A stretch of 64,000 bases of DNA from Mustelus asterias. Lineage: Eukaryota. The notes beneath the pieces were generated by a model. It made no database searches and was not told the DNA's origin. It saw nothing but the letters and a program-made list of their open reading frames with translations. The position numbers and the translations under genes are program-made. Positions within the stretch are counted from its first letter, which is position 1; each line of letters begins with the position of its first letter. The stretch spans positions 108,810,001 through 108,874,000 of the forward strand of contig NC_135808.1 of assembly GCF_964213995.1 (NCBI RefSeq), given 5' to 3'. This document shows positions 1 through 64,000 of this stretch, piece by piece.

Positions 1-314
1 GTGAGTTACTTGCCACAGTATTCCTAGCCTCTGACCTGTTCTTGTAGCCATTAATGATTAATGTAGAGTGTAGTGGTTTGGCTGATGAATCGTACAATGT
101 AAAGAATCAGAGGCCTGCGATATTATGCAGGGAAGTCACAGAATCTGGAGTAATCATTACCTACAGAGCAGATAGGGTTCGGCGATGAATGAGGAAGGCC
201 ACTGATATGAAGAAGAAACAAGAGCAGAAACAATAACTGATCACCTGTTAAGTTAATGTAAAGTCAAGAGGATGAGTCCTTTACTGCAGCATTGCTGGAG
301 TGACTAGCAGCCTC

Positions 315-710
315 AACAACTTGCATTTATATAACACCTTTAATCTAATAAAGCACTGTAAGCATGTCACAGGGGCCTTATGGAACAGAATTTGACCCCA
401 GACACGTAGGGAGGTATTAGAGCAGATGGCCAAAAACATTGACAAAGAGATGGGTTTTAAAGAGAATCTTGAAGAAGGAAAGAGAGACTGAGAGGTGGTG
501 AGGGTTAGGGTGGGAATTTCGAGTTTAGGCCAAAGCAACCAATGGTGAAGTGTTTAAAATCATGGGATCCCCAAAACTAGATGAATGCCGATAGCTTGGC
601 GGGTTGCGTGGCTGAAGGAGATGGCACTGATAGGGTGGGGAAATGCCTCAGAAAGCCTTGAAAATAAGGATGTGAATTTTAAAAACACAGTTTAACCTGG
701 AGCCAATGTA
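315..710 (-). mobile_element. Old L2-like LINE 3' fragment
   Basis: Begins with AACAACTTGCATTTATATAACACCTTT, the reverse complement of an L2-type 3' end; degenerate, no ORF. Confidence 0.45.
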
Positions 711-711
711 G

Positions 712-1767
712 CAAAGAACAAAGAACAGTACAGCACAGGAAACAGGCCCTTCGGCCCTCCAAGCCTGTGCCGCTCCTTGGTCCAACTAGACCAATCGTTT
801 GTATCCCTCCATTCCCAGGCTGCTCATGTGACTATCCAGGTAAGTCTTAAACGATGTCAGCGTGCCTGCCTCCACCACCCTACTTGGCAGCGCATTCCAA
901 GCCCCCACCACCCTCTGTGTAAAAAACATCCCTCTGATATCTGAGTTATACTTCGCCCCTCTCACCTTGAGCCCGTGACCCCTCATGATCGTCACCTCCG
1001 ACCTGGGAAAAAGCTTCCCACTGTTCACCCTATCTATCCCCTTCATAATCTTGTACACCTCTATTAGATCTCCCCTCATTCTCCGTCTTTCCAGGGAGAA
1101 CAACCCCAGTTTACCCAATCTCTCCTCATAGCTAAGATCCTCCATACCAGGCAACATCCTGGTAAACCTTCTCTGCACTCTCTCTAACGCCTCCACGTCC
1201 TTCTGGTAGTGCGGCGACCAGAACTGGACGCAGTACTCCAAATGTGGCCTAACCAGCGTTCTATACAGCTGCATCATCAGACTCCAGCTTTTATACTCTA
1301 TACCCCGTCCTATAAAGGCAAGCATACCATATGCCTTCTTCACCACCTTCTCCACCTGTGTTGCCACCTTCAAGGATTTGTGGACTTGCACACCTAGGTC
1401 CCTCTGTGTTTCTATACTCCTGATGACTCTGCCATTTATTGTATAACTCCTCCCTACATTATTTCTTCCAAAATGCATCACTTCGCATTTATCCGGATTA
1501 AACTCCATCTGCCACCTCTCCGCCCAATTTTCCAGCCTATCTATATCCTGCTGTATTGCCCGACAGTGCTCTTCGCTATCCGCAAGTCCAGCCATCTTCG
1601 TGTCATCCGCAAACTTGCTGATTACACCAGTTACACCTTCTTCCAAATCATTTATATATATCACAAATAGCAGAGGCCCCAGTACAGAGCCCTGCGGAAC
1701 ACCACTGGTCACAGACCTCCAGCTGGAAAAAGACCCTTCGACCACTACCCTGTCTCCTATGGCCAAG
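712..1767 (-). mobile_element. CR1 LINE, 3' part (RT C-terminus and tail), split by a Penelope-like insertion
   Basis: ORF 786-1817 has [35 protein letters not shown]; (TTCTTTG)n tail at 712-725; resumes at 3015. Confidence 0.95.
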
Positions 1768-1859
1768 ATGTGGAGATGCCGGCGTTGGACTGGGGTAAGC
1801 ACAGTAAGAAGTCTCACAACACCAGGTTAAAGTCCAACAGGTTTATTTGGTAGCAAATA

Positions 1860-1896
1860 CCATAAGCTTTCGGAGCAATGCTCCTTCGTCAGATGG
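1860..1896 (-). ncRNA. Minimal type I hammerhead ribozyme motif (inverted arm)
   Basis: Reverse complement of the 2920-2956 motif. Confidence 0.8.
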
Positions 1897-2229
1897 AGTG
1901 GTCTCTGTTCTCAAACAGGGCACAGACACAGAAATCAAATTACAGAATACTGATTAGAATGCAAATCTCTACAGCCAGCCAGGTCTTAAATGTACAGACA
2001 ATGTGGGGGGAGGGAGCATTCAACACAGGTTAAAGAGATGTGTATTGTCTCCAGACAGTACAGCTTGTGAAATTGTGCAAGTCCAGGAGGCAAGCTGTGG
2101 GGGTTACTGATAATGTGACATAAATTCAACATCCCGGTTTAGACCGTCCTCATGTGTGCGGAACTTGGCTATCAATTTCTGCTCAGTGACTCTGCGCTGT
2201 CGTGTGTCGTGAAGGCCATTGTCGTGAAG

Positions 2230-2712
2230 ACCATTGTCCGCAGCAAACTACCCAGCCTTCAGGAGAACAGTGACCACGACACCACACAACCCTGCCACAG
2301 CAACCTCTGCAAGACGTGCCGGATCATCAACACGGATGCCATCATCTCACGTGAGAACACCATCTACCAGGTACACGGTACCTACTCTTGCAACTCGGCC
2401 AACGTTGTCTACCTGATACGCTGCAAGAAAGGATGTCCCGAGGCATGGTACATTGGGGAAACCATGCAGACGCTACGACAACGGATGAATGAACACCGCT
2501 CGACAATCACCAGGCAAGACTGTTCTCTTCCTGTGGGGGAGCACTTCAGCAGTCACAGGCATTCAGCCTTGGACCTTCAGGTAAGCGTTCTCCTGGGCGG
2601 CCTTCACGACACACGACAGCGCAGAGTCACTGAGCAGAAACTGATAGCCAAGTTCCGCACACATGAGGACGGTCTAAACCGGGATGTTGGATTTATGTCA
2701 CATTATCAGTAA
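2230..2712 (+). pseudogene. Penelope-like GIY-YIG endonuclease domain with upstream Cys-rich linker (truncated ORF)
   Basis: PCHSNLCKTC linker, then NVVYLIRC...WYIGET...LRQRMNEH...VGEHF...E...GLN; the ORF's first ~25 codons come from the inverted arm. Confidence 0.9.
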
Positions 2713-2919
2713 CCCCCACAGCTTGCCTCCTGGACTTGCACAATTTCACAAGCTGTACTGTCTGGAGACAATACACATCTCTTTAACCTGTGTTGAATGC
2801 TCCCTCCCCCCACATTGTCTGTACATTTAAGACCTGGCTGGCTGTAGAGATTTGCATTCTAATCAGTATTCTGTAATTTGATTTCTGTGTCTGTGCCCTG
2901 TTTGAGAACAGAGACCACT

Positions 2920-2956
2920 CCATCTGACGAAGGAGCATTGCTCCGAAAGCTTATGG
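2920..2956 (+). ncRNA. Minimal type I hammerhead ribozyme motif in Penelope pLTR
   Basis: CCAT-CTGACGA-A-GGAGC(ATT)GCTCC-GAAA-GC-T-T-ATGG: helix I CCAT/ATGG, catalytic core, helix II, palindromic AGCT helix III. Confidence 0.82.
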
Positions 2957-3014
2957 TATTTGCTACCAAATAAACCTGTTGGACTTTAACCTGGTGTTGT
3001 GAGACTTCTTACTG

Positions 3015-3241
3015 TCCTATGGACAAGCCAGATCTCCACCCATCTAGCCACTTCTCCTTGTATCCCATGAGCCTTCACCTTCTTAACCAACCTGCCATGT
3101 GGGACTTTGTCAAATGCCTTACTGAAATCCATATAGACGACATCCACGGCCCTTCCTTCATCAACCGTTTTTGTCATTTCCTCAAAAAACTCCATCAAAT
3201 TTGTAAGGCACGACCTCCCTCTTACAAAACCATGCTGTCTT
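3015..3241 (-). mobile_element. CR1 LINE, 5' continuation of 712-1767
   Basis: [33 protein letters not shown]; colinear with 712-1767 across the TSD. Confidence 0.92.
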
Positions 3242-3399
3242 AAGTCAAAGAAACAGTGGGCAAGATCTTTGAGCTGTTCACGACAGCATGTTCTTCTGGT
3301 CTCATTGACAATGTATCCCTGCCACGGGTTTCCCGATGGCTGGGGAAGGGGTTGGATTCAATGGGAAATCCCATTGACAGCAGCGGGACCAGAAGATCG

Positions 3400-4537
3400 C
3401 ATGGTAGGTTGTTGCCAAAGGTTAAATCTCACGGGATCCAGAGTGAGGTAGCCAATTGGATATAAAATTGGTTTGACGACAGAAGACAGAGGGTGATTGA
3501 GGAGGATTGTTTTTCAAACTGAAGGCCTGTGACCAGTGGTGTGCCTCAGGGATCGGTGCTGGGTCCACTGTTATTTGTTATTTATGTTCATGATTTAGAT
3601 GAGAATTTAGGAGGCATCGTTAGTAAATTTGCAGATGACACCAAGATTGGTGGCATAGTGGACAGTGAAGAAGGTTATCTAGGATTGTAATGAGATCTTG
3701 ATCAATTAGGCTAGTGGGTTGATGAATGGCAGATGGAGTTTAATTTAGATAAATGCAAGGTGATGCATTTTGGTAGATCGAACAAGAGCAGGACTTACTC
3801 AGTTAATGGTGGACATTGGGGAAAGTTATAGAACAAAGAGATCGAGGGGTACAGGTTCATAGCTCTTTGAAAGTGAAGTCACAGGTGGACAGAGTGGTGA
3901 AGAAGGCATTTGGCATGCTTGGTTTCATTGGTCAAAACATTGAATACAGGAGTTGGGACGTCCTGTTGAAGTTATACAAGACATTGGTAAGGCCACACTT
4001 GGAATACTGTGTACAGTTCTGGCCACCGTATAAAAGCAAGAATATTAATAAAATAGAAAGAGTGCAGAAAATATTTACCAGGATGCTACCGGGACTTGAT
4101 GGTTTGAGTTATAAGGAGAGGTTGGATAGACTGAGACTTTTTTCACTGGAGTGTAGAAGGCTGAGGGTGAACTTATAGAGGTCTATAAAATAATGAGGGG
4201 CACAGATAAGATAGATAGTCAATATCTTTTCCCAAAAGTAGGAGAGTCTAAAACTGGAGGGCATAAGTTTAAGGCGAGAGGGGAGAGATACAAAAGGGTC
4301 CAGAGGGGCAATATTTTCACACAGAGGGTGGTGAGTGTCTGGAGCTGCCAGGGGCAGTAGTAGAGGTGGGTACAATTTTGTCTTTTAAAAAGCATTTAGA
4401 CAGTTACATGGGTAAGATGGGTATTGAGGGAAATGGGCCTAACGCAGACAATTGAGAATAGCTTAGTGGTAAAAGCTGGACAGTATGGACAAGTTGGGCC
4501 AAAGGGCCTGTTTCCATACTGTAAACCTCTATGACTC
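3400..4537 (+). mobile_element. Degenerate CR1 LINE 3' fragment
   Basis: RT motifs broken by stops and frameshifts; ORF 3816-4178 LVRPHLEYCVQFWPP; CR1-type tail. Confidence 0.9.
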
Positions 4538-4934
4538 CTGCTGGCCAATAGTGGACCTCCTCCCGCTGAGAAACACGGCATGGGTGAGCTTGAAAATCCT
4601 GGCCTGTAAGTTTATGAGTTGTTAAACACAAGAAAAAATAATAAAGATGTGATGATGCACACACATAGATATAAGGAGTAAGAAAGAGTCCAATAAACAG
4701 TTAAAGAATATATGATTAAGCCCTTTGCTTGTTTTTGAGGCACAGATTATTGAACTTGCAGTCATTTGAACGATGTAGTTTCCTGTAGAATTCTGGAGTT
4801 GACTTTCTTCAGGTCTGCAGTTTGGTTGAAAACAGTTTTTTAGCTCCCAGAGAGAGAGAGAGAAAGATCTTTTCTGCTCTTTTCCAGCAGTGTTTTAGAT
4901 GACTGCCATGTTTTCTCCTCCTCCTGTTTTTTTT

Positions 4935-6515
4935 GATTTGATTTGATTTGATTTATTATTGTCACATGTATTAACATACAGTGAAAAGTACTGTTTCTTG
5001 CGCGCTATACAGAGAAAACATAGAGAAGAATACAAGAGAGTGCAGAATGTAGTGTTACAGTCGTAGCTAGGGTTTAGAGAAAGATCAACTGAATGCGAGG
5101 TAAGTCCATTCAAAAGTCTGACCGCAGCAGGGAAGAAGCTGTTCTTGAGTCGGTTGGTACGTGACCTCAGACTTTTGTATCTTTTTCCCGACGGAAGAAG
5201 GTGGAAGAGAGAATGTCTGGGGTGCGTGGGGTCCTTAATTATGCTGGCTGCTTTGCCGAGGCAGCGAGAAGTGTAGACAGAGTCAATGGATGGGAGGCTG
5301 GTTTGCGTGATGGATTGGGCTACATTCATGACCTTTTGTAGTTCCTTGCGGTCTTGGGCAGAGCAGGAGCCATACCAAGCTGTGATACAACCAGAAAGAA
5401 TGCTTTTTATGGTGCATCTGTAAAAGTTGGTGAGAGTCGTAGCTGACATGCCAAATTTCCTTAGTCTTTTGAGAAGTAGAGACATTGATGGGCTTTCTTA
5501 ACTATAGCGTCGGCATGGGGAGACCAGAACAGGTTGTTGGTGATCTGGACACCTAAAAACTTGAAGCTCTCGACTCTTTCTATTTCATCCCCATTGATGT
5601 AGACAGGGGCATGTTCTCCTCTACGCTTCCTGAAGTCAATGACAATCTCCTTCGTTTTGTTGACATTGAGGGAGAGATTATTGTTGCCGCACCAGTTCAC
5701 CAGATTCTCTATCTCATTCCTGTACTCTCTCTCGTCGTTGTTTGAGATCCAACCCACTACGCTGGTGTCGTCAGCAAACTTGAAAATCGAATTGGAGGGG
5801 AATTTGGCCGCACAGTCATAGGTGTATAAGGAGTATAGCAGGGGGGCTGAGAACACAGCCTTGTGGGGCACCGGTGTTGAGGATGATCATGGAGGAGGTG
5901 TTGTTGTCTGTCCTTACTGATTGTTAGTTAGGAAGTTCAGGATCCAGTCACAGAGGGAGGTGCCGAGACCCAGGCCATGGAGTTTGGAGATGAGTTTCAT
6001 GGGAATAATAGTGTTGAAGGTTGAGCTGTAGTCAATAAATAGGAGTCTGACATAGGTGTCCTTGTTATCTAGGTGTTCCAGGGTTGAGTGCAGGGCCAGG
6101 GAAATGGCATCTACTGTGGATCTGTTGCGGCGGTAGGCAAACTGTAGTGGATCCAAGTAGTCCAGGAGGCTGGAATTGATTCGTACTATGACTAACCTTT
6201 CAAAGCACTTCATAATGATGGATGTCAGAGCCACCAGCCGATAGTCATTAAGGCACGCTGCTTGGTTTTTCTTAGGTACCTGGATGATGGTTGTCTTCTT
6301 GAAGCAGATAGGGACCTCAGATTGTTGTAAAGAGAGGTTGAAGATATCTGTGAACACCCCCGCCAGCTGATCTGCGCAGGATCTGAGTGCACGTCCGGGT
6401 ACCCCATCCGGGCCAGTCGTTTTCCATGGGTTGACTTTCGAGAAAGGTGTTCTGACATCTGCAATGGTGACCCCAGATACAGATTCATCCAGGGCTTCCA
6501 GGGTGGAGGGCATAC
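4935..6515 (-). mobile_element. Rex1/Babar LINE 3' fragment
   Basis: [51 protein letters not shown] over three frameshifted ORFs; (AATCA)n tail. Confidence 0.9.
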
Positions 6516-6799
6516 TCTTGCTGACCTCTTGCTATCTGTGCTTGACCTGTGAACTTGTAGATAGCTCTCACTCAGTCACCATTTCCTGTCATTATGACAT
6601 CTCTAGAAAGGAAGACAAGTAAAAGCTTGCTTTTAATCATTGTTCGGGATGGTGGAAAGGCATGGTGGGTCATATGGGATGCAAATGGCACCACCGCTAT
6701 GGGAGAAAACTATTGTGGAATGATTTACGTTGATCGTCCATGGGATAGTGACAGAAGTTGATGCATGATGGAACTTCCAGTAAATCCCCTCCTTTGTCA

Positions 6800-7192
6800 G
6801 ATTGACTCAGTTGGTAATACTCCAGCATCAAAGGCAGAAGATTTTCAGTTAGGTTCTACTATAGACCTGCGCACATAATCTAGGCTAAACACCTGTGCAT
6901 CCCTGAGGCATTGCCAAATGTGGCACCTTTTCAAACAAACATTACACCGAAACTCAACCTGTCTGCTCTGATGGATTACAAGATTCAATAGCAGTACCAG
7001 TAAGGTGTTTTCCCAAGGTTACATCCTCCATGAACACTGCCAAAGGCAACCATCGCTGTTTTTGACAATTTACTGTGTACAAAGTGTAAGCTGTGTTTGC
7101 ATTCACAATAATTGAAATTGCTTCAGAGAGTAAATTTGTTGGTCAGTAATCATTTTGGAACATCCTGAGAAGATTAAAGGCATTATATAAAT
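6800..7192 (+). mobile_element. Ancient Deu-domain-like SINE (SacSINE1/AmnSINE-like)
   Basis: tRNA-like head GACTCAGTTGGT, GCACATAATCTAGGCT core, L2-like tail; related copies at about 25270-25355 and 53362-53785. Confidence 0.5.
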
Positions 7193-7194
7193 GT

Positions 7195-8815
7195 CATGGA
7201 ATCATTGAATCATACAGCAGAAGAGGCCCTTCAGCCCATCGAGGCCTCACCAACACATTAGAAACATCTGAACTCCCACCTATTTCCATCTCCCAGCACT
7301 TGGCCCATAGCCCTGAATGTTATGATGTGTCAAGTGCTCATCCAGATACTTTTTAAAGGATGTGAGGCAACCCGCCTCTACCGCCCTCCCAGGCAGCGCA
7401 TTCCAGACCGTCACCACCCTCTGGGTAAAAGAGTTTTTCCTCACATCTCCCCAAACCTCCTGCCCCTCATCTTGAACCTATGTCCCCTCGTGACTGACCC
7501 TTCAATTAAGGGGAACAGCTGCTCCTTATCCACTCTGCACATGTCTCTCATAATCTTGTACACCTCGATCAAAAGGCGTTTGATAAGGTACCACACAAAA
7601 GGTTGCTGAAGAAGATTGGGTCACACGGAGTTGGGGGTAGGGTGTTAGCGTGGATTGGGGATTGGCTATCCGACAGAAAGCAGAGAGTTGGAATAAATGG
7701 GTGCTTTTCTGGTTGGCAGATGGTAACTAGTGGCATGCCGCAGGATCGGTACTGGGGCCTCAACTATTTATCATTTATATAGACGATCTGGAGGAGGGGA
7801 CTGAGTGTGGGGTAACAAAGTTTGCAGACGACACAAAGATAAGTGGAAAAGTGAATCGTGTGGAAGGCGTAGAAGATCTGCAGAGAGATTTGGACAGGCT
7901 GAGTGAGTGGGTGAGGATCTGGCAGATGGAGTATAACGTTGACAAATGCGAGGTTATTCACTTTGGAGGAAATAATAGCAAATTGGATTATTATCTAAAT
8001 GGAAAAAAATTACAACACGCTACTGTGCAAAGGGACCTGGGGGTCCTTGTGCATGAGATGCAAAAACCCAGTCTGCAGGTGCAACAGGTGATCAAGAAGG
8101 CAAATAGGATGTTGGCCTATATCGCAAGGGGGATAGAATATAAAAGCAGAGATGTCTTGCTGCATCCGTACAGGGCATTGGTGAGGCCGCAGCTGGAATA
8201 CTGTGTGCAGTATTGGTCCCCTTATTTGCGGAAGGATATATTGGCCTTGGAGGGAGTGCAGAGAAGGTTCACCAGGTTGATACCAGAGATGAGGGGTGTT
8301 GATTATGAGAGACCGAGCAGATTGGGTTTGTACTCGTTGGAATTTAGAAGGTTGAGGGGGGATCTTATAGAGACCTATAAGATAATGAAGGGGCTGGATA
8401 GGGTAGAGGTGGAGAGATTCTTTCCACTTAGAAAGGAAGCTAGAACTAGAGGGCACAGCCTCAAAATAAAGGGGGGTCAGTTTAGGACAGAGTTGAGGAG
8501 GAACTTCTTCTCTCAGAGGGTGGTGAATCTCTGGAATTCTCTGCCCACTGAATTGGTGGAGGCTACCTCGTTGAATATGTTTAAATCACGGATAGATGGA
8601 TTCCTGATCGGTAAGGGAATTAGGGATTATAGGGATCAGGCGGGTAAGTGGAACTGATCCACTTCAGATCAGCCATGATCTTATTGAATGGCGGGGCAGG
8701 CTCGAGGGGCTAGATGGCCTGCTCCTGCTCCTATTTCTTATGTTCTTATGATCAGAGTGCCCCTCAGTCTTCTCTGCTCCAATGAAAACAACCCAAGCCT
8801 ACGCAACCTCTCTTC
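7195..8815 (-). mobile_element. CR1 3' fragment hosting a nested CR1 (host pieces 7195-7570 and 8750-8815)
   Basis: Same tail family as 28470-28790 and 35470-35836; GATCA repeated at both junctions. Confidence 0.75.
7571..8750 (+). mobile_element. CR1 LINE 3' fragment
   Basis: ORF 7851-8657 encodes the CR1 RT C-terminus; (TTCTTATG)n tail. Confidence 0.93.
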
Positions 8816-8993
8816 ATGTAAATTATTTCTACATATGTTGTATTCTACCCTGCAGCTTACCTTATTAGTTTGTGTAATTTAATAATTAGAAAACAGTTCT
8901 GATACCTTTAATGGCTTGGCTTTGGTATAGCGTTGTCTGCTTTGCATGGGAGGTAGTTTTCATTTCATAACATCATATTGACATGGCAACTTA

Positions 8994-9820
8994 GGCTGGG
9001 ATTCTCCCAAAAAAGTTCAAAGTGTTGAATTCACAGGAAAACTGGAGTAAATTGTGTTGTTTTTTTCAGTGGGAGTTCACACTAGAATCTCCCACACTCT
9101 GTGCAATGCAGAGATCACCAGCGTGATTATCATTAGATTTCAGGGGGCGGGGCCTATTCCCACCCAGGAGGCAGACAGTTCAGGGCCTCTCTCCAGCCCG
9201 CCCTGATCGTGGCCTCCCTCCAGCCCCCATCGATCGCAATGACAGAATGACAGCCGGACCCTCCCCATCCATGCCGATCGCCCCCTAGGCTCCGCCCCCC
9301 AGCTGACCCCACCTCTAGGCCCCGCCCCCTTTACATTGCCCATGCCTGATGGGCAGTGCCACGGTGCCCCCTGAACATGGGCACTTAGCTTCTTGGGCAG
9401 TGCCAGGGAACACAGGCTGGCACTGCCAGGGTGCCCATTCCCAGGGGGCACCGCCCTCCACCGCCCGAACCCCTGGGGGGCCCCAATTGCCCTCCTTTCA
9501 TTCCAGCATGGTCGAAAGTGGGGAGCTAGTCTGAACCCCACTGGAGTGAAATACTCCTGACGGGGTGGAAAATGCTAGCGGGTCCGGAGAATTCAGTCCC
9601 GGGCCTGCTATTCACATTTGAATTACATTAAAATGAGATTAAAATAACTTACCTGGTGTTCCCGCCGGTTTCTAGCACGAATCAGGCGGCACCGGATATC
9701 CGGCAGTGGGAGCTTCACGCACGGCAGGAACGCATGTGCGAATCCCACGAATCGACCGACACGCAATTATCCCGGCCCGCCACACTAAAAAATTAATGCG
9801 GCGGGATGAGAGAATCCCCC
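8994..9820. mobile_element. Non-autonomous PIF/Harbinger-like DNA transposon
   Basis: Ends GGCTGGGATTCTCCC ... GAGAGAATCCCCCC, preceded by TTA; internally homologous to 39628-40740. Confidence 0.7.
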
Positions 9821-10567
9821 CCCCTCCCCGCCCCCACCGACCTAATTTTGTCTTGCTCTCTCTAGTGAACAACCTGAAAGATCACTTGAATCACTTGAAT
9901 CAGAGGCTGTTCATTCAACCACCCAAAATGTTCCATACTTCAGCGAAGACACACTGCCAATCACATCCCCACAATTCAAATAATCAGGAGCCAGAGGCAT
10001 TCATGGTGTCCAGAAGACGTAAGGATCAATTTTGAGAATCGCTGTTCATACCTCACAAGCAAAGGGTGTGGGCAGGAAAATTAGGCACTCAGCCACTCAG
10101 GGAACCCAACTTTCTGACAGGTAATTTGAGAGCAAAAGAGTTCATGACACCAGCAGACGGAGGCTTCATATCGATATTAAATTAGTTTCAGCTTTACAAA
10201 GCCTCATCAGGCAGGATGTTGGAGCCCATCCCACCTGGCGGGATATTCTGGTCCTGTCAAACTGAATGGAGATTTAAATGGCTCATCACATCTGCCGGGG
10301 GGAGACATGCTGTTCCGTGGCCATGAAATCAAAATCTTACATCAATTGGCATGGTTCAAACCATGCCTTTGAAAACTGACACATGAAACAGGCATCTTAG
10401 AGAATTCAGATAAATCAGCAAGTTCGTTTTGCTTATTATGTGCCCATTGCTAAGGTCAAAGTTTATTTATTAGTCACAAGTAAGGCTTACATTAACACTG
10501 CAATGAAGTTACTGTGAAATTCCCCTAGTTGCCATAATGATACTGAACACGAGTTTGATCCCAGCAG

Positions 10568-10782
10568 TCACTTCCTTTCCAGGGTGAGCCTGTCAAACAG
10601 GTACTCTCCCATGCCATTCCCAGGGGCTCCCAGTCTCTTCAGGTTGGTGATGTGATTTCCAAGCTTTTTGATCACCTTCACTTGTTCATCCAAGTAATGA
10701 GTCTTCAGGAAGTCACAAAGATAAGGATCAGTGTGTCCAGAGGAGAGTTTGTGCAGATCCAGCAGACTCTGGTTCACGTTCT
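10568..10782 (-). pseudogene. 5'-truncated ferritin heavy/middle-chain retrocopy
   Basis: [12 protein letters not shown]...[36 protein letters not shown]...[11 protein letters not shown]; no intron at DP(H/Y)|LCDF; no N-terminal part in the window. Confidence 0.88.
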
Positions 10783-12611
10783 GTATTTAGTTGTATTTAG
10801 CTCCATGCGCTGGATAATTCTGTTGAGTCAAGCTCAAATTTTACATATTTGCTTTTGACTGACAACATTTTGCTTCATTATTCTTAGTTGCTGCTGGCTT
10901 TGCCATTGCACCATACACAGAGAGAATAAACATTGCTTTTGGGGTTCAAATGTGCTGCATAATTGGCAGAAAGCGGAAGTGTTGATTAGGAACCAACAAA
11001 CACAAGGTTTAATTACATCATAGCCCCACACCCATCACCATCCCAGGGCCTATATTTAAAGATATCTCCATCACTGCCCAGACACATACCCTTCACTTCA
11101 CAAGACAAACTGTTAAAAAGAACTGTATCATCTGCTTGCACAGAGGCCTGCAAACAACAAATGAATCAAGATGACTCTTCTTGTGGAAGTGAAGGCTACC
11201 ACAGTTGAATTTCATGCTTATTTTGCTTTCCCAGCTAACTCAAGGGACATGCACAGTCTACAGTGCAAATGTGTAGTAGGCAAATGACAACTCCAGGACC
11301 ATCACTACTTTGGAAAGGATGCATCAGTGTCAAATCTGTATTTTCCCATTCCATAACATCAATAAGACTCAGCACATTCCCAAGAAATTTTCAGTCGCTG
11401 GGGGCAGAATCTTCCATTCTGGATCTAACTCCGGTGGAGGGTGGGTAAGTTGGAGTGATTCCCACTGGGACGGCTGAACACGGGCTATTTAACTAATTCG
11501 TTATACATCAGGAGGATCATAGTAAATCTTGTGGTGGGGCGGGCAGGAAGTCACTCACCCCTCTGTCATCTCATTTGACCGAAGGTCCCGGTGCCATATT
11601 TAAACAGACGCAGGCAATTGTTCACTCATTGCAGGCCAGGAGGTCCACACTGCTCCTTCAGAGTCCTTGCGGCTGCAGCTCTTGCAGCAGAAGCTGGCAG
11701 ATGAGAGCAATCACACCCTGGGACATAAGAGGACACCTCCGACATTGCCTTTCACTCATTTCCAGATAAGAGCACTGCCAGCGATACACCCATGGCTGAG
11801 CTATTGCTCACTATTGCAGTGGATCCTGTTCACCAGCACCTTGACCTGCTGCCTTTTTCTGCTCAGGTCCTTGCTCCTCCTGGATCTTCCATTCAGCATT
11901 TGCCATGCTATATATACATGTATTTGTGTTAATTTTGAGTGAGTTTTTGTGCCAGACCAACAAAGAGATGCTAGTTGTGGGGAATTTAATATTCTCCCAT
12001 TTCTTTATTCCTATGATCAGGAACACATGTTATGAGATCCAAAATAACAGAAAAAGAGCTACATGCAGACCTTTTCTCTGTGCTGCATGAACCAAGTGCC
12101 TTAGTCTCAGCTTCAGGAAAAGAGCCTCCTACTGCACCAGTGTGACATTTCCACTTCCCACGCCAGCTATCCTGTGATTCCTCTGAACGATGTAGATTGC
12201 AGGCAATTTTGTACTGTGCATACATGTTAGAAAGAGATAGAATAACCTGGTGAGTTTATACAATCATGAGTGAAAAGAAGCATTAATGCCAATAGCCATG
12301 ACTGAATTGTAAAGCAAGTGCCCAAAATTAAAATGCACAATGAGTAATGCCGATTTGATACCATTTTAGACCTCGTCTCTCCAGCTAAAGCCATTTCTTA
12401 ACTGCGCAGAGTTGAATTGTGTGCAGTAGAGGGAAATCTCCCTCTGCCCACCCCACTAGCACTATCTGAAGGGATCATCAACAAAGTGCAAGTTGGATAG
12501 CTGCTGCTAGTGGCAGTTTGTGGATGTGTCGGATGCTTGTTGATGATGTCTGCAAGGAGTGGTGCTTGTAGTGACTACAATGGCTCTGGGCACACCACTC
12601 ACTTTCCATCA

Positions 12612-12883
12612 TAAAGTTTAAAGTTTATTTATTAGTGTCACAAGTAGGCTTACATTAACATTGCAATGAAGTTATTGTGAAAATCCCCAAGTCGCCATAC
12701 TCCAGCGCCGTTCAGGTACTCTGAGGGAGAATTTAGCATGGCCAATGCACCTAACCAGCACGTCTTTCGGACTGTGGGAGGAAACTGGAGCACCAAAGGA
12801 AACCCACACAGAACGGGATCGGGGAGAACGTGCAGACTCTGCACAGACAGTGACCCAAGCCGGGAATCGAACCTGGGTCCCTG
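12612..12883 (-). mobile_element. HE1/V-SINE-like SINE, type B tail
   Basis: Shared body GGGTCACTGTCTGTGC(A)GAGT...; tail ...GTAAGCCTACTTGTGACACTAATAAATAAACTTT. Confidence 0.8.
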
Positions 12884-13469
12884 GATGCTAAAGTTGCAAT
12901 TCTCCTTGAGTCAAAGAATGAGAGGGAGATGGTGTGGAGAGAGCAAAGAAGGGGACAAACCGCTCACAGAGGAGGGGAAAGGGTCTCACCAGGAGGCTTT
13001 ATCCACCTCTAATCCTCCAGGAGCATTTTCCCTCCCTCAACTTAAGCCAGAAGCAGTCTGTGCATCATCTGTGAGTCGCAAAGGAAGTGTGACTGGTCTC
13101 TGTCACCTCTTGGATTCAGACATACAGTTTCAAAGCAGGAGCAGGGTAACACTGCCAGTCGCTGTGAGTCCTCCTGGGTTTCTTCACATTGGGATCCTTC
13201 CAGGCTGGAAGAGGTGGCATTTCTAACACCTCTAGTTCACTGTCCACTGCTCCATCAGAGAGATCACAGATTGCCCAGAGAGAGGACTTCATTGTGTGCT
13301 CTCTGAGCGGAGTGAAGCAGGCAGAGCACACACATGGCTTAGCCCGGAAAGCGGAGAGGAGGAAGGCAGGATTGAGCCGGCACTAATGCATTCCATCTGG
13401 GCATCCGTGAGTGACTCTCTCGACTCCAACGAATACAACCCCAGATCCCTTTTGTACAACAGTTGTTTA

Positions 13470-13770
13470 ATTTATTCATGCGATGTGAGGGTGGCTGGCT
13501 AAACCAGCACTTATTGCAAATTCCTAGTTGTCCTTAAGAAGGTGGTAGTGAGCCACATTCTTGAGCTACAGCAGACCATGTGGTGTAGATACTCCCACAA
13601 TGCTGTTAGGAAGGGAGTTCCAGGATTTTGACACAGTGAAGGAATGTGGTGGTATAGTCCCAAGTGTTCTGACTTGGAGGTGAACTTGCAGGTGGTGGTG
13701 TCCCCATGTGTCTGCTGCCCTTGTTCTTCTAGGTGGTAGTGGTTGTGGGTTTGTAGTTGCTGTCATGAAG
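13470..13770 (-). mobile_element. Old LINE 3' end (CR1/L2 group, family uncertain)
   Basis: Similar sequence at about 25385-25545 and 46885-47260. Confidence 0.5.
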
Positions 13771-15494
13771 ATTAGGTTCCATAGAGTTACTGCCATTCTC
13801 CCTCAGCAGTGCCTCAGCAATCTGAGTATCTGCTGAAACACGGATTGCTAGACTATTGCAACACCCTGAAAGCCTTTTTGAGCACTGGTATTCGCAGCTG
13901 AGGTGGCAGCAGTCTGAACTTGCATAACCTCAATCTGAATTGCCACTGCAGCACTCAGACTGGGTGACTCCTGCTGGAGCTGTAACGGAAGCTGAGATCA
14001 GACATCAGATGCTGCATCATGTTCAGCTTCACAAATGTACTCCTGGAGTTGGCCACCACTTGCATGCTGGAAAGGGTGGGCTCCAAGCTCTCTGCAAAAC
14101 CTTGTGCAAAGTTAGAATTGGACTCCTCCATATGTCTTTACAGTGACAGCAAGCTTTCAGGCATGCCTACCAATGCACCAAGCATTTCTGTGTGCATGCC
14201 TCTGTCTATAAGCAGCCCCAATACAGTCCTCTCCTCTGCAGCAGGATTCATTGGCAGCCTGGACCTCCAAGGAGTTGGCACCTGTGCCATCCTTTCCTGC
14301 TGCTCTGGTTGAAACCCACTTGTGCCCAGTAACTGACCATGGGCAGGCCTTGCCTCCGTGTCACCTCTAAAGTATACACAGCTCTAGTATTTGAGTATAC
14401 TGGCTGAGTATGAAATAGAGTGAGAGTACTTCCTCTTTGTCTGTGACTTGTTCCTCCAGGCTCTTGCACCAATTGTTGACCCCCCTGGCAGTCCTTGGAA
14501 CCAGAAGAATAAAGATACAAGGTTAGGATTAGAGTGAAGAGAAGTGAGGCAAGCAAGGGGTGCGTGCTTAGACCTTCAGCAGCTTGCAAATCAGAAGAGA
14601 TTGTGGGATGAATGAAAAGTGGGATTTGAGAAGATGGATTAGGCAGGAACATACTGTTGTCATGGCCGGACTGGCATGACAGTGACTCTTTAAAAAAACT
14701 CTATTTTTAAAAGCTACAAACGCTCCATTTTAAAATTCAAGATGGCGGCTGAAGACTATCAGACTCCAGAGAGAATAAAGAGGCCCCTTTTTCTGATAGT
14801 AACTCAACGTTTGTCAGACCAGGGCCTGAAGTTATTGTTCTGAGGGTGAGTGTACACTCGACAGGAATGAATGTAAAATTCTGCAAAATGACTTTGGACA
14901 TGTGTCTTGACTGATGTCATTGCGCATACATACAATATTGAGGTCAGCAGGCACACAAGCAACTCAGATTCAAGCCAGCCAACAATTAAAGGGTTAATTA
15001 AGGTCATTAACAAGTCTATTGAATGTGATTTTACATTGCCCGAATGAGTTTTCTCTCATCACATGGGCAAAAAGTGTGGGTGGCCAGCACATTTTTATCA
15101 ACTTGTCATCAACTAGTTTCTTCGCAAGTTTGTTGCTGTCTCAGTTCAAAGTCCTGCCAGATTTCCTTTTAATTACTGTAGCTTTTCAAACCTGCCTGGC
15201 TGTATATGAGGGCCTCATCTCCCCTGGAAGGTTTGCTTGAGGATTGCAGCATAGTACACTCTTGGTTGCAAGGAATAGGTCCTTGTGTATCTGATCCAAT
15301 GGGGATAGTATACACAGCTGCCAGGACTTCTTCCGAAGAGGAAGAAAGGGGCAGGAGGGAGAGGAGGCCAGTTGATTGTGGGCAGCATCCCAGGGAGAGA
15401 CCTGTGAGAGGAGAGGCAAAGGCTCTGTTGGTGCAGGTCCAGCAGAGAGATCAAGGTGGGGAGGTAAGCTGCAAATGCCATTACCCAGTAGCTA

Positions 15495-16600
15495 GAGTCC
15501 ACAGACAGTGCTTCAACTACCTCCAAATCTCTGAGGTCCAGTGCCACAGGAGGCCACAACTTAAGAGGGACACAGTGACAGCAATATGCCAGATGATTGG
15601 GCCAGAAATCCCCTTTGTCTGTGAGGGTGGATACCCCATGCTAGTGGCTTTCAAGGTCACAGTGGCCCTCAGCCTGTACTCCATCAGTCTTTTCCAGGAG
15701 TTAGTGGGGGATCAGTGTGGTGTGACCCAATCAACTGCACACAGTCAAGCTCATGACTGATGCTATCTTCAGACATGTTCCCCTGCATCCAGGGTGTATT
15801 AGATTGCACTCATGTGGCCATCAGAGTGCCAGCAGGTGAACAAAGCCTTTGTGAACAAAAAGGACTGCCACTCAATGAATGTTCAGATCATCCACGACCA
15901 CCAGACACAGATTCTCCAAGATTGCGTCCGTTATCCTGGGACATATGGCGGCACGGTAGCACAGTGGTTAGCACTGCTGCTTCACAGCTCCAGGGTCCTG
16001 GGTTCGATTCCCGGCTCGGGTCACTGTCTGTGTGGAGTTTGCACATTCTCCTCGTGTTTGCGTGGGTTTCCTCCGGGTGCTCCGGTTTCCTCCCACAGTC
16101 CAAAGATGTGCGGGTTAGGTTGATTGGCCAGGTTAAAAATTGCCCCTTAGAGTCCTGAGATCTGTAGGTTAGAGGGATTAGCGGGTAAAATATGTGGGGG
16201 TAGGGCCTGGGTGGGATTGTGGTCGGTGCAGACTCGATGGGCCGAATGGCCTCCTTCTGCACTGTAGGGTTTCTATGATTTCTATGACATCACATGACGT
16301 TTACATCTTGCTGAACTCACAAGTACCAAGTCTATTCATGGCTCCTGCATGATTGGATGGTGACAAGGGTTATCCCTTGAAAAGGTGGTTCATGACCCCA
16401 CTCCGATACCCAAGAACAGAGGAGAGATACAATAGGAGTCATCCCTCCACAAGGGTGGCGATGGAGAGGACCGTTGAGCTGCTCAAGATGTGCTTCAGAT
16501 GCCTGGATCAATCAGCATCTACCAGAGTGTGCATCCCTCATAGTCATGGCATACTGTACCCTGCACAACCTACCTCTGGCAAGGGGGAATCCAGTGAAGG
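15495..16600 (+). pseudogene. Harbinger/HARBI1-type DDE transposase relic, split by a SINE
   Basis: KVTVALSLY...GDQCGVTQST, FPCIQGVLDCTHVAI, FVNKKDCHSMNVQI...RYPG[SINE]HD..., [19 protein letters not shown]...[15 protein letters not shown]; frameshifts and stops. Confidence 0.88.
15947..16287 (+). mobile_element. HE1-like SINE, type A (CR1-type) tail
   Basis: GGCGGCACGGTAGCACAGTGG A-box, GGTTCGATTCC B-box, tail ...GATGGGCCGAATGGCCTCCTTCTGCACTGTAGGGTTTCTATGATTTCTATG. Confidence 0.9.
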
Positions 16601-16799
16601 CTGGGGAAAGTGAACAATTCTGCAGGCCAGTGTGGATGACTCCAGTAATGGGTCTGATGAAGACACAAGGTGAGGATGTGGAGGCAGATGAGAGAAACCT
16701 TCACAGAAGCAGGTTCACCAAGGATGTCTTGATCTTGTGAACCTTCAGCTAGGCATTGAAGGCATCGATGCTCCCTCATAGGTGTAAAAATTATATGGG

Positions 16800-17345
16800 G
16801 ATTTGATTTTATTTTGATTTGATTTATTATTGTCACATGCATTAGTATACAGTGAAAAGTATTGTTTCTTGCACTATACAGACAAAGCATATTGTACATA
16901 GAGAAGGAAAGGAGAGGATGCAGAATGCAGGGCCTGTTTTGTGCTGTAGTTTTTCTATGTTTCTATACTTAATAGGATGGAGGGTTATAGGTAGGCCTAA
17001 AAGGTAGAGATATGTTCGGCACAACTTGTGGGGCCGAAGGGCCTGTTTTGTGCTGTAGTTTTTCTATGTTTCTATGTAATGTTACAGTCATAGCTAGGGT
17101 GTAGAGAAAGATCAACTTAATATAAAGTAGGTCCATTCAAAAGTCTGATGGCAGCAGGGAAGAAGCTGTTCTTGAGTTGGTTGATATGTGACCTAAGACT
17201 TTTGTATCTTTTTCCCGATGGAAGAAGGTGCAAGAGAGAATGTCCAGGGTCCGTGGGGTCCTTGATTATGCTGGCTGCTTTTTCGAGGCAGTGGGAAGTG
17301 TTGGCGGAGTCAATGGATGGGAGGTTGGTTCGCGTGACGGACTAG
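16800..17345 (-). mobile_element. Rex1/Babar 3' fragment containing tandem CR1 tail inserts (16929-17076, +)
   Basis: Homologous to 4935-5330; the insert matches the CR1 tail at 55020-55130. Confidence 0.85.
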
Positions 17346-17361
17346 GCTTCATTTTTCAGTT

Positions 17362-17691
17362 CATAGAATCCCCACAGTGCAGAAGAAGGCCCTCCGGCCC
17401 ATCGAGTCTGCACCAACAATAATACCCACCCCAGGCCCTATCCCCACAACCCCACACATTTACCCTGCTAACCCCTCTAATCTACACATCACGGGACACT
17501 ATGGGTAATTTAGCATGGCCAATCAATCTAACCTGCACATCTTTGGACTGTGGGAGGAAACCGGAGCACCCGGAGGAAACCCACACAGACACGGGGAGAA
17601 CGTGCAAACTCCGCACAGACAATGACCCAAGGCGAGAATCGAACCCGGGTGCCTGGAGCTGTGAGGCAGTAGTGCTAACCACTGTGCCACC
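17362..17691 (-). mobile_element. HE1-like SINE, type A
   Basis: Reverse-complement homolog of 15947-16287. Confidence 0.88.
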
Positions 17692-18159
17692 GGGATAGGA
17701 TAGATACAGAGAAACTATCTCCATTGGTGGGGAAATTCAAAACATAGGCACCTTCAAAAAATGGCAGCTCGCTCAGCCACTTAGACAATTTTGAACAGCC
17801 TCATCCCTCAGAGGCTGGAGATGCTGGGTCAATTGTCTTTTTTCAAACTGAGAAGGATAGATATTTGGTAGGTAAGGGTTTCAGAGGATAAGAATTAATG
17901 GCAGTAAAATGGAGTTGAGATACAGATCGACCATAGTCTGATTGAATGACGGAACAAATTTGAGAGGCAGAATGGCCTACTCCTATCCCTACACTGTCTG
18001 CGACTCTGCATTTCACAGCAGTAGTTCTTAATTTAGAAACATAGAAAGTAGGAATAGGAGGAGGCCATTCAGCCCTTTGAGCCTGATCATCCAGCTCAAT
18101 CCCACCTTCCCCCATATCCTTTGATCCGCTTCGCCTCAAGTGCTATATCTGACACTCAG

Positions 18160-18300
18160 ATAAAGGCAAAATACTGCGGATGCTGGAACCTGAAACAAAA
18201 GCAGAAAATGCTGGAAAATTCCAGCAGGTCTGACGGCATCTATAGAGAGCGAATAGAGCCGGACCTGCTGAGATTTTCCAGCATTTTCTGTTTCTGTTGC
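18160..18300. mobile_element. Inverted-arm fragment of a second putative Penelope-like family
   Basis: CAGAAAATGCTGGAAAATTCCAGCAGGTC ... GACCTGCTGAGATTTTCCAGCATTTTCTG plus an unpaired extension on one arm; relatives at about 28935, 37285-37575 and 41150-41250. Confidence 0.55.
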
Positions 18301-18312
18301 TGTGTCTAACTG

Positions 18313-19746
18313 GACTGGAGGATAGCAAATGTTGTCCCCTTGTTCAAAAAGGAGAGTAGTGACAACCCTGGTAATTATAGACCGGAGAGCCTTACTTCTG
18401 TTGTGGGCAAAGTATTGGAAAGGATTATAAGAGATAGGATTTATAATCACCTGGAAAGGAATAATTTGATTAGGGATAGTCAGCACGGTTTTGTGAAGGG
18501 TAGGTCGTGCCTCACAAACCTTATTGAGTTCTTTGAGAAGGTGACCAAAGAGGTGGATGAGGGTAAAGCGGTTGATGTGGTGTATATGGATTTCAGCAAA
18601 GCGTTTGATAAGGTTCCCCATGGTAAGCTTTTGCAGAAAATACAGACACATGGGATTGAGGGTGATTTAGTGGTTTGGATCAGGAATTGGCTAGCTGTAA
18701 GAAAACAGAGGGTGGTGGTTGATGGGAAATATTCATCCTGGAGTTCAGTTACTAGTGGTGTACCGCAAGGATCTGTTTTAGGGCCACTGCTGTTTGTCAT
18801 TTTTATTAATGACCTGGATGAGGGCATAGAAGGATGTGTTAGTAAATTTGCGGATGACACTAAAGTCGGTGGAGTTGTAGACAATGCGGAGGGAAGTGGC
18901 AGGTTACAGAGGGACATAGATAAGCTGCAGAGCCTGGGCTGAGAGGTGGCAAATGGAGTTTAATGTGGAAAAGTGTGAAGTGGTTCACTTTGGAAGGAGT
19001 AACAGGAATACAGAGTACTGGGCTAATGGTAAGATACTTGGCAGTGTGGATGAACAGAGGGATCTGGGTGTCCATGTGCATAGATCCCTGAAAGTTGGCA
19101 CCCAGGTTGATAGGGTTGTTAAGAAGGCATATGGTGTGTTAGCTTTTATTGGGAGAGGGATTGAGTTTCGGAGCCAGGAGGTCATGTTGCAACTGTACAA
19201 AACTCTGGTGCGGCCGCACTTGGAGTATTGCGTACAGTTCTGGTCGCCGCATTATAGGAAGGATGTGGAAGTGTTGGAAAGGGTGCAGAGGAGATTTACC
19301 AGGATGTTGTCTGGTATGGTGGGAAAATCGTATGAGAAAAGGCTGAGGGGCTTGAGGTTGTTTTCGTTAGAGAGAAGGTTAAGAGGTGACTTAATAGAGG
19401 CATACAAGATGATCAGAGGATTTGATAGGGTGGATAGTGAGAGCCTTTTTCCTTGGATAGTGATGGCTAACACGAGGGGACATAGCTTTAAATTGAGGGG
19501 TGATAGATATAGGACAGATGTTAGAGGTAGGTTCTTTACTCAGAGAGTAGTAAGGGCGTGGAATGCCCTGCCTGCAGCAGTAGTGGACTCGTCAACATTA
19601 AGAGCATTCCAATGGTTATTGGATAAACATATGGATGATATTGGAATAGTGTAGATTAGATGGGCTTCAGATTGGTTTCACTGGTCGGCGCAACATTGAG
19701 GGCCGAAGGGCCTGCACTGCGCTGTAATGTTCTATGTTCTATGTTC
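18313..19746 (+). mobile_element. CR1 LINE 3' fragment (1.4 kb)
   Basis: ORFs 18340-18942 and 18953-19654 (one frameshift) with QHGF...SCLTNL, DFSKAFD, FADDTK; TCTAACTG repeated at both ends. Confidence 0.95.
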
Positions 19747-19954
19747 TAACTGCTGATGGAAAACATTCATTTTTTTTGGCCTCAACTACTTTTTGAGGTA
19801 GTGAATTCCACAGGCTGACTACTCTCTGGGTAATTAAGGGAGGATCCCACGCAGAACTTGTAACTGCTTTTAGGGAGGTGAAATGCGTTTTTAAAAAATG
19901 TCACTTATTTCAAACCCAGCATGAATATTTTTTTTATTCATTCGTTGGACGTTT

Positions 19955-20585
19955 TTTAGGTGCCCAGATCACCAACAACCTGTCCTGATCTCCCCATGCC
20001 GATACTATAGTTAAGAAAGCCCACCAACACCTCTACTTTCTCAGAAGACTAAGGAAATTTGGCATGTCAGCTGCGACTCCCACTAACCTTTACAGATGCA
20101 CCATAGAAAGTATTCTTTCTGGTTGTATCACAGCTTGGTATGGCTCCTGCTCTGCCCAAGACCGCAAGGAACTACAAAAGGTCGTGAATGTAGCGCAATC
20201 CATCACGCAAACCAGCCTCCCATCCATTGACTCTGTCTACACTTCCCACTGCTTCGGCAAAGCAACCAGCATAATTAAGGACCCCACGCACCCCGGACAT
20301 TCTCTCTTCCATCTTCTTCCTTCGGGAAAAAGATACAAAAGTCTGAGGTCACATACCAACCCAACTCAAGAACAGCTTCTTCCCTGCTGCTGTCAGACTT
20401 TTGAATGGACTTACTTTGCATTAAGTTAATCTTTCTCTACACCCTAGCTATGACTAACATTACATTTTGCACTCTCTCATTTCCTTCTCTATGAACAGTA
20501 TGTTGTGTCTGTGTAGCTTGCAAGAAACAATACTTTTCACTGTATGTTAATACATGTGACAATAATAAATCAAATCAAATCAAAT
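19955..20585 (+). mobile_element. Rex1/Babar 3' fragment
   Basis: NLYRCTIESILSGCITAWYG; tail GACAATAATAAATCAAATCAAAT. Confidence 0.88.
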
Positions 20586-20897
20586 ACATGGGTGTCACTT
20601 ATTGCCCATCCCTAGTTGCCCTTAGAAGGCAGTTGAGAGTTAACCACATTGCTGTGGCTCTGGCTCTGGAGTCACATGTAAGCCAGACCGGGTAAGGACG
20701 GCAGATTTCCTTCCCTAAAGGACATTAGTGAACCAAATGGGCTTTTCCAACAATGGTTTCATGGTCATCAGTAGATTCTTACTTCCAGATTTTTTTTATT
20801 GGATTCAAATTCCACCATCTGCCGTGGCGGGATTTGAACCCGGATCACCAGAACATTAGCTGAGTTCCTGAATTAACAGTCTAGCGATAAAACCACT
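20586..20897 (-). mobile_element. tRNA-derived SINE of a different family, interrupted by the Rex1 copy
   Basis: B-box GGTTCAAATCC on minus; tail TTATTGCCCATCCCTAGTTGCCCTT shared with the old LINE end at 46925. Confidence 0.55.
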
Positions 20898-21039
20898 TGG
20901 AGATGACAGGATTCAATATCCTCTGGTGTGCTGCGTCCTTTGAATATGATGTGGATATACCGAGGTTTGGCTGTAGGTGTCTCCCTGGAGCAGCAGGTAC
21001 TGGGCTGGCGGGGAGGAGGAGGGGAACTCAAGGCTATGT

Positions 21040-21284
21040 TTATTCCATTTCCTTACCTGCTCACTTCCAAGGGACTTGCACAGAGGAGAGCAACTGAATT
21101 GGATCCTTCAATATCCTTCAGCCACCAGGAGCAGCACACCCACATCAGTTGAATCAGGAAATACATCGCAAAATATATTCAAATCAGGATGTGAAGCCGT
21201 AACAACCTCATAGACCAAGAACTAATCACACACATATATATATATTAGTGAGACCGCTCCTGCCTGAACTTGTTGACAGTGGGA
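21040..21284 (+). promoter_or_regulatory. Putative promoter and 5' UTR of the LRR receptor gene
   Basis: TATATATA run at about 21234-21244, about 40 bp before the ATG; several GGAA/TTCC (Ets-like) words; CpG-richer unique sequence downstream. Confidence 0.4.
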
Positions 21285-21312
21285 ATGGGAGAGTCCGGCA
21301 CAGACACTAAAG
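21285..21312 (+). CDS. Predicted coding exon 1 of LRR transmembrane receptor (MGESGTDTK-G)
   Basis: Kozak-like GGAATGG; donor AAG|GTAAGC in phase 1, matching the phase-1 acceptor at 31474. Confidence 0.7.
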
Positions 21313-22684
21313 GTAAGCAGTGACCGTGAGTTTAAAAACCGAAATCTTCCCGTAAAATCGATCGTATTGTACTTTAATCTTAACTCGTTAAGAATAAATA
21401 TCGAAAATGGATTACCGGGGGTCGAAATTTACAACAGTTTAAACAAAGTAACGATGTTAGGGGCAGTAAAATAAATGTACTTATGGATTACGGGTTCTTG
21501 TGGGAGGAACTTCTGACACTCCTACTCTGCTATCATATAAACATAAATGATGGATTGTAAATCATCCCATTGCGGGTTAGATGTTTCTTGCATTGCTTTG
21601 GTCAGGTGTCAGATTAAGCTCAGATGTGGAGGTTTTAGATCTGAGGGTTGGAAGGGGGTGGAGGGCGGGGAGTTTGAGACTGTTACAGAGAAGTGGCCAG
21701 ACTCAAGAGAATTGCAGACAAACCCTGTGCGACAGGGTTTGGGGGGTGGGGGGTGGTTTGGCCTTTCTGAATACATTTACCATCGGGACAAATATTGTAA
21801 CCACTTCTGGGAGGAACCGGTGTGTCACTTTCCAGTTAGTTTCTCAATCCGAATCAAGCCCACATTAAAATTCGAATTAAAATGAAGATCTAACAAGCCT
21901 TCGAAATTCACTCTACTGAAGAATTGCTCTTTTTCTCGCAAGTGTCGACTTCGCTATTCACTTGCCTCATCAAATTAAATAATTTGCAATGAATAGTGAT
22001 GAATCTACCAGCGGTCATATTGGGAAACCTACAGATTACAAAAGCGGAGACCAGTTTTATTATCAAAGGTTGGGTAGGTGGTTTCACTTTGTGTCACTGG
22101 CTGGTGCTTATTTCATTTTTGGACATATATATTTTTTTAAAACAATGTTATTTAGTTGAGATTAGCATGTTGGAGGACTGGAAGTTAGAAAACTCGAAGT
22201 TAACGCCAGTAATGGAAGTGTTTACCCTGTAGTCCAGGAAACGGACGACAGCTTGAACCCTCCGCCCACATTGGCCCCTTTGGGATGGTAATATATTCAA
22301 AGGGCTGCAATCCATGTCAAAACTGGATTGACTGAGAATGGAACTGTGGAGAATGACAGTCAGGAACACTGAATTCAACTGGATGGTGCCACAATCTATA
22401 CTGAAAGGCATCTCTGCACTTAGTGCTCCCTGGTTTGTACTAACCATTGTGTGGTTTGAAACTTGGGTGGGAGATAGACGGGGGGAGGGGGTGGTGCTGG
22501 GAAACAGGCTGGGCAGAGTGAGCTTGTTTTTCTTCACTTTTCCCATTGTCAGTGTCCCAGCAAGAGGGGTGGTATGTGTGTGTATTGATAATATTAACTA
22601 CTCCCAAGATACAGTCCTTTCACAGCAGAAAACAATGTGCAAATTGGACTGAGTGAGAAACACCAGTTGACCTGGCTTCACTAG

Positions 22685-22983
22685 AGTGACTCTATGGTTA
22701 GCACTGCTGCCTCACAGCACCAGGGACCCAGGTTTGATTCCCGGCTTGGATCACTGTCTGTGCGGAGTTTGCATGTTCTCCCCGTGTCTGCGTGGATTCC
22801 CTCCAGGCACTCCGGTTTCATTCCACAGTCCGAAAAACGTGCTGGTTAGGTGCATTAGCCATGCTAAATTCTCCCTCAGTGTACCCAAACAGGTGCTGGA
22901 GTGTGGCAACTAGAGGATTTTCACAGTAACTTCATTACAATGTAAGCCTACTTGTGACACTAATAAATAAACTTTAAACTTTA
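22685..22983 (+). mobile_element. HE1/V-SINE-like SINE, type B, followed by a Rex1 3' UTR fragment (22984-23230)
   Basis: Shared body and type B tail; the Rex1 UTR matches 20420-20585. Confidence 0.82.
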
Positions 22984-23134
22984 TTAAGCTGATCTTTCTC
23001 TCACCCTATCTGTAACTGCAACATTATATTCTGCACCCTCTCCTTTCCTTCTCCTTTATGCATGTTTTGTCTGTCTAGCTTGCAAGAAACAATACTTTTC
23101 ACTGTACCCCAATATATGAAACAATAATAAATCA

Positions 23135-23209
23135 GTAAGAAGTTTCACAACACCAAGTTATGAGACTTCTTACTGTGCCCACCCCAGTCCAACGCCAGCA
23201 TCTCCACAT
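23135..23209. mobile_element. 75-bp inverted-arm Penelope-like micro-insertion
   Basis: CAGTAAGAAGTTTCA.../...TGAGACTTCTTACTG plus tail; TSD CAATAATAAATCA 23122-23134 / 23210-23222. Confidence 0.85.
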
Positions 23210-23290
23210 CAATAATAAATCAAATCAAATCTATCACTGTAAACTATTTTGAAAGAAAGACCTGCATTGCCCTATGGTGCCTTTCATGAC

Positions 23291-23522
23291 ACAGTAAGAG
23301 TTTTAACAACACCAGGTTAAAGTCCAACAGGTTTATTTGGTAGCAAATGCCATTAGCTTTCGGAGCGCTGCTCCTTCGTCAGATGGAGTGGATATCTGAC
23401 GAAGGAGCAGCGCTCCGAAAGCTAATGGCATTTGCTACCAAATAAACCGGTTGGACTTTAACCTGGTGTTGTTAAAACTCTTACTGTGTTTACCCCAGTC
23501 CAACGCCGGCATCTCCACATCA
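23291..23522. mobile_element. 232-bp palindromic Penelope-like insertion with two opposed hammerhead cores
   Basis: About 95-bp inverted arms; hammerhead 23350-23386 (-, complete) and 23394-23428 (+, helix I clipped); TSD TGCCTTTCATGAC 23278-23290 / 23523-23535. Confidence 0.92.
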
Positions 23523-24344
23523 TGCCTTTCATGACCCCAGGATGTCAACAACTGAAGCTTTTTGAAGTGTGGTCACTGTTTTAATCCAGGTCTTGCTATT
23601 GATACTGCCACAAGTTCATTATTATCACCACCTTCACGGTAAATATGTACAAACTGTGTTGGAAGAGGTTCAAGCAGCCTCAACTAAAAATGCATTGTCC
23701 CATGGCCCAAGGGACCTTGTTCCCAGACCCTTGCAGAACAGACAAGCAATTTCCTCTTTAAATTTGTTGCCAAGATTAGATGAGAATTAACTGATCCTAC
23801 CATCTCCCTGGAATGATAAAAAAAACACTTTCACTTTTCAAGTCCCTGTGGAAGGTATTAAACCATTTTGACTACTGACCAGTATATGTGCACTTTATGC
23901 ATTAGTAGATGGTGATTTTTTGGGGCTATTTGTGTGGTTACAATGCAAATTGTGGCGACAAAACAAGAGTTGTGGCAGAAAAGTGATAATCAGCTCACAA
24001 GGAGCAAGTCAGCACTGGCCAACAAATATGACCTTTACAGCAACAATGACAGTTGCATATTCAGACTTTTCACTAATAACTTGTCTCCTCGGTACTGTAC
24101 TAACTTTGTCTGCTTGAAGCTGTCTGGGATCTCACATTTAACTCCGCTTAAATCATGCTGAAAGCTGCAGTTCCTGACAAATGAACACATTGATGAGGTT
24201 CCCCCATTGTAACCCAAGCACCACTTCAACAAACTCATCTGTGCTCCAAAATACAATCATTGCTCTCTGGAACTGGCTGTTTGGGAGGTGCTTGATTTAC
24301 ATATAAACTATAGATCAGGAAATGAATTGCAACTGACCATAAAA

Positions 24345-24620
24345 TCATAGAAGGAGGCCATTCGATCCATCGAGTCTGCACCGACCACTATCCCCGTAAT
24401 CCCACATATTTACCATGCAAATCCCCTGACACCAGGGTCAATTTAGCATGGCCAATCAACCGAACTCACAAATCTTTTTACTGTGGGTGGAAACTGAAGC
24501 ACCCAGAGGAAACCCACGCAGACACAGGGAGAATGTGAAAACTCCACACAGACAGTGGCCACAATTGAGCCAGGGCCCTTGACACTGTGAGGCAGCAGTG
24601 CTAACCACTGTGCCACCGTG
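24345..24620 (-). mobile_element. HE1-like SINE, type A
   Basis: Homology to other copies. Confidence 0.82.
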
Positions 24621-24683
24621 TAATTGAAAGAAAAACTACAATCCCCTTGCTTCTATAAAGATAACATTTGCATGGTGTCAAAG

Positions 24684-25118
24684 ATAAAGGAACAAAGAAC
24701 AAAGAACAATACAGCACAGGAACAGGCCCTTCGGCCCTCCAAGCCCGCGCCGCTCCCCGGTCCAGGATTGAATCCTGAATCCAGGATCCCCGCCCAATTT
24801 TCCAGCCTATCTACATACCAATATCCTATCCCTCACAGCTACGATGCTTTGTTCATTACAACCTATTAACTTACCCCCACCCCCCCATTCCAGACCATGT
24901 GATCTCCAGGGAGAGGCGAAAACCCAGAGTGAAAAACCCCAGGGCCAATATGGGGAAAAAAAATCTGGGAAATTCCTCTCCGACCCCCTGAGGCGATCGA
25001 AACGAGTCCAGGAGATCACAATGGCCCTGATCGGAAAATGCTTCCCAACCCTAGTCATTTCCACTTCCACGAACACCATATGAATGCCCTGCCCCCGAGA
25101 CAGGTTCCCAACTATCCA
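24684..25118 (-). mobile_element. Non-coding CR1-tailed element (composite, non-autonomous)
   Basis: Tail nearly identical to 712-775; short patch CGCCCAATTTTCCAGCCTATCTA matches CR1 ORF2 at 1521-1543; the rest is non-coding and structured. Confidence 0.65.
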
Positions 25119-25679
25119 CAGGAATTGCATATATACACAGACATATCATTAAGCATGTCAATTTGTTGTTCACTGATGTATCATACCATTGACAACATAA
25201 GGACGTGCCACAACAGTCCTAATTTGACCACATTGCATCTGAGTACAAGTCACAGCCTTGTTTAACATGTACACTTTCATCGCTGAGTCAGTAGGTTGTG
25301 GATTCAAGCCCCACCCTAAACACTTGAGCATAGTGCATCCTGATAATTCAGTGCAGATTTGACTTGGAACTAAATTGTTGTTGTTTCACTATCACTGGGT
25401 CAAAATCCTGGAACTCCCTTTGTAATAATAGTGCGGATGTTCCTACAAAACATGGACTGCAGTGGTTCAGAAAAGTGGCTCACCATCAACTTTCTGAAGG
25501 ACAATAAATGCTGGTTCAGCCAGTCATACCCTTATCCCATGAAATAATTTAATAAATACCCATATCCCTGAATGACTGATAAATTATAATAGCCTACAAT
25601 CCTTTGTGGACTATATCTAATTACTAATTGCACTTCAGACGTTCTTAACTGATGTAAAGTGGTTTGAATTAGTTTTTTT

Positions 25680-25977
25680 AACAAGTTTATTTATTAATGT
25701 CACAAGTAGGCTAACATTAACACTGCAATGAACTGTGAAAATTCCCTGGTCACCACACTCCGGCGCCTGTTCAGGTACACTGAGGGAGAAATTAGCATGG
25801 CCAATGCACCTAGACAGCACGTCTTTCAGACTGTGGGAGGAAACTAGAGCACCCGGAGGAAACCCACACAGTCACAGGGAGGATGTGCAAACTCCACACA
25901 GTGATCCAAGCTGGAAATCGAACCTGGGTCCCTGGCGCTGTGAGGCAGCAGCGCTAACCACTGTGCCACCGTGCCAC
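25680..25977 (-). mobile_element. HE1/V-SINE-like SINE, type B
   Basis: Full head, body and type B tail. Confidence 0.85.
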
Positions 25978-26999
25978 CCTATCCTGGGTCTATCCTGAAT
26001 TATCATGAGTTTGTGCAAGTTATGCCTTAAATTATGTAGATGGACATTGTTACATCCATTTTCTCTGTGAATCTCTTTTAAAATGCTAAGGTTTTAGTTG
26101 GAAGTGGCAGATTGATTGATAGACCTACTAGAATATGAGTCTGCCTGATAAGCAGTGAAAGAGTTGAGGGCTTTGCATGGGCCATCAGTAAATGTCCAGT
26201 AGGTTGTCAGATATTTGGTGGTATGTGTTTAGGTCATTAGTTTAATAAATAGAACTGTTCGGCAGCCTCAGTTTTGACAACTTTCTTCAGACCTACCATA
26301 ACTGTAGCATTTGTTTTCAGAACCTGAGGTGTACACAATATTTCTCCCACCTCCTGCCAGGCATGGCACACTGTGCTTGTTTGGATTGGATATTCTGTTG
26401 TGATAACTATGGCAACTCCCCATGTATTCACCCTATATAACAGTATCTCCATTTTGTTGTCTATCATTTACTCAGAATCAGTTTATAACACTTTGTTTCC
26501 TGTAATTTTTGGCTTGCCCAGCTACTTGCTTCCATCTAATTATTTTTGCCATGCAACTCATTTTGTATCAAGATACATTTTTTTGCATTCATTTATTTTT
26601 GACATCTGACATTTGGTCACTTACCATTAAATTGCGTCAGCATCTTACATTGTTGCATCAATTACAAATTCAGCCCTCCCCCCCCACACGTGCAAACACT
26701 TAAGTAGTTGGAGAGTTTTGGACCAAGAGTATATATTATTTTAATGAGAAGAACCCAGAGGTTTTGTGTGTGGACAGTTGTGGGGCACACAGGCAAAGTC
26801 CAAAGTTCGCCAGCAAGAACAAAATCCCAGATTGATCCGGTCATAGGCATGTTATAGGCATGGATTAGCAGAAACAGGTGACCTAGCTGACTTCTCAGCC
26901 ATTGTATGGGAAATGAGACTGAGACACCAAGAAGTGGCTAAAAGAATAAAAAGTTAGAGAAGTACAAGTTTTCCTCGGGACCCACAGGCAATCAATGAT

Positions 27000-27349
27000 T
27001 TATAGAAATTTATAGAAACCCTACAGTGCAGAAGGAGGCCATTCAGCCCATCGAGTCTGCACTGATAGCAATCCCACCTCAGCCCTATCCCTATAACCCC
27101 ACACATTTACCCCGCTAATCCCTCTAACCTACGCATCATGTGACACTAAGGGGCAATTTAGCATGGCCAATACACCTAACCCGCACATCTTTGGACAGTG
27201 GGAGGAAACCAGAGCACCCGGAGGAAACCCACGCAGACACGGGGAGAACGTGCAAACTCCACACAGGCAGTGACCCAAGCCGGCAATCGAACCCAGGACC
27301 CTGGAGCTGTGAGGCAGCAGTGCTAACCCGCTGTGCCACCGTGCCGCCC
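27000..27349 (-). mobile_element. HE1-like SINE, type A
   Basis: Full-length homolog of 15947-16287. Confidence 0.88.
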
Positions 27350-28469
27350 ATGATGCAGTGCTATATCATTGTATTCTCCTCTCTATGTAAATCTAGTAAA
27401 ATGGTGGGCAACCTGAGGCCTGCAGGCCACATGCCACCCATTTGCATTCTGAGACCGGTCCATGAGACATTTTGTTGACCATTGCGCGTGTGCAGGGTTG
27501 CCACATCTCGCTGACTTCTGTCCGTGTGTTTTTTTCCTACCAGTATGACTGACATGATACGCATGTGAGGCAAGGGGAAGTGAAGTGAGGTCCATGCTGA
27601 TTTCACACAGCATTGACTGCAAAAGCCATGAAGTCCCTCTGCATCCAAAGTGGAAATACTTCTTTTGTTTTTACCACTGAACATGAAGGAGGGCCCCTCA
27701 TGTGACCCACTCACTAGCCTAGGTTGCCCTCTCCTCTGTAACACTTTAAAGGGTGGCAGAATATTTTGACTTGAAGGTCACCAAAATAATTAAACATTAC
27801 CAGTTCCTGTTTCATAGGATTTTTTTTTAGTGTCTCTTTCTTTATTGAGTTGTTCAAACTGTTTCTAATAGTTTATTACGGGAAATATGCACGTCAGTGC
27901 CTCTCTGGGCCTCAGGAAAGGGTGTGGGTACAGATGGAATTCCTAGTGGGAGTTGGGCTAAGATAAGGGAGGTTTTACTCAATGTGCTATTATTATCGGG
28001 CCCTTATCACACTTATTAAGTTGGACTCACACAAAGGATTTGACAAACTCAAACAATATTATTTGTGTTTTTTTTAACAGAAAGCATTTTTCTAGTTTCA
28101 ATAAAATTGCGAAACAATACATTTTATACAAATTGAATCAATGTATGGAGACTGGACCAGACCTAGTGGAAACATCATTCAGTTATCCTGCCTGTACCAC
28201 GAGCCCCTTACCAACACAATATAGTTATGTTTCTATAGAGGCTACAAATTACTGATTTACCCTCCAAATGCACACTGACAAATATGTCGTTTTAATTTAA
28301 GAACACTGGTTGAAACTTGCTGCTGCCACTAGATTGTTTTCTTTCACTGGAGGCCATCAGCACCAAGGATCCCCAGTGAATCTGAAGTCATCGGGGGTTT
28401 AAAGGGAGTCATTCCTAATTGTGATGTCAAAAGGCAATTATCACATGCCCAGGACGGGGCTGCAAGAGT

Positions 28470-28790
28470 TATCATAGATTCATAGAGCGCAGAAGAGGGC
28501 GTGAGGCCCATCGAGTCTGCACTGACACATTAGAAACACCTGAACTCCCACCTCATCCCATCTCCCAGCACTTGGCCCATAGCCCTGAATGTTACGATGT
28601 GTCAAGTGCTCATCTAGATACTTTTTAAAGGATGTGAGGCAACCTGCCTCCATCACCCTCCCAGTCAGTGCATTCCAGGCTGTCACCACCCTCACATGCG
28701 GTTTTTCCTCACATCCCCCCTAAACCTCTTGCTCCTCACCTTGAACCTATGTCCCCTCGTGACTGACCCTTCAACTAAGGGAAGCAGCCT
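28470..28790 (-). mobile_element. CR1 3' end fragment
   Basis: RVVTAWNAL...FKKYLDEHL; homologous to 7195-7520. Confidence 0.8.
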
Positions 28791-29002
28791 CACCTCCCCT
28801 CAGGTCATGACTGAGGCTGTGCATTGACAGTGTTCAGCTCCATTCACAAATTTTCTGAATATGAAGCAGCCCAGACCAGATTACAACAGGATGTGGAAAA
28901 CATCCAGGATTAGGCAGACAAATGGCAGGTAACCAAAAGAAAAAATGCTGGAAAATCTCAGCAGGCAAATAACGTTGTTGTTGCTTAAGTGTCAGGTAAA
29001 TA

Positions 29003-30127
29003 AGGGCCCATGGTATTCGAGGCAAGGTACTAACATGGATTGACGATTGGCTGTCAGACAGAAGGCAGAGAGTTGGGATAAAAGGTTCTTTCTCAGAATG
29101 GCAACCGGTGACAAGTGGTGTCCCGCAGGGTTCAGTGTTGGGGCCACAGCTGTTCTCTTTATATATTAACGATCTAGATGACGGGACTGGGAGCATTCTG
29201 GCCAAGTTTGCCGATGATACAAAGATAGGTGGAGGGGCAGGTAGTATTGAGGAGGTGGGGAGGCTGCAGAAAGATTTAGACAGTTTAGGAGAGTGGTCCA
29301 AGAAGTGGCTGATGAAATTCAACGTGGGCAAGTGCGAGGTCGTACACTTTGGAAAAAAGAATAGAGGCATGGACTATTTTCTAAACGGTGACAAAATTCA
29401 TAATGCTAAAGTGCAAAGGGACTTGGGAGTCCTAATCCAGGATTCTCTAAAGGTAAACTTGCAGGTTGAGTCCGTAATTAGGAAAGCAAATGTAATGTTG
29501 TCATTTATCTCAAGAGGCTTGGAATACAAAAGCAGGGATGTACTTCTGAGGCTTTATAAAGCACTGGTTAGGCCCCATTTGGAGTACTGTGAGCAATTTT
29601 GGGCCCCACACCTCAGGAAGGACATACTGGCACTGGAGCGGGTCCAGCGGAGATTCACACGGATGATCCCAGGAATGGTAGGCCTGACATACGATGAACG
29701 TCTGAGGATCGTGGGATTATATTCATTGGAGTTTAGGAGGTTGAGGGGAGATCTGATAGAAACTTACAAGATAATGAACGGCTTAGATAGGATGGACGTA
29801 GGGAAGTTGTTTCCATTAACAGGGGAGACTAGGACGCGGGGGCACAGCCTTAGAATAAAAGGGAGTCACTTTAGAACAGAGATGAGGAGAAATTTCTTCA
29901 GCCAGAGAGTGGTGGGTCTGTGGAATTCATTGCCACAGAGGGCTGTGGAGGCCGAGACGTTGAGCGTCTTCAAGACAGAAATTGATAAATTCTTGATTTC
30001 TCGAGGAATTAAGGGCTATGGGGAGAGAGCGGGTAAATGGAGTTGAAATCAACCATGATTGAATGGTGGAGTGGACTCGATGGGCCGAATGGCCTTACTT
30101 CCGCTCCTATGTCTTATGGTCTTATGG
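29003..30127 (+). mobile_element. CR1 LINE 3' fragment, young (open RT C-terminus)
   Basis: ORF 29108-30046; (TCTTATGG)n tail. Confidence 0.95.
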
Positions 30128-30524
30128 TCTTAAAGATTATCTCAAAGCCCCAGTCATCTCCCTTTGACTGTCAATGGTACCATCATTGCAGCATCCCTCA
30201 CAATCAACATCCTGGGGTCTCCATTGACTATAAGTTGAATTAGACCAGCCTAGGAGGTAATGGGTTCCCTAAAAACTGAGACTTGGGAAGAACCAACCAG
30301 GTTGGGACCTGCAGCAAGGAGACAACAAGGCAGAGAAGTAAATCATAGGTGTCCAGGGATTAAGGCACAGTAGAGTGAGTGTTGCACTGGCATTTGAATG
30401 GGCCCTCGTAACCAGTCACATGGCTACTGCAGATCAAAGCTTGGGTTATATGGACAAACATCAGGCACATACACATAATCCTTGTTATGACTTTGATCTG
30501 CTAAGGTAGCCATAGTATTTATAT

Positions 30525-31180
30525 GGCTGGTCCAGTTCAGTTTCTGGTCAATGATAACCCCCAGGATATTGATAGTGGGGATTCAGCGATGGTAATGCCA
30601 TTGAATGTCAAGTGGTGATGGTTAGATCCTCTCTTGTTGGAGATGGTCATTGCCTGGCACTTGTACGGTATAAATGTTACTTGCCACTTGTCAGCCCAAG
30701 TCTGGATATTGTCCCGGTCATGCTGCATTTGGACATGGACTGCTTCAGAATCTGAGGAGTCGCAAATGATACTGAGCTCTGTGCAGTCATCAGCGAGCGA
30801 ACATCCCCACTTCTGACCTTATGGTGGAAGGACGGTCATTGATGAAGCAACTGAAGATGATTGGTCCTCAGACACTGATGAGGAACTCCTGCAGTGATGT
30901 CCTGAAACTGAGATGCCATCAACCACAACCATTTACCCTTGTGCTGAATATGATTCCAACCAGTGGAGAGTTTTCCCCCGATTCCCAGTGACGGCAGTTT
31001 TGCTAAGGCTTCTTGATGACATATTGGTCAAATGTTGCCTTGATGTCAAGGGCAGTCACTTTCACCTCACCTCTGGGTTTCAGCTCTTTTGTCCATGTCT
31101 GAACTAAGGCTGTAATGAAGTCAGGAGCTGAGTGACCCTGGCAAAACCCAAACTGAACATCCGTGTGCAGATTATTGCTG
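30525..31180 (-). mobile_element. Old CR1/L2-group LINE RT fragment
   Basis: DNIQTWADKWQVTFIPYKCQAMTIS; degenerate. Confidence 0.65.
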
Positions 31181-31474
31181 AGATTTCAAATTGCAGGTGG
31201 CACTCAAAGCCAGCGGGGTTCTCTTTAAATATGCAACTCCAGTGATGTCTGTGAGGCCTGTTCTGCGAGTTGAACCTGAGGTCCAAGCAGAGGAGTTGCG
31301 GTGGCTTCACCACCTGACCAATTGGCAATGGGGTCAGGCTCAGAATGTATTAACTTATCAACCAGATTTAACCCAGTCATTGAAGAAACTAACAGTATGT
31401 CACTTATACTCATGGCTCTTTTTTCCACTGGCATACTTCTGTCATTTGACTATGTGCTGATCTGTTTCTCTTAG

Positions 31475-32715
31475 GTTCAAGGTCCTGCAAATTGCTCCAC
31501 CAGTGGATTCTACTACTAGCGTTTGTTTGGAGTCCAGGGGTTGTGAATGGAGTCTGCATATGTGATGGCAACCTTGATTTCAGGACCTTTAAGTTTAGCC
31601 AGGTGAGAGAAGAATGTTGCCTAAACTTCACTGGCTCTTCCATTGGTGCCCTTCAATGGAACGTCTTCACAAACTTGTCAGGAATCAAGGTCCTCGACCT
31701 CTCAAATTGCAACATATCTGAGATCTATGAAGTGGATGAAACCCCAACCTCTCTGGAGGTCGTGTACCTGGACCACAATCAATTAGAACAATTACCCTCT
31801 AACTTCCTCACAAACGCACCCAGCTTAAAAGTTCTTCACCTGGAGAAAAACCAGCTTCAACAGTTACCAGAGAACGTCCTCGAGGCTTCAGACCAGATTC
31901 AGGAGTTGTACCTGGACTCCAACAATTTAATTTCTATACCTGCTAGTGTCTTTAAACCAAGCCTTGTGAAATTGTCTGTTTTTAATAACACCTTGGAGTG
32001 TACATGTGCCTTGTATGATGGTTTGGCGAAATATATTACTGTAAACGTAAGCATCAGCGGATCAGAAAATGTGCTAATGTGCTACACAACAAAGCACCCA
32101 CAAGGTCTGAATATCATCGCCATTCATCGCTCAGATATCTGCAGGTCCCATGGTCTCACAGCCCTCTTCATTTGCCTGCCATTGATTGCAGCTCTTGCTC
32201 TGGTGTTGTGCTGTTACTGCTGGAGAAGTAAAAGGTCAAATTTTAAAGTGATGAGACAAGACAATCAAATTTGCACCATCGAGAAGTCTGGCTTTTCGAA
32301 TGCGGGGGACCATCACTATATAACTTGCAGGACTCCGGAGACAACCCCCATTCCCACAGGGTATGAAAACAGCATCCTGGCCAGAAACCAGCTCATGTTA
32401 CGCCCCTCAACTGCATTGCTCGGGAGCAACCGTGACTTGTACGAAGAGGTGGAGATAAAGCTCGGCAGTTCTGTCGACTCAGTCACACGTGCTGACAAGA
32501 TTTATCTCGACATGCCCAATAATAACGTGGGGGACGAAGATGCTGTTGAGGCAGTCCATGCTGAGCCAGAATTGGTGAGTGTCACAGAGGAGTTACAGGA
32601 GGAAGATCGTCAAAGGCTCTACATGAATAAGTCCGCAAACTACTACAACCTAGTTCCTGGCATTGAGTTAGACGACTCTGACCATGGTGAATATGAAAAC
32701 ATTGACCTATCCTAG
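31475..32715 (+). CDS. Main coding exon of a type I membrane leucine-rich-repeat receptor (LRRC25-like; orthology unverified)
   Basis: Acceptor TCTGTTTCTCTTAG|G; signal-like WILLLAFVWSPGVVNG; Cys cap; about 5 LxxLxLxxNxL repeats; LRRCT-like NTLECTC; TM ALFICLPLIAALALVLCCYCW; long Tyr-rich tail; ORF uninterrupted; AATAAA at 32843. Confidence 0.92.
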
Positions 32716-33014
32716 TGACCCAGGGTCATTTGTATTGGAGACTTCACAAAAGCTATATCAAAACATTTGACAGTATAAAAAAACTGCCTTGCACTGGTGA
32801 AAATGGACAGAGGACTTGCTTTTTTAGCACATTCATGTGAAGAATAAAAATGGAATGATTGGTGCAGAAAGGGTACATTACTGAGTTTAAAATTCAGGCT
32901 TACTATTGGGGTATTACTCCTGGCATTACCGTTGATGTTAATGTATGTGATGTCAAAGTAGTCTTCCCACCTCAGTCCAATGCAAAGTTCAAATGCTCTC
33001 CCATCAGCAGTTTC

Positions 33015-33330
33015 TGTCTATGAGAAGCAAACCTGCAGTAGGTAAATATAATAACTCCAGGAATTAGCTGTAAAGGAACAGTGCTTTATTGCACAAAATA
33101 AAGTGAAGCAAAACCACAAGCCTGTGGTGAACGCAAACGAGTCCCAACTCGGACAGTACAACAATGGACCCACTCAGGGGCCTGCTTTATACAGTGCTCG
33201 GTATACGATCTCCACCTGGTGAGTTAATTACCAATCCCCAGGGAGCTTGTATTCAACAAGTCCCACAGGGAGGTCAATTAGTGATTCCCCATGCAAGTCC
33301 TGGGGGTTATCCCAGTAAATATAGAAACAA
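33015..33330 (-). mobile_element. Possible solo LTR
   Basis: On minus, TATAAA followed about 100 bp later by AATAAA; TG...CA ends plausible; no clean TSD. Confidence 0.3.
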
Positions 33331-35469
33331 TTCAGAGGAGTCATAGAGGAGAGAAAGGACCCAAAATGGTGCCACTTGTATCATCTGCTGTCATTCTCTT
33401 GATAATTTTGATTTCCCAAGTACAATCCAGTATTAAAAAATACATCAATTGGAAAAAGTCTGTTTTGCCTGTGACAGACATCAGTAGGAATTTGAATCTA
33501 TTTTACCCTCATCAACCTGGCAGAGACTGGGTGGGTTTGGGTTGGATGCCTGTTTTATAGTCTGTCTGATTGAAATGGATGGAGAAATTGGACTGGGTGC
33601 GTGGTGTACATCCAACTGGAACCCAATAGGCAGCTTTGAAGAAAATTGAAGCCCACAAGTTTTATCAGACTTCTATAATCAAGCTTTTTGCAGTTCAATG
33701 TTAAATTCAAACAATCAGTACAAAGAAGGGGTTGGTGTCATTATTTCTCATTTCTCTCAAACTAAACTTACTCGTAATACTGGACTGACAAGTGTGACCT
33801 CCTGCTTGGCAGGTTTGGCAAGATTTTTGGGTGAACTTCCTGCCTGCATGCGTCATGAATATATGTTGTATTGACAGAGCTTTAAGCGCTTCATCCATGC
33901 AGTCATACTAAAGTCATATTGGACAGGCTGGTATTTGAAAGAAAATGGGTCAGTGAGGCCGGCCGGCTTCCACCTCTCTCTATCCCTGTCGAGCTGATTA
34001 CCAAGCATCCCCCCCCCCACCCCCCAAATCTACAATGTGTAAATGGTAACGGGGAAGTGAGGCCATCGGCCTTTCACCCAGGCCACTGACACTCCCAGGG
34101 ATCCTATGACAGGTTGGTAATAGTCCCTGAGGCAGTGATAGAAGGTCACTTTAGAAGGACATGGCCAGGTAGTGAGTGGGTCACTCTCAGGTCCCAAAGC
34201 CTTCCCTGTTTAAGCAATTAACTCAGTTTGAGGTTTAACATTCAAGATGCCCTCTGAATTTCAGAGCCCTCTATCCCCTTTCATTTGGACTCTGAAGCAT
34301 AGTTTCACTACAACGCTACACACGTGCATTAACAATAAGGTAGGTGCATGGGTGCCCATCCATGCAGCTTAGAGGGAACATTGGCTGAGAGCCTAACCTA
34401 CATAATGAATGAGGAATTCCATCAGGAACTCCTGCCCCTACACAATGAATGATCCCAAACCAGCTGGGGTCATGGTGATGTCAAAGCACCAATTGAAATT
34501 CAGGCTTGAAGGTAAACAAAATATTCAACTATGCAGTCAATATTATTGAGCCCAAAACCACCTTGATCCCATTGACTTTCGTTAGAATAGCCAGGTTGGG
34601 TGGAACCTTTCTAGTTTTTTTTTACTATTTCTAGCCTAGGTGTAACAACAATGCCAAGTTGTAGCTCTTCTATCCCTTCCTGCTGGGATTAGTACTGTTC
34701 AGGATTTGAACTGCTTGCCTCTACTGCGTACCTAGCAGCACACTACTTGATGTATTTACACAGCGATCCATTGGGGCCCTTTGGAATGTATTTTAAACAT
34801 ACCAAAATTGGTGGTACATTGACAACTCTCAGACACCAACATTTACACCGTAGAATGGTATTGTGAGAATGCGGGCAAAAGCAATTGGTTCAAAGAGCAG
34901 TTGGAAAGGTGATTAAGAGTGGAACTGTAACCTGGGAGCACTGGTTTCACTGCACTCACCTGTAACTCTATTATTTTTGAACAATGTGTCATTTGATGCT
35001 TTCATGAACCAATTATGTTTTGTGCTTTTCAAAGTAAACTTATTATAATGATACTATAACGAGCATTAATAATACTTCACTGTATTTCTGTAGTAAAACA
35101 CAATGCATAAATTTTGGCTTTCCTGCTTATTTTATGAATTTTAAAGCATTGTTTAATATATCAGAGCAACTGATCACAATCAAGTGCCCACTCACAAGGT
35201 TGTAAAACTAAGAGCTTATGTCTTCCTGGCCACAACAACTTTATGAAGAGTAAATATGCTGACTTATTGTTAACTCTGTCTAATCCAAGCAATAACCTGA
35301 GTATCAACACTGGGATTATTTCAGAGCTATACAGAAGTTAGAAAAGAATAGATGTTAATCACTGTACTTTCAATTTGGTCTGAATCCCTCCATGTTTTGC
35401 TTACCTTTCACAAATAAGAAAATAAATTGTGCATTTGAACAGGGGAGCACGATTTTGTGGGTGAGCATT

Positions 35470-35836
35470 ATTGTGTACAAGATTGTGAAAGGCATGGACA
35501 GAGTGGATAAGGAGCAGTTGATCCCCTCAGTTGAAGGGTCAGTCACAAGGGGACAGATTCAAGGTGAGGTGCAGGAGGTTTAGGGGGGAATGTGAGGAAA
35601 AACCTTTTTACCCAGAGTGTGTTGATGGTCTGGAATGCACCGCCTGGGAGGGTGGTGGAGGCAAGTTGCCTCACATCCTTTAAAAAGTACCTGGATGAGC
35701 ACTTGGCACATCATAAATTTCAAGGCTATGGGCCAAGTGCTGGTAAATGGGATTAGGTGGGAGTTCAGGTGTTTTCGCATGTCGATGCAAACTCAATGGG
35801 CCATAGGGCCTCTTCTGCACTGTATAATTCTATGAT
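35470..35836 (+). mobile_element. CR1 3' end fragment
   Basis: VYKIVKGMDRVD; same tail family as 28470-28790. Confidence 0.8.
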
Positions 35837-36836
35837 TATCCTGTTTATTTGATGTGCTGTCTGACAGGAACTGCTCACTGTATCAATTCTACCATGCTGG
35901 CAATGATGTGACTGACTACTTTGATGTGTTACACTAAGACTACATAGCTGCCCAAATGAAGAAAAGAAGGTCTATTATTAGCACCTAATAAAACCAGTTA
36001 ATTTAATGGTAGATGAGATTAATATATGTAATCTGTGGTCTTGATTAGCTATATTGTTCTTTATTCATAAGATTTATGATTTATACTTGGCATAAAACTG
36101 TTACTTTTGCTGCATTGTTTCAGTAGCAACAAATACTTATGTGTTTTTCAGATCTGCTTTCAGTATTGTAAATGTTTTTAAAAATGGACTTTGCATATTA
36201 TAAATTTCTCTAAACACTGCTGCCTGATATTGTGATCTGGAAATTAATATGATGTGGGGCAATATTGCAAAGTTTAGGCTGTTGCTTTTAACATTGCCAA
36301 AATATTCCAAGTTTTAAACTTAATCTCTGCTAATGATAACTTTGTCAAGACTATCTTAGTTTATGAACAGGTTTGTCATTCGTTAATGCCAGGGAAGAAA
36401 AGAGTTTTTTAAAATTCATTACTGTGCCACCATCTCCCCCAGCATTTAACACCATAGAGATATGGAGCTCAATTATCACATATGCTGCTTTTTCAAGAAC
36501 TTCAAAGATGTTTGAGGCTGCAGTCACATTAGCTCATTTGAAATTGAGAACGCACTCCCCATGAGATCTGCCAATGTTTAGAAGGTAGCAAACACCTCTT
36601 GAGGAATCCATACCTTATGTACAGACGCCATGTAACTGTGTGAAAATAACCCTTACTACCCTTCTGATACCTAGTTGATAAGAATGGCTCCAACCTCCTA
36701 GTTAATCCCACTCTACTGCTCGCTCAGCAGACGAAAGGCAGTAGCTGAGGGGATTCCTGATGTGGGGAGTAGCTATCTGAGCCCAACCACCTCCAGTACC
36801 TGGGGTACACAGATCCTGCCCTGCCCCTCACATTGT

Positions 36837-36975
36837 GGGCAGGATTCTCAGGTTTTGTCAGTGGTGTGATCCACTGTAAGCGAGAATGGATAATTTGGCG
36901 TTCCAGCCAAAACTCCATTAACTTTCAGCAGCGCCGGAAAATTCCAGCTGCAAACAAGGATGGAAGATTTTGGCC
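36837..36975. mobile_element. About 140-bp Harbinger-like MITE (relatives at 37350-37488, 63126-63250, about 3257-3400)
   Basis: Ends GGGCAGGATT ... GATTTTGGCC; the 37350-37488 copy is an inverted homolog. Confidence 0.55.
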
Positions 36976-38777
36976 AACTTAATCTTTCTGGATCCTGGGT
37001 GATTTTCTGTCCTCAGTGCCCTCCGAGTCAATGTTAGGAATATGTGTCAATAAAAACCTGCAGATATTTTGGATACTGAAAGCTTGGATACTGTACAGTG
37101 CGGATCGACACGGTTGTTCTCCAATACCAGTGAAAAGGCAGGATAACTTGGGGTATTCATCATTGAGAAGTGACCATATACAGGTATGTAACATTGTAAG
37201 CAATGCAGAAATGTTGACGTGGAAATTCAAACTGCACTGTGACAACAGGACAAGAGGTCACAGGTTCAAACTCGACTGAGATAAAATCAGAAACTGCTGG
37301 AAATATTCAGCAGGACAGGGAGCACCTGCGAACAGGGAAACAGAGTTAGCGGCCAGAATTCTCCAACCTCGCCCGCGACTGGGATTCGCCAGTCCCGCTG
37401 CAGTGAGTGGAGTTTTGGCTGAGTGCCAAATTCTCCGTTCTCGCTGGCAGGAGTGCCGAGGCGAATGCGATCGGAAAATCCCAGCCAGCTTATCAGGCCA
37501 GTAGTGACCTTTCTTTTGACCTGGAAGTATTTCCAGCATTTTCCATTTTTAGATTGGGGTTCCAGTACCTACAGTACGTTAATAAAATATTTAGTAAAAG
37601 ATTGATGTCAGGCGAAATTGTCATGCAAAGTGCGATCAACACAGGGAATGGAATGCTGGATGCAGTGTTGATGACATCAATCTCAAGTTCATTAAGGAAC
37701 AGTTTGATGATGTGAGGGACTGGCTGGATGCACGCGCTATGATGAGGCGAATGTATCTGATATTATGGAGTCACGCAAAAACCCCAGAAAACAAAATAAA
37801 AGAATTGGGAAAATGATGCATCTTAAAATAACAAGTAAATTAAACACCCTAAGCACACCCTTACAGTGAAATAATTACTCTGTGCGTGAAAACAAACATA
37901 TAGGCCTGGATTTTCTTCCTCAAGCAGGAGGGAAGAAAATTCTCAGTTTGGATGTCCTTCTCAGGAGAAAGTGTCCAACAAACTGGGTGGCTCTTGGCTG
38001 GAGTCGGATCAGACGACTCGGGAAGATGCTCGGATGCGGAGACAGGCTGTTTAAATTCCCGCCTCAGTACTGTGGGACTTCAGCCCAGTTAAAATACAAA
38101 CACAAAGGGCCTTAGGCTCTCACCTTCCCACCCCATCACCCTCAAACACTCCACATTCCCCCTCCATGCCACCTCATGCCCCCTATGCCAAGCTCTCTTG
38201 ATAACTTATCTCTCAAGATAAACTTATCTTTCACCTGATTCCTCTGGGGGTCTCTTTAAATCTGGACCATAAAACCTGCAGAGGAGTGAGACATGCCTAT
38301 CTCAGCAATGGAGCCGGCCAGGCCAGGAGTGCTGGATGTGGGCTTTTGACAGGAACCAACCTGCAACCTTTCCTGAAAATCAGACAGCCTGGGAATCAGA
38401 TTGGGAATTCCAGAATCGGTATCCACCTGCCATTTCTAAAGGGCTCCTGGGTCATCCTGACTTGGTGAAAATCCAGATTAATGGTTTCTGTCATTTTCTT
38501 TACATTAGTGGAAGAGGAAACAAGGTCAATTTCTACGCCGGAGGGATTTTCTCGCTTAATTGTGCCCAACCCTCGACAAATCAGAAACGCCATTTATATT
38601 TAATTTATAATGCATGGATTGTCCCCCAAAGTTAGACTGTCCTTTCATGTTGGCATTGCCAGGGGGCTGTGCCATGAGGTCTGTCTCTGCGGATGGGTTC
38701 TGTGTCCATGGGAAAGGTGTTCCATGTCCCTGAGGGGAGAGTGGAGTTTTGTGCCCATGGGGTGTTTGCTGTTGGAC

Positions 38778-39073
38778 AGCACGGTGGCACACTGGTTAGC
38801 ACTGCTGCCTCACAGCGCCAGGGACCCAGGTTCGATTTGTGGCTTGGGTCACTGTCTGTGCGGAGTTTGCATGTTCTCCCCATGTGTGTTTCCTCCGGGT
38901 GCTCCAGTTTTCTCCCACAGTCTGAAAGATATATTGGTTAGGTGCATTGGTCATGCTAAATTCTCTCTCAGTGTATCTGAACAGGCGCCGGAGTGTGGCG
39001 ACTAGGGAATTTTCACAGTAACTTCATTGCAGTGTTAATGTAAGCCTACTTGTGACACTGATAAATAAACTTT
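38778..39073 (+). mobile_element. HE1/V-SINE-like SINE, type B
   Basis: Full head, body and type B tail. Confidence 0.85.
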
Positions 39074-39627
39074 AAAAACGTTTCATCAGGGCATCCTTTA
39101 AAAAGGGCAATCTTTCAAGAGCCTGAGCTGCTGGTAGGGCAGACTCATGAGAGCTCATCCCACAAGCATGACATCTTGGGACCTGTTTCTTACTTTTTAT
39201 TGACTTAAGTATCACAAAATCTGGCGGGAATAGCCGACACTTTAGCTGGCAGGCTACACCCTGCTTTTCCTGCCTCAATGGATACTTAGCCAAAGAAAAT
39301 TGAGTGACGCAGAGGCAGTTCACCCCAGCTGCCCCTTCATCCCATGGAGTCACCAGAGGTCCACGAGCAACCCTAGGGAGAAGGAAGCGCTGGAATCCAT
39401 CCTGGGGCCATTCACCCAGGAGACTCCGGCAGTCTCCAGCCCTTCTGAATCCCCTCTTCCTGACACCGGTGCATCTCTAGGGCAGTGGGCTGAACAGGGT
39501 GGCATGGTTACGTCAGTGACACCTGAAAGTTAGCCGGGGCCCTCCCGGTCCCGGCCCTCCAGAGGAGACCCCCCCAAGGGCATCACAGCCTACAGGGTGC
39601 GGGAGACAGCAGGCCACCTCCACTTGT

Positions 39628-40740
39628 GGGCCGCGATTCTCCCAAAAGTGCTGAATTTGGCAGGAAAACTGTTCTAAATCCCGACCGTGCTGTCAGTTCA
39701 GCTTCTCACCTGAATCTCCGCACTCTGGGCACTAAAGAGGTCCCAGTCTTAAATCTCATTAAAAACCTGGGGCTTATTTGCACCGGAGTTTGACAGCTGT
39801 GGAACTCGGCGCATGAGCAGTGGTCCCAAACTGCCAACCTCCCGTTTGCTGGCCAGCCTGATCGCTGGCCAGCCTGGGACCCCTGCAGTGCTGCCCCTCC
39901 AGCACCCCCCCCCCCTCAACACACACACAGCCCAATCGCGGCCCCAACAACAATTCCTGGGCCAGCCTCAGAGCGCCCCAATGTCCAGGCCCCACCCCCC
40001 CCCCAGCAGCGGTGATCCTCCCACCCCCCTCACCCTGGCAGATCACCCCCCCCCCCCCTGCTGACACCCCCCTCTTCCCTGGGGTGTGACCCCCTTCTGT
40101 GGCGGCCGCTCCCCCCCCCTGGCAGACCATCCCCCCCAGCCCGCCCAAATCACTGCCCTCCCTCCATCCCAGACCGATCCCAACGCAGAATGGCAGCAGG
40201 ACCCCACACCCCCAATGATCGCTCCTCGGCCCTGCCCACAGTAGGCCCCGCCCCCTTGACAGTGCCCGGTGGGCAGTGGCAAGATGCCCCCTGGGCATGG
40301 GCACTTTGCCCCTTGGGCAGTGCCAGGGGCATAGGCTGTGGCACTGCCAGGGTGCCCATGCCCAGAGGGCACCACCCTCCCGCTGCCCAACTTCCTGGAG
40401 GGCCCCCGTTGCCCCCTTTTATTCCGACGGGTCTCCCGCTAGTTCCCCGAACGTGGGGAGCTAGTCTGAACCCTGCCGGAATGAAATACTCCTGGCGGGG
40501 TGGGAAATTCAATCGGGACCTGAAATTAACTTATATGCATATTTAAAACAGATTAAAAACAGATTTATATCACTTACCTGCCTTCCCACCGGTTTCCAGC
40601 TGACCGGTGACTGTTCACCGGCTCTGGGAGATGTGCATGTGTTCTGGAGCATGCACAAATCCTTGTTCAAGGCCGCAGACGCGCGTCTCCCACCGTGACC
40701 CGACAGAAAAGTTGCAGATCACATGGGAGAATCGCAGCCC
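39628..40740. mobile_element. Non-autonomous PIF/Harbinger-like DNA transposon
   Basis: 17-bp TIRs GGGCCGCGATTCTCCCA / TGGGAGAATCGCAGCCC (1 mismatch); homolog of 8994-9820. Confidence 0.8.
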
Positions 40741-42138
40741 TGATGTGCATGCTGGGGAAACACCTAGACGTTTGGGCTCGGTCACAAAATTTTAAGAAGA
40801 CTTAACAGCACCGAGAGGGTACGGGTGAAAGCAAACACCACAGTTAGGGATAGGATAAGTGCCAATGTAAATGTGCACCATTGCAGAATATTGCACCTCA
40901 AAGCCACAACTCCTCAGTCTTTGACCTGATTCCCACAGGGAGTTTATCTTCCCATCTGTAATCAGAATCTCCTGCAGATCACCAATCAATCCCAACAGCG
41001 AGAGCCATGGAGACCCTCATTAACCGACATCCTGGAATGTTAGCCTCATCACTCACTTAACCCCAAGCCTTGCCCTGCTCACCCCCATCACCAGAGCATT
41101 GGGCCAAACAATAGTGCCCCAAACCCTCAACGCAGCCATAAAATTGCAGCCAACATGGTTTCTCTCTCCACAAATGCTGCCAGACCTGCTGAGTTTATCC
41201 AGCATTTTCTGTTTTTATGTCAGATTTCCAGCATTCTCACACTTTGTTTTTAATATAGGAGAATAGTCTGACCGATCAAAATTTGGGAGCTGTCAACCGT
41301 AGCTCTTTGCCTGGATAGCTTAAAAAGCCTTGCCCTGACTCCCTGACAACTGCATACAAAGCATTCTGTGTCTCCAGTGCAAACATATGCAAATTCAGAG
41401 ATGCAGATAAGTCTGTGTTGATTCCCAATCAGTGGCCTTGAACACCCGGTGCTGAAGAATTTCCCTGGCTTCTATGGGATGCGAAACATCCCCAAACTGG
41501 AGGGATTCTCTTCTGAGTCTGAGACAAAGGCTCATCTGGGGGGAAAGCAGAATATGTCTTGCCTTGCAAATATCCATAACTGAAAGCACCTCAGTGCTAA
41601 TACTGGGTTGGAAAATATTCTATTCCCTTATGTTGCCTTCCCTCATATCTAACAGGCAGAGAAATACTCTGCAACAATACAAAAAGGGACAGTTCAATAT
41701 ATGAAATGGATAATGTTCTGCCTCACTGACTGGCTTATGAATGAGGACTTATGCTGTCCAAACATGTGCATAGAATCTTGTCTAAAATCCAATTGTGTAA
41801 TTATTTGCACAATAATCTCTAACTGCTGATGAGCCTTTTGATTGCAGGAGAATAATTGAAACATTCTGGCTGAAGTTGTTTCTGGTCATTTCCTCTGCTA
41901 TTTGCCTGCCTTCCTGGTTACTAAAAGGAACAATACAAGCATGATGAAGCTTCTCCAAAGTGGATGGCAAGCCGGAAGCTACCGCAGACCTGTGATACCA
42001 TATAAACCTCCAGTGCATGGCAATGTTATGGAAAAAGTAATTGTGGAAAATTACCTCATCGCAAATTATGTGATTTGAACAAGAGGAGAGGTGTGAAAGA
42101 CAAGTTCAGGGCTGATACCATCTGAACACTGATCAACA

Positions 42139-42490
42139 GGGCGGCACGGTAGCACAGTGGTTAGCATTGCTGCTTCACAGCTCCAGGGACCTGGGTTCGA
42201 TTCCCGGCTCGGGTCACTGCCTGTGTGGAGTTGGTGCATTCTCCTCGTGTGTGCGTGGGTTTCCTCCGGGTGCTCCGGTTTCCTCCCACAGTCCAAAGAT
42301 GTGCAGGTTAGGTTGATTGGCCATTGTAAAATTGCCCCTTAGTGTCCTGAGGTTTGTAGATTAGAGGGATTAGCGGGTAAAAATATGTAGGGATATGGGG
42401 GTAGGGCCTGGGTGGGATTGTGGTCGGTGCAGACTCGATGGGCCGAATGGCCTCTTCCTGCACTGTAGGGTTTCTATGATTTCTATGATT
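42139..42490 (+). mobile_element. HE1-like SINE, type A
   Basis: Full-length, near-identical to 15947-16287. Confidence 0.9.
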
Positions 42491-42894
42491 ACAAAATGGA
42501 TTTTCCAATATAGTAATTGAGATGAAAATTCTGCATTCACTTCAGAGCCAGATGCTGCAATGGCAGATGATTACAGATGTTTCTGAATATGAGTTAAATA
42601 ACATGCCCTGATCTGAATTAACTCATGATATTGTCCCAGGCTCTCTACTCTTTAAATAATGGTTCAGATTTCATACTCAGTTATTGACAGAATGGTGTTC
42701 TTCCTTCATGAGGTTTACTGCTGTCCAACTAAGACCTCATGCCTAGCAACCCACATTCATCAGGAGTCCAATGCAACACAATACACTATACAAGGGAGCC
42801 TCTGTGGATAGGGCAACTACCATGTCTTTCTTAACCAATCGAAATGAAGAATCCTTACTGAGACATGCAGGGTAGAATTTCACCCCCTCTCGCC

Positions 42895-42931
<37 letters not shown>

Positions 42932-43408
42932 GGATTTAATGCAGGTGAAACAAAGTGGCGGGAGCAAGTTCTCACCTGCCATATTGGATCACCATTCCTG
43001 CCAGAGCCTGGCATGCAACCGATTTGTATCCTATTAATAAGATGAAGGCCTGACTGAAATCGTTTCGCCCCACCCTCCACGCCCCCTACACGGCAGCAGG
43101 AAATCACGCTGAACCAGAACACATCTGGCCCAACATGGCATGAACATGTCAGCAGTTACCTGAAGAATGCCTGGTGCTGCTTGTGGAGATCAGACAAGAA
43201 GATGGAGGCCTCCAGCAACTAGGCGCAGGAACACCACATACAGTAGGTGAGCGGAGCAACTACGACTTGGGTCTTCTGACTTCAGGATCTTCCAGGAGAT
43301 GGATCTTATATCTTCAACATTGGGTCGGTCGCTGTCCGGCACCTTTTAAATATGGCGCGCGGATATGACGGCAGAGCACGTACCATCCAACCTGCCCTGC
43401 CACATGAT

Positions 43409-43773
43409 TTTTTAAAAATACTTTTCCAATTCAATCAAATCAAATCCAATTCAGAGTCTCAACAAGTTGAGACATTTCAGATCCAGGCTGACAAGACAGG
43501 GCAGGCGACCAAACCACCCTGTCCTGGGCCCGATCTACATGAGCCAAGCTGATTGGAGAAGGGGGAGGTTCCTCCTCCAAGACTTAGGCTCATTTGCATC
43601 CTAGCCAAAAGGCCGAGATGCCGCTTTTAAAAATTGCTTCATATGAAACATATGAAGCCTCAGCGTAACCTAATGACCTCAACCAAGTGCAGCATCCTCT
43701 CCATGCTACACTTGATCTTAGCCAAAAGGCCGAGAAGCGAACAGATACTACACTTGATCTTAGCCAAAACGCC
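43409..43773 (-). mobile_element. U2 snRNA-headed, structured SINE-like retroelement
   Basis: U2 nt 11-45, nt 2-36 and an internal nt 7-23; multiple hairpins; short A-tail; TSD GCCACATGAT 43399-43408 / 43774-43783. Confidence 0.8.
43706..43773 (-). pseudogene. RNU2: Tandem U2 snRNA 5' fragments (not a functional U2 gene)
   Basis: TCGCTTCTCGGCCTTTTGGCTAAGATCAAGTGTAG matches vertebrate U2 as recalled; Sm site and 3' stem-loops absent. Confidence 0.9.
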
Positions 43774-43816
43774 GCCACATGATACATCAGGAAACCCTGG
43801 ACATAATTCATCAGGA

Positions 43817-44054
43817 TGTGGAGATGCCGGTGTTGGACTGGGGTGAACACAGTATGCAACCACAGTATGCAAGGCCTGGCTGGCTGTAGGGATTCGCATT
43901 CTAATCAGTATTCTGTAACTTGATTTTGTGTCTCTGTGCCCTGTTTGAGAGCACATTTCCACTCCATCTGACGAAGGAGCAGCGCTCCGAAAGCTTATGG
44001 TATTTGCTACCAAATAAACCTGTTGGACTTTAACCTGGTGTTGTTAAAACTCTT
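43817..44054. mobile_element. Penelope-like insertion: inverted tail plus pLTR fragment with hammerhead (43964-44000, +)
   Basis: Homologous to 2830-3012; duplication ACATAATTCATCAGGA 43801-43816 / 44055-44070 (includes 2-nt microhomologies at each end). Confidence 0.9.
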
Positions 44055-45084
44055 ACATAATTCATCAGGACAGGATTCCGCAATACGGTGTGCACCTCTG
44101 CAGTGAGAAACTCCCCCTGTTCTCGCCCCCACCACAGGACTTAGTCCCAAAAGAAAAGATTCGGCCCACAGAGTCTGAACCAGGAAACGTTAGTTAAACT
44201 AGTTAATTCATTGCAAAGCCAAAGAAAGAGAGGGAAGGAAAAATGGGATTAAGAGCGATAAGAGAGAAAAAGTGTTATGTATTGTATATTTTGTCTGGCT
44301 TGCTGTACTTTGCAAGCCAACGCATTGTACGATCACAGATCCTTTTTTTCTTATTAGTCTGACTGTGATAGCAATAAAGAACAGTTGCAATATTAATTAC
44401 CTCCTGTGTGTACTTGTGTACCTTTTGATCCCATAAGGTATCAGGATCAAAAACACAACAAAGTAAAAATGAAATTATTTTTAAATTTCTTTAAGATTTC
44501 CAACTTGAATTAAAAGCTGAAGGATTAGGATTTCACACTGATAAAACTACATTTTCCGTGCCTGAGAAAGGTTGTTTGGTAAAATTAAAACTTATTCTGT
44601 GAAAAATGCACCAGCATTTGAATGGACGAAGCATGACCAGTTCTGTTCTGTTTAGTAGGAACAAATAGGTGAGTACGGCAACTTCATGCCCTGCATGTAT
44701 TTAAATGCTGAATCCCTTCACAAGGTAAGGGCAGCAAAGTTTCTGAAGGAGTTAACAAATTTGGCAGCATTTGTTATTTCCCAGGTTTCGCTGCGAATAA
44801 CAGAAGTTGCTATCAGATTTACTACTTAATAACACTGAATGTTGAGACAGCCTCAGTGTTATTCTAACCACAAAATCCTGATCAATATATTGTATAGAAT
44901 GCAGCTTTTCCAGAAATGTAACTTTTAATTTGGCATTTTGCACGAGGTGAATCCATAAACTATTACAATGTACATGAGCAGAAAAGACCTTTAGATTCAA
45001 AAGACTAGCCCCAGAGTAACTTTCAAAAGGGAATTGGATATATATTTGGAAGGGGGAAATGCAGGGCAATTGGGGAAAATTTAG

Positions 45085-45338
45085 TTATTAGTGTCACAAG
45101 TAGGCTTACATTAACAGTACAATGAGGTTACCGTGAAAATCCTAGTTGCCACACTCCGACTCCTGTTGGGGAACACTGAGGGAGAATTCAGCATGGCCAA
45201 TGCACCTAACCAGCACACCTTTGGGAGGAAACTGAAGCACCTGGAGGAAACCCACGCAGACAAAGGGAGAATGTGCAGACTCCAGGAATCGAACTTGGAT
45301 CCCTGGTGATGTGAGGCAGCAGTGCTAACCGTGTCGCC
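45085..45338 (-). mobile_element. HE1/V-SINE-like SINE, type B (internal deletions)
   Basis: Homology to other copies. Confidence 0.75.
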
Positions 45339-46159
45339 CATTCTGTGATTAATTGGGTAGCTCTTTCAAAGAGCTAGTATAGGCATGGTGGGCTGAATGG
45401 TCACTGTATCATTCCCTGATTCCTTGCTTCTATGATAAAATCAATGGTATTCATTTCAATGGTCGTCATCAAATAGAAGACTAGGTGAACCTTGACAAGA
45501 GATTAAAACCCATAACTTTCCATCTACAATCAAGCGATCAGAAAGCGTATTCTTATCATCTAAATTGGGATAATTTCAATTCCCCCATCAGCTGGCTCAG
45601 TGCAGACATGAATAAACATTGACCAATGCAGATTCTACAATAGTAAACATAAAGCATTATCAAACAAATAAAACATAGTTTAATTATGACGTGTGTTGTA
45701 TTCTTTGTTTGAATTCATTGTCAAGAAATGCTGGAGAGGTCAGCATTTACTGCCCATTCCAAGTTTCCCTTGAGACGCTATTGGTGAACCTCCTTCTGCA
45801 ACTGATGATTAACACATTCAGAATATTATTTCAGTGTAAGTTCATTTAAAATCACCATGTGGCCTTGCTCCCATGTGGCAATGGTGTGCAAATGGCAACA
45901 TATTAATGGGAAATTTTCTAAACAAAGGAAATGCTCAGTGATTACTTATACTGGGCCTTAAAGTGGACAAAATAAATTTGATCCAAGCAATAGATCAGCT
46001 TGCAGGTTGGCTTATAGGCAAAAGGATTGCACCATTTTAATGCAAGAGCAGTGGCTTCTTTGCAGTTGACTGCGTTAGATGTTTCAACTGTTGACAATAA
46101 ACCCTCATTTAAACTCTAACACACCTCAAGTTGTCAGAAAACAGTGTTGAAAGGTTTTA

Positions 46160-46880
46160 TAGTGCGGGGGATAGTGGTGTGACAGAGAGGGAGGGGTGTG
46201 TGACAGAGAGAGGTATGTGTGTGTGTGTAAAAGAAAGAGAGGTGAGTTTGTAAGAGAGAAGGGTGTATGCGACAGAGGAGAATGTGTGTCTGAGAGAAGT
46301 AGAGAAGTGAGTGTCTGTAGAGAGAGGTGAGTGTGTGTTTGTGTGAGAGAGATGTGTGTGTGTGTGAGAGGGGTGTGTGCGTGTGTGTAAGAGAAAGAGA
46401 GGTGAGTGTGTGAGAGAGAAGTGTGTGTGTGACAAAGAGAGGAGAATGTATGTCTGAGAGAGGTAGGTGTGTGAGAAGTCCGCGTGTGTGAGAGCGAGAA
46501 GTGAATGTGTGTGTGTGTGTGTGAGAGAGATGTGTGTTTGTGTGAGAGAGAGAGGTGAGGGTGTGTGTATATGTGAAAGAGATATGTGTGTGTGTGTTTA
46601 AGAGAAAGAGAGGTGAGTGTGTGAGAGAGAGAAGGGTGTGTGTAACAGAGAGGAGGGAGTGTGTGTCTGAGAGACGTAGGTGTGTGAGAAGTGAGTGTGT
46701 GTGAGAGCGAGAGGTAGGTGTGTGTGTGTGTGAGAGAGAGGTGTATGTGTGCATGTGTGTTTGTGTGTGAGAGAGAGGTGAGAGTGTGTGTACATGTGAG
46801 AGAGAGATGTGTGTGTATGTGTGTGTGTGTGTGTATATCTGAGTGGTGTGTGTGTGTGTATATGTGACAGAGAGGTGAGT
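46160..46880. repeat. Degenerate (GT)n/(GA)n compound microsatellite
   Basis: Recurring GAGAGGTGAGTGTGTGT-like units. Confidence 0.9.
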
Positions 46881-47309
46881 TTTTTTTCCATTCATGGGAC
46901 ATGGGCGTCGCTGGCTGGCCAGCATTTATTGCCCATCCCTAGTTGCCCTTGAGAAGGTGGAGGTGAGCTGCCCTCTTGAATCGCTGCAGTTAGTGTGCTG
47001 TGGGTTGACCCACAATGCTGTTAGGGAGGGAATTCCAGGATTTTGACCCAATGACTGCGAAGGAACGGCAATATATTTCCAAGTTAGGATGATGAGTGGC
47101 TTGGAAGGGAACTTGCAGGTGGTGGTGTTCCCATGTATCTGCTGTTCTTGTCCTTCTAGATGGAAGTGATTGCTGCAGTGCATCTTGTAGATGGTATACA
47201 TTGATGCTACTGAGCGTCAGTGGTGGAGGGAGTGGATGTTTATAGAAGTGGTGCCAATCAGGAGCTGCTCTGAAAGCTTGTGATTTCAAATAAAGCTATT
47301 GGACATAAC

Positions 47310-47900
47310 AGAGAGAGAGACAGGTCTGTGTCTGTATGTCAAAGAAAGCTGAGTGTATGAATGAGGTTCGTGTGTGTGAGTTAAGTGAGTGAGGGAGATT
47401 CATGTGTGTGAGTGAGGTTTGTGTGTGAGAGAGGTGAATGTTTATGTGTGAGTGTGAGATGAGTGTGTGTGTGAGAGAGAGGTGAGTGTGTGTGAGAGAG
47501 CCAAGTGTGTGTGTGTGAAAGAGAGAGGCGAGTGTGTGTGTGTGTGTGTGTGTGAGAGGTGAGTGTTTATGTGTGAGTGTGAGATGAGTGTGTGTGTTAG
47601 AGATGTGTGTATATGAGTGAGGTGAGTGTGTGTCAGAGAGGTGAGTGTGTGTGTGAGAGTTAGAGGTGAGTGTGTGTGTGAGAGAACGAGAGGTGAGTGT
47701 GTGTGTATGAGAGAGGTGAGTGTGTGTGTCAGAGAGGTGAGTGTGTGTGTGAGAGTTAGAGGTGAGTGTGTGTGTGAGAGAACGAGAGGTGAGTGTGTGT
47801 GTATGAGAGAGGTGAGTGTGTGTGAAAGAGGCTAGTGTGTGTGTGTGTGAGAACGAGAGGTGAGTGTGTGTGCTTCTTTTTGGTTGTGTTCTGTGTGTGC
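47310..47900. repeat. Degenerate (GT)n/(GA)n compound microsatellite with about 95-bp higher-order duplication
   Basis: 47621-47714 is repeated at about 47715-47810. Confidence 0.88.
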
Positions 47901-49009
47901 GTGTACACATCTCTGAAGTGAGAATCCAGCTCTCCCACAGCACTCTCTGTCCTAAATGGATTTGTCAGCAAAAGGTCAGCATCACTCCTCCCATTAAAAA
48001 GAAGTTCAGACTTGGAAATAGTTGTTGAATAAAAGAACTTTTAAATTATAATAAATGTATACATATAAGCAATAGAAAAGACTTTTATAATATTTTTAAT
48101 GTTTGTACCTGTTGCACAATAATCATTTGATGTGATTTAACTATTCAACATGATAAGCATGTTTCTTCGAGGTTCCGTCAGTTCTCTTGAGAGGTCAGAA
48201 GGGTTTTGTGACTGGACAAGTTTGGGAAACTGTGCTAATCCTATCCCAAACAATGTACTTAACAACAGCCATAGAAGAGCACCCTCTACTGCATCGTCTT
48301 AGCACTTTAGCTTCCCACTCATTATGGCATCACTGAATATAATAGATGATCTAATCTGAATCAATGACTAAACTACCTAGCCGCACCTTCTCCTGCTCGA
48401 CAATCCTCTGAGAACTCTGCATTCCTCAGATTCTGGCCTCTTGTCCAACTCCCACTTTACTCACCCAGCCTAAATCGTCAGTTGTCTAGGTCCAAAGTTC
48501 TACAAATTTCCTCCCTATACCTCTCCATCTCTCTCTCTCTCTCCTTCTCCTTTGCCCCTACCTCTTTGACATTAGGTCACCTATTCTAATGTTAGGTCAC
48601 CTATTAATTAATTAGGTCACCTATTCTAATGTTTCCAGTCTGGACTTGCTGTCAAATTTTACCTGAATTCAGCCCAAGATGCACTTGAAGTTGCTATATA
48701 AATGAAGTTATTGCTGTCGTTATGCGCAACTGGTGCTGTGAACTCATATCCACAAGAAGTCTGCACTCCACAGATGTTAACAGATGGAAAGAGAATCAGA
48801 GCTACTTCTGTTCCGAAGAGATAGCTTGCCTTTTCCTGAGTCTTTTTGATAGCTTCCCTTAGACATCAATATGTAAAAATAAACAGTATTAGAAAGTAAT
48901 AATGCTCTGAAACAACTGTTAATAGTTCATTCTTAAAAAATGTTTTCCCAGTTAATTGATCTGTGTCATTTGTATTGTGCCCATATACTATAATTATAAC
49001 ATGTTTGCA

Positions 49010-49130
49010 CTGTTTGAGAGCAGATTTCCACTCCATCTGACGAAGGAGCAGTGCTCCGAAAGCTTATGGTATTTGCTACCAAATAAACCTGTTGGACTTT
49101 AACCTGGTGTTGTGAGACTTCTTACTGTGT
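49010..49130 (+). mobile_element. Single-arm Penelope-like pLTR fragment with hammerhead (49033-49069)
   Basis: CCATCTGACGAAGGAGCAGTGCTCCGAAAGCTTATGG; CCATATACTA repeated at 48981-48990 and 49135-49144. Confidence 0.88.
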
Positions 49131-50544
49131 CTTTCCATATACTACCCCAGCCAATTGTGGCACATTACTGATGCTATGTGTGACCTTAAAGCACATTTCC
49201 ACAGAGTACAAAATAACTGTCCTGACTCACAGGAAAGGCGACCTGTCTCTAGATATAGGTGTACATTGACCCTGCAACCTGTGATTTAGTGCTGATAGTC
49301 CTGTTTACTCAATTTAGGCGGGCCAACAATTCAAAGCTGATTCATAAAACTGCCTTAAGTGACTTGAATTGATGAGCCAGTTTGGGGTGTGTATATGTCT
49401 GGTAATCCATTCCCCTGGCTGACTCTCTTCCAAGTAGCATGTTTTCGGTATGCACAAGGAAGGATGTGGGAAGCAAAGCCGACAGCATGCACCTAAGATC
49501 CCTCCTCTAACCCCAGCACAACTCTTTATATGAAGAATGGTGCATGTGCCCAAAAGCAAGACCAGAACCCTTGAACACAAGGCCATCTACACTCTTTGAG
49601 TGCAAATCACTGTACAGGCTCTAGGGGGTTAAATATGACAAAAACAGCTCTCCCCACACCTGCTTCTGTTCAAACAGCAGCACCTTTTGATTTATTAACT
49701 TGTTTGCCACTGAATGCTATTTACTTGGCAGAATTATTAACCGACCTAGAATTTGGAGTGGAATGTTGCTAAGGTTATGTGTGTTGTATAAACAAAATAC
49801 GTCTAATTCTCCATGTGATTCGGTAAGGTATAAACTAAAGTATAAAGCACTGAAACATTGGCCTTGCTAAATAAGTAGGAACACATCACTTTTGCACAGC
49901 AAGCTTTAACCCTTAATTTACTGAACAATTTGGAAATGTTGTAAATTAAGAATGGGGTGAAATAGGATGGGAAAAGACTTGTGTGGAGCAAAAATAACAG
50001 CATGGACTATTTGGGCCGAATAGCCTATAAAGTGCATTCTATGTAATACTCTTTGATGCCTCCTCTTGTAACATAGACTTTGAGATGAAATCTTTGTCCT
50101 TTTATATTCTAGCAGGTTAGAAAATAAACAGCAGACGTGATTGAGCTGTGATGTAGCTTTGAATCAGAAGACAGAAGTAACTGCTGGAAGAAGCATGGCC
50201 TCACTGACGCAGAGAGAAGAAACAGAAAAGTTAAAGCAGTTGCCAGACCAGGAAACACGAAACATATTTTTCAAACCACCTTATTCCACCAAGACAAGGG
50301 TAAAATAATTGATCCCATGCTCCCAGCAAGCAGCCCTGCTCGGAGGGAGTATGGGTTGGAGAACTTTTCTTGCAAACTACAACCCCATCTCCAACTTTCC
50401 TTAAAGTACTGGAACTTGTTGCCCTTGCTGTTCTTTCCTGGAATTCATGTTTAAATCCCTCCTTAGTTATGAACTTGTTCTCTCTAAATTCACAATTGAC
50501 AGCCTATTTTTTGTAACTGAAGATTTAAGACAAAGACTTCGCAG

Positions 50545-50860
50545 AATCAAAGAATCCGAAAGTGCAGAAGGAGGCCATTCGGCCCATCGAGTCTGCACCG
50601 ACCACAGTCCCACCCAGGCCCGATCCCCATAACCCAATGCATTTACCCTAGCTAGTCCCCCTGACACTAAGTGGCAATTTATCATGGCCAATCCACCTAA
50701 TCCGCACATCTTTGGAGTGTGGGAGAAAACCGGAGCACCCGGAGAAAACCCACGCAGACACGGGGAGAATGTGAAAACTCTACACAGACAGTGACCCAAG
50801 CGGGAATCGAATCCAGGTCCCTGGCGCTGCGAGGCAGCAGTGCGAACCATTGTGCCACCA
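50545..50860 (-). mobile_element. HE1-like SINE, type A
   Basis: Homology to other copies. Confidence 0.85.
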
Positions 50861-52576
50861 TTTTGGAGGTGGATTTGAGACTAGGGGGAGATCAGCCATG
50901 ATCTGATTGAAGGGCTAAATTTGCCTACTTCTGCTCCTATGTTTGTATGCTTTTGGTCACCTGTTCCAGTGCCTTCTTATGTGATTTGGTGTCAAGTTTT
51001 GTTTGATGACGCTGTTATGCATGTTGGGGGTGTGCTATTGCATTGAAGGTGCTATTGCATTGAAGGCTCTATGTGAAGAAAAGTTATTGCTTTTGTTCTT
51101 GTAAAGGAAATGCGACACTCAATTTATACACAGCACAATCCCACAGACAGCACTATGGAAATGACCAGCTGATCTCTTTTTAAGGTATTGGTGTAAGGGA
51201 TAAAGATTATCCAGGACACTGGGATGAAATTCCCCATTCAATTTAGGTATAGCACCATGACATGACCCACCCGAGCGAGCAGACAGGGGTTCAGTTTAAT
51301 GTCATATCTGGAAGACAGTACCTCCCAACAAAACTAAAATTTCAGGCAAGATTTTGTGCTCAGGTTCCTGGAGTAGGGCCTTGAACTTCACACCCTTAAG
51401 GCTCGGATGTTTTTGAGCTCCCTAAGGGGCTACCACTGAACAAAAGCTGATGTATTCTGGTTGTGGAAGTGTGCAGCTCTCAACCCACCCAAACAAGCCA
51501 GCAATGTTGACTTTTTCTAAAAATATGTTTATTGAAAATGTTCTTATATCTTACACTGCAAACAAACACAGATACAGATCCACACAGTGCTTGCGTGTAC
51601 CTTCCAACACGACTGGGAACAGGGCTCCCCATGGCCAGGGGACAAGCCCATGATACCCCCGGCACCCAACCGCCCAAGTCCTGTCTAATTGCACCAGTAA
51701 TGACAGTAATAATATAAAAAACAAAGAGGCAGAGGAACGACGCTGGAGATCCAACTGAGCGTCCAGACAGCCCAGGCTATAAACTAGCGAACGGAGAAAA
51801 GAAAGAGAGACAGCGAAGAAGAGAGAAGAAAGAGAGTGAGAGGGAAAAAAGAAAAGTTCTCGTGTTGGTCCCCACACCTCGGCAGGGTGGGCGGGTGTAC
51901 GCAGATAAAGGGCCAGGGTGCATCTACTCTCCCTGCAGCGTCCCAACATACACTATAAGCAATGTTGGCTTTTAACATGTTGGATTTTGGAAACATCCCA
52001 GAGGATCAAACAAGGTCCAGGTCGCAATGATGCAGGTTGGAAATGCAATTTGTCAATAATGACAGAGACACAAATCCTGCAACAGCAGATCCAGTGACGT
52101 TACTAGATCACCAATGGGATGAATTCAGCACAGAACTCTCTATTACAGAACCACCCTCGTCAGAACAATTGCAATACAAAGCACAGCCCACCCAAACAGT
52201 GGGAGATTTATTTGTGCAATTTGATTGTACTTACACAGTCACAATTAATCTATTCAAGTGCAGCCATAGAACTGGAACAGATTTTACTTCTTAACTTTTG
52301 TCTGAAGAAACAAGAGTTCCATTTGAGGCAAAATAAAACCTCAGCCAAACTCTTCCTTTGACTTTCATTGCTGTGTCAACACTGATGACTCAGCAGCACC
52401 ATTCAACAACAACATTCCTTTATTCTTCTTAATATGGTCAGATGTCTCAGGCACTGTATGAGAGTGTTCTTAAACAAAATCTGACACTGAGTCAAACAAA
52501 GGAATTCCAGAACAGGTGCCAAAAATACTTGGTCATAGTGATAGGACTTAGAAATTGTCCAAAAGAGAAGAGAGAT

Positions 52577-52780
52577 GTAGTCCAAAGATGTGTGGGTTAG
52601 GTTGATTGGCCATGCTAAAATTGCCCCTTAGTGTCCTGGGATGCGTAGATTAGAGGGATTAGCGGGTAAAATATGTAGGGATATGGGGGTAGGGCCTGGG
52701 TGGGATTGTGGTCGGGGCAGACTCGATGGGCCGAATGGCCTCTTTCTGTACTGTAGGGTTTCTATGATTTCTATGATCTA
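52577..52780 (+). mobile_element. 5'-truncated HE1-like SINE, type A
   Basis: 3' half only. Confidence 0.85.
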
Positions 52781-53016
52781 TGAACAGTGAAGGATTTTAG
52801 GGAGGGAATTCCAGAGCTTAGGGTCTAGGTAGCTGAGCACTATCAATAATGACAGAGTGATGAAAATTGGGGATGGGCAAGAAATCAGGATAGGAGTGCA
52901 GAGGCGTCTAAGGGTTGCATGGTTCGAAGAGGTTACAGATAAGGAAGAACAAAGTTGGGCCAGGATCCAAATTTAGCGAATACAAGTGTGCTGGGACTTA
53001 TGCAAGTTAAGGAAGT

Positions 53017-53320
53017 GGGCGGCACGGTAGCAAAGTGGTTAGCACTGCTGCCTCACGGCTCCAGGGACCTGGGTTCGATTCCCAGCTTGGGTCACTGTCT
53101 GTGTGGAGTTTGCATGTTCTCCCCGTGTCTGTGTGGATTTCCTCCGGGTGCTCCAGTTTCCTCCCACAGTCCGAAAGACATGCTGGTTAGGTGTATTGGC
53201 TGTGCTAAATTCTCCCTCAGTGCACCCGATCAGGTGCCAGAGTGTGGCGAATAGGGGATTTTCACAGTAACTTCATTGCAGTGTTAATATAAGCCTACTT
53301 GTGACACTAATAAATAAACT
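53017..53320 (+). mobile_element. HE1/V-SINE-like SINE, type B
   Basis: Full head, body and type B tail. Confidence 0.87.
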
Positions 53321-53361
53321 ATAGAATGGGCAGCAAAGTTTCGGGTGAATGGTATCAACTT

Positions 53362-53785
53362 TGACTCAGTGGTAGGACTCTCACCTTTAAGTCAGACGAA
53401 TGTGAGTCAAACCCCACTCCAGAGACTTGAGCACATCAGCTAGGCTGATACATCAATGCAACACTGAGGGAATGCTACACATTCAGAGGTAGTTTTTCAG
53501 ATAAGATGTTAATTCAAGGCCAAGTCTTAAGTGGCACTATTGAGAATAGATTAGCTCTCCCAGTGTCTTAGACAACAGCTATCCCTTAAATAACATCACC
53601 AAGATAACAGATATCTGGTCATTATCTCTTTGTTGTTTGTGGGATCCTGCTGTGCATTAATTGGCAGCCAAGTTTTCCCTACATTACAACAGTTGACTAC
53701 ACCTCTAAAGCGTGTTATTAACTGTAATGTGTTTTGGGACATCCAGAAATCATGAAAAGTGCTGAATAAATACAAGACTTTCCTT
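53362..53785 (+). mobile_element. Ancient Deu-domain-like SINE
   Basis: GACTCAGTGGTAG head, CCCACTCCAGAGACTTGAGCAC...AGGCTGA core, L2-like tail. Confidence 0.55.
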
Positions 53786-53977
53786 CTGTGGGAATGAACC
53801 AAATTTAACAGTGGTGGAGGATTGTGGGACAGGAGCCAACAATGACTATTTGGAAACAATATTTGGTATTCCTTCAAAATAATAATCGGGGCTGAAGCAG
53901 CGTAAGATTATGTTCTGATACACTTATGGCATTGATAGTTTTCACGCCGGCAACTAATTTATAAATCTATAAATCTA

Positions 53978-55130
53978 TTGCGTTCGATAAGGTCCCCCAT
54001 GCAAGGCTTCTGGAAAAAATGAGAGGGCATGGGATCCAAGGGGCTGCTGCCCGATGGATCCAGAACTGGCTTGCCCAAAGGAGGCAGAGAGTGGGTATAG
54101 ATGGGTCTTTTTCTAAATGGAGGTCGGTCACCAGTGGTGTGCCCCAGGGATCTGTTCTGGGACCCTTGCTGTTTGTCATTTTCATAAATGACCTGGATGA
54201 GGAAGCAGAGGGATGGGTTGGTAAGTTTGCCGACGACACGAAGGTTGGTGGGGTTGTGGATAGTCTGGAGGGATGTTAGAAGTTACAGAGGGACATAGGT
54301 AGGATGCAAGACTGGGCGGACAAGTGGCAGATGGACTTCAGCCCAGATAAATGCGTCGTGGTCCATTTTGGTAGGTCAAATGGGATGAAGGAGTACAATA
54401 TAAAGGGAAAGACTCTTAGTACTGTCGAGGATCAGAAGGACCTTGGGGTCCGGGTCCATAGGACTCTGAAATCGGCCCCGCAGGTGGAGGAGGTGGTTAA
54501 GAAGGCATATGGTGTGCTGGCCTTTATCAATCGAGGGATTGAGTTTAGGAGTCCAGGGATAATGATGCAGCTATATAAGACCCTCGTCAGACCCCACTTG
54601 GAGTACTGTGCTCAGTTCTGGTCGCCTCACTATAGGAAGGATGTGGAAAAGATTGAAAGGGTGCAGAGGAGATTTACAAGGATGTTGCCTGGATTGAGTG
54701 GCATGCCTTATGAGGATAGGCTGAGGGAGCTCGGTCTTTTCTCCTTGGAGAGATGTAGGATGAGAGGAGACCTAATAGAGGTGTATAAGATGTTGAGAGG
54801 CATAGATCGGGTGGACTCTCAGAGGCTTTTTCCCAGGGTGGAAATGTCTGCTACGAGAGGACACAGGTTTAAGGTGCTGGGGGGTAGGTACAGGGGAGAT
54901 GTTAGGGGGAAGTTTTTCACACAGAGGGTGGTGGGCGAGTGGAGTCGGCTGCCGTCAGTGGTGGTGGAGGCGAACTCAATAGGGTCTTTTTAGAGACTCC
55001 TGGATGAGTACATGGAGCTGAATAGGATGGAGGGTTATAGGTAGGTCTAGAAGGTAGGGATGTGTTCGGCACAACTTGTGGGGCTGAAGGGCCTGTTTGT
55101 GCTGTAGTTTTTCTATGTTCTATGTTTCTA
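53978..55130 (+). mobile_element. CR1 LINE 3' fragment
   Basis: ORFs 54019-54279 and 54304-54993 separated by one stop; (TTCTATG)n tail. Confidence 0.95.
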
Positions 55131-55845
55131 TAAACAGGAACATTACAGAGCTTAAGTGACCTTGAGACATCACAAGTAGACTGGAGTATTAAGCTTGGTG
55201 CTGTAAACTGTTTAGGGAAAAACAGTTCTATGTATGCAGAGTAAACCTGTTGCCTGTCCAACAGGTCGATGTGATGTGTCCAGTGTGTGGTTGAAGAAAG
55301 TTAGTGTGCTTTCTGCTATTGCGTGCTAGTTTGCTTCTCATTTTCAGCTTATAATGCAAAATAAAGAACAAAATGTGTTAAGTCTCTCCCTGCCAATACA
55401 CAGCCAATACATGGAAACTGGGTCCCTCTGGCCCCAGGCTAAATCTTCCGATGAACTCTGAGGATGCTAGGTCCCCAGACATGCACCATGCAGACCCACT
55501 AGCATGTGAACACGCCTTGCATTGAACTAAACTCCCAGCTATGGGTGAATAGCTCACTGCCTTGTGGATACCTCAGGAGAGTTGAAAGCTAAGGGAGGAA
55601 ACACTGCCAAAAAATCTGGAATTAGAGATCAAAGGCAGACTGATGTCTAAATATTCAACTTTCTGGCAACTCCTGCAACCAAACTGATGCCAAAAGTAGT
55701 GCTATTTGCATTTGAACTCAATTGAGAAGAGAACCCTGACAGGAAAAGCAAGGGTCCCAATACCGACTATTGGGGAACATCACTACAAACCTCCCCCAGC
55801 CCGACAAATATCCATTCAAATTACTCTCTGCTTCCTATTATTCAG

Positions 55846-55987
55846 TAAGAATTTTAACAACACCAGGTTAAGGTCCAACAGGTTTATTTGGTAGCAAAAG
55901 CCACACCAAATAAACCTGTTGGACTTTAACCTGGTGTTGTTAAACTTCTTACTGTGTTTACCCCAGTCCAACGCCGGCATCTCCACA
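55846..55987. mobile_element. 142-bp palindromic Penelope-like insertion (no hammerhead core)
   Basis: About 50-bp inverted arms plus tail; TSD TCCTATTATTCAG 55833-55845 / 55988-56000. Confidence 0.9.
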
Positions 55988-56009
55988 TCCTATTATTCAG
56001 CCAATTTTG

Positions 56010-59000
56010 TTTTCATGTTGCTACTGTCCCTTTTATTCCATAAGCTATAACTTTTCTCACAAGTCTGTTGTGTGACACAACATCGTATGCCTTTTGAAAG
56101 ACCATGTACACTACATCAACAGCATTACCTTCATTGACCCTTTCTGTTACCTCCTCAAAAGACTCCAGCAAGTTAGTTAAGCACAATATCCCCTTTAGAA
56201 ATCCATGCTGGCTCTTCCTAATCAACCCACATTTTTCCATATGACTACTAATTCAATCCTGAATAATTGTTTCTGGAAGATTGCCCACTACTGCTGTTAA
56301 ACTGACTGGTCTGTAATTGGTGGGGCTATCCTCACAACCTTTTTTTGAACAAGGGCATAACATTTACAATTCTCCAGTCTTCTGGCACATCCCCTGAGTC
56401 TCAGGAAGACTGAAAGATTATGGCCAGTGCCCCTGCATAAAACAAAGAACAAAGAACAAAGAAAGGTACAGCACAGGAACAGGCCCTTCGGCCCTCCAAG
56501 CCTGTGCCAATCATGATGCCCGAATTAAAGGGCGGCACAGTGGTACAGTGGTTAGCACTGCTGTCTCATAGTGCCAGGGACCCAGGTTCGATTCCCGGCT
56601 TGGGTCACTGTCTGTGTGGAGTTTGCACATTCTCCCCGTGTCTGCGTGTGTTTCCTCCAGGTGCTCCGGTTTCCTCCCATAGGAATGATGTGCGAGTTAG
56701 GTGGACTGGCCATGCTAAATTGTCCATTAGTGTCAGGGAGATTATCAGGGTCAATATATGGGGTTACAGGGATAGGGCCCGGATGGGATCATTGTTGGTG
56801 CAGACTCAATGGGCCGAATGACCTCCTTCTGCACTGTAGAAGTTCTATGATTCCATGATTCTAAAGTACAAAAAAAAACCTTCAGCCTTTATTTGATCTG
56901 TATCGCTCTACTCCCTCCCTATTTATGTACCCATCCGGATGCCACTTAAATGTTGCTAATGTGCCTGCTTCCACTACCTCCTCTGGCAGCGTGTTCCAGG
57001 CACCCACCCCTCTCTGTGTGAAAATCGTATCCCGCACATCTCTCTTATGCATCCTTGGATTTCATCTGATCCTGGTGCCTTGTCAACATTAAGAACCAAC
57101 AGTCTATTTAACACTTCCTCCTTATCAAGTTTGAACCCTTCTAAGAACAGAGAGTTTCCTTATCTTTCAACATGTCCTGGATAGCATCTGCCTCATGAGT
57201 AAAGACAGATGCAAAGTATTAATATAGTACCTCCGCAATGCTCCTTGCGTCCAAGTGTAAATTCCCATTTAGGTCTCTAATCGGCCGTACTCCTCCTTTT
57301 ACCACACTTCGACTATTTATATGCCGACAGAAGATTTCGGGATTCTCCTTTATGTTGGCTGCCAGTCTTTCCCCATAATCCCTCTTCGCTTCTCCAATGT
57401 GCTTTTTCGTCTCCCCTCTGAACCTTCTGTACTCTCTTGGTTCTCAATTGTATTTTCTACCTGGTATCACTTTTTCTTACTTAATCTATATCTCATTTTT
57501 CATCCTGGGAGCTCTGGATTGGTGTGTCCCGCCTTTCCCTTTTAAGGGAATATATCTTGACTATGTCCAGACCATTTCTTTTTTGAAGGTAGCCCATTGT
57601 TTAGCAACAGATTTTCCTGCCAACCTTTCATTCCAATCTAACTGGCTCAGCTCCATTATTGCTCCTTGAATTCAGCTCTCCCCCAGTTAATTATTCTTAG
57701 TCTGATTGCCTGACATCATCCTAAACCTTAGGATACAATGATCACTGTCTCCTAAATGTGCTCCCGTTGACACTTGATCTACTTGGCACACCTCATTTCC
57801 AAGAATCAGGTCCAACAGTTCATCTTTTCTTGTTGGACTGGACACGTAATGCTGCAGAAAATCTTCCTGAACACCATTTAGGAACATCTGCCCCTCTCCA
57901 TCATTTACACTAGAACCATAGAATCACAGAATCCCTACAGTGCAGAAGGAGGCCATTCGGCCCATCGAGTCTGCATCGACCACAATCCCACCCAGGCCCT
58001 ATTCCCATAACCCCATGTATTTACCCCTAGTTAATCTCCCTGACACTAAGGGGCAATTTAGCATGGCCAATCCACCAGACACAGGGAGAATGTGCAAACT
58101 CCACACAGACAGTGATCCAAACTGGGAATCGAACCCGGGTCCCTGGCACTGTGAGGCAGCAGTGCTAACCATTGTGCCACCGTGCTTCCCCACCATTACT
58201 ACCACTGTCCCTGTCTAAATTGATTTTGTTCCTTAGCTCAAGCCAAATTAGGTCTGCTTTTGAATTCTTTGGGACACCCTCTTTCTCCAGCACTGCAATG
58301 CTTTCCCTAACCAACACTGTCACTCCTCCTCCTTTCCTTCCTTTCCTATCTTCTCTGAACACCTTGCACCCAGGAATATTTAACACCCAGTCCTGCCCTT
58401 CATTGAGCCAGGTTTCTGTTATTGCAGCAACATCATATTTCTACAATGCAATCTGCCCCTGTCGCTCCCCAATCTTAGTTCCAATATTTTGTGCATTCAC
58501 ATACATGAGCAGTAACCCTGACTTAGAATTCATTACTTTTTCCCTTACTTGAATTCACATGTTAACTTACCATTCTCTAAACTAGTGCTTTCTGTCTCTC
58601 CCAGTACATTGTGCACCTGGTATTTCTCTCTAATATTTTCTCTTGGTTCCCACACTCCTACCATGTTAAGTTAAAGCCTTCCCGACAACAGCAGCAAATT
58701 GTCCCGTAAGGAACTCAATCCCAGCTCGATTCAGGTGCAACCCATCCACCTTGTACAGGTGCCATTTCTCCCGTAACCAGCCCCGGTATCCCAGGAATCT
58801 AAAGCCCTCCTTCTTGCACCATCTTTCCAGCCACGCATTTATCTGCGCTGTCCTCAGATTTATGTACTCACTTGCATGTGACACAGTAATCTCAAGATTA
58901 CTACGTTTGTGGTCCTGCCTGCTAATTTTCAACCTAGTTCCATAAATTCTGATTGTAGAATCTCATCCCCTCTTCCTACTTAAGTCATTGGTACCAATGT

Positions 59001-59480
59001 GGACCACAACGTCTGGCTGCTTTTTAAAGTTTTAAAGTTTATTTATTAGTGGCACAAGTAGGCTTACATTAACACTACAATGAAGTTACTGTGAAAATCT
59101 CCTAGCTGCCACACTCTGGTGCCTGTTCGGGTATACTGAGGGGGAATTCAGCACAGCCAATGCACCTAACCACCACATTTTTCGGACTGTGGCAGGAAAC
59201 CAGAGCACCCAGAGGAAACCCATGCGGACACAGGGAGAACGCGCAGACAGATAGTGACCCAAGCCGGGAATCGGACCCGGCCCCTGGCGCTGTGAGGCAG
59301 CAGTGCCAACCACTGTGCCATCGTACCACCCTCACCCTCCCAGGGGACTGTTCCCCTCTCCCAGAAAAATGTCCTGCAGCCGCTCTGTGACATCCTTGAC
59401 CCTGGCACCAGGGAGGCAACATACCACATCCACAAACACAGAAACATCTGTCTGTTCCCCTAATTAATGAATCACCATTG
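56010..59480 (-). mobile_element. Old, long CR1 relic (ORF1 SGNH esterase, APE endonuclease, RT N-terminus) with nested SINEs (56529-56862, 57915-58183, 59025-59325) and a CR1 tail (56441-57050)
   Basis: INAWLERWCKKEGFRF...DGLHLN (esterase); LNIPGCKVFREDR...GGGV and PTRKDELLDLILGN...LGDSDH (APE); SQHGF...CLTNLL (RT). Confidence 0.8.
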
Positions 59481-60010
59481 GTCTTCTCGTCCTCTCCTTT
59501 TCATTCCGCTTTCTCACGAGATTAATAAAAAAACTAGGAGAAAGTAACTAGTGCAAGATACAAGATGTGTAGTTTAATGCTCAATATGCTTTGCAACACA
59601 AAAGGTGAATGTTTTCAGTCACATGTGTGGAAGGAATTTCAAAACAATTGTTTATCAAGGGGGATGATGATTATATCACACCCAGTAAAACAGGGAATAG
59701 TAGATCATATTTCATTTTTAGCTGCCAGTATCAGCATTAAACTGCCGGAATGAATATAGCATAGATAAGACAGAGACAAAAAAATCTGCTGGTATGTGAA
59801 GAGTTGTGGCAGCTATTTGTGTGCATGCAATCCTGCAGGTCACCAATGGTCTAGCGGAAACGAGGAACTTAGGGTTTTAAAAAATTTGTTCATGGGATGT
59901 GGTTGTTGTTGGCGATGCCCATCCGTAGTTGCCCTGAACCACGACAGTTATGTGGTGTAGGTATACCCACGCTGCTGCGAGGAAGGAGGTTTAAAGTTTT
60001 AGTAAACATA

Positions 60011-60315
60011 GGGTGGCACAGTGGTTAGCACTGCTGCCTCACAGCGCCAGGGACCAGGGTTCTAATTCGGCCTCGTGTGACTGTGGAGTTTGCACGTTCT
60101 CCCTGTATCTATGTGGGTTTCCTTCGGGTGCTCCAGTTTCCTCCCACAGTCCAAAGATGTGCAGGTTAGGTGAATTGGCCATGCTAAATTGCCCCTTAGT
60201 GTTAGGGGGACTAGCTAGGGTAAATGGGGTTACGGGGATAGGACCTGGGTGGGATTGTTGTCGGTGCAGGCTCGATGAGCCAAATCCCTACACTGTAGGG
60301 ATTCTATAATTCTAT
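60011..60315 (+). mobile_element. HE1-like SINE, type A
   Basis: Homology to other copies. Confidence 0.82.
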
Positions 60316-61289
60316 AAATAGTGCTGAAGAAATTAATGGAGTAAAGTTGCTAAGTCCCCAGACCCGATGACTTTTGTCCTGGGTTTTAAAAGTGGCAACC
60401 ATGAGAGATAATGGGTTCTTTGGTTTCAAATTTTCAGAATTCCTTGGATTCTATAACAGATTCCATAGACAGAATTATACGGGTGGTGGGGTTCCTGCCC
60501 CGCCACCCAAGGAGTCTGTGGGTAATGCATCCCAGCCAAGCTGGGTGCCCCACTTCAGGGAATTGCCACACACGTCTCAGCAGCGCCACCGGGAGTGCTG
60601 GTTACTGTTGGGACTACAAGCTGTCCCTGGATTCTGTGCCCTCTGGAACGAGGTTAGGTGCAGGTCAAGAAGGTCTCACAGCAGGGATGAAGGAAAGACC
60701 TGCAGGGTGGGGGGAAATGGCGCAGTAAAGGTGTTTAGTGTCCTGGTGGAAAGGCCCTGGGGGAAGAAGTATTTGGGGGATGATGGGGCCAGAGGCACCT
60801 GTGGTTGGTGGGAGATCTTGGGGGCACCTGGTGTGAAAAGGGTGCCAGTGAGAGTGGCATACCCCCTGCCCTTCTGACCTGAGACGGGTGACCTTGTGGG
60901 CTTCCACTACCTACCCATGATCACCTCCTGCCAACCTCAAAAGTGAGGCCGGGCGGGCAAGGGACATGTGTGATACAAGAAATGGTACAGCGAGCAGAAT
61001 GAGGGAAGGTCTGGTATCACTGCTGGAGTTAGTTTAAAATGTCAACTAATATTGACATATCAGGGCCAGTATAAAACCAATCTCTGCAGTTGCTCTCGTG
61101 TACACGAGCACTGGTTTAGTGATTGTGACTTGAGTAGATTACGTTACACTTCAGCGGTTAAAGCAAATACAACCCTCAGTGTAAGGATTAGCCATGAGAT
61201 AATTGAATGCTCATTGTATACAATGGGCCTTTTATTCTAACCCACTGACTGACAAACTGGGAAAAATTACTTTTTATTCATTTGTTTTT

Positions 61290-61583
61290 TATTTATTATT
61301 AGTGTCACAAGTAGGTTTACATTAACACTGCAATGAAGTTACTGTGAAAATCCCCTAGTTGCCACACTCCGGCCTGTTCAGGTACACTGAGGGAGAATTT
61401 AGCATGGCCAACGCACCTAATCAACACGTCTTTCAGACTGTGGGAGGAAACCGGAGCACCCGGAGGAAACCCACACAGGCATGGGAAGAATGTGCAGACT
61501 CCACACAGACAGGGACCCAAGCCAGGAATTGAACTCAGATTCCTGGCACTGTGAGGCAGCAGTGCTAACCACTGTGCCACCGT
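61290..61583 (-). mobile_element. HE1/V-SINE-like SINE, type B
   Basis: Full head, body and type B tail. Confidence 0.85.
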
Positions 61584-62333
61584 GCGCTCCTGAACATCCG
61601 TATCGACACTGAACTGAAAAGATGTTGGAAAATCAGTCTTGAGTCAAATGTAAAGAGAAAAGCTTTACTAATAACAAATTCAGGAGTTGATTGGTGAAGT
61701 GCCAACTTCTCCATTAGTCGATGTGCTATGAGATATAACTCCAATCTTCTTCCAGTGCCTGTAACTACGCAGTAAGCTGAAGGGAAAATGACCTATAACT
61801 TTCCTAACAATCAAAACATTGTGCTGTGCTGAAAGCTCTTCCTCAGGAACAATGGCTTGGATCAAGTTCAAAAATGTCATTCAAGATTACAGCAAATAAG
61901 CACAGAGTCACATTTCTTAACACTGCTGAAGGTCTTGCAGGTACGGACTAGCAGATCAGCACAATCTGTTCTGCAGGTTTAACTTCAGATCAAATTACAG
62001 ATTTTTAACATACTCGGAGAGATTCCCACAGTGTCCTGAGTAATCAGCTTTCAGCCCTTCCCAGTATATCAATGCATGAATGATATTCTCTTTGACTATG
62101 ATCATGCTGCATTATCCGTCCTTGTGTAGCCTTTGACATGGTTAACCATACTTCCCTCCTCCAAAGCCTTATTTCCTCTGTCCAGTTGGTGGGTGTGTCT
62201 CATTTGCTTCACCTTTACCGATCCACTTGTCGCACCGATTCAATTATAGCCAAAGTACCTCCAACAGTGGCTTTCATTTCCATCCCTTATCATCAGTTTA
62301 GGAATCCTTGAAGGATTCACTGTGAGGCGGCAT

Positions 62334-62636
62334 GGCGGCACAGTGATTAGCACTGCTGCCTCACAGCGCCAGGGACCCGGGTTTGATTCCCGGCTTGGAT
62401 CACTGGCTGTGCGGAGTTTGCACGTTCTCCCCGTGTCTGCGTGGGTTTCCTCCCACAGTCCAAAGGTGTGCGGGTTAGGTGGATTGGCCATGCTAAATTG
62501 CCCCTTACTGCCGGGGGACTAGCTAGGGTAAATGCATGGGGTTATGGGGATAGGGCCTGGGTGGGATTGTGGTCGGTGCAGACCTGATGGGCCGAATGGC
62601 CTCCTTCTGCACTGTAGGATTCTATGATTATTCTAT
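62334..62636 (+). mobile_element. HE1-like SINE, type A
   Basis: Homology to other copies. Confidence 0.85.
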
Positions 62637-62779
62637 GGCCTCCACCTCTAATGGTGCCCCTTAGCAGCAGCATCCAGACATAATCATCAACTTCCATGTG
62701 TACAATAATCACATCCAAGTTTCCACCACCTTTCTCAAGCCCTTTACTGCCTTTGTGGTTTGTTATCCCGTCTTTGGAT

Positions 62780-63500
62780 GAACTGTAAATGACTCCAGCG
62801 AAACATGAAAAATACCAAACCTATCCTCTTCAGCCACAAACTCTAACACTTTGTCACTGACTCTGTCCCCCTGCCTGGCCACTGTCTCAGGCTGAACCAA
62901 ACCATCTGTAACTTTACATCCATTGTGACTCAAAGCTGTGCCTTCTGGCCTCAAATCCTCTCCATTCAAAAGCCACCTACTTCTGCCATTCTGCCCCTAT
63001 CTCAGTTCATATGCCAATGTCTTTTTCATCCCTAGACCTGACTCTTCCAAACCTCTACTGGCTGTTCTCCTACCCTCCATTTGGCTCATCCAAATCTCTA
63101 GTGCCTGTCTCTTATCCCACTCCAAGGCCGGGATCTTCTGCCCCTCCTGATGCCAGGATCTTCTGGTCCTGGCAAAGTCGACGGGCATTTAACTGGATCG
63201 CTGCATCCGCTGCGGGAAAACCTGCTGCAGCAGGGCCGGAAAGTCTAGGCACAGGTATCACTCGCCCATCACCACCCGCTCCCCACATACCCCCCCACCC
63301 CCACCTCCACCCTGCGCTTTGCTGACTTACATTAGCTTCCTGTCCCCTGTCAGCAGCAATTTAAAAATTTCATTCGAGCGTGAAGATCCTTCCATTAACA
63401 TGCTCCCCAAATTCTATAATCTTCTCCAGCCCTACAACCGCCCCGCCCCAAACTCTCTGTTCTGTTGACAGTGGGCTCTTGGGCATGGCCCTCCCTTTAT
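62780..63500 (+). mobile_element. Old L2-like LINE fragments
   Basis: Degenerate TAGACCTGACTCTTCCAA and CTCCAGCCCTACAAC segments of L2 type; MITE nested at 63126. Confidence 0.45.
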
Positions 63501-64000
63501 CCTTTGGCTGACGGTTTATAGTCTGGTGGTTTATAGAAGATATGAAATCCATCTCTCCTATTTAATGAGACCTCTACTCCCCCTCTTGCACGGAAAAACT
63601 GACAGTGCCAACGAGACAAATAATCTTTCCGAGTTTATTACTCTGTAGCAGTTTTCACACAATAGCATGATTGTAAAATGGCATTCCCCAAAATGGAATT
63701 TTCGCCTTCCAAGCCAACACAGTTGCAATCCCAGAACTACGGTGACTACAAGTTAGCAACTCGAGGTAACGACCACAGTGCAGACAGCACAAGGCTTGTA
63801 AATCAATCTGTTTCTGATGCTGTCAAAATGTGAAGGTACAGCAGGAGTGATTATGGCTGTCAGCAGAACCTTGAGGTTGAATTTGAAGGCTTAGTTGATC
63901 TGTTACACATCAACCACAAATGTAAAATTTAAAAAATAAATTATCAGAGTAATTGTCGACATACACCACTGACAAGGTTATAGCTGAACAAGAGGAAAAA

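Follow-up and report, generated by a model that had tools for sequence, protein, structure and literature searches.

Inverted, one-end-tailed insertions of a putatively Neptune-type Penelope-like element in a 64 kb window of Mustelus asterias: junction details and a modest lead on their priming

Insertions in the window and the identity of the element

The window (the whole stretch of 64,000 nucleotides of Mustelus asterias DNA that was analysed) was inspected at sequence level and holds five short hairpin insertions (c1-c5; Table 1), all of them at the coordinates given beforehand in a preliminary description of this DNA. They are 5'-truncated copies of a Penelope-like element (PLE), with lengths of 75-1247 bp. 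When the c1 arms were used as a BLAST query against the window, the ten arms of c1-c5 were recovered together with one further, single-armed copy, c6 (49006-49129), which had been left out of the earlier list. The 30-nt tail motif has five exact occurrences in the window, where none is expected, and the family density amounts to ~6 copies per 64 kb, in non-repetitive DNA. An unbiased fold-back scan returned 12 inverted pairs, with a flanking repeat only in c1, c3 and c5, and missed c2 and c4. The spacing between c2 and c3 (23122-23535) is only 55 bp, and the two have the same orientation yet represent different haplotypes. The filler of c6 is AT-rich and palindromic and resembles a fold-back of the target end (48981-49144).

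Table 1. Positions of the insertions and of the features within them (reach is given in nt upstream of CTTAC; TSD, target-site duplication)
Feature	Position	Strand	Remarks
c1, left TSD	1755-1767		13 bp; single copy in CR1 paralog 54082-54070
c1, tailed arm	1767-2217	-	Tail 1767-1803; reach 414
c1, inner-junction filler	2218-2227		10-nt gap; iterated switch between both arm ends
c1, tail-less arm	2228-3015	+	Reach 785
ORF, C-terminal 158 aa	2236-2712	+	CX4CxxC linker and GIY-YIG endonuclease; stop 2710-2712
Putative minimal hammerhead-type motif, pseudo-LTR	2920-2956	+	By eye against PMC4209133; mirror copy 1860-1896 (-)
c1, right TSD	3015-3027		1 mismatch
c2	23122-23222		TSD 23122-23134 / 23210-23222; target, LINE 3' tail
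c2, tail-less arm	23133-23160	-	Reach 26
c2, tailed arm	23157-23210	+	Reach 17
c3	23278-23535		TSD 23278-23290 / 23523-23535; inner junction with 5-nt overlap
c3, tail-less arm	23289-23398	-	Reach 104
c3, tailed arm	23394-23524	+	Reach 91
c4	43801-44070		Repeat 43801-43816 / 44055-44070, at most 16 bp
c4, tailed arm	43815-43854	-	Barely beyond tail; reach 3
c4, filler	~43855-43870
c4, tail-less arm	43871-44056	+	Reach 184
c6	49006-49129	+	One arm, tail-less; AT-rich 15-nt filler on 5' side
c6, flanks	48981-48990 / 49135-49144		10-bp exact repeat, offset from both ends; 11/13 if extended
c5	55833-56000		TSD 55833-55845 / 55988-56000
c5, tail-less arm	55843-55904	-	Reach 60
c5, tailed arm	55905-55989	+	Reach 48

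The coding fragment of c1 (2236-2709) matched the Pfam GIY-YIG family PF01541 with 23.9 bits against a cut-off of 22.6 (E = 5.4e-5). Among 115 candidates 36 relatives were found, the best being a Mustelus asterias protein with 98% identity, and shark relatives carry a reverse transcriptase (RT) upstream of the endonuclease (P0004, 80%; P0009, 62%); the RT is absent from the 5'-truncated copies in the window, and no full-length copy lies within the 64 kb. The Penelope-like origin proposed earlier is borne out by the GIY-YIG domain and by these relatives with RT and endonuclease. Residues C63, C67, H103 and H109 (CCHH, with two Cys between GIY and YIG) are invariant in 9/9 aligned sequences; in the CX4CxxC linker the first two Cys are invariant and the third is present in eight of the nine. 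A CCHH motif and a CX2-5CxxC linker between RT and endonuclease serve as clade criteria in the definitions of Craig et al. (2021; PMC8557442), under which the predicted protein would place the shark element as Neptune/Nematis-type; Neptune has been reported as widespread in vertebrates (10.64898/2026.07.22.740005). The Penelope/Poseidon clade was considered and rejected, as its members would lack the CX2-5CxxC linker that the shark element possesses. The features of insertions of endonuclease-bearing (EN+) PLEs, namely a 30-40-bp tail on one end, an inverted 5'-truncated copy and a TSD, were all found. Pieces of the endonuclease also occur in annotated shark proteins (e.g. P0006, P0013, P0017, P0020 and P0034), among them NOXP20-like, cytochrome P450, septin 5a, XRCC5 and USP8 isoforms, and represent either exonisation or gene-model errors.

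In the putative hammerhead motif (2920-2956) the core boxes, the bulged base, stem II and a palindromic 15.2-16.2 were recognized by eye, and stem II folds; an Rfam search over the window returned no hammerhead and no other family. Uncleaved hammerhead RNA is the template in PAc (Poseidon of Anolis carolinensis), as reported by Frangieh et al. (2024; PMC11167929), and in the shark family the predicted cleavage site is crossed by six of the 11 arms. One of the 11, the tail-less arm of c5, seems to stop exactly at that predicted site (55904), a reading that depends on six diverged bases being subfamily sequence.

Target sites, outer ends and their recurrence

The longest flanking direct repeat measures 13 bp in c1 (one mismatch), c2, c3 and c5 and 16 bp in c4; repeats of at least 13 nt were obtained at random end pairs in 208 of 200,000 trials. 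The preliminary description had assigned 13 bp to four copies and a range of 12-16 bp to the fifth. As longest repeats these figures stand, but the overlap range had been allowed for c4 only: applied to all copies it gives 11-13 bp for c1, 9-13 for c2 and c3, 12-16 for c4 and 8-13 for c5, so that every copy has a range, with 12-13 common to all five. The shortest possible repeat spans 8-12 bp, whereas the longest is 13 bp in four of the five. Insertion c1 sits within a CR1-type LINE, with RVT_1 on either side, and c2 within a LINE 3' tail at a short AATCA repeat. The c1 13-mer is present once in the CR1 paralog and the c2 13-mer once in each of three LINE-tail paralogs; these empty-site proxies confirm 13 bp for c1 and c2. 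A proxy of this kind was looked for at c3, c4, c5 and c6 and was not found. A microsatellite bias has been hypothesized for Neptune; here the targets of four of the five insertions are not simple repeats, which makes the TSDs readable. Targets are AT-rich in both PAc (PMC11167929) and the shark family (44 of the 68 TSD bases are A or T), and no clear cleavage motif was seen by eye at the ten nick sites.

In all five insertions an element 3' end faces outward on either side, as had been described, and each insertion has one tailed and one tail-less arm. Tail-less arms end in or near CTTAC-TGTG (hereafter site A), while tailed arms end 33-37 nt further 3' (site B); the tail is 37 nt long if counted after CTTAC and 33 nt if counted after CTTACTGTG. 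The combination of one A end with one B end in 5/5 has, by simple arithmetic, a probability of 0.03 if the ends chose at random. The outer junctions overlap the target by 1, 1, 2, 2, 2, 2, 2, 2, 3 and 2 nt if ATG follows the tail in the template, which c3 and the consensus of loose ends in public contigs both suggest, and by 1, 1, 2, 1, 2, 0, 2, 2, 3 and 2 nt if it does not; an overlap is thus present at 9-10 of the ten. When each junction was modelled as having two runs that arise by chance, the overlap sum gave p = 0.0008-0.0075 (with ATG) or 0.006-0.036 (without). Microhomology had earlier been ascribed to the tail-less arm only; the division into one tailed and one tail-less arm holds in 5/5, but overlaps of up to 3 nt occur at both ends. 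These shared bases were, we infer, contributed by 3' ends of the target during pairing with the element RNA: a longest repeat of 13 bp in 4/5 with a minimum of 8-12 fits an origin of the overlap from primer ends of the target. In the empty paralogs of c1 and c2 the repeat has its terminal base at either end.

The UGUG of site A can pair with the CACA of site B, and the GUCCAAC of the tail with an upstream GUUGGAC (1767-1840, minus strand). RNA of the start-site region folded no better than shuffled sequences (z = -1.09, -0.03, -1.28 and +0.16), and base-pairing between the two sites is offered only as a lead.

Contigs from four of 22 listed public sequencing runs, representing three organisms, were placed on positions 1700-2598 of the window at 85% likeness. 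Long loose ends with unrelated flanks (agreement 0.33-0.37) were counted among 24 of 2274 loose-end rows; at 1767 they comprised at least 1002 contigs in run X19 and at least 683 in X11, which is another organism, and at 1801 at least 520 in X19, the figures for X19 at the two positions not being a tail ratio. Within the same 24 rows X21 and X1 appear with neither terminus and X11 without 1801. Loose ends with unrelated flanks at both positions indicate that the two termini are family-wide and uphold the earlier claim of two defined start sites. The contigs give termini only, TSD lengths and arm order not being derivable from them. Behind 2217 the family sequence parts from the window sequence, and the loose-end consensus at 2217 and 2228 is the basis for reading the c1 filler as in Table 1.

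Opposite-strand joints from 1767 to 1800/1801 were seen in all four runs (X19, 29 + 35; X11, 21 + 37; X21, 1 + 2; X1, 1 + 0; among 15 of 160 joints) and are read as a tailed 3' end facing a tail-less 3' end; they could have arisen by re-insertion at the TSD, by duplication of a unit or by homing to a terminus of a copy already in place. Also among these 15 of 160 joints, one from 1767 to 1824, ~20 nt inside site A, occurs in three of the four runs (3, 1 and 2 contigs). Summed contig depth over the tail is about half that just inside site A in 4/4 runs; this would fit one tail per two arms, and it was not used as evidence since such depths give no copy number. Searches for further flanked copies gave 0 among viral contigs by pattern, 0 by protein and 0 in prokaryote genomes; two metagenome loci were rejected because they match over only 19-20 nt, as expected by chance.

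Arm reach and inner junctions

The reach of each arm (Table 1) was measured upstream of CTTAC; those of the c4 tailed and c5 tail-less arms were read by eye, automatic alignment of the former having been spurious (score 22). The tail-less arm reaches further in all five insertions (sign test, p = 0.0625 two-sided; pairing permutation, 8/120), and a null that allows for the head start of this arm gave p = 0.044-0.085 for the 5/5 order. The earlier claim that the tail-less arm reaches further is therefore true of every copy but is not significant (p = 0.04-0.09), and its description as the longer arm fails by total cDNA length in c2, c3 and c5, in which the tailed arm is the longer. In the same three insertions the inner ends lie only 9-13 nt apart, a closeness reached in 2/120 pairing permutations and with p = 0.001-0.012 under length nulls, in a post hoc test picked after the data had been seen. 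The tailed arm of c4 ends 3 nt past site A.

The inner junction is a 4-nt near overlap in c2, a 5-nt overlap in c3 and a near-blunt join in c5, with near-palindromic centres in all three; c1 and c4 carry fillers of repeated units, and c4 is without a palindrome. These junctions resemble microhomology-mediated joining or RT template jumps; joining of the former kind would be ascribed to polymerase theta. The two arms of one insertion differ at 2/416 positions in c1, 1/94 in c3 and 2/47 in c5, and comparison with c1 gave 9/91 differences for c3 and 2/48 for c5. Both c3 arms therefore derive from one haplotype; those of c5 resemble c1 as closely as they resemble one another and are uninformative on haplotype sharing.

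Probable priming of both target strands and the rival explanations

Much of this architecture has precedents. In target-primed reverse transcription with PAc in vitro (PMC11167929) both strands are cleaved and extended and RT starts at two adjacent sites that bound the tail, points in which the shark family is read as alike; a dimer is predicted for PAc. The same paper reports no strand difference in start site, calls the start site non-homologous to the target and leaves the later integration steps unvalidated; its text does not use 'TSD', 'stagger' or 'microhomolog', and its figures and supplementary data may bear on priming homology. PAc differs in belonging to another clade, and in the paper the two sites are not allotted to the two ends of a single event. 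Pen2a_Av of Adineta vaga has an inverted pseudo-LTR, a one-sided 31-bp tail and 8-10-bp TSDs, for which an antisense self-priming model was proposed (Arkhipova, 2013; PMC3846280), and complex EN+ PLE insertions with the tail at 'either end' of insertion units are illustrated by Craig et al. (2021, Fig. 2). Both share with the shark copies the inverted 5'-truncated copy, the 30-40-bp one-end tail, the short TSD and junction palindromes; published complex insertions have TSDs of 8, 9 and 10 bp, compared with 13 bp in four of the five shark copies, and the shark products, unlike those, can be as small as 75 bp. The 5'-inverted insertions of L1 (PMC11702581) show discrete 12-18-bp TSDs, priming microhomology, nearby inner breakpoints and end-joining scars. 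As in the model below, the second target end primes the RNA by microhomology; in L1 twin priming, however, the second primer acts at internal, variable sites and the arms copy adjacent, nearly non-overlapping RNA, whereas in the shark family the primers would act at fixed sites 33-37 nt apart and the same RNA segment is copied, which gives a hairpin.

The inverted pseudo-LTR with one-end tail and TSD, the extension of both strands and the two RT start sites are thus already published, as are most of the points that the preliminary description had marked as its own inference (PMC11167929). In the available text of the PLE literature, including PMC8969392, a near-fixed 13-nt stagger, primer-template microhomology and inner ends 9-13 nt apart were not found; that of PMC9977147, PMC12910113 and 10.64898/2026.07.22.740005 is silent on such rules, and literature searches brought up no paper that states, for PLEs, a fixed stagger, microhomology in priming or an order of the arms. 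That of PMC3846280 and PMC8557442 yielded no arm-order or microhomology rule, and according to these papers the tail may be at either end. What is added here is a Neptune-type family with the known architecture, quantitative junction details and a modest mechanistic lead from five copies.

In the model that we favour, the GIY-YIG endonuclease would nick both strands ~13 nt apart and leave two 3' overhangs, a cut geometry read back from the observed TSDs. Each 3' end would pair over 1-3 nt with the element RNA and prime cDNA, site A serving one of them and site B the other; the two termini are seen directly, the microhomology is supported by the overlaps, and priming of both strands has been observed in vitro in another clade. 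The preserved TSD and the overlap at both ends argue that both strands at a cut staggered by ~13 nt act as primers, in agreement with the earlier proposal, although its wording 'near the RNA 3' end' was imprecise, initiation being internal to the RNA in PMC11167929. The same RNA may then serve both primers with A ahead of B, the B cDNA either following and displacing the A cDNA or halting at site A and being completed by the A cDNA snapping back, so that the tail-less arm would reach further, often by only 9-13 nt. In a last step microhomology or iterated template switching would unite the two cDNA ends, and the gaps would be filled; the scars are present at the junctions. Priming by both overhangs of a 13-nt staggered cut at A and B with head-to-head joining is considered probable; for the whole model, with one RNA and A leading, the balance is about even. 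Four observations favour a shared RNA on which A goes first: the strict pairing of A with B, the close inner ends, a c4 tailed arm that halts at site A, and the lone A arm that makes up c6. The proximity of the inner ends, which was absent from the preliminary description, is better support for such an order than the arm order itself; the 'fixed order' stated there comes from five two-armed copies and is not significant by its own measure. Against the model stand the repeat of at most 16 bp in c4 and the lack of a clean 13-bp repeat in c6, and the joints from 1767 to 1800/1801 are not explained by it. The tail at 'either end' (Craig et al., 2021) and the 34-bp repeat of D. virilis Penelope, often at the 3' end of the ORF copy (PMC2377424), imply that the A/B order is not universal.

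The nearest competitor, rated somewhat unlikely, is unordered twin priming, in which priming at A does not depend on priming at B. The templates would be a pair of RNAs bound by a dimer or both pseudo-LTRs of a single tandem transcript, and the arms would differ in reach by chance combined with the 35-nt head start of A, or owing to a limited length of the 5' pseudo-LTR. This model accounts equally well for the TSD, the microhomology and the two termini, leaves the 5/5 order at p = 0.044-0.085 and agrees with the greater total length of the tailed arm in 3/5 and with the dimer predicted for PAc (PMC11167929); what it leaves unpredicted is the 9-13-nt spacing of the inner ends in 3/5 and, in its two-RNA version, the pairing of one A with one B end in 5/5. 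A lower probability is given to a single priming event followed by self-priming fold-back (Arkhipova, 2013), with a tail from endonuclease resolution of the intermediate (Craig et al., 2021), even though this has been proposed in print (PMC3846280, PMC8557442) and would suit the near-palindromic centres of c2, c3 and c5 and the nearly identical arms. A plain snap-back of one cDNA fails here, since it cannot gain a tail that its template lacks and the further-reaching arm is tail-less in 5/5; moreover, microhomology with an intact TSD at both outer ends points to two primers, c4 has no palindrome, and in vitro the tail is the interval between two RT starts (PMC11167929).

Short inverted arms and a near-constant TSD would also be expected of MITE-like units amplified as DNA by a transposase, a resemblance that had been remarked on before. 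It is superficial: the five inner junctions and the lengths (75-1247 bp) are all different, the tail makes the two ends unlike, the coding part of c1 is a GIY-YIG fragment from an RT element and c6 is single-armed, all of which makes this origin very improbable. Palindromes are a known source of misassembly, yet a fold-back artefact of assembly or sequencing is scarcely credible given TSDs with empty paralogs, substitutions between the arms and the same termini in independent public runs.

A stronger reading than the model favoured above, by which PLE integration in general would be an obligate, ordered double priming on one RNA by a dimeric RT-endonuclease with a fixed 13-nt cut and A always leading, is put forward tentatively and with some doubt; the overhangs might then, with the same reserve, be seated at A and B through 1-3 nt of telomerase-like primer-template pairing. 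If it were true, a single mechanism would account for inverted pseudo-LTR, one-sided tail and TSD alike, and new copies would mostly start out as hairpins. Hairpins of the kind described here are open to misfiling as MITEs. At ~6 copies per 64 kb in non-repetitive targets, one shark assembly should give thousands of readable junctions, and junctions as clean as these make the mechanism behind the inverted structures of PLEs testable.

Two further features of the window were noted. Just before c4 (43700-43770) lie two short tandem fragments that, read on the minus strand, look like the 5' end of U2 snRNA; no Rfam match for them reached the gathering score. A host ORF at 31450-32715 on the plus strand encodes a leucine-rich-repeat protein (LRR_8, E = 6e-15) with a probable transmembrane segment.

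Follow-up and report, generated by a model that had tools for sequence, protein, structure and literature searches.

A young U2-headed retroposon family in the shark Mustelus asterias, with a probable Keno-like LINE partner and copies inside U2 snRNA genes

What is the 365-bp unit that lies on the minus strand at 43409-43773 of the 64,000-nucleotide stretch of Mustelus asterias DNA analysed here (the window), and where did its pieces of U2 snRNA come from? An initial annotation, made from the letters alone, had read it as a candidate U2-derived retroelement bounded by a 10-bp direct repeat, and the repeat is indeed present, with copies at 43399-43408 and 43774-43783. The same reading let the unit start with exact U2 nt 2-36; the exact match exists, at 43740-43706, but the unit begins 33 bases earlier with another U2 piece. 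This extra 5' piece is U2 nt 11-45 (34/35 identical), and against the genome's own U2 gene the window head spans U2 nt 2-39 with a single mismatch, at nt 37. The roughly 85 nt described as non-U2 after the head open with a stretch complementary to the U2 head. A second, internal U2-like head (nt 7-23 exact at 43618-43602; 22/24 over nt 4-27), a short T/A tail at the end of the unit and a hairpin-rich body were all recovered as proposed, the last with strong folding in each of four sister copies folded (z -4.95 to -8.55). Read on the minus strand, the unit consists of U2 nt 11-45, U2 nt 2-39, about 80 nt, U2 nt 4-27, about 150 nt of hairpins and the T/A tail, with these features:

43774..43783, minus strand: 5' copy of the target-site duplication, 10 bp (direct-repeat search)
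43739..43773, minus strand: extra 5' U2 piece, U2 nt 11-45; this copy is among 33 double-headed insertions (U2 alignment)
43703..43740, minus strand: family head, U2 nt 2-39 (nt 37 changed), ending at the insertion point of a LINE in U2 genes (U2 alignment)
43657..43695, minus strand: arm predicted to pair with the U2 head, with many G-U pairs; the preceding loop varies between subfamilies (folding)
43636..43658, minus strand: small perfect hairpin whose length depends on the subfamily (inverted-repeat search)
43625..43635, minus strand: internal U-rich/A run, in 99/102 copies (copy alignment)
43598..43621, minus strand: internal second U2 head, nt 4-27, 22/24, predicted to retain U2 stem-loop I (U2 alignment, folding)
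43451..43597, minus strand: 3' body, predicted to form three hairpins whose stems are conserved and whose loops are hypervariable (copy alignment, folding)
43409..43450, minus strand: tail of short 5-base repeats, a terminal motif weakly resembling the LINE 3' end, and a T/A run (word counts, alignment)
43399..43408, minus strand: 3' copy of the target-site duplication (direct-repeat search)

The U-rich/A run may be the old tail of a left monomer or a candidate Sm-site-like motif. A perfect octamer at 43590-43597 (minus strand), which I take to be a snRNA distal element motif, overlaps the end of the internal head and is present in 95/102 copies; it is absent from both U2 upstream regions scanned. 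Identity of the unit as a U2 gene or pseudogene is ruled out because the U2 match stops by nt 45, with no U2 sequence past that point in a comparison with the U2 gene; its Rfam U2 score is 42.4 against a cut-off of 46, and an Rfam scan of the whole window gave no family at or above its gathering score. The window contains this one copy only, its long reading frames resemble LINE fragments or simple repeats, and long degenerate GT/GA-rich tandem arrays occupy 46177-47872.

The unit does not have a single-copy body. Thousands of genomic word matches place it in a U2-headed retroposon family, and the existence of this multi-copy family is certain. A 28-base word from the tail has 4,876 exact matches in the genome, its reversed control 0, and an 18-base word from the 5' body has 2,352 against 0 for the control; a copy number of about 5,000 is a lower bound, since it is counted from exact word matches. 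A body search returned 1,838 candidates, of which 40 were scored and proved 97-100% identical, and judged by such identities the family is young. Copies are about 300-330 nt long and non-coding, with a short T/A tail, and the flanks of those viewed are diverse.

The body is consistently joined to U2, as the initial annotation had asked to be checked: a head accompanies all 30 best matches, shortened in two, and four of these 30 have one common flank and are a single insertion duplicated. An exact head piece of at least 12 nt accompanies 24 of the first 30 matches to the tail word on C1, and the other six comprise four copies 5'-truncated within the body, one with a mismatched head and one abutting an inverted copy; 11 of the 30 have a tandem neighbour. 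In a non-random sample of 122 copies the U2 head is found in 105, the other 17 being truncated within the body (8) or having a short or no head (9), and a duplication of at least 6 bp flanks 76/122, primary target duplications measuring 8-19 bp. Of the 105 outer heads, 39 begin with U2 nt 1 or 2 and 75 no later than nt 8. Clustering of 102 near-full bodies at 95.5% identity yielded 46 clusters (alignment A1 leaves out four mis-parsed representatives and has the window copy swapped for a sister copy).

What, then, supplies the U2 sequence, and what copies the element? An Rfam search located U2 arrays on C24 with units of 1,833 bp and 8,035 bp. The longer unit combines an intact U2 with a LINE that begins with a U2 head and has U2 nt 39-191 after its tail; at G000:C24:44.81-44.94 Mb (L051) this unit is tandemly amplified, intact U2 beside LINE-disrupted U2, and because ORF2 of that LINE holds a common repeat of about 350 bp, array turnover has copied a broken LINE. 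A second type of U2 gene, about 90% identical to the main type, forms an array of 448-bp units at G000:C21:28.045-28.082 Mb (L106-L110), in which most units are interrupted by the LINE or the SINE and one LINE has an uninterrupted ORF2 of 1,144 aa. The two U2 types have in common a block at about -80 to -40, around which the proximal element of U2 genes is expected (PMC4494074).

The LINE carries its own U2 nt 1-35 head and encodes an ORF1 with ZCCHC3-like RNA-binding and zinc-knuckle domains and an ORF2 with APE endonuclease, RT and zf-RVT domains. Its named protein relatives include 'transposon TX1' proteins and none of those returned is labelled Keno; one relative, with 76% identity across 49% of the query, falls into a cluster with a skate protein, as would fit a chondrichthyan host. 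In U2 genes its tail is followed by U2 nt 39, the 3' junction published for Keno (PMC6136364) and given as the same for Keno and Utopia (PMC4640811). With its APE endonuclease and this junction the LINE resembles Keno, a U2-specific member of the Tx1 clade, but U2 targeting is relaxed here, and the passages of PMC6136364 and PMC4640811 used for comparison mention no non-autonomous U2-headed partner. Since U2 follows none of the first 30 of its 282 exactly matched 3' ends, strict U2 specificity does not hold and I call the element 'Keno-like'.

SINE copies also sit inside U2 genes. Three are in array U2 genes, two of them on C24 and one on C21, and occupy the insertion point of the LINE, U2 nt 38/39; in two of the three a U2 promoter stands immediately upstream and nt 1-39 of the gene itself serve as head. 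A search for the SINE tail joined to U2 nt 39-52 gave 8 exact matches in the genome (6 full elements, 2 fragments) against 0 for the control and 0.0004 expected by chance. At C24:43.06 Mb, at the array end, a single gene reads promoter, U2 head, SINE, truncated LINE, U2 39-55, SINE and U2 39-191; its first SINE lacks the internal head, and its promoter differs from that of the array by a 12-bp gap and 3 changes. This gene is the one match to a type-A U2 promoter joined to head and body. Of 12 type-B U2 starts, 5 run into the SINE, 3 into the LINE and 4 into intact U2, the five SINEs behind type-B upstream sequence being one in the C21 array and four dispersed. The guess in the initial annotation that source copies might be transcribed from a U2 promoter thus has genomic support in copies found behind such promoters, from which they would presumably be read.

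In four dispersed insertions the outer duplication of the insertion itself (10, 13, 16 and 18 bp) surrounds U2-array DNA:

C1: LINE tail, U2 38-185, spacer, SINE, U2 38-58, LINE end; duplication 10 bp
C14: 1.65 kb with three SINEs; duplication 18 bp
C6: 90 nt of spacer; duplication 16 bp
C12: U2 33-53 before, U2 38-58 after; duplication 13 bp

Because array DNA lies within these duplications, RNA from U2 arrays containing the SINE was reverse-transcribed and re-inserted. Since the units start upstream of +1, they indicate read-through of the array, not initiation at the SINE's U2 +1. No outer duplication was found around a fifth insertion bearing U2-array DNA, on C8 (L119). A dispersed SINE at L117 (C6:82.47 Mb) and a dispersed LINE at L118 (C7:35.96 Mb) each include some 90 nt from upstream of type-B U2, and as the conserved -80 to -40 block is part of it they may be promoter-bearing copies outside the arrays.

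The explanation that I consider probable is that this is a young family of about 5,000 U2-headed retroposons, likely copied by the Keno-like LINE and likely transcribed from U2 promoters by way of copies that land in U2 genes. The cycle would begin with the step seen in the arrays, in which a copy enters a U2 gene at the LINE's junction and is followed after its tail by U2 nt 39 onward; because some copies sit there, the SINE likely borrows the U2 promoter. The transfer of SINE-containing array RNA to other sites, as in the four insertions above, would be a second step. Transcripts initiated at U2 +1 by this external Pol II snRNA promoter would give rise to the ordinary copies and would account for heads that open at nt 1-2 and stop at the LINE's cut site. 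The LINE's endonuclease and RT would then use the A/T tail for priming at relaxed RGY|A sites; most of the resulting copies would be dispersed and lack a promoter, and now and then one would land in a U2 gene and become a new source. Finally, the body is predicted to fold over the head and mask the arms for U6 pairing and the branch site, and this would prevent the RNA from taking part in splicing. That most copies originated from a U2 promoter is, as a part of this, quite probable.

Could a few master copies, read from unrelated promoters or by host read-through, instead have produced the same family with the same LINE partner, the copies in U2 genes being by-products? The three array copies are few beside 46 clusters among 102 bodies, the transduced units begin upstream of +1, and flanking promoters have been argued for the crocodilian SINEU elements (PMC4494074), all of which would suit masters of this kind. 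However, 39/105 outer heads begin at nt 1-2, the head stops at the LINE's cut site, and the shared upstream extensions noticed, short of a systematic screen, are U2 spacer DNA only, so I regard such masters as unlikely.

If U2 promoters probably provide the RNA, which enzyme copies it? The initial annotation had offered a U2-specific or an L1/Tx1-type RT; a U2-targeting Tx1-type partner has genomic support, and L1 does not. The target RGY|A is found at 20/47 primary SINE sites (p 1e-10) and 4/11 LINE sites (p 0.008) against a background of 789/10,034, and the U2 insertion site conforms to it. The L1-type target TT|A, tried as a candidate, is not enriched (3/47 SINE sites, 0/11 LINE sites). Of 30 LINE ends, 4 are stacked with SINEs at a shared site, SINE tails averaging one per about 750 kb. 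The 3' ends of the two elements give a weak co-terminal alignment of about 60 nt, for which shuffle counts are low with 3/7 LINE copies (1-9 of 1,000 for one copy, 5-18 for two) and not significant in the other 4/7. The Keno-like LINE is very probably the partner that copies the SINE.

Movement by L1, Utopia or some other LINE, with the Keno-like element merely a neighbour, seems to me quite improbable. Variable duplications and short A tails are compatible with L1 too, the likeness of the SINE tail to the Keno-like LINE is weak, and Utopia has the identical U2 junction (PMC4640811); but TT|A shows no bias at the 47 sites, the LINE copies in the mapped stretches of array all belong to one APE-type family, and the same-site stacks involve the Keno-like LINE.

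Several sources for the body itself were compared and rejected. The body is distinct from the LINE 3' UTR, and it showed no similarity to the LINE 5' UTR past the U2 head (scores within the shuffle range), as an internally deleted LINE would require. The non-autonomous derivatives of R2 are internal deletions of their LINE, and the SINE body here is not. Local scores against either U2 upstream region also fell within the shuffle range, as did those against U2 nt 40-191, save a weak 4/200 for the 3' body with type-B U2.

How does the body relate to the head in the RNA? Folding predicts, in 55/56 full copies, that U2 nt 28-35 base-pair with the first part of the body; the native U2 stem-loop I of the 5' head would thereby be displaced, whereas the internal head is predicted to keep it. 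When the head and the next 50 nt were folded, shuffled downstream sequence did as well in 0, 0, 1 and 16 of 300 trials for four copies, and the pairing includes 6-8 G-U pairs; a comparable fold-back at the LINE 5' end is weaker and marginal (11/300 and 135/300 shuffles as good). The pairing arm would cover the U2 bases that pair with U6 and the branch site. Within the body the stems are 98.4% paired and the loops free to vary, and strong covariation was not found: 2/45 pairs (4 cells) change on both sides, for which reason the function of the fold is to be read as predicted.

Conserved stems with free loops might also be expected had the family arisen from a functional gene for a U2 variant or a decoy snRNA whose retrocopies are the dispersed copies, and the U-rich motif between hairpins in 99/102 copies and the promoters that some copies adjoin would agree with it. 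Against such a gene, the search for a dedicated array found none (one type-A match and one type-B array copy), many subfamilies co-exist, the array copies are trailed by the remainder of the U2 gene they interrupt, and the Rfam score of 42.4 lies under the U2 cut-off of 46; I consider this origin very improbable.

The window copy is one of 33 double-headed insertions. The 30 examined comprise 29 SINEs and one LINE; their outer piece stops within U2 nt 41-57, the search pattern being blind to outer heads that end before nt 41; no match has an extra head that reaches through U2 nt 57-68. Insertion duplications within U2 genes end at nt 52, 55 and 58, and since the outer ends span this range the double heads may be transcripts of insertions in U2 genes. 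Template switching, favoured for the extra heads of SINEU (PMC4494074), stays an alternative because nearly every junction differs. Extended to the whole family as independent U2-chimeric retrocopies with no self-propagating element, template switching could cite the many different junctions of the extra outer heads, which it may explain, but for the main head it is contradicted by diagnostic head-body junctions common to many copies and by 30 unselected tails with nothing LINE- or gene-like upstream of the body, and its probability is negligible.

The closest described relatives are the crocodilian SINEU-1, -2 and -3, compared here by their published description (PMC4494074): these share a U2-derived head, a length under 500 bp, an A tail, internal U2 pieces and T runs, repeated addition of 5' snRNA pieces, tandem copies around the duplication, and a Tx1-type partner LINE that bears its own snRNA head and has a target preference in common with the SINE. 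The lineage differs, as none is reported outside crocodilians in the passages of that paper used here. Whereas the SINEU elements are described as old and without cDNA, the present family is young (97-99% identity); its partner still inserts in U2 genes while that of SINEU inserts in a Mariner element (Mariner-N4_AMi); and the copies behind the promoter in U2 genes and the retrocopies of array read-through have no counterpart reported in those passages (PMC4494074). R2, as treated in the same paper, likewise has no promoter of its own and borrows transcription from a multicopy target gene, but here the target is a Pol II snRNA gene and nearly all copies are dispersed. U2 retropseudogenes and U6/U2-L1 chimeras also join short 5' pieces of U2 to other RNA, though as one-off events by the same account (PMC4494074), in contrast to the one body with shared junctions found here thousands of times. 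A classical Pol III SINE was rejected as well: tRNA, 5S and 7SL gave no Rfam match, tRNA is absent in 4/4 loci, and internal T4-T5 runs are present. A literature survey made mostly of abstracts, with PMC5499810, PMC5786205 and PMC5381603 taken by passage, gave no shark report of a SINEU-like element; subscription papers, Repbase Reports and Dfam lay outside its scope, and a curated entry may exist.

How SINEU is transcribed is a question that PMC4494074 leaves open, and it becomes testable because a young family, a probable partner with an open ORF2, and promoter-adjacent and read-through copies share one genome. Borrowing of the U2 promoter would explain how such promoterless elements are transcribed; if true, a SINE can depend on an external Pol II promoter that it reaches by homing into the gene from which its head came. 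The range of snRNA-headed SINEs would be extended to a cartilaginous fish, and thousands of young insertion markers would become available; as a caution, counts of U2 'pseudogenes' would be inflated in such genomes. As a tentative proposal, which I hold at slightly less than even chances, this may be a second, independent origin of snRNA-headed SINEs with a self-renewing promoter: the LINE would drop copies into U2 genes, the Pol II promoter would supply transcription and a fresh U2 head, an evolved antisense arm would hide the splicing-active bases, and head homology would draw new copies 5' of old ones.

Tandem arrays of the SINE occur at L005, L019, L030, L064, L070, L176, L177, L186, L187 and other loci, and many of the duplications there extend into the head of the old copy. 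In 22 adjacent tandem pairs the upstream copy is nearer the young subfamily in 11, the downstream copy in 0, and the two are similar in 11. The arrangement of these sequences suggests that new copies are added 5' of old ones, perhaps aided by head homology. At G000:C1:82749853-82750104 three occurrences of the 5' body word lie 117 bp apart, as a tandem of the left monomer might produce, and at L005:2149-3010 a SINE copy is split by a LINE-like fragment of about 570 bp. A family-wide excess of A-to-G changes in the body is not significant (49 A-to-G, 57 T-to-C, p 0.25), and the heads show 14 A-to-G against 1 T-to-C, mostly at two sites. Clustered A-to-G changes mark 3/98 copies, at L060:1253-1537 (9/12 changes), L086:929-1228 (8/13) and L170:1552-1851 (5/8), and these copies look like ADAR-edited RNA fixed via reverse transcription.
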